From Octopus vulgaris (taxonomy: Eukaryota), in contig OX597819.1 of NCBI GenBank assembly GCA_951406725.2, positions 33,914,001-33,978,000 of the forward strand: DNA of 64,000 nucleotides. The letters are read 5' to 3'. Each line of letters starts with the position of its first letter. The stretch's first letter is position 1. A model generated the notes under the pieces. That model did no database searches and had not been told where the DNA came from. It worked only from the letters and a program-made list of their open reading frames with translations. Both the position numbers and the translations under genes were made by a program. This document shows, piece by piece, positions 1-64,000 of the stretch.

Positions 1-49
1 TAAATAAGTATATTTGAAAGGTAGCAGTGGCAAAACAAAACGAAAAAAA

Positions 50-514
50 ATATTATTTACATTATTTACATTCAACAAATATTTGTTCTCATCTTGTTTG
101 TTGTTAACACAACGTTTTGGCTGATATACCCTCCAGCCTTCTTCTGGTGTCTTGGGGAAATTTCGAACCTGGGTTTTCATTCCTAAGGTATTATTCGATG
201 TTATTATTATTATTATTACTATTATTATTATTATTATTCAGATAACTGCCTGGATTCTAATGTGGAATCTTGGGTTTAGTAATCCGTGCTCTTAACCACT
301 ACGCCATATGCCTGTGGGCAATTATGGAGTGAATTTTTAGGGCTTATAAATCTAATATTTTCCTATTTTTCCTTAATACCGGTTCCCATATGCTATTCAT
401 ATCTGCACTTGGTCTGCTTAGGAGGTTGTTGTGTCTCATCATATGTGCTGCTTCTTTCAGTTTTTGTATTTTCCAGTGGTTTTCTCTGTCTATAAATTTA
501 ACTTCATCCCACAA
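50..514 (-). mobile_element. Penelope-like element 3' fragment: GIY-YIG endonuclease C-terminus, tRNA-like segment, (AAT)n and hammerhead-like motif
   Basis: Minus strand 514-344 translates as LWDEVKFIDRENHWKIQKLKEAAHMMRHNNLLSRPSADMNSIWEPVLRKNRKILDL*, resembling the C-terminal half of PLE GIY-YIG domains (W..V..ID.E..W..R..KEA.H...N.L.R). A hammerhead-like motif follows downstream. Confidence 0.75.
106..151 (-). ncRNA. Degenerate minimal type I hammerhead ribozyme
   Basis: Minus strand reads gacac-CAGAAGA-a-ggctg-gagggtatat-cagcc-AAAAC-GT-T-gtgtt. Stems I and II pair and stem III is the palindrome ACGT. Two core substitutions relative to CUGANGA/GAAA. Confidence 0.6.
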
Positions 515-1024
515 ATATCCACCAAATGTAAATAATGTATACTACTGCTAGGTAGTTGAATACTGCTCCAGAAGCAAATAGGAAATAACACTTACTGACC
601 AAAGACCAAAAATAAAAGTTTAGTTATACAGTGTAATCAAATATCCTAATGAAAGCAAAATGCATATTTTTGTTTAGCTGCAGGTCAGCCCCAATCAAAA
701 AAAAAAAAAATTTTCTTATCAAAAGCATTCCTACCCACAAAGTGTGTATAGAACTACTTTATCTATGTGTCTATTCATATCTAGAAAAAGAAGGTGTCAT
801 TTTAATACGATATAGCTGCTATTTCTAGCAGTCTTGTAGCCATTTGTGCCATGTTCTTAAAATATATGAACATGACTATCATTTGCAGAACTTTAACAAG
901 TCTTTATGGTCAGTAATATACTTTGCAACATGAAAATATAATTATACCCACGCCCACTCACACAGCACACATGAGTGTACTCCTCACAGACACACACATA
1001 CACATAGTGACACATACACACTGG

Positions 1025-1067
<43 letters not shown>

Positions 1068-1417
1068 TCATACACATATATACACAGTATGTAAGTAACA
1101 CACTACAACATATGAAAATAATACATATATTTAATCTGTGAATAAGATGAGAATAACATTCATTACAAAAACAATTAATATTCCTTGTAATTAGTAGTGA
1201 TATAATTAATTCTGAAGTAATTATTATTCAACGCAAAAGGTAGACTTATATCAGAATCTTAAAAAGAGGGAATCTACCAATTATGAATGTAAACAAGTTT
1301 TGGAATTTGGAAGATCAGAAAGTGAGTGGAAATCAGTGTTTGTATGAGTGTGTGCATGTGTGAATGTGTGAACGTGCAAACTACAATAGATCGGTGTGTA
1401 TGCATATACATACATAC

Positions 1418-1478
<61 letters not shown>

Positions 1479-1543
1479 ATATATATATATATATACACAC
1501 ACACATGTATACATACATACATACATACACATATACACATTTA

Positions 1544-2330
1544 CAGAACCGTGCAAGAGTCTTTGGCCACTTTAAAACTATTGTAAATTTCTACTAATTG
1601 CCAGCTTATTAGTGGATGTTGCACATTGTGGTTTTTTTACAAATGAAACATTGGCACTGATGGAGTCATTTCCAAACCTAATCATTATATTTTGAAGTAG
1701 ATGTTCTGAACGGGAGGGAAAGATGTGAGACGACCACCGAAAATGGCTGGGCAAAAGCTTTCAGCCACCTCACAAAAACCAATCAAGATACAGTCTTTTA
1801 AAACAGAAAAATGTCTATAATGAAATTTTGTTACATAATGTTCATTTCAAGAAGTTACTGTGCATTGTTAATATTTCGTGTGGCTTCCCTTAACTTAACT
1901 AACTGCTTCAATGCGCCTGGGAAGAAATGTGTACAAACCCTTCACCATCTTCACAGGAATGAGATGCCATTCTCTGTGGCTGAGCTCTCACAACTCTTCA
2001 AGAATCTGTGATTTCTTCTGATGAACTCTTTTCTTTAGTTCTGTTTACATTTGCTCTGTTAGGGCTCTGAGATGGCCAATCTTTCAATACGGTAACACCT
2101 TCATCAGCCAGACTTTGTTGTGTTGCATGCAATCTATAGCCTGGAGCTCCACCATGCTGAAAAATCTCACCTTCATCCAAGTCTGGTACCAAATTGTCCT
2201 TCAGCAACTAGACGTATTTGGCACTATTCACGTTACCGTCAATTTTAAACAACTTTCTTGAACCATCACTTTTTATGTATTTCCAAAGCATCAGACTTTT
2301 GCCCCTAAACTTCAACATGGGTTGTTTTGC
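1544..2330 (-). mobile_element. Tc1-like transposon remnant (one TIR plus decayed transposase C-terminal half)
   Basis: TA|CAGAACCGTGCAAGAGTCTTTGGCCAC TIR at 1544. Minus-strand peptides KIDGNVNSAKY, IFQHGGAP (FQQDGAP), DWPSQSP (WPxQSPDLNPIE) and LPRRIEAV..VKGSHTKY*. Confidence 0.85.
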
Positions 2331-2417
2331 TTTCTAATAAGTGAAAATTTGTCAGAAGGCCTCCAGGAAAGTGAAATGACCCCTGTTACACACACACACA
2401 TGCACAGACATATATAC

Positions 2418-2547
2418 TTCCTAACCATGTAATATTAGGTTCAGTCCCACTGCATGGCACCTTAGTCAAATGCCTTCTACAACAGCCCTACACCCACCAA
2501 AGCCATATGAGTGGATTTAGTAGATGGAAACTGAAAAGAAGCCTGTC

Positions 2548-2550
<3 letters not shown>
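2418..2550 (+). mobile_element. tRNA-derived SINE family A, head fragment
   Basis: ggttcagtcccactgcatggcacc...gtggatttagtagatggaaactgaaaagaagcc matches the other family A copies. Confidence 0.8.
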
Positions 2551-2609
<59 letters not shown>

Positions 2610-2904
2610 GCCAATATAGATTTTATATAGCTGTGTGTGTGTGTGTGTATGCACATTTGTATAAAATGATGATGATCAGTATGTGTATGGTTTTATGTCT
2701 GTATGTATGTATGTATGTATGTATGTATGTATGTATGTATGTATGTATGTGTGTATGTATGTATATATGTGTGTATGTATGTATGTATGTATATGTATGT
2801 ATATGTATTGTAAACTACACACACACTACGTATGCTAGTATGTATGTATGCGTGTATTTTGTTGCCCTTGCACAAACTGACATAGATAAATGTAAATTTC
2901 TTGT

Positions 2905-3324
2905 AGGCACAGAAGTGGCTGTGTGGTAAGTAGCTTGCTTACCACTGCGTGGCACCTTGGGTTCAGTCCCACTGCGTGGCACCTTGGGCAAGTGTCTTCT
3001 ACTATAGCCTTGGGCCGACCAAAGCCTTGTGAGTGGATTTGGTAGACGGAAACTGAAAGAAGTCCATCGTATATATGTATATATGTATATGTACGTGTGT
3101 GTATATGTTTATGTATCTATGTTTGTCCCCCTCAACATCGCTTGACAACCGATGCTGGTGTGTTTACGTCTCTGTAACTTAGCAGTTTGGCAAAACAGAC
3201 CAATAGAATAAGTACTAGGCTTACAAAGAATAAGTCCTGTGGTCGATTTGCTCAACTAAAGGCGGTGCTCCAGCATGGCCACAGTCAAATGACTGAAATA
3301 AGTAAAAGAGTAAAGAGTAAAGAG
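2905..3324 (+). mobile_element. tRNA-derived SINE family A, near full length
   Basis: A-box-like gtggctgtgtggtaag, B-box-like ggttcagtccc, accttgggcaagt core, internal (TA/TG)n, tail ...aaatgactgaaataagtaaaagagtaa. More than 15 related copies in the window. Confidence 0.9.
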
Positions 3325-5317
3325 CATATACTTCCTAAGTGGAGCTAACTCTCTAAAAATAATCTTAGACAAAATAAACATGTCCATTCAATGACAAGTG
3401 TTTCTAAAAATATATGGCAGATAACACACTTTTCAATTAAAAGTGGTCCCTTCATTTTTCATCTTTTCCTTGTTTCAGTCATTAGAATGTGGTCATGCTG
3501 GGGCGCCACCTTGAAAGATTTTACTCAAATAAATCAATCCCAGTATTTATTATTATTATTTTATAAGCCTTGGAAATGACGTGGTTGGCAGAGGTGGGGG
3601 GCATCTTTATATGAAAATGTTTGGAAAAACATTTTTTTTTACATCCCCCTTCCTTATCATCCCACTCCAGACCTATTTTGGCCAATATTTTTTTTTGCAC
3701 TTCAAAACTATAGGAAGAGCATTTTTGGTATAAAAACTTATAAAAATTGTTAATATTTTCAGAGGGAAAAGTGATTTAAGGGTGATTTGGCCGTTGTTTC
3801 AAGCACATCCAAAGACAACCCTCCTCGTTTCTTTATCACTCTCGCATGTATTGATGTTTTTGAATATTTTTACCCCATAATTACATTTATATGCTATAAA
3901 AAAGAAAATTTGAGAAATTGTGAATTTTTGGCAACCCCACTCCCTGCCTCTGATTGTTTCTGTTTAGAAATAAAAATATTGAAGTATGAAACTTATAATA
4001 GATCTCATTTAAATCCATGTTCATTGAATGATATTTATATCATTCAATAAACATTGATTTAAGTGTTAGCTATATACATTATATCATGTTACTGAATTTA
4101 TGATGGAATTTGAGAAACTGAATGACTTGAGGTGTGCTGTAAATTTCTCATATAAACTCCTTTATGAATCAGGCACACTGAAAATGAATATCACAAGAAT
4201 CTTCACCAGTTAATGAGTTAAATAATGCATATAACATTACTCTTTAAGGCAGTTTTCTTCTTTCATAGAGTTCCTTAAAGACAGACAGGAAACCAAAATT
4301 ACTAATAAACTTTTAATATCGTCTGAACATTGTTAGCAAAGGCATAATTACTTCATTAATGAGGGCAAAGAATTTATTTCTTCCAAATGCTAAGCCAAGT
4401 TTTTGTAATTATTTTCATATGCATTTTGCTCTTTCCTTCTTGCAGTAATTAATCTTTTAATATAGACACCACTGCCTTAATAGTTTTGCTTCAATTCTGT
4501 GCTGTACTACAGAATATATCAATAGGTTCTAGCCCACACTGCATGTAGACACAGATGTAAACACCATGTCCTATTATGCAAAATGTTTATGGACAGGAAA
4601 GGACAGATCAGCTGAAGCAGTTTCAATCCTATGTTAGGACTTTCTCTGTATCCAAAGGTATCATATATGAAGGCACTGTATTTCTGATACTTTCATAGTC
4701 TTTGTTTTCTCTTCAAAATTACATTTTACATTCCATTGAGGAGAACAAGATGTTGTAATAGTATGACAGGATGTATCTTGGTGATAAGACTTTAGATAAT
4801 TTCTCGTAGAGGTGAAAGCTTGTAGAATAAGTAGGTAACTTTACATTAGGGTCAGTCTTTGAACATTGCTTTGAGCCAGAAGTATGAGAAGTATAAGGTA
4901 TATTGCTGGCTTGTAAAGAGTTAGAAAGTAATTCAAGTTGGAAGCAAATACTGGCTCTGTAAATGAAACCACCATGTTGTGGTACTGTTTTGGATGAAGA
5001 CAGAATATGTGGGCCTCTATGAGAAATAGTCAGAATGAAATAGTACCAAGATACCACACTAAGGTGCAGGACATCAGCATGGAGTATGTCTTATTAAAGA
5101 AAGTTTTCCAAGCAAAATAAATGAGAGTAAAAATTAGTTGATTTGGACTGCCATACATCTGCTGGTTGATTCACATTATTGCATTTAAAAATCAGATTCA
5201 GACCAAAGCAGAACAGTATCAGAATAACATAGAGAAACATTGGTGAAGCAGAAGGCACATCATAAACTTGTCTTAAGAAAATGCAGAAAAAAAACCCCAG
5301 CGAAAAAAAAAAACCAT

Positions 5318-5548
5318 TAACACCGAGGTAGTGCATGATGTTGCAGCATGCAGTTGATAACATTAGCACTAAGATTGCACTTGATGTTGCTGTGTGTAGT
5401 TAAGTACATTAGCAGAGGTAATGCATGATGTTGCTACATACACAGTTAAGAACATTGATAGAGGTATTGCATAATGTTGTTATGTTCACTTAAGAACATT
5501 AACATTGGAATAGTCCATGTTGTTGCTAGGTGCAGTTAGGATTAATTC
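5318..5548. repeat. Degenerate ~45-bp minisatellite, about 5 copies
   Basis: Recurring unit approximately agaggtaatgcatgatgttgctacatacacagttaagaacatt. Confidence 0.7.
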
Positions 5549-5752
5549 TACTAAACTATTGATATTAGTGACAAGATGTAGAACCACATCAGTGTTTGAC
5601 AATGCTGGAGAGAGTGGTCTTATGAATAAGTGTCTTAATTGCTGTAATCTCCTGTTGACAGCTGATAAAAGCATAACTCCTGTGTTTATTAGCACTATGT
5701 ATGGAGGATTTTATATGCATGTTTAATAGTTAATAAGCCTGTGTGTCTGTGA

Positions 5753-5794
<42 letters not shown>

Positions 5795-5827
5795 ATGCAT
5801 GTATGTATGCCTCTCACTCACTTTGCA

Positions 5828-6081
5828 TATACAAGCTGGTATCAAAAAGGTTCCTGATCTAGTTCTGTAGTGCACCAACAGATGGCAGCACACAGCTGTG
5901 TGCACAGTGAGAGCTAGCAGTGACCTTCATGAGGCAGCGTGCTGAGTGGCACTGCTGTGTTTACTTTGCAAGTTGTGAAATTTGAAATTTGTGTTTTTGC
6001 GATCATGTGAATGCTGTAGTCTGCAAATTTTGTCAAGGACAGGGACAATGAGCCAACGTGAAATTTTATGTTAAACTTGGG
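5828..6081 (+). mobile_element. Mariner 5' end fragment, truncated by a SINE
   Basis: TIR-like tacaagctggtatcaaaaaggttcctgatct, followed by coding remnant ANVKFYVKLG (mariner N-terminal QRANIKFCFKLG). Confidence 0.65.
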
Positions 6082-6430
6082 TTCAGTTCCACTGCATGGC
6101 ACATTGGGCAAGTGTCTTCTACTATAGCCTCGGGCTAACCAAAGCCTTGTGAGTGGATTTGGTAGACAGAAATGGAAAGAAGCCCGTCGTATATATGCAT
6201 ATATATATATATGTATGTTTGTGTATATGTTTGTGGGTCTGTGTTTGTCCCACCAACATCGCTTGACAACCGATGCTGGTGTGTTTACGTCCTCATAGTG
6301 GTTCAGCAAAAGAGACCGATAGAATAAGTACTAGACTTCCAAAGAATAAATCCTGGGGTCGATTTGCTTGACTAAAGGCAGTGCTCCAGCATGGCCACAG
6401 TCAAATGACTGAAACAAGTAAAAGAGTAAA
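6078..6430 (+). mobile_element. SINE family A (5'-truncated)
   Basis: Colinear with 2905-3324 from the B-box to the tail. Confidence 0.9.
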
Positions 6431-6494
6431 TAAGTTATTTTTTTATTAAACATAACTAGCCCAGGAACCTTTTGAAACCACCTCGTATATCATC

Positions 6495-7025
6495 AGCATC
6501 ATCATCATTTAATGTCCACTTTTTCATGATTTCACAAATCAGAGAGCATTTGCTGAGGCAGATTTTTCTACATCCAGATGTCCTTGTTGACAACCTTAAC
6601 TTGTTCCTGGGCAAGGTAATATTTTTCCCATAACTAAACAGGTTTTCTGCAGAAGACTGGAAACAAACAACCTTGCTTGTAAGGTGATGATGCTCATTTA
6701 TAATCATCATGTGATGTCTAGAAAAGAGTATACATGCACACGCACACAGACACACGCACACACACACACATGCGCGCGTGCACACACACGCACACACACA
6801 CACACATACACACACATATACAATTATGAATTAAAAGCTGTGCTAGTGATGTAAACACTATCAACTGCACATAATGTATGTGGTTTTTTGCTTGTTTGCT
6901 GCAGTTTGCCAACGTGAGGATGACTCCCTCAAAGTGCTGGGAGTTAAAACACCTGAAAGTCAAACACAGATGAGACTTTCACCCCTAGATGGGTTTCTTT
7001 CAGTTTCTGTTTACTAAATCTGCTC
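6495..7025 (-). mobile_element. RTE-tailed SINE (family A head with alternative body)
   Basis: Reverse complement of the body and tail seen at 16825-17265 and 48560-48990, ending in (TGA)n. Confidence 0.65.
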
Positions 7026-7059
7026 ATGACACTTCATATAGTCAATTTTTTTACATTTT

Positions 7060-7490
7060 ACATATCCCATAGTCTGACTGTCTGTCGGGGCACCACTGAT
7101 GACCTTGCGACCAGATCTCTCCACCTGTCTCTGTCTTCTGCCTCTCGCACAGCATCTCTCATCTTTAGGCCTGTCCATTCACAGATGTTGTTTTCTCTGT
7201 CTGCCTCTGTGTCTTGACAGCGTTGACTGTTCCCTGAAGGATTGTTTTGGCCATCTCTGATGAGTGGGTGACATGCCCAAACCACCTGAGCTTGCGTTTC
7301 TTTATTGTGGTAAGAAGTTCCCCATAAGGCCCTATTACCTGCCTTATTCTTCTTTTCACTTTCTCATTTGTGACATTATCTCTGTATGATATTCCTAAAA
7401 GTCTCCTGAAACATTTCACCTCTATAGCCTGGATTCTTCTTTTGATTTCTGCTGTCAGTGTCCATATCTCACAGGTGTACATAGTCAATT
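7060..7490 (-). mobile_element. RTE-clade LINE 3' fragment
   Basis: YTCEIWTL...IQAIEVKCFRRLLGISYRDNVTNEKV...RKLRWFGHV...AKTILQGTV and W..NICEWTGL...DRDRWR, typical of the RTE C-terminus. Confidence 0.9.
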
Positions 7491-9012
7491 ACTGTTTGTA
7501 AAATCAGCATAAAGTAAACTCTGACTGTAGAGTTTGCATAGAAAATGAGGGCAATAGAAAAACCATTGCCACTTCATATCCTGAAGATGTGTCTGAGATA
7601 GTTTGGAAATATTGATAAAAATGAATTTGGGATCATTATTTTACTAAACTACAAGGGTTTTGATATGAAGATATGTAAAAACCCTAAGAAAGATTAAATA
7701 TGAATAGTCATATCCCCCATACATACAAATATGCATACTGTGTGGACGTGCATATATATGTAATGCGTGTATTTTTGTATGTATAATACTAATGCTTGTA
7801 CATCCATAAGTATATATGTAAATGCAAAATACCTCCTAATCTAGAACCCTTCCTAAATAAGTCAAAATTTATGTAATCTCTGAAGATTGTCAGTTACACT
7901 ACTCACCGTGAAGATATAAATTAAAGTGTGTAAGACAAAAGGCACAGGGAGAGAGAGAATAAAGGGAGAATAAATGAGGAAGTAAGAGAGAGACAGAGAA
8001 TAAAGAGGGAGGAAGAAAGAGAAAGACAGAGAATAAAGAGGGAGAAAAAAAGAGAGAGACAGAGAATAAAGAGGGAGGAAGAGGAGGAAGAAGAGAAGAA
8101 GGGAGACGAGAGGAGAAGAGAGAGGTAAGGGGAGAAAGGGAAGGAGAGAAGAACTTGTTAATGACAATTTATGACATATTGTGGTCACTCAACCTGCTCA
8201 ATACAGCAGCCAAAATTCTCATGAATCACACTCAACCTTCTTGAAAAAAAGCTACACAGAATGATGGTATACTTCTCGATAAGCAAGTGATATGTTTGTC
8301 ATGACTAGGATAGCTTCCATCAATCACAGTTGTGTTCAACTAAGATTGAATTGGAAACATACAGGAAAAAAGTTTACTTCAAATAAACGAGAGAAAGTAT
8401 TTGCACAGGTGTTCAATAACAAATAGATTTGATGTTTTCTCATATAGAGGCATCTTGATGAGACGGAGAAATAGATTGGTGAGGATGGTGATGGAGGTGT
8501 GGGTGGGGTGAATATCAACAGATCTAATGCCATTACATTGGCAGTATGGTGCAGTGAAGAGAGCCAGTATCACAGAGATGAGAGGGTCAGAAACATCCCG
8601 TGCCATTTGTTGTTATATATCAGCTTGGTACTGGTAAAAGGAGATCCATTGGTTTATGTTATGTTTATATATGCATTTTGTGTGTGTGAATGCAAATTTT
8701 TTTTTTCGTATCCTTATAATTGCACATGTTTACTTCGAATTTCTATCTAGGCAATATGATTCAATTTACATGTTTGTAAAATGTGCTTTCAGCCTTGAGT
8801 ACTTAAATATCATGAGAAACATCAAACATACGTTTATAGACACCTAAATAGAAAGTTTGTACCTCAAGCTGTAGACACTATTTATTCTAACAATAAATCA
8901 ATTAAAACTACATTAAAGTCTTCACATTGCTAACAAAAATTGTGCACCAACAGATGGCGAAACTTTCACAACTATACTTAAGAGCAAGAGCAAAGCAAAC
9001 ATCTACCTTCCA

Positions 9013-9098
<86 letters not shown>

Positions 9099-9405
9099 CA
9101 TACATACACACACACATACACACACACATCCATACATTCACACACACACACACATGTGTATCTATGTACATTTATACATCACGTCACAGACACCATACAT
9201 GTTTGTGTAGACACAGGTGTAATAATAAAAAAATATGGCTTTAAATGATTTCCAGCTAAGATTTTCAATGACACAAGGATAACGAAAATACTATCTTATT
9301 CTCTTTAAGGTAAAATTGAAGAATATTCTTTTTTATTGGTTAGGATGAAAGGCAGTGCACATAACCCTTTACAAAGCAACAGAGAGAGGGTAGAGGAAGA
9401 AAGGA

Positions 9406-9460
<55 letters not shown>

Positions 9461-9763
9461 GAAGAGAAGCACAGAGAGAGATCTTCAAACTAGACACAGA
9501 ACAGGTCTAAATGCATGCAACAAACTGGATTCCTCTCCTCTATTAAAGGTACCTAAGGATCAGGAGATGATGTTAAACTGAGTGGTGATTAGGTTTCCCG
9601 CCCAACTAGGCCATGGTGGGATTTGTGCTTAGAAAGCAAAGAGCCAGGATAACAGCAAAAGTACTCTATCTGTCACTTAAACTGGTGCTTTATTTATTAA
9701 CTCCCAAAAAGATGAAAGACGAGTTGACTTCACCAGGATACAAGAAGTGGAAATAACTACTAC

Positions 9764-10010
9764 AGGTGTGGCTGTGTGGTAAGAAGCTTGCTTGCTTCCC
9801 AACCACATGGTTCCGGGTTCAGTCCCACTGTGTGGCACCATGTGCAAGTGTCTTCTGTTATAGTCTCGAGCTGACCAAAGCCTTCTGAGTCCATTTTCCA
9901 TACTGGCATGAGTTGGATGAGTTGACTAGAGCTGGTAAGCCAGAGACCTGCACCAGGTTCCAGTCTGATATTGGGTGGTTTCTATGGCTAGATGCCCTTC
10001 CTAATGCTTT
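9764..10010. mobile_element. SINE A head (+) abutting an RTE 3'-tail fragment (-)
   Basis: 9764-9898 matches the SINE head. 9895-10010 matches the reverse complement of the RTE tail (ggatgcccttcctaa motif). Confidence 0.75.
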
Positions 10011-10139
10011 TAATATTACATCAGCACGAGACATCTATAAAGAAATCTTTTCCAAGATGACCACTGCAGCTTCTCACTTTCAACGATATACATGTACGTC
10101 AGCCTTATCTTGTATCTGAGAATTTAGCTTCTTCTTTGC

Positions 10140-10660
10140 TAAATGCTTCCTTTATGGTTATTGTGTTGATGACTGTGTAGACCAGTTCTTGCATAGAAAA
10201 GTCGATGGCATAGACTGTATGGCAATGGTGGTAGAGGATGAGGTTGATTTTCTCAAGCCTTTCTCTCTTGTCGTTTGATTTCTTCCTTCTCTCTTCTGAT
10301 GGCTTCAAAGATTTTGGTTCTGATGGTGATGGAACACTACCACTTGGTACAATCTTGGGCTTGCTTATGTTTTAAACAATTTAGTCTTAAGTCCAGTGGT
10401 CTTCAGAGTTTTAAGTTGGTCCTTGTATCTTCAAAGAGGGCAATCACATGGTCTTTTTTCTGAAGTGAACACAATGCATATGATTTGATGTGGGAACCTT
10501 GACTTTTCCATTCTTGCTACATACCCTGGCCATCGAAGACAGTGTTTCATTATCAGTAATTCAATGCTTATGATCAGCAATTTGATACTTACATTAAGTA
10601 TATCATAAAGAAATAGATTCTTTCTGAGATTTACAGGAATTTCTATAATATTTCCCATTC
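10140..10660 (-). mobile_element. Decayed RTE LINE 3' end
   Basis: LRWPGYVARMEKSRFPHQI, then C-terminal zinc-finger remnant LCHRLFYARTGLHSH, with stops and frameshifts. Confidence 0.75.
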
Positions 10661-10689
10661 ACTGATATAGAGAAGTCAACACTGAACAG

Positions 10690-12080
10690 CCACAACATAT
10701 CATTATCATGTGGTGCTAATATATTTTGTCTGGCTTCACCATATAATATTTGATGTGACAATATATTGAATCATGTCACCACATATCTGACATAAGTAAG
10801 AGATATCGGACATACCTATACAATATACAATGCTGCTATGTGATATCATATTTAAATACAAGATATCTGATGCCACAATAGCCTTCTGAAGGTTATTATA
10901 TATGTGATACCACTAAATGATATTTGAGAACTCTACATGAACCTGGTACCAGTCTATGTTATCTGTTACAACAATATATGATGTTTCTGATATCAATACA
11001 TGATAAATGAAGTTACTATGTGTCAGTTAATACTAATATATATCTGATATTGCTATGATATTTGATGCTATTATATGATTATTAGCATCATGATATGATT
11101 ACCTCATGTCACAACATGATATTTAATATCACTGCATGATATCTCATCTCAAATAAAATATACAATATTTAATGTCACAATATGATATTTAATGTCAATA
11201 TGTGATATCTTCTCCCACTATTCTATCCTATTACTCTGTCACTCTCCTTCCCTCACTCTTCCTCCCTTGCTCACATTGCTCCTACGTGACCATCAACCAT
11301 ATTTCTTTCTTCTCCTAACTTACGTTTCTTTCTTTCTCTCTGTTGTAGCTGGAACAAGGAAGATGTTTCCTTGTTTTGTCTCCTGCCCAAGCTTGAATTA
11401 CATGTTCGCCGCCACAACCTCATCTAGGCTTAGCAGCCCTCCCTGTTTGTTTTCACTGTCCTGTTTGTGTTACTAATTTTGACCCTCTGCAAAATCCCAA
11501 ATTTTATTAAATTTGCTTTGCAGGAGCAACTGTTTTATCAAAAACATATATTGTGGTTAAATGCTCGAAATACAGGACTAGAAAAACAACCAGCAACTGA
11601 TGAAGGGTTGTTCTTTATGTTGTTTGTTTTGTATTCCATTTGTGTCTTTTGTTGTTCGAAAGAATTGTTCATGTTCCATGTACTCGTGCTTCATATTTTT
11701 TTGTTGTACATGTTTCATGATATCCTGTGCCCACATATGCATATATATATATATATGTATGTATAGATGTAAGTATGTACATATACGTATGTATATATGC
11801 ATACATATATATTATTTATATTACTACAATATCTGCAGTTGCTACATCATATATGATATTTGGTATCACTATATTATATTTAATGACAATATATGATAGC
11901 TGATGATACTGTATTATACTTAATACCAACATTTAGTATCAGCTGTTGCTATATGATATTTAATACCAAGATATGATATCTGATGTCGCTATATGATATT
12001 TAATACCAATATATGTTATATACTGTTGTTATATGATATTTAATACCAAGATATGATATCTGATGTCGCTATATGATATT
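10690..12080. repeat. Degenerate 20/40-bp minisatellite, interrupted by a ~600-bp insert (about 11210-11830)
   Basis: Units atatgatatttaataccaag and atatgatatctgatgtcgct alternate cleanly at 11951-12080 and recur in decayed form from about 10690. Confidence 0.7.
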
Positions 12081-12872
12081 TTTTTTTGCCTAAGGCAACA
12101 GATTGCCTGATTTCAAAAATCAGTTTAGTAATGTTTCTTTTCTTATTTTCATAAATTACTTTTACTTTATATATTTATTTATATATTTTTGTTATGGTTA
12201 TTTACTGTATTTTATATATTTATATTTGATATACTTATTATATTTTGTACATTTATTTATTTTATATACTATTTTATTTCACATGCTCATTTATTTTTCA
12301 TAGAGGTCTTTCAGTTCTGAATAAATAACTGAAATATTCGAAGACAGTAGGGGATCATATAATTGCTTTTAATATGAAGACCTCAGCTAAAACATTCCCA
12401 AAACTAGCCCTAACACAAACAGCAAGATACAATAAAGAAAAATGAAAGGGCTACCACCACTGTTGTGTTACCCAGTAACCACTAACATTTATAACACTCT
12501 AACATAGATTTGTGTCTTTCAATCTAATAGCAGCTAACACCAAGCAGCAGACACCTGATGTGTCTGGCATGAGAGGAGTTTTATAAGACATTAGAACTTC
12601 GGTAATATTTATGTATGTATTGGCTGACATAGAAGTTGGAAATTATTACAATGTTTTGCAGGCAATGAAACAAGGAAGAAACAATAAAAATTCAGTTATG
12701 TCACATAGTAGATGATGAGAAATAATTTCAGGTTGCACATAAAAGCAGATGTCACATGTACTTTAAAGTTGGAAATACTGATGTGTCTGGTGCACCAAGA
12801 AATACATTGTGTTTGAGAAGAAAGTTTATAGAGACAATGTAAATATATATAACATATATATATAATATATAT

Positions 12873-12910
<38 letters not shown>

Positions 12911-13008
12911 AATAATAAAGGGTAAAATTAATTAATTGATAATTAATAATTTTACCAAGTAGTTCAATATGTTGTTAAAAGAACCTTTATCGGAAACCTT
13001 ATACAAAA

Positions 13009-13192
13009 ATTCTATAATTATAAGCATAATTATAATTAGGGTTCAAGCAAATTGCTTCACCGCATACCGAAATTTAGAAATAGCAGTTAAATACTAGGTA
13101 GAGGAATAGTATTTAATTGTTATTTCTAAATTTCGGTATGTGGTGAAGCAATTTGCTGAACCCTAATTATAATTAAGCTTATAATTACAGAA

Positions 13193-13193
<1 letters not shown>
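13009..13193. repeat. Long inverted repeat (about 87-bp arms, 10-nt loop)
   Basis: attctataattataagc...ttaaatacta [ggtagaggaa] tagtatttaa...gcttataattacagaat, with about 6 differences between arms. Confidence 0.9.
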
Positions 13194-13252
<59 letters not shown>

Positions 13253-13401
13253 GTATATATTATTGACCACACATACTTAATGTATGTGTTTCGCTTGTTC
13301 GCTGGTATGCTGCAGTTTAGCACAATGGTAATGACAATAGTGGGTTGGTTAAAGTATAACAGTAATTACCACATTCTCTCATGAATGCATTTGCTTGTGA
13401 G

Positions 13402-13760
13402 CATCATCATCATTATCATCCTCATCATTTAACCTCTGTCTTCCATGCTGGCATGAGTCGGACAGTTTGACTGAAAACTGGTAAGCTGGAGAGCTGCACC
13501 AGGTTCTGATCTGATTTGGCAAGGTTTCTACAGCTGGATGCCCTTCCTAACACCAACCACTCTGAAAGTGTAGTGGATGTTTTTTATGTGCTACCAACAT
13601 GGGTGACATTGACCTGACACCGACATTGGCCATGACTACAGTCTCACATGGCTTGATAGTTCTACACAGGACAATATATTGCCAAAGGTCTCGGTCACCT
13701 GACACTGCCACCATGAAGCCCAATGCTCAAATGGTACTTTTACGTGCCACTGGCATCAGC
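13402..13760 (-). mobile_element. RTE 3'-UTR fragment
   Basis: (CAT)n, then ttccatgctggcatg...ggatgcccttcctaacaccaaccactc. Homologous to 60193-60400. Confidence 0.8.
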
Positions 13761-14291
13761 CACATGATATATGGAGAAACCAGGTGTACTGTATACCAAC
13801 CCCTTTTTAATCTTTTTAACACACACACACATAGAGGATTATGACTTGCAGCCTAGAACTAAGAGAAAAATGCTTTGAAAGAGAAGAATTTTTCTGTAAA
13901 CATTTGAATTTGACAATCCATAAATTATCTTGTGATAAATAATTCTATCTGAAGAGAATTAGAAACATAAACAAAAAAGAAAAAAAAAAAACGTGGCTAA
14001 ACAAATGACCTTGATTTTATGAAATTGGTGGCACCTGTCAGTGAGATGGTGGGGAAAGACATTTATATTTTCCCAAATAAATCAGTATTTATTCTTGATA
14101 TCTGTGCAAATCAAGGGACCTGTCTTGAAACATGACAAAACAGTCACAGTGGACTTAAACTGCCAATCTGATCTGTAAGTTAAATTGATATTCCACTCAA
14201 CCATTTCATTTGAACAAGGACCCAGTGAGTCTAATATAGATTGTTGATGTGTTGTGGTTTGAAGTGACATATATAACACACATCAATCAGC

Positions 14292-14998
14292 AGGCATGGC
14301 TGTGTAGTAAGATGCTTGCTTCCCAATCACATGTTTCTGGGTTCAGTCCCATTGTATGGCACCTTGGGAAAGTGTCTTCTACTATAACCTCGGGCTGACC
14401 AGAGCCTTGTGAGTGGATTCGGTAGATGGAAGCCGAAAGAAGTCCATTGTCGCCTTACTGGCACATGAAAAATTATTCAAGTGAGGTCGTTGCCAGTGCG
14501 ACTGGACTGGCTCTTGTCCAGGTGGCATGCAAAAAGCACCATTTGAGCATGGCCATTGCCAGTACCGCCTAACTGGCCCTCGTGCCAGAGGCACATAAAA
14601 GCACCCACTACACTCTCAGAGTGGTTGGTGTTAGCAAGGGAATCCAGCTGTAGAAACTCTGCCAGATCAGATTGGAGCCTGGTGCAGCCATCTGGTTCAC
14701 CAGTCCTAAGTCAAATCATCCAACCCATGCTAGCATGGAAAGCAGACATCAAACGATGATGATGATATATATATATATATATTTGTGTGTGTGTATTTGT
14801 GTCTGTGTTTTTCCCATCACCATTATTTGACAGCCGATGCTGGTGTGTTTCTGTCCCTGTAACTTAGTGGTTCAGCAAAAGAGACCAATAGAATAAGTAC
14901 TAGGCTTAAAAAAAGAATAAGTCCTGGGGTTGATTTTTTTCGACAAAGGCAGTGCTCCAGCATGGCCACAGTCAAAATGTCTCAAACAAGTAATACAA
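14292..14998 (+). mobile_element. SINE A split by an RTE 3'-UTR fragment (about 14450-14765)
   Basis: SINE head 14292-14445, RTE tail with three decayed ggcac..aaaagcacc units and (GAT)n, SINE 3' half 14780-14998. Confidence 0.8.
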
Positions 14999-15462
14999 TA
15001 ATAGAATAATAAATTGATAACATACAGTTCTATAATGTTTCTGAACACAGTGATCACTATATCAACCAGACTATCAGATGTTGTTACACACTGCTGATCA
15101 CAATGCATTTTCTCACATTGTAGTAGTTTTCGGATGCTGCCATCACACTGGCTAGACAGGCAAGCCAACATTGTCCCTGATTGAAATACCAATCCATCAC
15201 AGGGTTACTCTTTTACGGCTGAGTGGACTGGAATAACATGTAATGAAGTGTTTTGCTCAAGAACACATCACTAATACACACCAATATAGGCAACAGTAAT
15301 AAGGTAATAAGTAATGATGGTCTGTTTTGTCAATGATTAGTGGGTACAAACAGTTTAAAAAAGAAATAAACTGGTTTACCAAGGGGAAGAAGAGAAGTCT
15401 TACATCTCATAGAGTACTCTTCAGAGATTATCTTTCCTGTTAATGAAGAATTTTATTCAAAA

Positions 15463-15858
15463 CTAGCAGTATCGCCCGACGTTGCTCGGGTTTGTAAGGG
15501 AAATAACTATATAAGCATTTTTAGAGATGTAAAGTATAATAGCCATCTCAATATGGCTAACCACAAAGGGGGGATGTTACTGTAGCTTTTTACGTTCTGA
15601 GATTTAATGATAAATGTTTAGAGAGTTACTTCCCTTATATATGCCAAAAATGCATTAAAAATGGGAAAAATTGATGGTAATTTTTTTTTTAAATCGTAGA
15701 CTCATCGTAGACGCGCGCTAATACCCAGAAGGGCTCGATATGAATCACGACTATAAGATACCCGGTTTTGGTTAAACTGCACTGCAAAATGTGGGAGTAG
15801 TTAGGAATCTAAATCGTAGGAGACAGACAGCACACAACCTCACTTTTATATATAATGA
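15463..15858 (-). mobile_element. Non-autonomous Helitron
   Basis: Minus strand A|TCATTATATATAAAAG...CCCGAGCAACGTCGGG-CGATACTG-CTAG|T: 5' TC, subterminal GC-rich hairpin, 3' CTAG, AT target site, no TSD. Confidence 0.85.
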
Positions 15859-15894
15859 TATCAACATTACCTCTTTCTCACAGTAAACAAATTT

Positions 15895-16717
15895 GGATCT
15901 TTACCTTTTGACCTACAGATTTAAAAAATAATTTTTTGTAACTAAACACTTTCGAACTTCGGACACTAGTAGAATGTGTCATATAAAACATCTTTTATTT
16001 ACTCTTAGCATTTTTGAGGAAAACTTATATTTACGAAGTTATTTCACGTTAAAGTTCTCGTATTTCAGCAATTTAAACCAATCAATGATGTGTATTCAGC
16101 TGAATAAAATTACTGCTGTTGTTTGTCAACAACGTCTATCAGTGGTGTATTTTTCGTTTATCACTGTTATTTATGACATTGTTTGTGCGTTTGTAGTGGC
16201 TTTAAGGTTTTATGGTCAGGGTTTTAGGGTTAGGGTTAGGGTTTTAGGGTTAGAGTTAGGGTTAAGGTTTTAGGGTTAGGGTTTTAGGGTTAGGGTTAGC
16301 ATTAGGGTTTTAGGGTTACAGTTAGGGTTAAGGTTTTAGGGTTAGGGTTTTAGGGTTAGGGTTTTAGGGTTAGGGTTTAAGAGTTAAGGTTAGGGTTAAG
16401 CTTTTAGGGTTAGGTTTAGGATTTTTAGAGTTAGGGTTGTCATAAATAACAGTGACATACGAAATATACACCCCCAGAAGTTCTTGTTGACAAACAACAG
16501 CAGTAATTTTATTCAGCTGAATACACATCACTGATTGGTTGAAATTACCGAAATACGAGAACTTTAACGAGAAATAACTTCGTAAATATAAGTTTTTCTC
16601 AAAAATGCTAAGAGTAAAAGATGTTTTATATGACACATTCTACCAGTATCCAAAGTTTGAAAGTGTTTAGTTACAAAAAATTATTTTTTAAATCTGTAGC
16701 TCAAAAGGTAAAGATCT
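15895..16717. mobile_element. Long-TIR (foldback/MULE-like) non-autonomous DNA transposon with a telomere-like core
   Basis: About 280-bp imperfect TIRs (15895-16178 and 16438-16717) beginning GGATCTTTACCTTTTGA. 8-bp TSD ACAAATTT at 15887-15894 and 16718-16725. Confidence 0.85.
16201..16438 (+). repeat. Interstitial telomere-like repeat (TTAGGG/TTTTAGGG variants)
   Basis: Directly visible ttagggttagggttttagggttagagttaggg array. Confidence 0.95.
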
Positions 16718-16824
16718 ACAAATTTATTCCACTTTTGAGATGCTACATAGTATATTTCTGATACTGCTTTGTGATATACATATGTATTTGATATCTTGAT
16801 ATCTTATTGATGCAGGAATAGCTG

Positions 16825-17270
16825 AGCAGTTAAGAAGCTTGCTTGCCAACCACGTGGTGTTCCATTGCATGGCACCTTGGGCATGTGCCTTCAATTATAA
16901 CCCTGTACTGACCAAAGCCTTGTGAGTGTATTTTGTAAATGAAAACTGAAAGAAACTCGTTGTGTGTGTATATACGTGCGTGCATGTGTGCACTAATGTA
17001 CGTTCGTGTGTATCCAAGTCTTGACATCATGTGATGGGTTTTAAACAAGCATCACTGTCATAGAAGTGGTGATGTCATTCATTTCCAGCCTTCTGTGGAA
17101 AACATGTCTGTCAACAGAAAAATATTGCATTGCTTGGAAACAGATGATGGTTGATGACAGGATGAGCATCCAACCATAGAAAATTTACCTCAACAAATTC
17201 TGCATAACCCATGCAAGCATGACAAAGTGAAGGATGATGATAATAATACTGATGATGATGATGATGATGG
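16825..17270 (+). mobile_element. RTE-tailed SINE
   Basis: SINE A head followed by a body ending acccatgcaagcatg...(GAT)n, like the RTE tail. Confidence 0.75.
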
Positions 17271-17484
17271 TATTATCTACATAAAAGATAGTTCAATATG
17301 ATAACACAGACAAATAAAGACTTGTAACTTGTATATAAGACTCAAAATTTTTGTAGATAATATTTTTCATAAAGGTTTTAACCTGAATTTGACATCAACC
17401 ATTAATTTTTTATCGAAGGTCAAAAGTTTGTTTGTGATCTTAGGATTCATGCATAAATTTAATACTTGAGATTGTGTGTGTATG

Positions 17485-17520
<36 letters not shown>

Positions 17521-17531
17521 TATACATATAC

Positions 17532-17611
<80 letters not shown>

Positions 17612-17873
17612 ATAGAACAAAAAACCACAGAAATTAAATATTCATTCTATAAAGTTTTCCTATGAACAATAGAAAACACACTGATAATGTTTATATAATC
17701 CATATAACTTATTGATTTATGTCATTTTTTTGTATTTCTTTCCCCTTTTTTTGTCTTCAATGAACAAAATCAGTTATATTTTGTCATAGGAAAAGTGAAC
17801 AACAAGATGGAGATAAAAAATATGAATAATGATAATAACAACAACAAATTGCTATTATTATTATTATTATTAC

Positions 17874-17907
<34 letters not shown>

Positions 17908-18038
17908 GTTATTATGGTAGGAAAAAATCATAAATTAAAAAACTGAAAAGAGAATAACAAAAAAATACAATGTTGTTGTGGCTGCTATATTGAACATTGT
18001 TTTTGGTAAAATTCTTCAATCATATACATAGATAAATC

Positions 18039-18073
<35 letters not shown>

Positions 18074-18785
18074 ATACTCAAACTCATAAATATATTCAGA
18101 ATTACATGCATATACACACGTACATACATATTCAAATTTCTTCATAAACATATGTAAATACACATATTTGTAGATGAGCGTATGTATGTTTTACTGTAAG
18201 GTTAATTAGTTCACTACACAACCACATTGCTTCTGTTTCAATCCCATTGTTTGGCACCTTAAGTAAATACCTTCTAGTCTAACCTAAGGATGATGGATGT
18301 CTTGTGAGTGGAATTTGGTAACAATATGCAAATTTAAGAATTTCTTATCACAGGACATGTAAGTTAAAATGAAGTTGTGGTTTATGTAAAACGCTTGAAG
18401 ATTACACCCATTTGAAAACCTTAAATAAGCCTAATTTCTGATCCAGTCTTCTGGAGAAAGGATGAGCTTCTGTTGTTTCAGAACATAACTCTGCATAATT
18501 CTGTTTCAAAATTGTTTAAATTCAAAGTTATACAAGAACTCTGGCAGACACTTTAGAGACTAAATTTACTTCACAACATTTGAAGAGTACCAGCATCCAT
18601 CATTTCACTGTGAGATTATTTTATTCTTCCTAGCATTTGAAAACAGTGACAGCTCATGCTTTGGTATACCGTCACAAGCTCCAGTCTTTGTAGAATGGCA
18701 GGTTGTGTACCTCAATCAGTTATATTTTGTCATAGGAAAAGTGAATAACAAGATGAAGATAAAAAGAAAATATAATAAATAAACA

Positions 18786-18841
<56 letters not shown>

Positions 18842-19032
18842 TGATGATGATAATAATAATAATAATAATAATAATCCTTTCTTCTATAGGCACAAGGCCT
18901 GAAATTTTGGGAGAGGTGGTAATTCGATTAGATCAACCCCAGTGCATAACTGGTACTTATTTAATTGACCCCAAAAGAATGAAAGGCTAAGCTGACCTCA
19001 GTGGAATTTGTGTTTGCGTCTGTGTGTTTGTG

Positions 19033-19092
<60 letters not shown>

Positions 19093-19097
19093 TGTAT

Positions 19098-19145
<48 letters not shown>

Positions 19146-19491
19146 ATTCTTCTTTTACTGGTTTCTATCACTAGACTGCAGACATACTGAGGTACTGGCT
19201 TTAAAGGTTTTCAGTAAAGTATATAGCTTCACTATATCCTTTACTTGATATTTATTTTACTGACCACAAAATGTGTAAAGGGGAGATAACCAAAATGGAC
19301 CTTAATACTACATATGCTGACTTTCATCAACCAACTCCCTCCAACACACACACACATCCACACATACACGCTAACACAAAACACACACACACACACACAC
19401 ACTTAAACAGATAAGCAATTGGCTTCTGACCAGTTCTCATCTGCCAAATTTTACTCACAAGCTGTTGGTCAACCCTATTTTAAACCTAGAT

Positions 19492-19865
19492 TCGAATCAT
19501 GGCCGATGCCAGCGCCACCTCAACTGGCTTCCGTGCCGGTGGCACGTAAAAAGCACCATCCGAATCGTGGCCGAAACCAGTGCCGCCTCGACTGGCTTCC
19601 GTGCCGGTGGCACGTAAAATGCACCAATCCGTCCGTGGCCATTGCCAGCCTCGCCTGGCACCTGTGCGGGTGGCACGTAAAAAGCACCCACTACACTCAC
19701 GGAGTGGTTGGCGTTAGGAAGGGCATCCAGCTGTAGAAACATTGCCAGATAAGACTGGAGCCTGGTGTAGCCTTCTGGCTTCCCAGATCCCCAGTCGAAC
19801 CATCCAACCCATGCTAGCATGGAAAACGGACGTTAAACGATGATGATGATGATGATGATGATGAT
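19492..19865 (+). mobile_element. Young RTE 3'-UTR fragment with three hairpin+pseudoknot units
   Basis: CpG-rich, three gtgc(c/g)ggtggcacgtaaaa(a/t)gcacc units, tail ccaacccatgctagcatggaaaacggacgttaaac(GAT)n. Confidence 0.9.
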
Positions 19866-20566
19866 CCTGTAGAGGGCTCTTCATTGGGCCTTGGACCAAC
19901 AATGACACTTCATGCATTGAGTACATATTAAATTTTATTGAACTTGAACAATATTTTTCAAGCAATGAACAATTTTCCTCAAAACAATGATATAATTTGT
20001 CGACTTGGAACTTACTGTAAAGCTGTATGATAAACAACATTTTTGTCTTCCCATTCAGGGTCAATAGAAATAGCTTGTTTCCATTCCCTAGCCTTGAGCA
20101 ACCCACATATAGCTAACCATAGGCAACAATAAACTTTTAAAAGTTCAATGATAATTCTTCTGCTGCCACTTAGTTTAAAGACAATTTGATGTACGTAAGG
20201 CCTTACTTTTCATACAAATAATTATTTGTATTAGCTGGTACGTATCTAAATTCCTGTTCATAGTTTGAAGAAAAATTACACCACTGTCGCTAAACACTAT
20301 TTTAAAGAGCGATTTTTATGGTTTGGAATTGCTCTAATCGTATTTGACCATAACGATGTTTGAAATTTAGTATATTTTAGTATATTTTAAGGTAATAATA
20401 AAATTAGTCGAATCTATTTTCATACATAGCTCTGATGGCTGACAACATGAAAATAGATCCAACAAATTTCATTAATATCTGAAAAATACTAAGTTTCCAA
20501 CATTAAATTCAGCTTATGTTGAAAGTCAAGAAACAAAGTTTGCTTTAGAAGCATTGAGATGTATTG

Positions 20567-20745
20567 AAAGATACAGATAAGGAAATGATTTTATTCTCAA
20601 ACACAGGGTAATGCTAATAATATATCATGAACAGGATAATCTATCCATATTTTTCTGCAAAATATGGATAGATTATGCTGTTCATGATATATTATTAGCA
20701 TTACCCTGTGTTTGAGAATAAAATCATTTCCTTATCTGTATCTTT
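20567..20745. repeat. Near-perfect palindrome (87-bp arms, 5-nt loop, 1 mismatch)
   Basis: aaagatacagataaggaaatg...ccatatttt [tctgc] aaaatatgg...catttccttatctgtatcttt. Confidence 0.95.
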
Positions 20746-20989
20746 TAAGTTTCCAACAATTTTATGGTAGAGAGTTATGAGAGGTTATATTGTGAGAGAG
20801 AGGGTTTGATATGTATTTCAGTTCTGAACGTTATGAAGCATGTGTTATGATTAAATTACTTGATACAGTTATAATATTTAGAGAAAGATTTCAAAATGTT
20901 TATTTTGGAAATTACTTTTGGAAATAGTTATAATATTCAGAGAAATGTTTTTTTCAAAATGTTAGGATTAAGAAAAAAACCAAGAATGT

Positions 20990-21120
20990 AGAATAGTAGA
21001 AGATCATTGAATAGTGAGAAGGGGGTAAAGTATGAGGAATAGTAGAAGTGTCATTGAATAGTGAGAGAGGAATAAAGTATGAGGAATAGTAGAAGTGTCA
21101 TTGAGTAATGAGAGAGGAGG
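20990..21120. repeat. About 44-bp minisatellite, 3 copies, inside the Helitron
   Basis: gaatagtagaagtgtcattgaatagtgagagagg..aaagtatgag repeated. Confidence 0.85.
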
Positions 21121-21778
21121 TCAGAGAGGTAAAGTTAAAAAAGTGTGACACACTGACATTTGCTTTCGCATTTATTATTATAGAAGAGGGACAGTTGACC
21201 AAAGTGCTGTACATGTAACTTAAGCCAGCCTCTCCCTAGTAATGGAGTGGACCTCCTTACTAAATAGCCATTTATTCACTATAATACAAAAATAATGTGA
21301 AATAACAGGTGATTTATTTTTCCCTTATGTTACTTTGTACTAACTGACACATCAAAATAACTATTGATTAATTGTAAAATTGTCAAATTTTCTCTCTTCA
21401 TTTCTCCCTTGGTACAGTTTCAGGTTCCTTCAAGCAGAACCTGGTCCCAGAATGAGAAAACTTCAAGTTAACTCATGCATTTGATATTGTTATCAAGTTT
21501 GTAGTTGCCAAAGAGAGTAGAGTGGGTAATTCAATAAAAATACAATATGTATGTGTGTATGAATGTACATGCATGTGTCTGAATGTATATGCATGTGATT
21601 GTGTGTGTACACATATAAGCATGTGTATGTTTCTCTGTATGCATGTGCACATTTGTGTAAGTGGGATTCAACACAAAACTCTGGACCGTCAATTCACTGA
21701 TGTAGTTTGTCAACTATAAATAATCTAAGCTTTCTGTTTCATGAATTGTCTCATATTTTTTATCTGTTATCTACCCCC

Positions 21779-21834
<56 letters not shown>

Positions 21835-22082
21835 CACACACACACATACACACACATATATATATATACACACACACACACATATATATATATATAAACA
21901 AATGTATTTAACCCAGCATTTCTGTCTGTTTTCTGTATCACTCTAAAATGACAAACCATCTCAACTTGGTAATGGAACCATGAGTTCCTGGGGTAAAAAT
22001 GCCAATCACAGGATTTATTTGTTAGCCTGATGTATTTTTCCTGAATTAATCCCTTATTAATCCCTATATGTATATATGTATA

Positions 22083-22149
<67 letters not shown>

Positions 22150-22469
22150 AACCCATGCCAGCATTGACAGTGGACGCTAAGAGTGAGGATATATATATCT
22201 TGCCAAACAGTACAGTTCTGGTTATGGTATGTAATTGATTACTGGCTTTGAGCTGTCCATTGTACTAGTCTTCAGATATGTTGGCAGGAAATGCTTAGCC
22301 ACCTTTGTACTGAACATAAATATGCAGTCCTCAACTGTTCAGTGTTGATAATAAAAAGAGAACTAGAATAAAAAAAAAAAGGGCTCAACAATATAAGAAT
22401 ATAACCACTGTAATTTTTCTTTTCGTGTGTGCCTTTTTAGTAGACTTTCTGATGAAATCTTTAAGTGCT

Positions 22470-22757
22470 TGCCACTCTGATCATCACCAGTGGTCTATTC
22501 TTGTCTCTGGCCATGAAGCCTGGTATTTCAATGTCTACCTGGCAACAGCCTTCTTTCAAGGTACCCGCAGAGCCATCCTTGCAGACTAGAGAAAAAAGGG
22601 GGCAAAAACGAAGACACTACAACCAGCTTGATCAGCCTCCCTTCCCTTGCAGCCACTGCAGTCATGCCTGTCTGACTTGAACTGGACTCATGGAGCATCA
22701 GTAAGCTTGCAACAGACCTCCTGTAAATCTTCACTTGTGAAGCCAAGTCAAGAAGAA
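22470..22757 (+). mobile_element. RTE (BovB-like) LINE 3' end
   Basis: FPCSHCSHACLT*TGLMEH zinc-finger remnant and tail cttcacttgtgaagccaagtcaagaagaa. Confidence 0.7.
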
Positions 22758-22814
22758 CACATACACACACACACACACAAATGTATGAGAGAAGTCCCTT
22801 AATTTATTTCTTTT

Positions 22815-23505
22815 ATCTTCTGTTTAATACTTGTTTTAGTCATTAGACTGTGGTCATGCTGGAGCACTGCACCAAAAAATTTTTAGTCAACCCCAGTACC
22901 TATTTTATGTTAAGCCTGGTACTTATTCAAGTGGTCACTTTTGCCAGACAGCCAAGTTATGGGGACATAAACACACCAAGTGGTGGTGGGAGACAAAAAG
23001 CAGAGACACAAACACACACAATGGGCTTCTTTCAGTTTCTGTCACCCAAATCCATTCACAAGGCTTTGGTCAGCCTGAGACTATAATAGAAGACACTTGC
23101 CCAAGATGTCACACAGTAGGAGTGAACCCAGAACCATGTGACTGGGAAGCAAGCTTCTTACCACACTCTGTTTTTCTCTTTTGCACCCTTTTCAAGCCTA
23201 GCCAGGCTCATGGGCCTGGTTTCTCGGTTTCTGTGGCATATGCATTCCCCCCAGCTGGACGGGACGCCAGTTCATCGTGGTGTTACTCAAGAAACAGGAA
23301 GAAAGAGTGAGAGAAAGTTGGGGCAAAAGAGTACAACAGGGGTCACCACCACCCCTTGCCGGAGCCTCGTGGAGCTTTTAGGTATTTTCGCTCAATAAAC
23401 ACACACAACACCCGGTCTGGGAATCGAAACCGCGATCCTCCAACCGCGAGTCCGCTGCCCTAACCACTGGGCCATTGCGCCTCCACATTTCTTACCACAC
23501 AGCCA
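22815..23505 (-). mobile_element. SINE family A hosting a nested SINE
   Basis: Reverse complement of family A. The head resumes (cttaccacacagcc) after the insert. Confidence 0.85.
23167..23488 (-). mobile_element. tRNA(Arg)-like SINE family B, nested, with 12-bp TSD
   Basis: Head ggaggcgcaatggcccagtggttagggcagcggactcgcg...ggtttcgattccc. TSD ttcttaccacac at 23155-23166 and 23489-23500. Confidence 0.9.
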
Positions 23506-24184
23506 AGGCTAATTCATTATTTCAGTTTCTTCTAGGGAATAATATCACAGTTTAAGTTTAGGAGTTTAAATACACTTAAACTGTACAGCCATTTCCAGCA
23601 ATCTGGTCAGTGAGGCTGATTGCTAATTTTTAATCATCAACAGTAAGATCTTTTCTCAATAAAATCAACCATTTTTTCTTCTAAGCATATGCTCACACAC
23701 AAACATTCACTTATATGTGTATGTAAGTATTTGTGTATGTGTATTACTTATTTGTCTTAAGATCCATTTTTCCATACTAGAATGCTTTACACACACATAA
23801 AGTTTAAGAGTGTATAAAAATATATATCAGTATAAAAGTTTAGTTGTAGAGAGATATGTAGAGAGATACAGGGTGAGTAGAAGAAGGCAAACAGTTTCTT
23901 TATGTAATGTTAATAAGATACTCATTGTAAACAATGGTGCCAGTCTTGTATTTATACACACACACACACATATATATATATATACACACACACATACATA
24001 TACATACAGGTACACACACACACCTTTCCCAAGACAGCCATTATAACTGAGTGATGTTTACTCATCAGGGATATATATATATATACAAAAATGTATCCAT
24101 GCATATATATTCAGACACAATTTCAAACTTACACACACATATACATATAGAAATATATATATCTTATCTCTCTCTCTTCCTATA

Positions 24185-24245
<61 letters not shown>

Positions 24246-24263
24246 TACACACATGCACATAAA

Positions 24264-24290
24264 CTAGAAAGCTACCCAGCATTGCCTGGA
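24264..24290 (-). mobile_element. Possible Helitron 3' terminus
   Basis: Minus strand ccaggcaatgctgggtagcttt-CTAG|T resembles the 15463 terminus. The 5' end was not located. Confidence 0.4.
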
Positions 24291-25537
24291 AAATGAGGCA
24301 TTCATCAGAAAACTTTTTTTTTGAGTCCATTTTATTATTGTCTTTCTCATCCCACATGGTGAATGAGATTCATGGTAACTCTGTATAAATTTATTACTTT
24401 AAACAAAAAGTTTAATCGATTATAACCAATAAAATCTGTTTTTTTAATTCTTATAATTTTTACCTGTGGTTCATTAAACCTACTATAAGTGGAATTAACA
24501 TAAATGCAATATACCTGTGCATATGCACGCACGTGTTTGTGTGTGTGTGTGTGTGTGCGCACATGCATACATGGGACTTTTTTGATTTATAATTTAAAAA
24601 AAATTTTTTTCTTGCCTGTTCAAAAGAACATTTTGAAATCAATGTTTTTACTCCCTGAACCAGTACAAAATTCAAGGAGGCTGGTACTTACACAAAAGAT
24701 ACTTCACATCATGCATACAAAGTGCTAACAACTCCATTCTTTTGTTCAAACCATTACTGCCTTGAAACAAAATTCTTAATTTTTCACCCAAACAAAAGCT
24801 GCACTGCATTTCTGATTTCAGACTACCATTCCTATACAGTTGTGTCTTATCCAGATACGTGTATGTGTGTCTTTGTATGTATACTGCATGTGTGAGAGAG
24901 AGAGACTGAACAAATGTGTAGAGATCCACGTAAAACGATTGTATTCATAAATCATGAAATTGCATAAGAGCCTTCAAAAAAATGTTTTTATGTAAACAGA
25001 TGAAAAACATTTTATTTTTCAAATTTTTTTCAGTGTCTAAAAACAATATGAAACTTTCTTTTTCACTTGCTAAATACATGCATTCATTAGAAGTGTGTTT
25101 GTTTATTTGTCTGGTTGTATGTATGTGGTGTGTATGAGGTTGTGCATGTGTGATCATTTGTATGTTTGTCATTGTTATGAATAACATTCTCTGTATCTAA
25201 GCATTGTGTGTATGTATGTTTGCACATGTGTGTGTGGGTTTTCTGTCTGTGCATGCTTGTTTGCAAGTTCTTTTTTTCTTTCTTCTTTATCAGCAGCAAA
25301 AGCGACATATTTTTGCAAATGTGTTGGTATAATAATGAACAAAATTCTTCTATTGAGAGACGTTTAGGGGTGAGACACACTTGAAATATTTCCAAGCATA
25401 AGGAGGTCTGTGCAAGATAACATAGACAGAAGCATTTTATTGTGGCAATTTCTAGTTAAGCTTAAAATTAAGGAACACTCATAGAGAAAAAAAAACAGAC
25501 TTTTGATAGTATACATAACCGATGCAGACATGGAAAC

Positions 25538-25824
25538 TGATGATGATGATGATGGTGGTGGTGGTGGGGATGATGATGATGATGGTGATGGTGGTGATGA
25601 TGATGATGGTGGTGGTGGTGGTGGTGGTGGTATTGGTGGTGGTGGTGGTGGTGGTGGTGGTGGTGGTGGTGGTGGTGGTGGTGGTGGTGGTGGTGGTGGG
25701 GGATGATGATGATGATGGTGATGGTGGTGATGATGATGATGGTGGTGGTGGTGGTGGTGGTGGTGGTGGTGGTGGTGGTGGTGGTGGTGGTGGTGGTGGT
25801 GGTGGTGGTGGTGGTGGTGGTGGT
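25538..25824. repeat. Compound (GGT)n/(GAT)n microsatellite with an internal block duplication
   Basis: Block gggatgatgatgatgatggtgatggtggtgatgatgatgat occurs at about 25567 and 25699. Confidence 0.95.
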
Positions 25825-26281
25825 ACACACACACACAAATAAATATATATATGAAAGACACTTTTGAAAACTCAGAGCATCATCTTATTAACAGTAAAGA
25901 GTAAGAGTTTGAAGGCAGTGAGCTGGTAATAATGGTGATGTTCTTAACTGTTATATGGGAATGTAAATATGTTTGCAAATTGTTTTTGTTACATGTTATT
26001 CTGTGTTCTGAATACTTTTATTTTGATAAATGTTGCTTACTGCAAGTTATAGATGATTCTTTTATGACTTCATTGCTTTCAGACTTAGCTTAAAGTATTT
26101 TTGCGCCTGATATCACAAAATACGTCTGAATAAACATTGCCGGATGGCAAATATAGACTTGGACATTGCTTAGAAAATAGTTTTCATTTTTAACCTCTTA
26201 TATAATACACACTAGGGATTCTGACCTTTAAATTTTGTGAAAAAAATGCAGATTATACTCAAGGATTTATGGTATATAGAT

Positions 26282-26548
26282 CAGTGGTTCTTAACCAGGA
26301 TCTGTATAGCCCTTGAGAGTCCATGTAAGATTTTGTCATTAAAATTTATCTGCAATAAATTGGTTATACTTCTACAGTACACAAAATATTTTAACAATTT
26401 TTTTAATACAATTCCATTCCTGATAATATTGAATGCTAAAAACATAACATGATTTTTTTAAAACATCTAATGGCTTGTGGGGTGATTCCTCCAAGTGAAA
26501 TAGGAACCAAAGGGATCTTTAGTTTTAAAAAATGCTTGAGAAACACTG
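26282..26548. mobile_element. hAT (Charlie/MER5-like) MITE
   Basis: TIRs CAGTGGTTCTTAAC and GCTTGAGAAACACTG. 8-bp TSD ATATAGAT at 26274-26281 and 26549-26556. Confidence 0.85.
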
Positions 26549-26614
26549 ATATAGATGATGGAATTAGAAATTGGTAAACTTGGAATGGTAACAGACACAC
26601 ATATCTTTTATCTT

Positions 26615-26950
26615 TTATGTATTTCTGTTATTGGATTGCAGTCATGATGTGAAACCACCTTGAAGGATAAACCAAAACAAATCAACCCCAGTGCTTATTT
26701 TTAAAGCCTGGTATTTATTCTAGCAAGCTCTTTTGCTGAACTGCTAAGTTATGGGAACATAAACAAAACAACACCAATTGTCAAGCAGTAGCAGTGGACA
26801 TACATAAAGGCTTCTTTCAGTTTCCATTTGCAAAATCAACTCACAAGGCTTTGGTTGGCTTGGGGCTATAGTAAAAGATACTTGCCCAAGATGCCATGCA
26901 ATGGGACTGAACATGGAACCACGTAGTAAGGAAGCAAATTTCTTACCATA
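26615..26950 (-). mobile_element. SINE family A
   Basis: Reverse complement of the family A body and head. Confidence 0.8.
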
Positions 26951-28415
26951 TAATTGTTCTTTTCATACATACAAATTCTTCATGTTTTACACTTGCAATT
27001 ATTTCTCTCTCTATCAACCCCCCCACACACACACACACACGCACACACACACACACACTTTGATAGAAGTCTACTACTTACTACACAAACATTCTGTTCC
27101 ATCGATATAAAATCCCAAAGGTTTTCGAAACTGAAATCTTTCAGAGAAACAGAAATATTGATAGACTTTATCACCAAAGGTAAAATACAAGCCAATGTAA
27201 ATATATTCCTTGGGACATTTGGGACAGTGGGCACTTAAAACTAGCTAGATATAACAGCTTAATGCCCTTCAAATCAATACCATTGTCTTAAAAAATAAGA
27301 GGAAACATAAGATAATGTGGTCTTTGGTACACTGTGGTGAAGGAATAAACTGGATGTTCATAGCTGAAATACTTCTGATCAAAGGCCTACTCCAAGAGAT
27401 ACCAAAAGTTAAACAAAAACAAAAACACAAGTACCTACAACCTGTTAAAGTGTTGCATCCTTCAGTCACTGCTTTAACGTGTATTTTACAAGAATAAAAT
27501 CCATGAAGAAATGGTAAAAAGTGTAGACGAATGATATCTTATGGAATGCTTTGTATTCTCTTTTATCTATTACTTGTTTCAGTTTGGACAGCAGCCATGA
27601 CAGGGTTATTGTCAGACAAAGTGGACATACATAAAGGCTTCTTTTTTTTGCATACTTATCCTATCAAGTCTCTTTCTGAACTGCTTTGGTTGGCTTGGGG
27701 CTATAGTAAAAAACCAACCCAAGATGCCATGCAATGGGACTGAACATGGAACCAGCGTAGTAAGGAAGCAAATTTCTTACCATATAATTGTTCTTTTCAT
27801 ACATACAAATTCTTCATGTTTTACACTTGCAATTATTTCTCTCTCTATCAACCCCCCCACACACACACACACACGCACACACACACACACACTTTGATAG
27901 AAGTCTACTACTTACTACACAAACATTCTGTTCCATCGATATAAAATCCCAAAGGTTTTCGAAACTGAAATCTTTCAGAGAAACAGAAATATTGATAGAC
28001 TTTATCACCAAAGGTAAAATACAAGCCAATGTAAATATATTCCTTGGGACATTTGGGACAGTGGGCACTTAAAACTAGCTAGATATAACAGCTTAATGCC
28101 CTTCAAATCAATACCATTGTCTTAAAAAATAAGAGGAAACATAAGATAATGTGGTCTTTGGTACACTGTGGTGAAGGAATAAACTGGATGTTCATAGCTG
28201 AAATACTTCTGATCAAAGGCCTACTCCAAGAGATACCAAAAGTTAAACAAAAACAAAAACACAAGTACCTACAACCTGTTAAAGTGTTGCATCCTTCAGT
28301 CACTGCTTTAACGTGTATTTTACAAGAATAAAATCCATGAAGAAATGGTAAAAAGTGAGACGAATGATATCTTATGGAATGCTTTGTATTCTCTTTTATC
28401 TATTACTTGTTTCAG
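26850..28415. repeat. Tandem duplication with a period of about 834 bp
   Basis: Identical ORFs at offset 834 (26954/27788, 27269/28103, 27315/28149). Confidence 0.95.
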
Positions 28416-28588
28416 TCATTGGACAGCAGCCATGAAGGGTTAGTCAGACAAATCAAACCCAGTACTTTTTTTAAAGTTTCATACTTATCCTATCAGTCTC
28501 TTTGCTGAACTGTTAAGTTATGGGGATGTAAACAAACCAACACTAGTTGTCAAGCAATGTATGTAGTGGGGAACACAAATACATACAC

Positions 28589-28624
<36 letters not shown>

Positions 28625-28785
28625 TTGATGGGCTTCTACACAGTTTCCATCAGCTGAATTCACTTACAAGGCATTGGACAGCCTACGGTCATAGTAGAAG
28701 ATACTTTCTCAAAGTACCACACATTGGGACTGAACCCAAAACCACAGAGTTACAAAGCAAGCTTCTTAGCTACATAACCATGCTT
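28390..28785 (-). mobile_element. SINE family A
   Basis: Reverse complement of family A with internal (TA)n. Confidence 0.8.
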
Positions 28786-28918
28786 GCACCAAGTTGTGAA
28801 AGAATACTTCAGAAGATGACTCTATTCCATCTGACACCATGAATTTCATAGAGGCTATCTTAACAAATATCATTATCATCATCAGCATCGTCACCACCAC
28901 CACCAGTACCATCACCAT

Positions 28919-28957
<39 letters not shown>

Positions 28958-29046
28958 TTAATATCTATTTTCCATGCTGGCATCGGTTGGACAGTTTGAC
29001 AGGATCTGGCCAGTTGGAGAGATTCCCAGGCTCCATTTGTCTGTTT

Positions 29047-29344
29047 TGTTCCTTCTTGAGCCATCCATGGCTCATAATGGCCAGTTTCTCAGTTTCATTG
29101 GCGTATAGGTTCCCCACCTGGATGGGACGCCGGTTCGTCGCAGGTGAGCTGCAAGATGCAGGAGGAAAGAGTGAGAGAAAGTTGTGGTGAAAGAGTCAGC
29201 AGAAGTTCGCAATTACTTTCTGCCGGAGCCGTGTGGAGCATAGGTGTTTCGCTCATAAACACACACATCGCCCGGTCTGAGATTCAAACCCATGATTCCT
29301 TGACTGCGAGTTCGTTGCACTAACCACTAGGCCATGTGCCTCCG
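29047..29344 (-). mobile_element. SINE family B nested in an RTE tail fragment (28920-29432), 13-bp TSD
   Basis: TSD catttgtctgttt at 29034-29046 and 29345-29357. tRNA-like head ggaggcacatggcctagtggttag. Confidence 0.85.
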
Positions 29345-30695
29345 CATTTGTCTGTTTGGTATGGTTTCTACAGCAGGATGTCCTTCTTAATACCAACCAC
29401 TTTACAGAGTGTGTTGGGTGCTTTTTATGTGACAAAGTAGTAGTTATTGTTGTCTGACCCCTGGGTGAGGTTCAGGAAACCATTCTTCAAACACAGTCCA
29501 GTTTTGACCATCTTACATCTAAGATTACATCACACATAATTAACTAGGGTGAAATATAAGGGAGATATGTCTCTGTTTGATACATGCAGGAACTTAATCC
29601 AATTTGTCCTTGTTTAAGGTGATCATGGTGGGATGTCTGTCACCATAGGTCTCCTGGATGAAGGTTGACTAGAGCTAAACAATAACAAGCATAAATGCCA
29701 CCACAAAGGTAGAGATAAAAAATATATAATTTACAATTAAAGAGAAAATTTATAACTTCTTATCTGTTCATTTTAGTGTGTGTGTGTGAGTGTGTGTGTG
29801 TGTGTGTGTGTGCGTGCGCGTGTGTGTGTGCGCGCGCGTGTGTGTGTGCGTGTGTGTGTGCGTGCATGCATACATGCATGTGTGTGTGTGTGTGTAGTGC
29901 ATTTCTGCTCTCACTGTAAATAAAGAAATAATTATTGTTTACATCAAATAACTACTAGCATTTCTGCCACTACTAATATTACTATAAACACTACTAAAAC
30001 TACAATTACTATGAATATTATCACTACTACTATTACTACTACTAAAACTACTAGTATTGTTGTTGTTCTTGTAACTGCTAAATCCAATACTTATCAATGA
30101 CTTCAAACATTACCTTGAAAGAAGAATTGAGAAAAATATGCTCAATGTTTCTTAGTATATTTATACATGCAGAATTTCATATGCCTTAAATAACAAACTT
30201 TATCAGTAATAAATATATCAGTATGTGGTTTATAACCTACACCTCTCTTCCAATAATACTAACTTAAACAGCTTATCTAAAGGATTAAAGTAGATTTAAT
30301 TAACAATGATTTTCTCATCATTAAACTGTATCAAAAACAGTCTAAGGAAAAGGCTGAAGTTTTCACTGGTAATAGTTTTTTTATAACAGCATTTTATTGC
30401 ATTATATTATCAAAATCTTTATTATCTCTCCAGTAAATTGGCTGAAGGAAATCGAATTAAAGAAGATAATGCTATTATTTTGCTTTTGTCTTTATCCATA
30501 CACAAGTTTATTCACTTAATCAGTGACAGTGAAATAAGTACTTCTGTGCCCAATGCAGAATTAACTTTTGAATAATTCAATTAAGCATTTAATTTGTTAC
30601 ATTTTTCTTTTTAAATTTACACCTGGTTATAACTGACCAGTATAGTTGATGTTAAGACACACAATGTCTTTCATTAACAGATTTCTGCTCACCCC

Positions 30696-30734
<39 letters not shown>

Positions 30735-31084
30735 CATACAAACATACATGCATACATGTGTAATTCTAATTCCCATTAGCAATCTTTTTCTTTTACTTTT
30801 CCTCCACTTCATCAACAAACCATCATGAATAATTATCTCTGAAGGGTGTCTTAATGCGAAAATAAAAATCAAGAGCATGGCTTAAGATTTTTATCCTTGT
30901 ATTTACAAAAGAAACGTAATGAAAAATTAAAGAAAGAAGGCAGAAGCATGGCTGTATGGTAAGAAGTTTGCTGGCCCAATGACATGGTTCCAGGTTCAGT
31001 CCTACTAAATGGCACTATGGGCAAGTGTCTTTCACTATTGCCCTGAGTCAACCAAAGCCTTGTAAATGGATTTGGCAAATCTAT

Positions 31085-31880
31085 CCCCACAAAATAAGGG
31101 TAATAGCAACCATAAAACAGAGAAAATATGTAAATGTAGAGATACTGATTCATGTCCACTTGCAGGATTTTCCCTCTGCAAAAATGTGGTATATAAATGC
31201 ACTGTAGTATCAGATAAATACCATGCTAGAACTTATATAAACTTCAAAAAAAGGTATAGAACTCATTTAAATTCTTTTACCAATACTGAATATAAAAATT
31301 CAACAACCCTCGCCTCCTATATACATTATCTATGAAATAGTAATATTAATTTCAAAATATCGTGGTCTATAATAGCGAATTCCTTCTCCTATAATGCCAT
31401 TATGGATAAATGCAATTTGTGCAGTAAGGAATCTTACATTATTCTTAGATTGAATAATTCAGGTATATTAAATGAATTTTCCAAAATGATTCATTCATGT
31501 ACTCACAAATTCCATTCAACCTTCATGAGGTTCCCTAAAGCATGGTATGATAAATAGTGACTTTTGCATTCTAATTTCTCATTATTACCCAGAATACTTC
31601 ATAATATATAATAACAACATATTTACGATTTCTTTAAATTTCTGCTTTTCTATCATGCCTAACCAAGTCGATATAAAAATAGTCAATATGTAACACCGTA
31701 ACTGGTGACCAGCATAATGTGACCTTGAATGAAATTTCCTTACTGTATATCGTCTTTTGAACCTTGCCGTCTATTTTCCTGATGAAGGGGACAATGTCTA
31801 TATGCGAATTATAAAATTCACTGATTACCAGGACAAATGGACTTCTGAAACAGCTGAAGAAATACCTCTTACCTGTTCTT
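31085..31880 (+). mobile_element. Penelope-like element 3' fragment (Cys-rich GIY-YIG endonuclease plus hammerhead)
   Basis: CKCRDTDSCPL...KNVVYKCTV...TYI(deletion)NFKKRYRTHLNSF...KNSTTLASYIHYL*...ISWSII...KCNLCSKE...ILNE...SCTH, ending at stop 31557. Hammerhead at 31775-31862. Confidence 0.85.
31775..31862 (+). ncRNA. Type I hammerhead-like motif with long stem II
   Basis: tttc-CTGATGA(31779)-agggg...cttct-GAAA(31847)-cagctg-AA-gaaa. Palindromic stem III. The U of the NUH triplet is replaced by A. Confidence 0.65.
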
Positions 31881-31902
31881 ATAACCCTCTCTCTCTCTCT
31901 CT

Positions 31903-31994
<92 letters not shown>

Positions 31995-32179
31995 CTCTTA
32001 AAACAAACATATTTCTCTGAGTTTTAAATTCTTCATTAAGGTTTCTCACTGCTGCCAATGTAATTTCTAACTTTTAATTTCTGATCCTAAATTTTTAATT
32101 TTTAATAAAGTTTTCTGATATTCACTATATCAATCCAGATATTGAATTTTTCATTGCTTATATTTCATGTATATTCTTT

Positions 32180-32390
32180 TTTCAGATATTTGTTATTTCT
32201 ATTATATTCTTAAATAATAATTTTAATATGTTCTGAATGTCTTAATGTATCTGTTGTATTAATGTATGTCATAAATACAAGATATGTATCTAATTTTTGT
32301 TTCTTCATTAAATCATCGATAACACCAGTTGATCTCTGGATTTCATAATCCCTAAAGAGGAAATTACATCCTCAAATTGACTGAAAATAA

Positions 32391-32457
<67 letters not shown>

Positions 32458-32711
32458 ACTAATATAATTTAATGAAGAAACAAAAATTAGATAATTATCT
32501 TGTATTTATGACATACATTAATACAACAGATACATTAAGACATTCGGAACATATAAGTATTATTTAAGAATATAATAGAAATAAGAAATATATGAAATAT
32601 ATAACTATAAATTAGACTACTTATCCCTATATATTGTGAAAATTCTCTCAATATATCATCGATAACACCAGTTGATCTCTGGATTTCATAATCCCTAAAG
32701 AGGAAATTACA
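32180..32711. repeat. Combined inverted (about 130 bp) and direct (57 bp) repeat around (TA)n
   Basis: 32180-32313 is inverted at 32467-32597. atcatcgataacacc...gaggaaattaca occurs at 32312-32368 and 32655-32711. Confidence 0.85.
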
Positions 32712-32894
32712 ATGGGTGAGTGGTTAAGGAGCTCACTTTGGAAGTAGAGGGTTTCAGGGTCAATCCCATTGCATGACTCTAAAGAGTAAGTATCTTCTAT
32801 TAAAATGTCAGGCCAACCAATGCCTTGTGAATGAATTTAGAAGAGGAAAACTATGTGGAATCCTATTGTTTGTATGTATGCATTCTTCTATTCT

Positions 32895-33250
32895 TTTATT
32901 TTTTTACTTGTCTCAGTCATTTGACTGTGGCCATGCTGGAGCACCACCTTAAAGGGTTTTAGTCAAAGAAATCGATCCCAGGACTTATTCTTTGTAAGCC
33001 TAGTACTTATTCTATCAGTCTCTTCTGCCGAACTGCTAAGTTACAGGAATGTAAGCACACACTGGTTGTCAAGCGATGGTGGGCGAACAAACACAGACAC
33101 AGAGAGACACACTCATACATATATATATGACAGGCTTCTTTCAGTTTCCAACTACCAAACCTACTCATAGGGTTATAGTAGAAGACACTTGCCCAAGGTG
33201 CCACACATGGAACCATGTGATTAGGAAGCAAGCTTCTTACCACACAACTA
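32895..33250 (-). mobile_element. SINE family A
   Basis: Reverse complement of family A. A + strand head (32712-32870) and a + strand tail (33350-33565) flank it, consistent with nesting. Confidence 0.8.
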
Positions 33251-33273
33251 CACACACACATACATACATACAT

Positions 33274-33304
<31 letters not shown>

Positions 33305-34408
33305 TGGGTGCGCGTGTGTGTGTGTGTATGTTTGTGCATGTATGTGTGTTTGAGTGTCTTTCTGTCTGTGTTTGTCCTCGCCCTACACCATTTGATAACC
33401 AATGTTGGTTTGTTTACATCCTTGTAATTTAGCAATTTGGCAAAAGCAACTGATAGAATAAGTACCAGACATTAAAACAAGTACTAGGTTTGATGTTTTT
33501 CAAGCAAAACCCTTCAAGTCGGTGCTCTAGCATGGTCACAGTTCAATGTCTAAAACAAGTAAAATTTAGATATAACAGTCTCAGCTTTAGGATGAACGGA
33601 TAAGTTCACATGTATAAGTTTGCAGACAAATATATATATATATATATATATATCAACTCAACTATACATACAGCACATATATATGGGATATAGTCTGTGA
33701 TATAGAACTTTCTACCACTGATTCACTTGAATGCTTGTAGTCATTATTCCCAATAATAATTGAGTATTAGTTGTTCTCTAGTTTTCTTTGAATAAGCTGC
33801 TGCCAAGTAAATCAAGATGGTAGTCACAGAGTTTATTCCATCTTCTGAATTTTCTATCGGTTACTGTCTCCCAACATGAAACACAAAAACTGTGCAGGCC
33901 TCCACTTCAAATAAAAAAAAAAAAAGCCACACTTGACTTCAAGCCGTAACCAAGGCACAGAGAAGCAATTTAAATTTTCCATTAAAACAAGCAATGAGTA
34001 AAATACCCTGATTCCCCCATCTCTACCAACGCAACTCCAAGCAGCAGCAGTAATACAACCACTACCACCACCCCACCCCCACCCCCACCACCACCATTGG
34101 CAGCAACCGTTCTGCAGATTCACCAGAGCAACTGGTGAGAACAAAGCCCTTTAGATCCCCTGTAGTCATGTCAGCTTTATGAATAACTAAAACACAAGCT
34201 TGAAGAACACCATTCCACTACTTTGGAACTGCAGAATCTCACTGATTTCTCCCTGGAGACATTTCACTTCTTTAATTATTTGGCAAATTTCCATATCAGA
34301 GGAATCTTTTCACAAACACTTTTCGGACAGAAATTCAAAGTTGATGGAATTGTATAATGATATTTCATTGTGATACAAACATCTTCAATTCTTTCATAAG
34401 ATTTATGT

Positions 34409-34457
<49 letters not shown>

Positions 34458-34944
34458 GCTATTGCCACCACCACTGCTGCTGCTCCTACTGCTTCTGCTG
34501 CTGACATCATCATAATCATCATCTTAATATTCAACAATGATGAAACTCTTTTTATATGCACAAACTTGATGGAAATAAAAACTTATTTTCATTTTTCCAG
34601 CAGTCAACACTTACATTGTGATAATAATAATAATAATAATAATAGTAAAAATAATAATGATGATGGTGGCGGTGGTGGTGGTGGTGGTGGTGGTTGTGGT
34701 GGTACAACCATTGCATACACCCAAGATATTGAAAGTTGTGCTTGGATGCACAGTGGAAGTGTGTAATAAAAATAAGACTCCCGAATAGCAGAAACAACAA
34801 TAATGTTTGGTAAGAGTTCTATGAAGAAGAAGAAAAAGAAGACGAAGACAAAAATTGGTAATAGAAAGAAATTAACTATAATACACGCAGATAGGCATGC
34901 CTAAATGTGTATATATTCACATGTATAGAGTTTATATGGCAATA

Positions 34945-34998
<54 letters not shown>

Positions 34999-35001
34999 CA
35001 T

Positions 35002-35086
<85 letters not shown>

Positions 35087-35633
35087 GCTACCACTGATTC
35101 ACTTGATGCTTGTAGTCATTATTAATTACACTGATAGAGTTAAAATCCTTTGGTTCCATGTCATTTTATTAGGTCTAGCATCAACTAAAGGTGAGAAAGA
35201 TGTTTGCCAGGAAGAGATATTTCACAGCTGGGTGCTCTAGCTACTATCTTACTATGGACCTTAGTTAGAAATTTTGCAACAACAGTGTAGAAATGTTGGA
35301 ATGGTGTCAGCATGGATATTAGGCTGGCATGTTCTTTCTTACTACAATGCCGTTTATTGCTTCAGTATATTTTCCTGGTTTCTTTAAATGAGATGATAAT
35401 ACACACATACACTCACACATACACACACACATACACAAACACACACACACACACCACCTGAGAAGAGATCGTATTTGTGTGTGTGTGTGTGTGTATGTGC
35501 ACATACATAGATGCTTGTGTCTGTGTGTGCACGTGCTTATTATATCAAAGGTTCACAGTCAACTCAGAGTTTCTACCAAGTTTGAGCTGCTTGAACAAAG
35601 TAAAATATATTTTAATATGCATTTATAAATAAG

Positions 35634-36030
35634 AGGCGCAGGAGTGGTTGTGTGGTAAGTAGCTTGCTAACCAACCACATTGTTCCGGGTTCAGTCCCAC
35701 TGCGTGGCATCTTGGGCAAGTGTCTTCTGCTATAGCCCCGGGCCGACCAATGCCTTGTGAGTGGATTTGGTAGACGGAAACTGAAAGAAGTCTGTCGTAT
35801 ATATGTATATATATATAAGTGTGTGTGTGTGTGTCTGTGTTTGTCCCCCTAGCATTGCTTGACAACCGATGCTGGTGTGTTTACGTCCCCGTCACTTAGC
35901 TGTTCGGCAAAAGAGACCGATAGAATAAGTACTGTGCTTACAAAGAATAAGTTCCGGGGTCGATTTGCTCGACTAAAGGCAGTGCTCCAGCATAGCCGCA
36001 GTCAAATGACTGAAACAAGTAAAACAGTAA
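35634..36030 (+). mobile_element. SINE family A, full length and young
   Basis: aggcgcaggagtggttgtgtggtaag...aaatgactgaaacaagtaaaa with CpGs retained. Confidence 0.92.
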
Positions 36031-36072
36031 AACAAAACAGTAAGACAGATAGACAGACCTGTGTGTGTGTGT

Positions 36073-36118
<46 letters not shown>

Positions 36119-36120
36119 TA

Positions 36121-36332
36121 AGGCAGCAAGCTGGCAGAATCGTTAGTATGCTGGGGAAAATGCTTAGCAGCATTTTGTCTGTCTTTACATTCTGAGTTCA
36201 AATTCTGCTGGAATCAATTTTACCTGTCATCCTTTCAGCATCGATAAAATAAGTAGCAGTTAAGCGCTGGGTTTAATGTAATCAACTAATCTCCTTCCTC
36301 TGAAATTGTTGGCCATATTCCAAAATTTGAAA
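36121..36332 (+). mobile_element. tRNA-derived SINE family C
   Basis: aggcagcaagctggcagaatcgttag...gagttcaaattc...tcatcctttcagcatcgataaaataagtagcag. Related to 49155-49383. Confidence 0.8.
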
Positions 36333-36350
36333 CCTATATATGTATATATG

Positions 36351-36382
<32 letters not shown>

Positions 36383-36930
36383 TGTATGTATGTATGTATG
36401 TATGTATGTATGTATGTATGTATGTATGTATGTATGTATGTATGTATGTATGTATGTATGTATGTATGTATGTATGTATGTATGTACGTGTATGTATGTA
36501 TGTATGTATGAATGAATGTATGTATGTATATATATGTATGTATGTATGTATGTATATATCTATCAATATGTATATACATATATATACATACATACATACA
36601 TACATACATACACAACGGGCTTCCACACAGTTTCTGTCTGCCAAATCCACTCACAAGACATAGATCAACTCGGGACTTTAGAATGAATAATAAATAGAAA
36701 TTAAAAAAAAGACACTTGCCCAAGACACCACACAATGAGACTGAACTCAAAACCATCTGGTTGGTAAGCAAGCATCTTAACCACATAGCCTTGCTTGCTA
36801 ATTTAAAGCAAACCCAGTGTTAAACAACAACAGTATTGATAGTTCATCTTATTATTCAGCTTTGACATTATTCTTAAATTCATACTTAGAAACTTCTGAA
36901 GCATTCTTTCATAGATGACAGCAGATCAAT

Positions 36931-37012
<82 letters not shown>

Positions 37013-37875
37013 TAAACACATGCATATGCACCATATACACATTAGCAAATACATTGCTCATCCCCAGCCACACACCATCCAATTCCAAGATGGCAGTCCA
37101 CCAGTTCAACATTTGTAACCATTTTAGTTAAAACATGTCTAAAAATTGCAATTTCTTAAAAGCATTTGCAATTAGGAAACAGAATTTCATTAAGAAATGC
37201 CAAGTAAGTAAATCTGTAAAGTTTCAACATCAAAGAAAATGGAAATGATTCCAATCACAACACAAAACTTTCCTGTTTTGATCTTCACTTATTATTTGTA
37301 GATTTTTAAACAAAAGTTACAAAGAAAAGAAAAAGATTTCAAACATTATAGGAAAAACATGAAACATTAGAGAGAGAGCACAATTGGACATTTCTTCACC
37401 ACCACCAGCATCCTCATCACCCTGACTATCAGCAACACTGCCACGATCATTATAGCCAAGATCTTTTTTTCCTTCATTTTATGCTTGCTTTTCCATGTTA
37501 GGATGAATTAGACAAATATATTACTGAAAGATTACTACACAGCAGCATATCCTACCTGTTGGTAACCCTTGTCTGTTTTCAAGTAGGAGATCATGTATTT
37601 TGCATATCTTTGAAAGTGCAATGTGGATGAATTTGTTGGCAGATGGAGTGACAAATGTAAGCAAAACACAGATATATATAATCACACATATAATATATAT
37701 CCACATATAAACTAAAGCTAGAAATTTGGTTGCAAAGATTTTTTATTATAACATCATAATTACATGTTTCACTTGTGAATACTATACACTTGTGTATACC
37801 AGTATGCCATGCAATAATCCAGCTTGGATCTGCATACCAACTGATATTGGTAGCCAACAATGGTTTACATTATTT

Positions 37876-37972
37876 TCTTCTGATGATCTGGTAACATAAG
37901 GTTATTATGCAACTGTCTGTATAACAATTACTGCGTAGCATATTAGTATCTACAAGTGAAACGTGTGTAAAT
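37876..37972 (+). ncRNA. Hammerhead-like motif (weak stems)
   Basis: CTGATGA at 37880, GAAAC-gtgt-GTA at 37958-37969. Stems I and II only partly pair. Confidence 0.4.
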
Positions 37973-38240
37973 ATTATATAATTTATAATGTTATAATATA
38001 CAAAAAATGTAACTGTATCTCCAGTTTGATTCTGCTTTTGAATATACACTATGTAATCTATTCAAATTTATATAATACCAAATGAAATCTGTGGACAAAT
38101 TATGTTTAATACCAAACTGGAAATTGAATTTACATGCATGTGTGCATATACACCATTAACATTTTTTTGTTAAGATGTATTCCTTGAATTCTGAGCATTT
38201 CCTCGCACCTGCGATGTAGATATTATAAATTTTGCATCTA

Positions 38241-38306
38241 TATAGAGTCTGACAAGCTGTCTACAAGGCTTTGCTTTGTGGATGCGAAACCTTAAGTAAC
38301 TCTATG
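38241..38306 (+). ncRNA. Type I hammerhead ribozyme with a single core substitution
   Basis: atagagt-CTGACAA-gctgtctacaagg-ctttg-ctttgtggatgc-GAAAC-cttaa-GTA-actctat: 7-bp stem I, about 12-bp stem II, GUA cleavage triplet. Confidence 0.75.
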
Positions 38307-38429
38307 CCCAAGATATAAAATTTTGTTGTAATAATTACTGCTCTATTCTCTAGAGTGTGTTTCTTTATGATATATCTTCTTTTATTATCTGACTATATAT
38401 ATATATATATACATATATACACATATATA

Positions 38430-39687
38430 TTGGGTCATCTCATAAATAATGCGTTTTTTTATACTTCTTTTATTTTTCAAAATTAAGATAAATAAAGTTC
38501 TTTTTAAATCTAAAATATACTTTCCTTCATTTTCTACAATGCTCTTCCATCTATCTCATAGATATGTAAAGCCCCTCTTCCAAAATCCACTTGTCCATGA
38601 GGAAAAATACTCCTCCAGTACAGTTCTGACCTTGTCTACAGAATTCATATTGTTTCCATCCAAATGATTTTGAAGACTACGGAATAAATCATAATTAGAT
38701 GGGGAAATGTCTGGCAAATATGGTGGGTGGGGCATCGTTTTGCATTGAAACTGCTCCAGCCTTTGGAATGTCATCCTCACAGTATGTAGCCAAGCATTCT
38801 CCTGTTGGAAGAATACCTTTTGTCTTTGAACCAAAGATGGTTATTTTCCCTCATTTTTCTTCTGACTTACGCTACTCAAGTTACTTGCAATAGATCTTTA
38901 TTTTTGCTTGGTTAGGGTTTAAAAGTTCAAAGTGGACTAAACACTTCCCATCAAGCAGAAAGCAACACTTTACATGCCAGTGTTTCTCTTTTCCCTACCC
39001 ACTGTCATCAGCACTTGACATTTTTATAGAGAACCCATTTCTTGTTACCAGTCACTATTCAGTCTAAAAGAGGTTTATTCGTGAGATGTTGCAGCAAAGA
39101 AGAGTATACATTCACTCTCTGCATGGGATTAGACTCAGAAAGTTTGTTAGGAATCCGCTGACTAAATTTTCTGACTTTTCTGATGGCACGCAGGTGTCGA
39201 TGAATGGTTGAATGACCAAATCCTGGCTTCACTGCTAGTTCCTCAACAGTTATGATGGAATTTTGTTCCACCAGGGTTTGCAAGACATCCTTGTTGAACT
39301 CTACAAATCTTCCAGGACAAGGCTTGTCTTCTAGGCTGTAGTTTCCAGCTTGGAATTTCTGGAACCACTGTTGACACTGGCATACACATATTGTTCAATC
39401 CCCCTATAATGCATTAATATTTTTCACACTTTCAATTGCATTGTTGCCTTTATTGAACCCATGAACCAAAATATGCTGAATATGCTCCTTTGTCACTTCC
39501 ATTATAGCTTTGAAAAAATAACTGTTAAAATTGAACTACACTCTTTAAAACCTGCAGTAAGAATAAGGACAAGATAAAATTACTACCTGTTTTTATAGAA
39601 AATTGATGCAGGTAGTTTATCCTCTGCCCCACCTTTGACTTTTAGTTCATGCAATTGAAAAAACTGCATTTTTTATGGCATGACCCA

Positions 39688-39688
<1 letters not shown>
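38430..39688 (-). mobile_element. Full-length decayed mariner element (about 1.26 kb)
   Basis: TA-flanked TIRs TTGGGTCATCTCATAAATAATGCG and TGCATTTTTTATGGCATGACCCAA. Peptides ITVEELA...HSTIHRHL, QENAWLH (HDNARPH), HPPYLPDISPSNYDLF (YSPDLAPSDYHLF). Confidence 0.92.
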
Positions 39689-39745
<57 letters not shown>

Positions 39746-39910
39746 GGGGAAAGCTTGGTCTGCAATGTTTGCAGTTCTGTATGCTTGTCAAGAGCAGGGC
39801 TCATTAGCCACCAACGGAGCCGCAAATGCAAAATATAAGTTAGTCCTAGAGTGCACAATGTTCCTGAAGGTCGGCAATGGTCTTCCTCGGTCACGAGTGG
39901 ACGGCCATCA
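39746..39910 (+). mobile_element. LINE (RTE-like) extreme 3' end encoding a C2H2-type finger
   Basis: Frame ESLVCNVCSSVCLSRAGLISHQRSRKCKI*, followed by tail gcaatggtcttcctcggtcacgagtggacggccatca. Flanked by (TGTA)n. Confidence 0.65.
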
Positions 39911-40924
39911 TGTATGTATGTATGTATGTGCGTACGTACAGGGAGAGAAAAAGATAGATAGACAGACAGAAGCATGAAGAAGAAAATTTTTTTATAACTC
40001 CTAGAGTATGACTGCCACTTATATTACTGATGTTGGAAGCATAAAAAATGAATCAAATTCTATTAAGATTTGAATTTAGGACATAGAGGGGATAAATAAG
40101 TATACTGAAATATTTTAGCACTTTCCCATTTGTGCCACCTGACCATATTTCAATGAAAACAATTCATAAACACTGAATATTTGTGAGAGAACATAATTAA
40201 AGAAAATTGTGGAAATGAAGTAGAGTAAAATTACTGTTCAGCTCTCCTTGATCTAATCTTATTCCACCTGTCTTCCTACCATATCAATAAAAACCCGACT
40301 ATAATTTTACCAATATTCACTCCAAGAACACTTCTGTGAAGTAGCACACAGTTTTCACTAACATAAGATGATGGCATTTCAACATTAATTAAACACAAAG
40401 AAATCAAAATTGATTCCAAATCCTTCAGGCTAAAAGTTCTCCTGCTCATATTCATAAAATGGAGAAAGGAAAGCTATAATTGGAGGAGGAGATAGAAGGA
40501 AGAGAAAAGGGGAGGAGGTAGCAATTGAACTGACATAATTAACTAGATTCTAATTTAATATCTCAAGACTCCCCGTTGTGGTTCAAGAGGGGCAAGGGAG
40601 GAAGTGGATGCTGTGGGGGTATTGATAATGGATTGACTTATTGAGATGTATATTGGCATCATTGTATATACCAACAGTTTCTGATAAATATCAATTGAGA
40701 ATAATACACTGATAGGGTGAAATAATTTGCACCTCTTAATCTATTTCTATTACATTATATCGGTTTGTCTATCTTTTCGATCCACACACACAAACACACA
40801 CACGCACACACACACAAATACATATATTTATATGTTGCAAAACATCATCTGATCACATACCTTCATAGAAAAATGAATGTGTGTATACATACACACAGAC
40901 AGACAGGCATATAAAGAGAGGGAA

Positions 40925-40957
<33 letters not shown>

Positions 40958-41909
40958 TAGACAAACATGTTATCATAATCATTTAACATCTGCTTTTCAT
41001 GAGTTAGGTAACTCATCACAGTCCATATCATTTCTTATTAGAATCTACTGATCCTAAAGACTGGTGCTTAAATGAGTTATTTGGTTTGGTTTCTACTGCC
41101 AGATGCTTTCACTATCACCAATCGCTTTGCAGAGTGTACAGGATGTATCAATACTAGAGAAATTGAATAGATGGGATTAAAAAGAACCTCACAATCTTAC
41201 ACTTTATCCACTCACTTGCCAATTACACCACACTGTATATTGACTGCATTTTTGTGGCACCAGCCTCAGGGGGGTGGCCTTGTACATCATTCACTGTACA
41301 TCATGCAGCTGGTTTCATTGTAGCACTAGCACAGGAGGTGGATGCCTTGTACACAGTAAACACATTCATTAGTTCCATCTGGTGTCAACTGCAAAAGATA
41401 GCCAGAGCTGTTGATATGCTTTAACACACTGAGTGATCTTTGTAAACAAAAGGTTTATTAAATGACATTGCTTGTTTCTAGGTCTCTGCAGAAAACATGT
41501 CCAGGTTGTTTGTTGTTTGAGAAATTTGGAGAATATTAGCTCATGTAAAAACAAGCTGGGGTTGGCAGCAGGATGAGCATCTGGATACAGAAAATCTCGG
41601 CCTCAACACGTTCTTGTCTGACTCATGCAAGCATGGAATAATAGACATCAAAACGATGATGACATAGATGTGTTTGTGTGTGTGTGTGCGTATTCGTTAA
41701 CATTTGCACTCTACAAAAGGTGTGAGCTAGAAGCAGCATTTGTTGTCAAGAAATCTGCTCATTTTGAAAAATAAAGGGTAGCAACAGGAAAGACATCTGT
41801 CTGTAAAATACTGCTTCAATGATATATTCAACTAACCCATGTTACCATAGAAAAATAGATGTAAAGTAATTGAACGAATACATAATATATACATATACAT
41901 ATAATATAT

Positions 41910-42042
<133 letters not shown>

Positions 42043-42134
42043 TATATGTGTATATATGTATATGCATATATATATAATACATATATGTACATGTATGTGT
42101 ATATGTAATATATATGTGGATATATATACATGTA

Positions 42135-42316
42135 TACATCATCATCATCATCCGCTTTCCATGCTAGCATGGGTTGGACAGTTCAACTGGGGTCTGGGAA
42201 GCCAGAAGGCTGAACCAGGCCCAGTCTGATCTGGCAATCTTTCTATGGCTGGATGTCCTTCCTAACGCCAACCACTCCGTGAGTGTAGTGGGTGCTTTTT
42301 ACGTGCCACCGGCACA
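42135..42316 (-). mobile_element. RTE 3'-UTR fragment
   Basis: Closely similar to 60193-60385, with one pseudoknot unit at 42291-42316. Confidence 0.88.
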
Positions 42317-42994
42317 GTGTGCCACCAGATTTGGTATACATATATATATAATACACACACACATACACATATATATACTGTTGTTATTATGAAAAAGTGC
42401 TTTAAGTCCAAAACGTTGCTTTTTCAGAAAATGTAAAAAATAGTTTCACCATTCCATAGCAAAACCACTCTACTACAGATTATTTTTTGATAATTTTTGA
42501 TAACTTTTTGATAACTTGACATCTGAAGCAGCTGGAGATATAATAGCCTGACCAAGAGAACCAGCTATTGCAAGCAAAAATGAATACTGAAATAAACGCA
42601 CTGGGCCAAATGATATATGACAGTTTAACATAATAGCAATGACATACATATGTATGTATGTACACATAAACACAAATACATGTATGTATATATATTCGTG
42701 TAACATCGTCTATTTTTCTGTCCTTGTTTCGTATACATTCGATCCTTTTTCCAAGAAATCTAATGCTCGTAGCTAGGTTTTTCCTTGGGGCTGGCCAGAT
42801 CGGAGCAATCTCAAGATTAATCAGCCAAAATTGTGAGGATGATCCAGTTCTTGACTGAAGATTAGAGGCTTCAAATGACCTGTCCGTTTTTTGTATCGTC
42901 TATTTGAATGTTTTGCGTTCTTGTCCCATTTTGTATTTTTATATATATTTTTTATACATATATATATATATAATAATAATAAAAAAAATAACTG

Positions 42995-43238
42995 CACTCT
43001 TTTAAAGCCTAGCCAGGACCATGGGCCCGGTTTCCTTGCTTCTATGGCATATGTGTTCCCCAGCTGGACGGGATGCCAGTCCATCACAGCGTTACTCATT
43101 TTTGCCAGCTGAGTGGACTGGATCAAAGTGAAATGAAGTGTTTTGCTCAAGAACACAATGTGTCACCAACGTCCAGGAATCAAAATGACAATATTACGAT
43201 CATGATGCTGACACCCTAACCACTAAGCCACACACCTC

Positions 43239-43240
<2 letters not shown>
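42995..43240 (-). mobile_element. SINE family B variant
   Basis: Head gtggaggtgtgtggcttagtggttagggtgtcagc and tail ggctaggctttaaaagagtgc. Related copies at 44305-44545 (+) and 57585-57833 (-). Confidence 0.8.
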
Positions 43241-43292
<52 letters not shown>

Positions 43293-43294
43293 TT

Positions 43295-43364
<70 letters not shown>

Positions 43365-43772
43365 TATACATATATATATATATATACACACACACATATA
43401 TATATATGTATATATACATATGCACAGGTATGCCTGTATGGTTAAGAAGTTTACTTTCCAGGCATATTGCTCCCCGGTTCAGTTCCAATGCATGATACAC
43501 TTGACATGTCATTTCCTATAGTTCCAAAGCCTAATGAGTGGATTTGGTAGACAGAAACTGTAAATCAAGCTCATCATGTGTGTGTGTGAGCACCCCCAGC
43601 ATCACGGAAATTCCTGGATTCTGTAAAGTGAACCTTATTTCTGATTGGACTCCCACGTTGCTAGAAGTCAATACAGATATTAACACACGCATACACATGG
43701 TTTGTAAAAACTTTGATATGACATAATGAATCTAATATATATACACACACACATATATATATATATGTATAC

Positions 43773-43825
<53 letters not shown>

Positions 43826-45289
43826 TTCAGAGAGATTAATATACTTACTTCTATCAAAATTATAAGTTCTTTTTCTGCTGCACTAATTAGTTAAAGTCTC
43901 ATTAAGAAATCATTAAAGAACTTAATTAGAATGATAATGATCAACTTTGGTTTATTTCCCCCCTCTCACATTTGAACATTAGGATTTCTGTATTTATGAT
44001 TTATGTGTCGTAGTTATGGTGCCGGTGGTAGTGGTGTTGTTGTTGGTGGGGGTGGCAAGTGTAATACGATGGTGGTAGTATTGGTGGTAATAGTGCTGCT
44101 AATAGTGGTATTGTGGTGGTGGTGGTGGTGATGATGAATATGATGTATTACATGTATGTTGTGAAATGCAGAAGTGGCAATTTTCATATCGTCATCAAAT
44201 GAAATTTAACACTTACTCCTAAAGAATGTCACCGAACATTATGTAGCTTATGTCAAACATTATAAACAGCTAACCCCTTCTTCTCTAAATTTCTCTTGTG
44301 AAAGTGTGGGGCCTAGTGGCTAGAATGTTGCACCCTTAGTCCCAAGATCATCACTTCAATTCCCAAACTGGGCAGTGTATTGTGTTCTTGAGCAAAACAC
44401 TTCATTTTGCATTTCTCCAGTTCACTCAGCTGTTTATCGGTAATCCTGTGATGGACTATTATCTTATTCAAGGGCAATGTTGTGATCTTGGTTACTTATA
44501 TGCCATGGAAACTGATTAACTGGCACTATGAGTCTTCAGATACAAGACAGTAATGTCTCAGTAATCCCCTTATCTAGTTGTCTTTTGTCTGAATCTTGCA
44601 GAATTACATTCATTATATTTTTAGAAATTCTTTAATTGTTAGCCAACACGACATGACCATAGATCTACTTATAAATCTATATTTTCCAATAATTTGGTGA
44701 ATAGCTTCACTGAAAACATGGTTTATTTCTCTTCAAATAATCTGTAACCTTTAATTATTTCTGAATTCTATTTTCAATTAAATATACTACCTGTGTATTT
44801 CATTACATTTCAGAATAATCAAGAATTTGGGGAGATTAAGCAAAATCATCATCCATCATTCATCATCATCATCATTTAATGTCTGTTTTCGATGCTGGCC
44901 TGAATTGAATGGTTTGACATGAACCAACAAGCCACAGGACTGCACCATGCTTTAATATCTGTTTTTGCATGGTTTCTATAGTTTAATGCCCTTCTTTATA
45001 GAAACCAGTTTACAGAGTGTACAGGGTGCTGTTTAGGTGTCTCCAACACTAGTGACATCACCAGGTAACTTGCAAGGTAAGACCCCTTTACTTAGATAGG
45101 AGTAATGTTGATGGAAGTGGCTTTATGCCAGGTGATGAGAGAGGTTAAAGTATGATAGCGGAACAGGAACAGGTATCTTGCTGATGGTGTTTAGAACAAG
45201 CCATAAACACTTACATAAAATTATCTTAGAAAGAATATGGTTATTTTGGCTTTGCTTGAGAAAACACATCAAGCTTTGTGAAATTGTAG

Positions 45290-45820
45290 CTGTGGCCAGG
45301 ACCAGTGACACATATGAGGCACTCATGCCAGTGATACAGGTACCTATGCTGGTGACATGAGTGAGGCACCTTTGCCAGTGACATGTATGAAATACCTGTG
45401 CTGGTGACACGGGTGAGGCACCCATGCTAGTGACACAGGTGAGGCACCCATGCTGGTGACACATATGAGGTACCTGTGCTGGTGACACAAGTGAAGGACT
45501 CATGATGGTGTCACAGGTGAGGTACCTGCACTGGCAACACATGTGAGGTCTCACATGTGAAGCACCTGTGCCAGTGACATGTGTGAGGCACCAGTGCTGG
45601 TGATATGTGTGATGCAGTTATGCTAGTGACACATGTGAGGCACTCATGCTGGTGACATGTAAAAGGCACCTGTGCTGGTAACATATAAAAGGCTCCCACA
45701 ACATTCTGTGGAGTGGTTGGCATTAGGAAGAGCAAAAACAGACTGAAGCTTGGTACAGCTCTCTGGTTTACCAGTTCCAGTCAAGCCATCTAAACCATAT
45801 CAGAATGGAAAAAGGAATGC
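45290..45820 (+). mobile_element. RTE 3'-UTR fragment expanded into a ~25-bp minisatellite
   Basis: About 16 units of gaggcacc(t/c)(g/a)tgctggtgacacatgt, running into ggagtggttggcattaggaagagc. Confidence 0.8.
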
Positions 45821-45831
45821 TAAATCATACT

Positions 45832-46069
45832 TTTATACTTTTATTTGTTACAGTCACTTGACTGCGGCCATACTGGAGCACCACCTTTAGTCGAGCAAAT
45901 CAACCCAGGACTTATTCTTTGTAAGCCTAGTACTTATTCTATTGTTCTCTCTTGCCGAACCGCTAAGTGACGGAGTCGTAAACACACCAGCATCGGTTGT
46001 CAAGTGATGTTGGGGGGACAAACACAGACACACAAACATACACAAACATATACACACACACACACACAC

Positions 46070-46117
<48 letters not shown>

Positions 46118-46279
46118 CGGGCTTCTTTCAGTTTCTGTCTACCAAATCCACTCACAAGGCTTTGGTTGGCCCGAGGCTATAGTAGAAGACACTTACCCAA
46201 GGTGTCACGCAGTGGGACTGAACCCGGAACCATGTGATTGGTATGCAAGCTACTTACCACACAGCCACTACTGCGCCTA
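45832..46279 (-). mobile_element. SINE family A, full length
   Basis: Reverse complement of 35634-36030. Confidence 0.92.
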
Positions 46280-47039
46280 TATGATGATGATAATGATATC
46301 TGAAGGGATATTATCAAAAAGGGTTAAATTTCATTTATAAAATTATTTGAAGGAAATTTAACTAACTCAATGGATAAAATTTAATTACCAACAAACTAAA
46401 CAAAGACAAAAATAATGCAAATTTAATTATGTTGTAATACAAGAACTATATGTAAATATTTGCTTGATAAATCTATTTCAACAATCCATAAAATTGCAAA
46501 TTAAAGTGTGATAATCAAAAAAACCTGTTAGCCTTGTACGTAGAATTCTAACATACAACCAACATACTACGTGGCTATGCAGCCACAATTTTACACATGT
46601 AATAGTCAAATAGTAATAAAGCAGCTGATTTGGAGACATGAAATGTTCTAGTGATATAAAATTCTGTGAAGTGGTAGTAATTGTTATTGAGGCTTTGTTT
46701 TTCTTTACTTTGCTGAATCTAGAGAAAGGGTCAGACCCATGATCTCTAAAAGCCTTCTGAGACCAATGAGGTTAATATCATTAATGTTTCATTTAAATTG
46801 TTTCCCTATGCAACCATGTGGTTTTGGGGTTTAGACCCATTATGCAATACCTTGGACAAAATTGTCTTCTATTTTAGCTCCAAGCCAACCTATACTTTGT
46901 GAGTGAATTTGGTAGATGGAAACTGTGTCGTAGCCTGTCATATACACACACATGCACACACAGACACACACACATATGTATGTATACATATGTATGTATG
47001 TATGTATGTATGAATGTATGTATGTATACATATGTATAG

Positions 47040-47450
47040 AGGCAGAGTGTAGTTGTGTGGTAAGAGGCTTGCTTCCCAACCTCTTGGTTCCAGGTTCAGT
47101 CCCTCTTCATGGCACCTTGGGCAAGTGTCTTCTACTATAGCCTCAGGCCAATCAAAGCCTTGTGAGTGGATTTGGTAGATGGAAACTGAAAGAAGTCTGC
47201 GGCACATATATATGTATATATTTTCATATGTGTGTGTATTTGTGTTTGTCCTTCACCCCATTGCTTGACAACTGATGATGGTGTGTAAATGTACCTGTAA
47301 CTTAGCAGTTTGGCAAAAGAGACTAATAAAATAAGTACCAGGCTTACAAAGAATAAGTTCTGGGGTCGATTTCTTTGATTGAAATTCTTTAAGGCAGTGC
47401 TCCAGCATGGCCGCAGTCAAACGACTGAAACAAGTAAAATAATAAAAGAA
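47040..47450 (+). mobile_element. SINE family A, full length
   Basis: Colinear with the family A copies. Another head fragment lies at 46810-46940. Confidence 0.88.
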
Positions 47451-47504
47451 TGTATATGTATGTATACACACATGTATACACCCACACACACACATGTATG
47501 TACA

Positions 47505-48075
47505 TATTCTGTTGTCAAAAGCAGGATATGTGAATCATATGAAGTCACATGAAAATCGTAATGCCCAGGTAGGTAATGATCTCGGACACCAACCGCCTCT
47601 TACAACTTGTGTCATATTTCAAAAAACTCGTAAGACAATATCTGGACTTATGCTACTTCACAAAAACATTAATTCAGAATCAGATTCCAAAAAGCAAAGA
47701 TATAGAAGAAACTTAACTAATAACTGTCATTTGTGCTTTAACCCTTTCATTACTGTATTTATTTTGAGGTGTTCTGTATTTCTTTCAATTACTTTAAATA
47801 TAACAAAGAATTTAGTAAAATAACTTAGTTATCATTCAGCTAGTATTAAGAACATAAATTGTGACTAAGGTTTGATGGAAGATTTTAATTCAAAATTTAT
47901 GAAAACAAGACATTTGTACTCAGAGCCAGAGCCGGTTTCAGCCGGGTTGGTAACGAAAGGGTTAAACCCTGTCTATCAGTAACTGGTCTTAAAAGTCATC
48001 TAAGGGTTCATTAGTGGAGCAATTGTGCTGTGTGATGGAGTGTGGTGTGTGTGTTGATGGGATGGCTATCATCTG
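47505..48075 (+). mobile_element. LINE 3' end with tandem C2H2 finger remnants, split by a piggyBac MITE
   Basis: LSKAGYVNHMKSH...TCVIFQKTRKTISGL...CHLCF|KPCLSVTGLKSHLRVH*. The reading frame is restored when the MITE is excised. Confidence 0.7.
47742..47961. mobile_element. piggyBac-type MITE
   Basis: TTAA|CCCTTTCATTAC...GTAACGAAAGGG|TTAA, TSDs at 47738-47741 and 47962-47965. Confidence 0.9.
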
Positions 48076-48102
48076 TTGAAATAAAGCAATTATCAGGTAT
48101 GT

Positions 48103-48131
<29 letters not shown>

Positions 48132-48133
<2 letters not shown>

Positions 48134-48392
48134 TATTATGGCTGCCCCCTCGTTATCGAGTATGGCCATTGCACAAACCTTAACTGTTACTGGTGCTGTG
48201 ATCGAATGTGACTTTTTAGCCCAGCCAAAGATCTACAATGTCTTGTACAGAATTGGCAACTAAAACCTTTACCGGTAATAGCCGGCTGTAGTTGTAACTG
48301 GGTTTCATGTACCTTTGCATGTCGTTTAAGTCCTCCTGCTGAATTACACTCTCTTCCACATGACTGACAGATATGATTAGTATGGTGTGTAA
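48132..48392 (-). mobile_element. LINE 3' end with two intact C2H2 fingers
   Basis: CQSCGRECNSAGGLKRHAKVH...CQFCTRHCRSLAGLKSHIRSQH*, then tail gcaatggccatactcgataacgagggggcagcc(ATA)n, similar to the 39746 tail. Confidence 0.72.
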
Positions 48393-48436
48393 CACATGTA
48401 TGTATATATGCATACATACATACATACATACATTTT

Positions 48437-48524
<88 letters not shown>

Positions 48525-48559
48525 ATATATATATATATATCAAATAATAATATATGTTT

Positions 48560-48992
48560 GCTTCTTGACCACATAGTTTCAGCATGGCACCTTGGACAAG
48601 TATCTTCTATTGTAGCCCAGAGTTGACTAATGCCTCGTGAGCTGATTTTGGAGACAAAAACTGAATGAAGCTTGTGTGTGTGTGTGTGTGTGCACGTGTG
48701 TGTATGTGCACATGCACGTGAATGTGTGTGTGTATGCATGCGCATGTATATTGCCTTGTCTAGACGTTGCATGACAGTTATAAATGAGTGTCACTGTCAT
48801 ACAAGCAATGTCATTAATTTCCAATATTCTGTAGAAACATGTCTGGCAATGAGGAAATATTACTTTGCATGGAAACAGATAAGGGCTGGTAAGAGGAAGG
48901 GCATTTGGCTGTAGAAAATCTGCCACAGTAAACTCCATCCAGTCCATACAAGCATTGATGAGAGGACATTAAAATGATGAGTAAGATGATGA
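48560..48992 (+). mobile_element. RTE-tailed SINE
   Basis: SINE A head plus a body ending ggaagggcatttggctgtagaaaatctgcc...(GAT)n. Confidence 0.78.
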
Positions 48993-49154
48993 TTGCTAAT
49001 ATTCTAGACATAGGTGCAGGAGTCCAGATTCAGTCCCACTGCATGGCACTTTGGGCAAGTGTCTTCTACTATAGCCTCAGCCCAACCAAAGCTTTGTAAG
49101 TGTATTTTGTAGATGGAAACTGGAAGAAGGCTATCATATAAATACACATATATT

Positions 49155-49383
49155 TCTTTACTACCCACAAGGGGCTAAACACAGAGGGGACAAACAAGGA
49201 CAGACAAACGGATGAAGTCGATTATATCGACCCCAGTGTGTAACTGGTACTTAATTTATCGACCCCGAAAGGGTGAAAGGCAAAGTCGACCTCGGCGTAA
49301 TTTGAACTCAGAACGTAATGGCAGACGAAATACGGTTACGCATTTCGCCCGGCATGCTAACGTTTCTGCCAGCTCGCCACCTT
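49155..49383 (-). mobile_element. SINE family C, full length, nested in SINE A (49010-49625)
   Basis: Minus strand ggtggcgagctggcagaaacgttagc...gagttcaaatt...gcctttcaccctttcggggtcgataaattaagtaccag...gtgggtagtaaagaaata. Confidence 0.88.
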
Positions 49384-49625
49384 ATATAAAAACACATATA
49401 TAAATACACATATGTGTGTGTCTGTCTTTGTGCTTGTATTTGTCCCACACCAGTGCTGGTGTGTTTACAGTTCTGTAACTTAGCAGTTTGGCAAAAGAGA
49501 TCAATAGACTAAGTACCAGATCAATGGAGTAAGAAAATAAATACTGGGGTCAATTCATTCAACTAAAACAGATCTTTCAAGGTGGTGACCTAGCATGGCT
49601 GCAGTCTAATGAGTAAAAGAGTAAA

Positions 49626-50016
49626 GGAAGGAAGGAAGCACTCTGTCGGTTACGACGACGAGGGTTCCGGTTGATCCGATCAACGGAACAGCCTGCTCGT
49701 GAAATTAATGTGTAAGTGGCTGAGCACTCCACAGACACGTGTACCCTTAACGTAGTTCTCGGGGATATTCAGCGTGACACAGAGAGTGACAAGGCCGGCC
49801 CTTTGAAATACAGGTACAACAGAAACAGGAAGTAAGAGTGAGAGAAAGTTGTGGTAAAAGAGTACAGCAGGGATCACCAACATCCCTGCCGGAGCCTCGT
49901 GGAGCTTTTAGGTGTTTTCGCTCAATAAACACTCACAACGCCCGGTCTGGGAATCGAAACCGCGATCCTACGACCGCGAATCCGCTGCCCTAACCACTGG
50001 GCCATTGCGCCTCCAC
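49626..50016 (-). mobile_element. SINE family B with an alternative 3' half, 11-bp TSD
   Basis: Head near-identical to the 23167-23488 copy. TSD aaaagagtaaa at 49615-49625 and 50017-50027. Confidence 0.9.
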
Positions 50017-50799
50017 AAAAGAGTAAAAACATTATATTAAAGTCAGAAAGCTTCCTGAAACTGTGTTAGCTAAACGATTGATTATATTTAAAGAAGAGAG
50101 ATAAATTTTGTCATGTGAATACCTTTCTACAATTAAGCTGACTGTCATGCGATGGTGTGTGATACCATTTCTCTCCTCATAAAATATTTCTAGCTTTGTT
50201 CTTTGCTGTCGTAGACTTACTTACCAACCGACCAAAGGTCAGGTCTGAGATAATGGGAGATACCCTTCCTTCCTACCCCTAACCCATACATGACTTATCT
50301 TTGAGAATACTACTTCAAGTCTTAAGGCAGCAAGCTGAATGATCACCATGCTAGAACAATTGCTTAGTGGCATTTCTTCCGACTTGACATTCTGAGTGCC
50401 TTTTGTCCCTTTCAGGGGTTGATATAACAAGTACCAGTTGCACACTGAGGACAATATAACTAATGTAATTCCTCCTTCGAAATTCTTGGCCTTGTGCCAA
50501 CATTTGAAATCAATATTACTTCAAGTTTTGATATCCTGTTATTTTCTCTCAAAGAATGTCTTGAATCTACAGAAAGTGATACAGAGATGGGGTTCCAATA
50601 TAACATCATTCTTGATGTGAAACCATATCCCATAAGGGAGGAGGGAATCTTTCTACAAGACATGTTCACCATCTTCAGGATTATGTTCTCACCACAAGTT
50701 TCACGTCTCATTTTAATTCCAGCTGAGGTTATTCTCCAATTCACACCAAATTGCAACACAAAATTTCAAAAGAGACAACCACAACAACACTCACACACA

Positions 50800-50851
<52 letters not shown>

Positions 50852-51182
50852 TAGGACCCTCAGACACATTTGCTTACACATACATACAAACACTTAGATA
50901 CAGACTAACAATACAAACTGTTCAGTAAGAACTGTTGATATTTTACATTCGTTTTAGTTTAAAATATCAGTACTTGCAATAATACCAATGGCTAATTAGT
51001 ACATTTGTGTATATGCATGCATGCATACATACACATACACCAACAAATGCACCCCCACTCACTTCACATGCATACACACAAACACATATGCAATGCTAGC
51101 ATCAGCATACTTTTGGTTGTGCTGTAAAAGAAAAATCCTTCAATTTATACGTTCTATGTTGTTTCGTGTTTGAGAGAGAGAA

Positions 51183-51226
<44 letters not shown>

Positions 51227-51980
51227 TGTGTGTGAGAGAGAGAGAGAAAGAGAGAGTGAGAGAGGCAGACAGACAGACAAACAGACAGGCAGACAGACAG
51301 GTGAAAAACACAAGAAAGTGAGCAAAGAAATGTGTTTTTGAACATTGGTGCTGCCAATACCAAAAATGCTAAGAATCAAAATTTAGTGACAGAACAAAAT
51401 CAGAAGAAAAGAAAATTGAAAACTCAGCAGACATCATGAAATAAACCTAAATTCACTTAAAACAGCTTGTGATCAAAATTTGTGATGTTTCTTACATTTA
51501 TGTGTATGCGTGGGTGTATACACATTGTCCTGTATCTGTTTACATATGTGCTTTCACATGTATATGTATTCATATATGAGTATGAATGTATGTATGTATG
51601 TATGTATGTATGTACAAAGTGTGTATGTTCTTATATAAAAATATATATATATCTGTATATATGTGTATATATGTTTACGTATGTACATATAGACTTAAGT
51701 GTGTATGTGTATTTGTATATCTGTATGTGTAAGTGTATGTTTACTCATATCAATACGTCTGTTAGCCATCCATCATCTCTATATATATATAGTGAATCAC
51801 ACAATATGAGTGTTTGACATAGAATATCTGTCATTACAGAAAAATAAGAGATGAAAAAAATATAACTTAAAACAACTTTGAACTACTCTAAGTTTGAAAT
51901 TCAGATGAACAAACACAAATATGTTTATATTGTAAAATGTAGAAATGTTGTAGTTGTGCTTATTATATAAACATTTCTAT

Positions 51981-52640
51981 GTAGATATTGTCTGAAGAAT
52001 ATAGTAAGTGTAGTTTCTACTCTCTAAAGAATTCTTCTTAAATTTGTAGATATATGTATGGTAGAGCAAATATAGGATATCATAGCATTTATTGGGAATC
52101 ACAACATTGAACATGCTTGTCCTAACTCTTATCAGACAAATTCTCTGTGACTTGTACTAAAAATATTTGACAGCCTTTCAAATATTTTTTTTTCTGATTT
52201 CATAAAGAACTTTGCCAAATGCCCAAACTTGTTGTTTGGATAAAATAAGAAAATAATGGAAAGATTTGATACAGACAAAAATAGTAATAAGTAATAACAG
52301 CCACAGTTAGGTAGATATTGTCTGAAGAATATAGTAAGTGTAGTTTCTACTCTCTAAAGAATTCTTCTTAAATTTGTAGATATATGTATGGTAGAGCAAA
52401 TATAGGATATCATAGCATTTATTGGGAATCATAACATTGAACATGCTTGTCCTAACTCTTATCAGACAAATTCTCTGTGACTTGTACTAAAAATATTTGA
52501 CAGCCTTTCAAATATTTTTTTTTCTGATTTCATAAAGAACTTTGCCAAATGCCCAAACCTCTTGTTGTTTGGATAAAATAAGAAAATAATGGAAAGATTT
52601 GATACAGACAAAAATAGTAATAAGTAATAACAGCCACAGT
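51981..52640. repeat. Tandem duplication of about 330 bp
   Basis: 51981-52307 and 52311-52640 differ by one substitution and a 3-bp indel. Confidence 0.95.
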
Positions 52641-53556
52641 ATTTAAGTGAAATGGCATTTATAAATGAAATGACAATGCAACACAAACCAAGAACACAAG
52701 TGTAGTTTTTGGCCTGAGACCCATAATTCTGAAAATAATTGCTCATTTCATAAAAGCCTTCAAAATTAATACTGAATACTGTTTGATGTTGATGAGCAAC
52801 AATATAATTAGCAAAATACAAAGGAGGTTTTAAAAAAAGATGATATTTTATCAACACTTTATAGTTAATAGTTTGAAGTTTACACAAAAACAAAAATTAC
52901 AACAGAAGCCAATTATTACAAATATGAGAGAACCTTTTACATTTTAATCAGCCACATAAGATCTATTTATTCCTTGCAAATATTCAACTTTTCTCTTCTT
53001 TTTTTTTTGTAGTTTATTTTTAAGGTTATATTTGTTTTTGATGTTGCTCCACTTAATTTTAATTCACAACAGTTAATTAGCCAACAATATTGATTTACAA
53101 TAGATAAATCATACTTGAGATTTTAATTCAGCAATATGAATTAGTGAACAAATGCATCACCAGAGATCAAGTTCTTTGGATGTCTTCTACTAATTTCAAT
53201 GTATTTGATGATATTTGATTCAGATTATCTCAGTCTCCAAGAGTTGTTGTAAGCTGGTCAATAAAACACTGGAGTTTTGCTGAAAAAGTATCCCATATTT
53301 TGATACTACTCTATGTACATGGCAAAGACATTTGATTTTTAGTGATATAACATATGTTACTGTATGTAAATAGGGAGCATGAGGAATAGGTATAACCAAT
53401 AATTGTTTTGGTGTCTTGTAGTGCTGGAATCCACATATCACCAACCAATCTCAATAAAGTCACTTACTGTGACTATTCAAACTGGTAAATTTACCCATTT
53501 ACGAAAATTGTATTTGATCAGCTAGCTGACCAATCAAAACAAGTTGTTTGCCTTAC

Positions 53557-53619
53557 CTGCTGTTCACTGTCCTTGGCTTTTTCATCTGCAGCAATAGCTC
53601 TTTCCTCCAAGGCTCTCAT
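53557..53619 (-). CDS. Internal coding exon of an unidentified host gene (coiled-coil-like peptide MRALEERAIAADEKAKDSEQQ)
   Basis: Minus strand ...ttcttaattttacag|ATGAGA...CAGCAG|gtaagg: strong acceptor and donor, 63 nt, phase 0/0, open frame, non-repetitive context. Confidence 0.75.
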
Positions 53620-54088
53620 CTGTAAAATTAAGAACATAACAAATTAAACTCAGAGCTAGAGTAATACCTAATTATAATAGTTTTTTTTCTTCTCCCTAAT
53701 AAAACATACATAAAATATAACACTAAAAAGCTCATAAACACAAAATAATCGGCTCCTTCTACATTTTTTAAGTGCACAATTTCTCAACTTTTGCAAAAGT
53801 TTGTCAATGTTTATGTTTCTAATATTCCTCAGGAAAATGATAATTAGACTATTAACCAAAATTTGAAGAATTTTCATTGCCATACATTTCACTGAGTATT
53901 TTTTCTAACTATCTTCAGTCGTTGTATGACTGTATAGTCATGAAGCTTGCTTTTAAACCATGTGATCTTGGGTTCAGTTATACTGTGTAGGACCTTGGGC
54001 AAGTGTATATTTCTATAGTCCAAGGCCAACTAAAACCTTGTGAGTGGAGAAGTGGAGTTTTGCTAGATGGAAACTGAAAGATACTTGT

Positions 54089-54124
<36 letters not shown>

Positions 54125-54148
54125 TGTGTGATGAGGATGTATATACAT

Positions 54149-54188
<40 letters not shown>

Positions 54189-54223
54189 CCTATGCATATA
54201 TATATTTGTAAGTATATACATGC

Positions 54224-54540
54224 CACACCACAACACTAAGACAGAACTATTTCACCACAACTGGTCCTGCTATCTTTTACGCCATGCCAAAATACATAAT
54301 AGATGAAAGAGATCTCATAACATTCAAACAGTTCCTGGACAAATGTCTCCAACAAATTTCAGATAACCCACCTACACCTGGATATATCTCTGCAAACAAT
54401 AACTGTTTACTCAAATGGACTATGATACCTAAAGAATGACTGTAATATAAAACATCACTAAATGTCTTTCCCAGATGGTGTAATTAAGTTAGCCATGGCC
54501 TGGACCAATCCTGACTGAAACTTATCAAGTATTCTAAGTA
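54224..54540 (+). mobile_element. CR1/L2-type LINE 3' end
   Basis: LRQNYFTTTGPAIFYAMPKYI...FKQFLDKCLQQISDNPPTPGY...NNCLLKW (stop at 54439) resembles the CR1 ORF2 C-terminus. Confidence 0.72.
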
Positions 54541-54834
54541 TATATACACACACATACAGACATATCTATATGTGTGTGCATACACACACACTCACACACA
54601 TACACATGCATGTGTGTGTGAGGTGTACCCATGTTTACATATTAATTGGTGGTTGTAAATGAATATTATCATTATACAGATGAGGAAAGATGGTGAGCTG
54701 TCAGAATCATTAGCACACGGGGCAAGCATGGAAAAGTGGATGTTAAATGTTGATGGTGAAACATTCCCTCTGTAAGTGAGAGATTTCGTAACCCATAATG
54801 AGAACTTCCAGTTTTATGCATGCATTCATAAACC

Positions 54835-55063
54835 TGACCAAGTATTTATTCTATCAGTTTCTTTTGCTGAACCACTAAGTTACAAGGACTTAAACACACC
54901 AACACCAGTTGTCAAGTGGTGATGGGGGAAACAAACACAGACACAAACATATATATATATGATAGGCTTCTTTCAGTTTTCATCTACCAAACCCACTCAC
55001 AAGGCTTTGGTCAACCTGAGGCTATAGTAGAAGACACTTGCCCAAGGTGCTATGCAGTGGGAT
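54835..55063 (-). mobile_element. SINE family A fragment
   Basis: Reverse complement of the family A middle portion. Confidence 0.85.
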
Positions 55064-55924
55064 GTACCATTCCATTCCTTAAATTAATTTGATCAGCTAC
55101 AGGTATAGATATTTTATCAACCATTTATATGCACACTTGACTTTGGATATACATTTGTACTCATCTTTCAGTAAGTTTTTCTATATACCTACAACATCAT
55201 TTTCTACTCACCTGTCCAACTGTTGTTCATTTAGTAATTCAATATTCCTTAAAAGCCCTTCATGTCACATGATATCATGTCACATGATATCTCTGTTTTC
55301 AAGTTTGGCTAATCCACATTCCACACATGAGAGTTAATATCTACATTCTTTTGTTTGTTGATAATATTCAACTAAATTCTATGGCCCGTCTGTCAACTGA
55401 CTTAATATGTTTACCTGTAAAATCAGTTTTAAGCTGTCCTGTCATTGATTTTAATGCTAAACCCTCAACCAATTCTTCCCTGCCATTATATCTAAATCTC
55501 TGTTTGTTAACTTATTTAGTTGTCAATTGTCAATCAGTCATTCAACTGATGACTTCCAGCTAAACCAGTGTGTAAACAAGGTGAGTTAGTTGGGCTGCAA
55601 TAACAAACAATTGTCTAGAGATATTAAATAGGTGACAATTTCAGTCAAGTTACAGTCATCATAATTAATGTAATGAGGCAAGAAAATTATCTAATTAATA
55701 AATAATAATTTTGTGCTGCGGAAAAGAAAACATTTGATAAATGACTGATGTTATTTTAATTTGATTTTAGTAAATAAAGGCAACAACTCCAAATATGTTT
55801 CAGATTAATTAGAACTTGTCAGTAAACCGTAGTCCTCTCTGAACTTGCCATTGTATTGATGCCCAATAATATAAATGAGACATTGTGATAAAGTACATTA
55901 TGATAATATACATTAAGTCATTAT

Positions 55925-56570
55925 AATAATAATGGTTTAAAATTCTGGCACTAGGCCAGCAATTTTGAGAGGAGGGAGTAAGGCAATAACATAGACACAA
56001 GCGGTCAACTAGCACTTATTTTATTGATCCCCCCCCCCAAAAAAGGCTAAGTTAACCATGGCAGTATTTGAGTTCAGAACACAAGGAACTGGAAGAAATG
56101 CTGAAAAGCTTTTATATGATGTACTAATGATTCTTCAAGTTCATCACCTTAATAATCAAGCCATTATGATTATGGTTTCAAATTTTAGTACAAAACCAGC
56201 AATTTCAGTGGAAGGGAAAAATCGATTACATCTACCCCAGTACTCAACTGGTACTTGTTTTATTGACCCCCAGAAGGATGAAAAGCAAAAGTTGACCTCA
56301 TTGGAATTTGAACTCAGAACGTGAAGACAAAATGCTGCTAAGTGTTTTGTCCAATGGGGTAACAATTCTGCTAGCTTGCCACCTTTCAGACCATTATAAT
56401 AATCCTTTCTACTATAGGCACAAAGCCTGAAACTTGGGGTTGAAGGAGGTAGTCAATTACTAGTTGACCTCGGTGGAATTTGAACTCAAAATGTAAAGAT
56501 AGACAAAATGCCACTAAGTATTTTGTCCGATGTGGTAACAATTCTGTCAGCTCACTGCCCTTCAAGTCAT
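55925..56570 (-). mobile_element. Three head-to-tail decayed family C SINEs
   Basis: Repeated gttgacctc..tggaatttgaactca..a.gt.aaga blocks at about 56050, 56290 and 56463. Confidence 0.75.
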
Positions 56571-57178
56571 TATAATAATGACAGAGGAAACGACCTGGGG
56601 ATGTAACAGTCAAGTAATGATACCTTAATTAATGTAACGAGGGAAAATATTTAATTAAAAAACTGAATAACTAATGAAATGGGAATATCCAGCCTGAGGT
56701 CCCAACATATGCACCCCCACCACTTCACACAACCGAATTTGAGTATCCTGCTTAAAGTTTCACCAAAGTCCTTAGTTTAAGAATTATGAAGGGCCTACTT
56801 TGTGAAGAATGAGAAGGGAGACATCTTCCATGCCAGCAATTTAATTAGAGTTTAATGAAGGGAGAGATTAGACAGATAGATAAGAGGAAAAAAATTGGTA
56901 AATGAAATAGAGAAAGAAGATAGTGAAATAAGTTAATGAATGGTGAGATAAGATAAGAGGTAGAAGGTAAGATAAAGAATCAGCAGGATGGATGGATGGA
57001 TGGATGGATTGATGGATGGGTTCATGAAACAGACAGACAGAATGATGGAGGGGAGTGGGGATGCTTGTATATAAGTAAGACTTTAAAATTGCTAACTGCA
57101 CAAATGGATTGATATAGATACTGAGAGCCCAACACAAATGAGGGTACTGTATACACACGCATACACTTATATATATAA

Positions 57179-57261
<83 letters not shown>

Positions 57262-57320
57262 AGAGAGAGAAGAGGTGAAAAGAGACAGAATTTTTATGAC
57301 ATTGTTTTTTTTCTGTGTCC

Positions 57321-57356
57321 CTTTCTGTAGAAGAGCCTAGGCTCAAAACGTAAAAG
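57321..57356 (+). ncRNA. Minimal hammerhead-like motif in a short repeat (about 57300-57448)
   Basis: cttt-CTGTAGA-a-gagc-ctag-gctc-AAAAC-GT-A-aaag: stems I and II are perfect, stem III is the palindrome ACGT, and there are two core substitutions. Confidence 0.55.
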
Positions 57357-57446
57357 ACTTTTTCAATTCCTGAGCATTATACTAATGCACCTGTTTGTTT
57401 TTATACACCACCTTTCTTTGTTTTTTGTTTTTTCATGAACTCTCCC

Positions 57447-57574
<128 letters not shown>

Positions 57575-57773
57575 TAAAAATAAATGCGCCCTTTTTAAAG
57601 CCTAACCAGGCACATGGACCTGGTTTTCTGGTTTCTATGGTGTATGTGTTCCCTAGCTGGATGGGACGCCAGTCTATCACAGCATTACTCGTTTTTGCCA
57701 GCTGAGTGAACTGGAGCAACGTGAAATGAAGTGCTTTGCTCAAAAACACAACACATCGCCCGGTCCAGGAATC

Positions 57774-58071
<298 letters not shown>

Positions 58072-58344
58072 TCATCATCATCATCATATCATCATCATCA
58101 TCATCACTAATCATCTGTTCTCCATGCTGGCATAGGCTGAACTGTTTGACAAGAGCTGGCCCAGGCTCCATTTTGTCTATTTTGGCTTCGTTTCTATGGC
58201 CAAATGCCCTTCCTAATGCCAACCACTTTACAGGGTGCACTGAATGCTTTTAACGTGGTGCTGGCATGGATGCTTTTATGTGGCATTGGCACAGCCACTT
58301 TTATATGTCACAGGCACAAGTACTTTTATGTGGCACCAGTATGG

Positions 58345-59830
58345 ACAAGAGAGAGAAAACATCATCCATGTAACTGAGTGGTATTCATCTTCTGTTAGCA
58401 AGTTTACATCTCCAGAATTTAACATCTCTTATGGTTTGTCCAGCATGAAGACAGTGGTTAACAAAGCCTAGCTTGTATTGAATATGCAATAATAGTAGAG
58501 ATGAATGTAATGTGTCCGTAAAGGTCACCTCTTTGCTCGAGAGCTCACTCACACCGTAAACTGTTTTGGGCCCCCAAGGGAAAAACCTGGTGTAGCTACG
58601 ATCAAAGTGACTTTGAATATCCTTTCTCTTAGTCCAGATTTCAGCTTCATTGGGATACTTGCTCTTTATATGTACCCTGAACATGGCAAGCTTTGTTAAC
58701 TTTCAAATGTTTCCAAGCTTGTTACCTCCAGGCTAATTTCTTGTGTATTCAATAGTCTTTCTCACAATCAATAAGATTAAGACGTAGAGTATTTGAAGTC
58801 ACTGACCTCCTTGAGTCTTATAACATCGTTGGAACAAGTTGGTAGGTAACTTTCATCTTCATCGATGGTCATTTCTTTGTTCTTCATTACAGTAATAAAG
58901 AGACTGATTTTGACTTTGCAGCATCTTCACGGTATGTGTGGTAAGAAACTTACTTCCTCCAGACCACATGGTTCCATGTTCAGTCCCACTGTACAGCACC
59001 ATGGGCAACCAAAACCTTGTGAGTGGATTTGGAAGATGGAAACAGAAAGAAGTCCATCATACATATGTATATCAGTGTGTGTTTGTGTCTCTGTTTGTCC
59101 CCCACTACTGCTTGATAACCGGTGTTGGTGTGTTTATGTCATCCATAACTTAGAGGTTCAGCAAAAGAGACTGATAGAATAGGTACCAGCTTTAAAAAAA
59201 AAATGTACTGGGGTCAATTCATTTCACTAAAACTTCTTCAAGGTGGTGCTCCAGTATGGCCAGTATCTAATAACTGAAACAAATGAAAGATGAAAGATGC
59301 TTTGCACATCAAACAGTTGCTAAAATGTAAGAACAAGATTATCACCATTGTAAATTGCTAGTTCCTTGGTTAATTCTACTTGTTAAGTAAAATTGGGGGC
59401 CAAAACTTTCTTTTAGAATGTAATCCACTGCAATCACAAAGAAAAAAGTGTAAAAGAGAAAAGTGTCTATCCCTGAAAGATTCCTGCTATTGAAATTCTT
59501 TTGTTGTACAGTATATGCTTTACATAAAGCTGGGTGAGTTTTCACACACGATGGTGATGACTTCAATAATATCAAGGATATCATCACTTGAGAGCATCTG
59601 TGACATGACCTTTCTCTTGACACTCTCAAATATCATGGAGAAATCTAAAGACATGATTGATGTTTTTTGCTTGCAGATTCTGAGATCTTCTATAATTTTT
59701 CTAAGAGCAAGGATCTGTGTTAGCATTGATCTGTCTGCATAGAAGCAATTTTGGTTCCATCTTAGGAAGGAGAACAATTTGAGGGAGAATTGTATAAAGA
59801 TACACAGAGTTGTAGATCTTTGAGGTTATA
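58345..59830 (-). mobile_element. Old RTE-like reverse transcriptase remnant interrupted by SINE A (58930-59300, +)
   Basis: RSMLTQILALRKIIE...SLDFSMIFESV (IDFSKAFDSV), DTFL..FFFVIAVDYIL, AEIWT...FDRSYTR. Confidence 0.7.
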
Positions 59831-60016
59831 GTTGAGAGTGTAATTCTTGTACAGTTCTGAAGCAAGCGAAGTGGAAAAATTGATTAATTTAAACAAACAG
59901 CTTTCACAAACTCTTCAATTATTCAACTTCCCGAGACAAAGTGTTAATGTATACACTCACAAACATATGAATGTGTGTGTGTGTGTGTGTACCTGTGTAT
60001 GTGTGTGTGAGTGTGA

Positions 60017-60091
<75 letters not shown>

Positions 60092-60138
60092 TATGCATAT
60101 ATATATGTATTATATATACATATTATATATGTATATAT

Positions 60139-60195
<57 letters not shown>

Positions 60196-60359
60196 TCATC
60201 ATCATCATCATCATTTAGCGTCCGTTTTCCATGCTAGCATGGGTTGGACGGTTCAACTGGGGTCTGGGGAGCCCGAAGGCTGCACCAGGCCAGTCAGATC
60301 TGGCAGTGTTTCTACAGCTGGATGCCCTTCCTAACGCCAACCACTCCGAGAGTGTAGTG

Positions 60360-62655
60360 GGTGATTTTATGTGCCACCGACACAGGTGCCAGACGAGGCT
60401 GGCGAACGGCCACGCTCGGATGGTGTTTTTATGTGCCACCGACACAGGTGCCAGACGAGGCTGGCAGACGGCCACGCTCGGATGGTGTTTTTATGTGCCA
60501 CCGACACAGGTGCCAGATGAGGCTGGCGGACGGCCACGATCGGATGGTGTTTGTTACGTCCCCAAAGCACGTAGTCCAGTCTATGCGGTACTGGCTACGG
60601 CCACGTTCGGATGATTTTCTTGTGTGCCACCGGCACTGTCCACAAAGATACAAATTCCATTGATGTTCATCTATTTTGATTTGTTTTGATTTGATTTGAT
60701 TTTCACTTGCCTCAACAGGTCTTCACAAGTGTCACAAGAAGGAAGGTATGCACAGGTGGACTGACTACGTCCCAGGTAGGGTCCACGGGTTATGGCCTGA
60801 CTAGTCTTGCCGGGTCTTCGGATGGTGTTTTTATGTGCCACCGACACAGGTGCCAGATGAGGCTGGCGAACGGCCACGATCGGATGGTGTTTGTTGCGTG
60901 CCCACAGCACGGAGGCCAGTCGATGCAGTACTGGCTACGGCCACGTTCGGATGGTTTTCTTGTGTGCCACTGGCACTGGTACCACAAGATACAAATTCCA
61001 TTGATGTTCATCTATTTTGATTTGATTTGATTTGATTTGATTTTCACTTGCCTCAACAGGTCTTCACAAGTGTCACAAGAAGGAAGGAAGGTATGCACAG
61101 GTGGACTGACTACGTCCCAAGTAGGGGCCATGGGTTATGGCCTGACTAGTCTTGCCGGGTCTTCGGTTGGTGTTTTTATGTGCCACCGACACAGGTGCCA
61201 GATGAGGCTGGCGGACGGCCACGATCGGATGGTGTTTGTTATGTGCCCACATCACAGAGGCCAGTCGATGCGGTACTGGCTACGGCCACGTTCGGATGGT
61301 TTTCTTGTGTGCCACCGGTACTGGTACCACAAAGATACAAATTCCATTGATGTTCATCTATTTTGATTTGGTTTGATTTGATTTGATTTGATTTTGATTT
61401 TGATTTTCACTTGCCTCAACATGTCTTCACAAGTGTCATAAGTAGGAAGGTATGCACAGGTGGACTGACTACGTCGCCGGGTCTTCGGATGGTGTTTTTA
61501 TGTGCCACCGACACAGGTGCCAGATGAGGCTGGCGAACGGCCACGATCGGATGGTTTTCTTGTGTGCCACCGGTACTGGAACCACAAAGATACAAATTCC
61601 ATTGATGTTCATCTATTTTGATTTGGTTTGATTTTCACTTGCCTCAACAGGTCTTCACAAGTTTGGTTTGATTTTCACTTGCCTCAACAGGTCTTCACAA
61701 GTGTCACACGTGTCACACACTTGCCTCAACACGTCTCCACAAGTGTCACACACTTGCCTCTGCCTCAACAGGTCTTCACAAAGTGTCACACACTTGCCTC
61801 TGCCTCAACAGGTCTTCACAAGTGTCACACACTTGCCTCAACAGGTCTTCACAAGTGTCATAAGAGGGAAGGTATGCACAGGTGGACTGACTACGTCGCC
61901 GGGTCTTCGGATGGTGTTTTTATGTGCCACCGACACAGGTGCCAGATGAGGCTGGCGAACGGCCACGATCAGATGGAGTTTGTTGTGCCCACAGCACGGA
62001 GGCCAGTCGATGCGGTACTGGCTACGGCCACGTTCGGATGGTTTTCTTGTGTGCCACCGGTACTGGAACCACAAAGATACAAATTCCATTGATGTTCATC
62101 TATTTTGATTTGGTTTGATTTGATTTTTGATTTTCACTTGCCTCAACAGGTCTTCACAAGGGTCACACACTTGCCTCAACAGGTCTCCACAAGTGTCACA
62201 CACTTGCCTCTGCCTCAACAGGTCTTCACAAGTGTCACACACTTGCCTCAACAGGTCTTCACAAGTGTCATAAGAGGGAAGGTATGCACAGGTGGACTGA
62301 CTACGTCGCCGGGTCTTCGGATGGTGTCTTTATGTGCCACCGACACAGGTGCCAGATGAGGCTGGCGAACGGCCACGATCGGATGGTGTTTGTTGTGCCC
62401 ACAGCACGGAGGCCAGTCGATGCGGTACTGGCTACAGCCACGTTTGGGTGGTTTTCTTGTGTGCCACCGGCACTGGTACCACAAAGAATACAATTCCACT
62501 GATGTTCATCTATTTTGATTTGTTTTGATTTGATTTGATTTTCACTTGCCTCAACAGGTCTTCATAAGTGTCACAAGAAGGAAGGTATGCACAGGAGGAC
62601 TGACTACGTCCCAGGTAGGGGCCACGGGTTATGGCCTGACTAGTCTTGCCGGGTC
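60360..62655 (-). repeat. Hierarchical tandem array forming the LINE 3' UTR
   Basis: 62-nt subunits (60371, 60433, 60495) and about six 330-430-nt superunits delimited by gccgggtcttc, each containing (ATTTG)n and cacttgcctcaacaggtcttcacaagtg. Confidence 0.9.
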
Positions 62656-64000
62656 TTCTCACGCACAGCATACTTCCATAGGTCTCGGTCTCTAGACATT
62701 TCCTTAGTGAGACCTAAAGTTCGAAGGTCGTGCTTCACCACCTCGTCCCAGGTTTTCCTGGGTCTACCTCTTCCACAGGTTCCCTCAACTGCTAGGGTGT
62801 AGCACTTTTGCACACAACTATCTTCAGCCTTTCTCGTCACATGACCATACCAGCGCAGCCGTCTCTCTTGCACACCACAACTGACGCTTCTTAGGTTCAA
62901 CTTTTCTCTCAAGGAACTTACACTCTGACGATTATGAACACTGACATTACACATCCATCGGAGCATACTGGCTTCATTTCTTGCGAGCTTACGCATATCC
63001 TCAGCAGTCACGGCCCATGTTTCACTACCATGTAGCATGGCTGTACGTACACATGCATCATACAGTCTGCCTTTTACTCTGAGCGAGAGGCCTTTTGTCA
63101 CCAGCAGGGGTAAGAGCTCTCTAAACTTTGCCCAGGCTATTCTTACTCTAGCAGTTACACTTTCAGCACACCCACCCCCGCTACTGACTTGGTCTCCTAG
63201 GTAGCGGAAGCTATCAACTACTTCTAGTTTGTCTCCCTGGAACGTGGCAGAAGTTGGTCTCTGCACATTTCCAGTGTTTATTGCTCCTGAGCATTTGCCA
63301 CAGACAAAAACTATTTTCCTAGTTAGCCTTCCTTTGACATTGCTGCACCTCTTATGTGTCCATAGCTTACACTTGGTGCATCTTATAGAGTTTCTACCTA
63401 CACCTTTTTTACAGATCGAGCAGGGCCATCTACCTGAAGGCGTTTGTGATTGATCTACCTTCCTACTTATTAGGACTTTGGTTTTGGCTAGGTTGATTCT
63501 AAGGCCCTTCGATTCTAACCTTGTTTCCACACCTGAAACTTCTCCTCCAGTTCTGATAGTGACTCAGCAATTAGAGCAAGGTCATCAGCATAGAGGAGCT
63601 CCCAGGGGCAACCTGTCTTGAATTCCTCCGTTATTGCCTGGAGGACTATGATAAATAGGAGGGGACTGAGGACTGAACCTTGGTGGACCCCAACCTCTAC
63701 CCGGAATTCTTCACTGTACTCGTTGCCAACCCTCACCTTACTAGCAGCGTCTCTGTACATAGCTTGCACAGCTCTCACCAACCATTCTTCTATCCCTAGT
63801 TTCCTCATTGACCACCAGATAAGGGATCGGGGGACCCTGTCAAAGGCTTTCTCCAAGTCAACAAAAGCCAGGTACAAGGGCTTATCTTTGGCTAGGTATT
63901 TCTCCTGCAGCTGTCTTACCAGGAATATAGCATCAGTAGTACTTTTCCCTGGCACGAACCCAAACTGCATATCATCTAAGCTAACTCTCTCTCTAATTAG
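62640..64000 (-). pseudogene. RTE LINE reverse transcriptase with a PHD-like finger and one frameshift at about 63518
   Basis: QFGF..GKSTTDAIF, FVDLEKAFDRV, GVHQGSVLSPLLF, YADD, FRYLG, RRLRWYGHV, GRGRPRKTW. WKQG/LESKGL are joined if one T is restored. Confidence 0.92.

Follow-up and report, generated by a model that had tools for sequence, protein, structure and literature searches.

A predicted compact pseudoknot in the 3' repeat array of an octopus RTE-type LINE, with related modules in RTE 5' UTRs of other animals

Bipartite units made of an RTE 5' UTR piece and a 3' tail were described by Kojima 2018 (PMC5786205, cited here, like the other papers, from the sections available), together with two copies of a conserved domain in AviRTE 5' UTRs. 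The study leaves open why RTE 5' UTR pieces show such conservation and are retained so frequently in SINEs, and the available main-text sections propose no fold for the domain. In avian and turtle R2, a 3' UTR pseudoknot is bound by the element's protein (zinc finger included) and is needed for insertion, which compensatory mutants restore (PMC12180492); a pseudoknot in a LINE 3' UTR is therefore not new in kind. In ZfL2-1 and ZfL2-2 of the L2 clade, a 3' tail stem-loop is strictly recognised by the LINE protein (PMC4176376), and a twister ribozyme lies at the 5' end of the RTE element Perere-3 (PMC8501958). The LINE families expanded in octopus include RTE elements (PMC8967140), and RTE-2_OV of Octopus vulgaris has a single endonuclease-RT ORF, a C2H2 finger and a 3' UTR that is mostly microsatellite from the ORF end (PMC9115989).

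We compared these systems with a locus in the window, i.e. the whole 64,000-nt stretch of Octopus vulgaris DNA analysed, where the 3' region of a probable RTE-type LINE carries 19 modules predicted to fold as a compact pseudoknot (knot). Like the units of Kojima, as far as they are described in the sections available, it joins an RTE 5' UTR piece to a 3' tail, with both the RTE 5' UTR segment and the RTE 3'-end segment present; unlike them, it is not free-standing but is fused, with its 19 knot modules, to the ORF end, which is itself duplicated along with the unit. Like R2, it would have a pseudoknot close to the 3' end of the RNA of a non-LTR retrotransposon, but it belongs to another clade, and the R2 knot is described as single copy and confined to the final 65 nt; the octopus knot stops some 145 nt short of the microsatellite. 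The L2 structure is, as described, a simple stem-loop in the tail itself; in octopus its counterpart would be the CCAUGCUAGCAUGG hairpin in the tail rather than the knot. RTE 5'-end ribozymes (twister, HDV-like) are likewise structured 5' UTR RNAs; no catalytic core of the HDV-like, twister, hammerhead or pistol type was found in the octopus module. RTE-2_OV is also an octopus RTE and, going by its description, probably of another family.

The module also resembles a class of viral structures. Luteoviral knots (BWYV, PEMV-1, PLRV, ScYLV) are compact H-type folds with a 5-bp S1, a short L1 and an A-rich L3. The luteoviral frameshift pseudoknots are held by loop-stem tertiary contacts (PMC6007934). 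The likeness is one of shape only: the octopus module is without a slippery site and lies outside the ORF, and L1 is U in loci L029 and L016 of other animals and in the m2 modules of the window.

Bipartite RTE units, duplicated 5' UTR domains and LINE 3' UTR pseudoknots are each already known. No description of the fold, the motif or the array was found in the literature searched, with subscription papers, Repbase and Kojima Figure S4 outside the search, nor in the available sections of the octopus repeat papers (PMC9115989, PMC13282606, PMC8967140) and of PMC4758252. A literature search with the literal sequences returned three papers, all unrelated. The motif GGAAGGGC had no match in the supplement text of PMC5786205. 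The GGAAGGGCAUC motif was also considered as the Vhc block of V-SINEs (Matetovici 2016) and rejected, with no match in supplement file 4, where the listed Vhc SINEs share another block.

Host element and repeat array

The ORF of the host element lies on the reverse strand and runs out of the window:

63515..64000, reverse strand: RT part of the LINE ORF (RVT_1, E 1.7e-22); the element continues past the window end
62640..63563, reverse strand: C-terminal part of the ORF with a PHD-like finger; early stop at ...KTRQD*

The PHD-like finger was matched by PF00628 with E 8.9e-5 and 22.9 bits, slightly below the cut-off of 24. The ORF occupies two overlapping frames with a frame shift near 63515, so this LINE copy is broken (or misassembled). 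The best protein match of the C-terminal part is from Octopus bimaculoides (85%), and full-length relatives (about 50% identity) carry PF03372, PF00078 and PHD within one ORF of about 1050 aa. A single ORF with APE endonuclease and RT and a 3' microsatellite, here (GAT)n at 60214-60193, are features of the RTE clade, to which the element probably belongs; its own endonuclease and 5' UTR lie beyond the window edge. The window ORF ends in ...KTRQD*, whereas protein P0002 ends in a different 11-residue C-terminus, the usual protein end of the lineage, and it is this C-terminus that is read from the terminal tail in the window. From the ORF end onwards, the following were annotated:

62319..62658, reverse strand: macro-unit 1 (340 nt), with ORF end, spacer, AAATC repeat, m1, m2 and m3
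61909..62318, reverse strand: macro-unit 2 (410 nt), with 33/40-nt sub-repeats, m1, m2 and m3
61487..61908, reverse strand: macro-unit 3 (422 nt), with m1 and m3, without m2
61165..61486, reverse strand: macro-unit 4 (322 nt), with m1, m2 and m3
60820..61164, reverse strand: macro-unit 5 (345 nt), containing the sole m2 with a full S1 (60911)
60481..60819, reverse strand: macro-unit 6 (339 nt), with m1, m2 and m3
60360..60480, reverse strand: two extra 62-nt units, each hairpin plus m3 knot (TRF period 62, 3.1 copies, 95% matches)
60360..60384, reverse strand: terminal m3 predicted pseudoknot (S1 5 bp, L1 C, S2 4 bp, L3 6 nt)
60446, 60508, 60848, 61193, 61515, 61937 and 62347, reverse strand: start positions of the other m3 copies
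60341..60359, reverse strand: linker with a small predicted hairpin CACUC/GAGUG (17-21 nt in L029, L016, L009 and L021)
60302..60342, reverse strand: GGAAGGGCAUC motif, with a predicted 6-bp stem and a possible second knot
60215..60250, reverse strand: true 3' tail of this RTE lineage, translating as the P0002 C-terminus
60193..60214, reverse strand: (GAT)n terminal microsatellite

The sequence-only reading had described a tandem array of small knots, each a GCCAG/CUGGC hairpin followed by UGUGU-C-GGUG-GCACA-L3-CACC. That succession is present, and so are the GTGCCAC cores counted in it, exactly 14 between 60360 and 62480; they belong to eight m3 and six m1 modules, and the five m2 modules without the exact core complete the 19. 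The repeats are likewise there, but the main repeating block is longer than a knot: six macro-units of 322-422 nt, each starting in the last codons of the ORF and ending about 4 bases past an m3 knot, are followed by the two additional 62-nt units. The spacer, the AAATC repeats and the 33/40-nt sub-repeats were amplified together with the knots, which make up about 494 of the 2299 nt, so that about 79% of the array is non-knot sequence. Next to the last knot on its 3' side come the small hairpin, the motif TTGGCGTTAGGAAGGGCATC and the tail, in this order. A motif followed by a tail-like pattern was found at 9 of 117 listed loci of other origin, against 1 of 134 upstream controls.

Further copies were found elsewhere in the window:

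13405..13774, reverse strand: older copy in which two knot-like modules flank an ORF-end-like piece (tblastn E 0.003)
19493..19865, forward strand: dispersed 5'-truncated copy with three 68-nt units carrying CGUGC/GCACG-type knots, then motif, tail and (GAT)n
42137..42324, reverse strand: dispersed copy with a single knot, motif and tail
45304..45816, forward strand: older copy; knot-only units of 26 nt in a decayed array (14 scored), then motif and tail
58088..58343, reverse strand: older copy; four knot-only units of 25 nt, decayed and with the register shifted (S1 4, L1 2, S2 5)

Nine loci in the window were matched by model R1 with E < 1e-7, seven of them in its training set. L3 is mostly no longer A-rich in the 45.3-kb copy. 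Motif and tail without a knot appear to be present in SINE-like copies at 6.5, 17.1 and 48.9 kb. Copies of this kind indicate that the knot is not needed by every mobilised RNA. The four unit lengths (26, 62, 68 and about 340 nt) all end at the knot, and amplification ending at the knot is therefore recurrent.

Public contigs were aligned to 62325-62900, including contigs from two runs with different organism labels (X2 and X3). The unit-to-unit junction reached a depth of 2119 in X2 and 5381 in X3, against 26-274 for the listed X2 and X3 pieces, so the tandem junction exists in multiple copies; the depth summed over contigs does not equal copy number, and a few long arrays would look the same as many loci. 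Among 12 of 106 rows, the junction lacking the m3 knot had a depth of 1256 against 2627 (X2) and 3371 against 6410 (X3), i.e. about one third of the junction depth. Contigs also ended loosely at 62645 and 62837, which suggests further subfamilies with other 3' ends. None of the 40 variant rows listed fell in a knot stem (24 rows stand outside the listing, and m3 lies at the edge of the region). The raw-read run X23 was uninformative, with 1 matching read among 12.9 million. Run X15 may be RNA, and two metatranscriptome rows of small share were left out.

Evidence for the predicted fold

All nine pairs are kept in 8/8 m3 modules and in 3/7 of the dispersed modules scored. The full 5-bp S1 is present in every m3, in one of the five m2 and in none of the six m1, i.e. 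S1 is broken in 10/11 of the m1 and m2 modules. A strict scan for compact pseudoknots returned eight sites on the sense strand of the array, none on the antisense strand and none in the ORF; as a control, at least one site was obtained in 2/600 dinucleotide shuffles of one module plus tail. Among the eight m3 copies, variable columns number 0/18 in the stems and 8/45 at other positions (p 0.056), a ninth varying column being left out as it differs solely because the last copy runs into other sequence. With the hairpin stems added, a post hoc choice, p is 0.006.

The covariation by which the fold had first been proposed did not hold. The eight m3 stems are identical, so there is no covariation in the m3 set. 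The CGUGC/GCACG form of the dispersed copy is indeed found at 19532, but the outer S1 change from C-G to U-A amounts to two CpG transitions, with half-changed states occurring in the window (U-G at 19663 and 42316; C-A mismatch at 62408, 61998 and 14581), and the inner change from C-G to U.G is a one-sided wobble. Because these changes are CpG-type decay plus one wobble, they are not evidence for pairing and, within the window copies, fail the CpG-decay control that the sequence-only reading itself had named. The variant at 60911-60886 has the sequence given for it; the fold is kept in that one m2, with an S2 of 3 bp or in a shifted register, and not in the other m2 modules. Support for the fold comes instead from compensatory transversions in S1 between the octopus and the RTE 5' UTRs of other animals.

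A search with the motif gave at least 120 metagenome loci and 14 genome-bin loci (134 listed), of which about 8 looked by eye like bacterial chance matches and were kept in all counts. In 6 of the 120 metagenome loci listed, the motif lies 29-38 nt upstream of the ATG of an RTE ORF, which makes it a 5' UTR element; the endonuclease domain was confirmed for L029 and L080. RTE-type LINEs from two other animal families carry the octopus module in their 5' UTR, with an equal spacing to the GGAAGGGCAUC that follows it. The knot of L029 reads CGAGA-T-GGTG-TCTCG-GTAAAAA-CACT and ends 17 nt before the motif; that of L016 reads GAGA-T-GGTG-TCTC-GATAAAAA-TACC and ends 20 nt before it. The distance from knot to motif is thus 17-21 nt in the relatives, against 19 nt in the window. 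This likely 5' UTR origin of the module had been overlooked in the earlier reading.

Ranked by likeness to the octopus knot among the 134 listed loci, L029 came first and L016 joint second, and a score at the level of L029 is expected by chance 0.06 times among these loci. A knot of the octopus type was found in 3 of the 120 distinct upstream regions listed; of six matches to a relaxed descriptor, three were AT-rich and of low complexity and were set aside. Alignments of 80 nt between the octopus units and both L029 and the family formed by L009, L016 and L021 were of modest significance (p 0.0025-0.046). Octopus and L029 differ by six substitutions: two paired transversions (four changes), one change to G-U and one in L1. 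The S1 compensations are U-A to A-U and C-G to A-U, both present in L029 and in the L016 family, and they may go back to one event. With six changes placed at random, nine pairs with two such doubles were retained in 0.16% of trials (post hoc test). In L016, L009 and L021, the stretch directly 5' of the knot matches the conserved domain of Kojima, which spans roughly 70 nt and corresponds to the Ceph 3' half, and the end of that domain also allows a related knot to be drawn, in which A-U and G-C replace one another in S1 across the RTE families listed; both observations were made by eye on the portion of the alignment available.

In an alignment of seven window copies and four loci (A1), 89.3% of cells pair, a value reached by 0/500 shuffles, and controls with the pairing slid gave 33-42%. 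Of five measures taken on A1, two were not above chance: pairs with a change on both sides (reached by 356/500 shuffles) and further pair types (344/500). For S2, the helix on which the pseudoknot depends, 84% of the A1 cells pair, and no credible two-sided change was seen in A1, where S2 varies from G-C to G-U only, plus one cell in a decayed copy.

ViennaRNA, which scores nested folds and not knots, gave z -0.06 for one macro-unit; for the terminal 210 nt, the module was drawn into a competing long hairpin with the motif (z -1.0). The stem stacking sum is about -15.5 kcal/mol for m3 and about -17.7 kcal/mol for the dispersed copy. With a knot penalty of 7-10 kcal/mol, the knot is about level in energy with the hairpin. 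Overall, we consider that the predicted pseudoknot is probably real.

Alternative readings and significance

The fold is likely to be real and old, and the repeat array likely a by-product of copying. The 3' region would likely be a 5'UTR-plus-tail unit that was captured downstream of a shortened ORF and afterwards underwent tandem duplication. The hairpin and compact pseudoknot would have been inherited from an RTE 5' UTR; the unit may have been captured through a switch of template, from a non-autonomous RNA made of 5' UTR and tail to the LINE RNA, and then duplicated by slippage or by jumps between templates at the main junction, where a GAA overlap of 3 nt lies four bases past the knot. 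The S2 helix would form, and the last knot copy may help the element's own protein to grip its RNA. 5' UTR pieces are retained in non-coding derivatives, which suggests a cis role other than translation, and this retention, together with the R2 precedent as described in the available sections of PMC12180492, points to protein binding. That the knot is a cis element for the element's own protein, with mainly the last copy active and the extra ones tolerated by-products, is our leading functional proposal, to which we give somewhat less than an even chance.

A real knot may also work only in the 5' UTR, in cap-independent initiation or in protecting an uncapped, ribozyme-cut 5' end, so that the 3' copies in octopus are passengers. 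In L029 and L016, about 65-80 nt separate the end of the knot from the ATG, RTE 5' ends carry ribozymes whose cleaved RNAs are translated (available sections of PMC8501958 and PMC6765202), a twister-like match lies directly before the motif in L119 (E 3e-7, below gathering), and copies with motif and tail lack the knot, all of which fit this reading. We consider it unlikely, since the knot stays beside the tail in old and young octopus copies (the nine R1 loci, with seven in the training set) and m3 stem columns remain invariant where others vary (p 0.056).

Selection on the multimer itself, as had been proposed from the sequence, would make the array an avidity platform for the RT or a host protein, or a stack of nuclease blocks. 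Tandem amplification ending at the knot did arise with four unit lengths, two runs under different organism labels both contain the macro-junction in multiple copies, and the m3 stems are invariant at the p values given above. Such recurrent amplification fits slippage or template jumps at a structured edge as well as it fits selection, and the broken and deleted copies favour tolerance: most of the array is non-knot sequence that was amplified along with the knots, m1 and m2 are mostly broken, junctions without the m3 knot are common in the other runs (about a third of the depth in the 12 of 106 rows), the 26-nt arrays are decayed and no longer have the A-rich loop, and the single-knot copy at 42.3 kb transposed too. 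Selection for the multimer is therefore unsupported, and we hold it to be improbable. A wider version, in which the widely conserved RTE 5' UTR domain (half of the Ceph-SINE body) is an undescribed pseudoknotted element bound by the RTE protein, which octopus RTEs moved to the 3' side and multiplied repeatedly into an avidity array that contributed to their expansion, appears equally improbable.

The module could also be only a 6-bp hairpin with a 3-nt loop (YGUGYC-GGU-GGCACR), the S2 complement being unpaired inherited sequence. Nested folding gives this hairpin as the optimum for m3, m2, the dispersed copy and L029 (-5.3 to -9.0 kcal/mol), the L1 base and the junction G form C-G or U-G in all four, as the sixth pair requires, and every credible two-sided change falls in S1; the S1 compensations fit a plain hairpin equally well. 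However, the S2 complement follows a 6-8 nt A-rich linker in all three lineages, with the S2 pairing in A1 noted above, a C at the junction base in the 58-kb family breaks the sixth pair and lengthens S2, and the nested optimum of L016 is the S2 helix itself. A hairpin alone thus seems improbable to us.

Least credible, and in our view very improbable, is that the module belongs to a self-cleaving ribozyme or serves as a frameshift signal or as a palindromic protein site in DNA: RTE 5' UTRs often contain ribozymes and S1 is a short palindrome in DNA, but neither the array nor eight UTR loci had an Rfam ribozyme match to E 10 (the array gave 19 Rfam matches to E 10, none at gathering, 16 on AT repeats and none relevant), an HDV-like descriptor found no site in three window stretches and one doubtful site in nine loci, the hammerhead core and the twister loop are absent from the modules, and these lie downstream of the stop codon, the 18 nt ahead of each m3 containing no slippery heptamer. 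A search of viral contigs also found nothing.

On the preferred reading, of a captured and then duplicated 5'UTR-plus-tail unit, the locus would show a LINE whose 3' region was rebuilt from parts of its own 5' UTR. Even a neutral array would suggest that tandem duplication recurs where a structured element has its 3' edge. The predicted knot, 25 nt long and naturally variable across three lineages, and the motif near the ATG make the question left by Kojima directly testable with short RNAs.

Pairing potential of the motif

The motif GGAAGGGCAUC (window 60342-60302, minus strand, and loci L001-L134 from metagenomes and genome bins) may form a second pseudoknot in its own right. Its 6-bp stem was paired in 100% of cells in alignment A1, which comprises seven window copies and four loci, and a GC(Y) beyond an A-rich linker was predicted to be able to pair with the loop. 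This GC(Y) was found in 47 of 107 distinct loci among the matches listed (shuffles: mean 23, maximum 36), with related loci counted singly and families not collapsed.

Structures close to the motif in RTE 5' UTRs

In published alignments of the conserved RTE 5'-UTR domain (Kojima 2018, PMC5786205), a long outer helix that appears to covary was seen by eye around the GCC/GGC hairpin. The following stretches were recorded near the motif:

L016:960-1035, plus strand: conserved RTE 5'-UTR domain, outer helix and GCC/GGC hairpin, by eye
L009:1405-1490, minus strand: conserved RTE 5'-UTR domain, outer helix and GCC/GGC hairpin, by eye
L119:317-395, minus strand: Twister-P1-like match scoring 45.8 bits (E 3e-7), under the gathering threshold

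No Rfam match was obtained for the L016 and L009 stretches of the domain, which is proposed as a candidate new RNA family. The 3' end of the Twister-P1-like match overlaps the start of the motif. Two further loci, L080 and L038, carry another predicted H-type knot (S1 4-7 bp, S2 6 bp) 37-67 nt upstream of the motif and followed by a GTCG/CGAC hairpin; in these other RTE 5' UTRs it occupies the slot of the octopus-type knot.

Other features of the window

6490-6680, minus strand: old SINE-like copy, apparent end motif plus RTE tail, without knot
17080-17260, plus strand: old SINE-like copy, same apparent end, without knot
48820-48990, plus strand: old SINE-like copy, same apparent end, without knot
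28934-29434, minus strand: motif-plus-tail unit interrupted by a ~300-nt insertion
16210-16438: interstitial telomere-like (TTAGGG)n array, ~30 degenerate copies
63422-63291, minus strand: PHD-like finger between RT and C-terminus of the LINE ORF

The ~300-nt insertion begins with a tRNA-like stretch, labelled by eye. The PHD-like finger is common to many relatives in other animals, and no published description of it was found in a literature search.

Genomic arrangement of motif-bearing elements

Animal-type RTE sequence was observed on contigs in bacterial genome bins (L121, L126, L128 and L131), where it is likely contamination; all four carry the motif and three the tail. In L016, an RTE 3' end (553-666) lies ~380 nt upstream of the 5' UTR motif (1103-1240) of another RTE in the same orientation, an arrangement that could allow an ORF to acquire a 5' UTR downstream of it.
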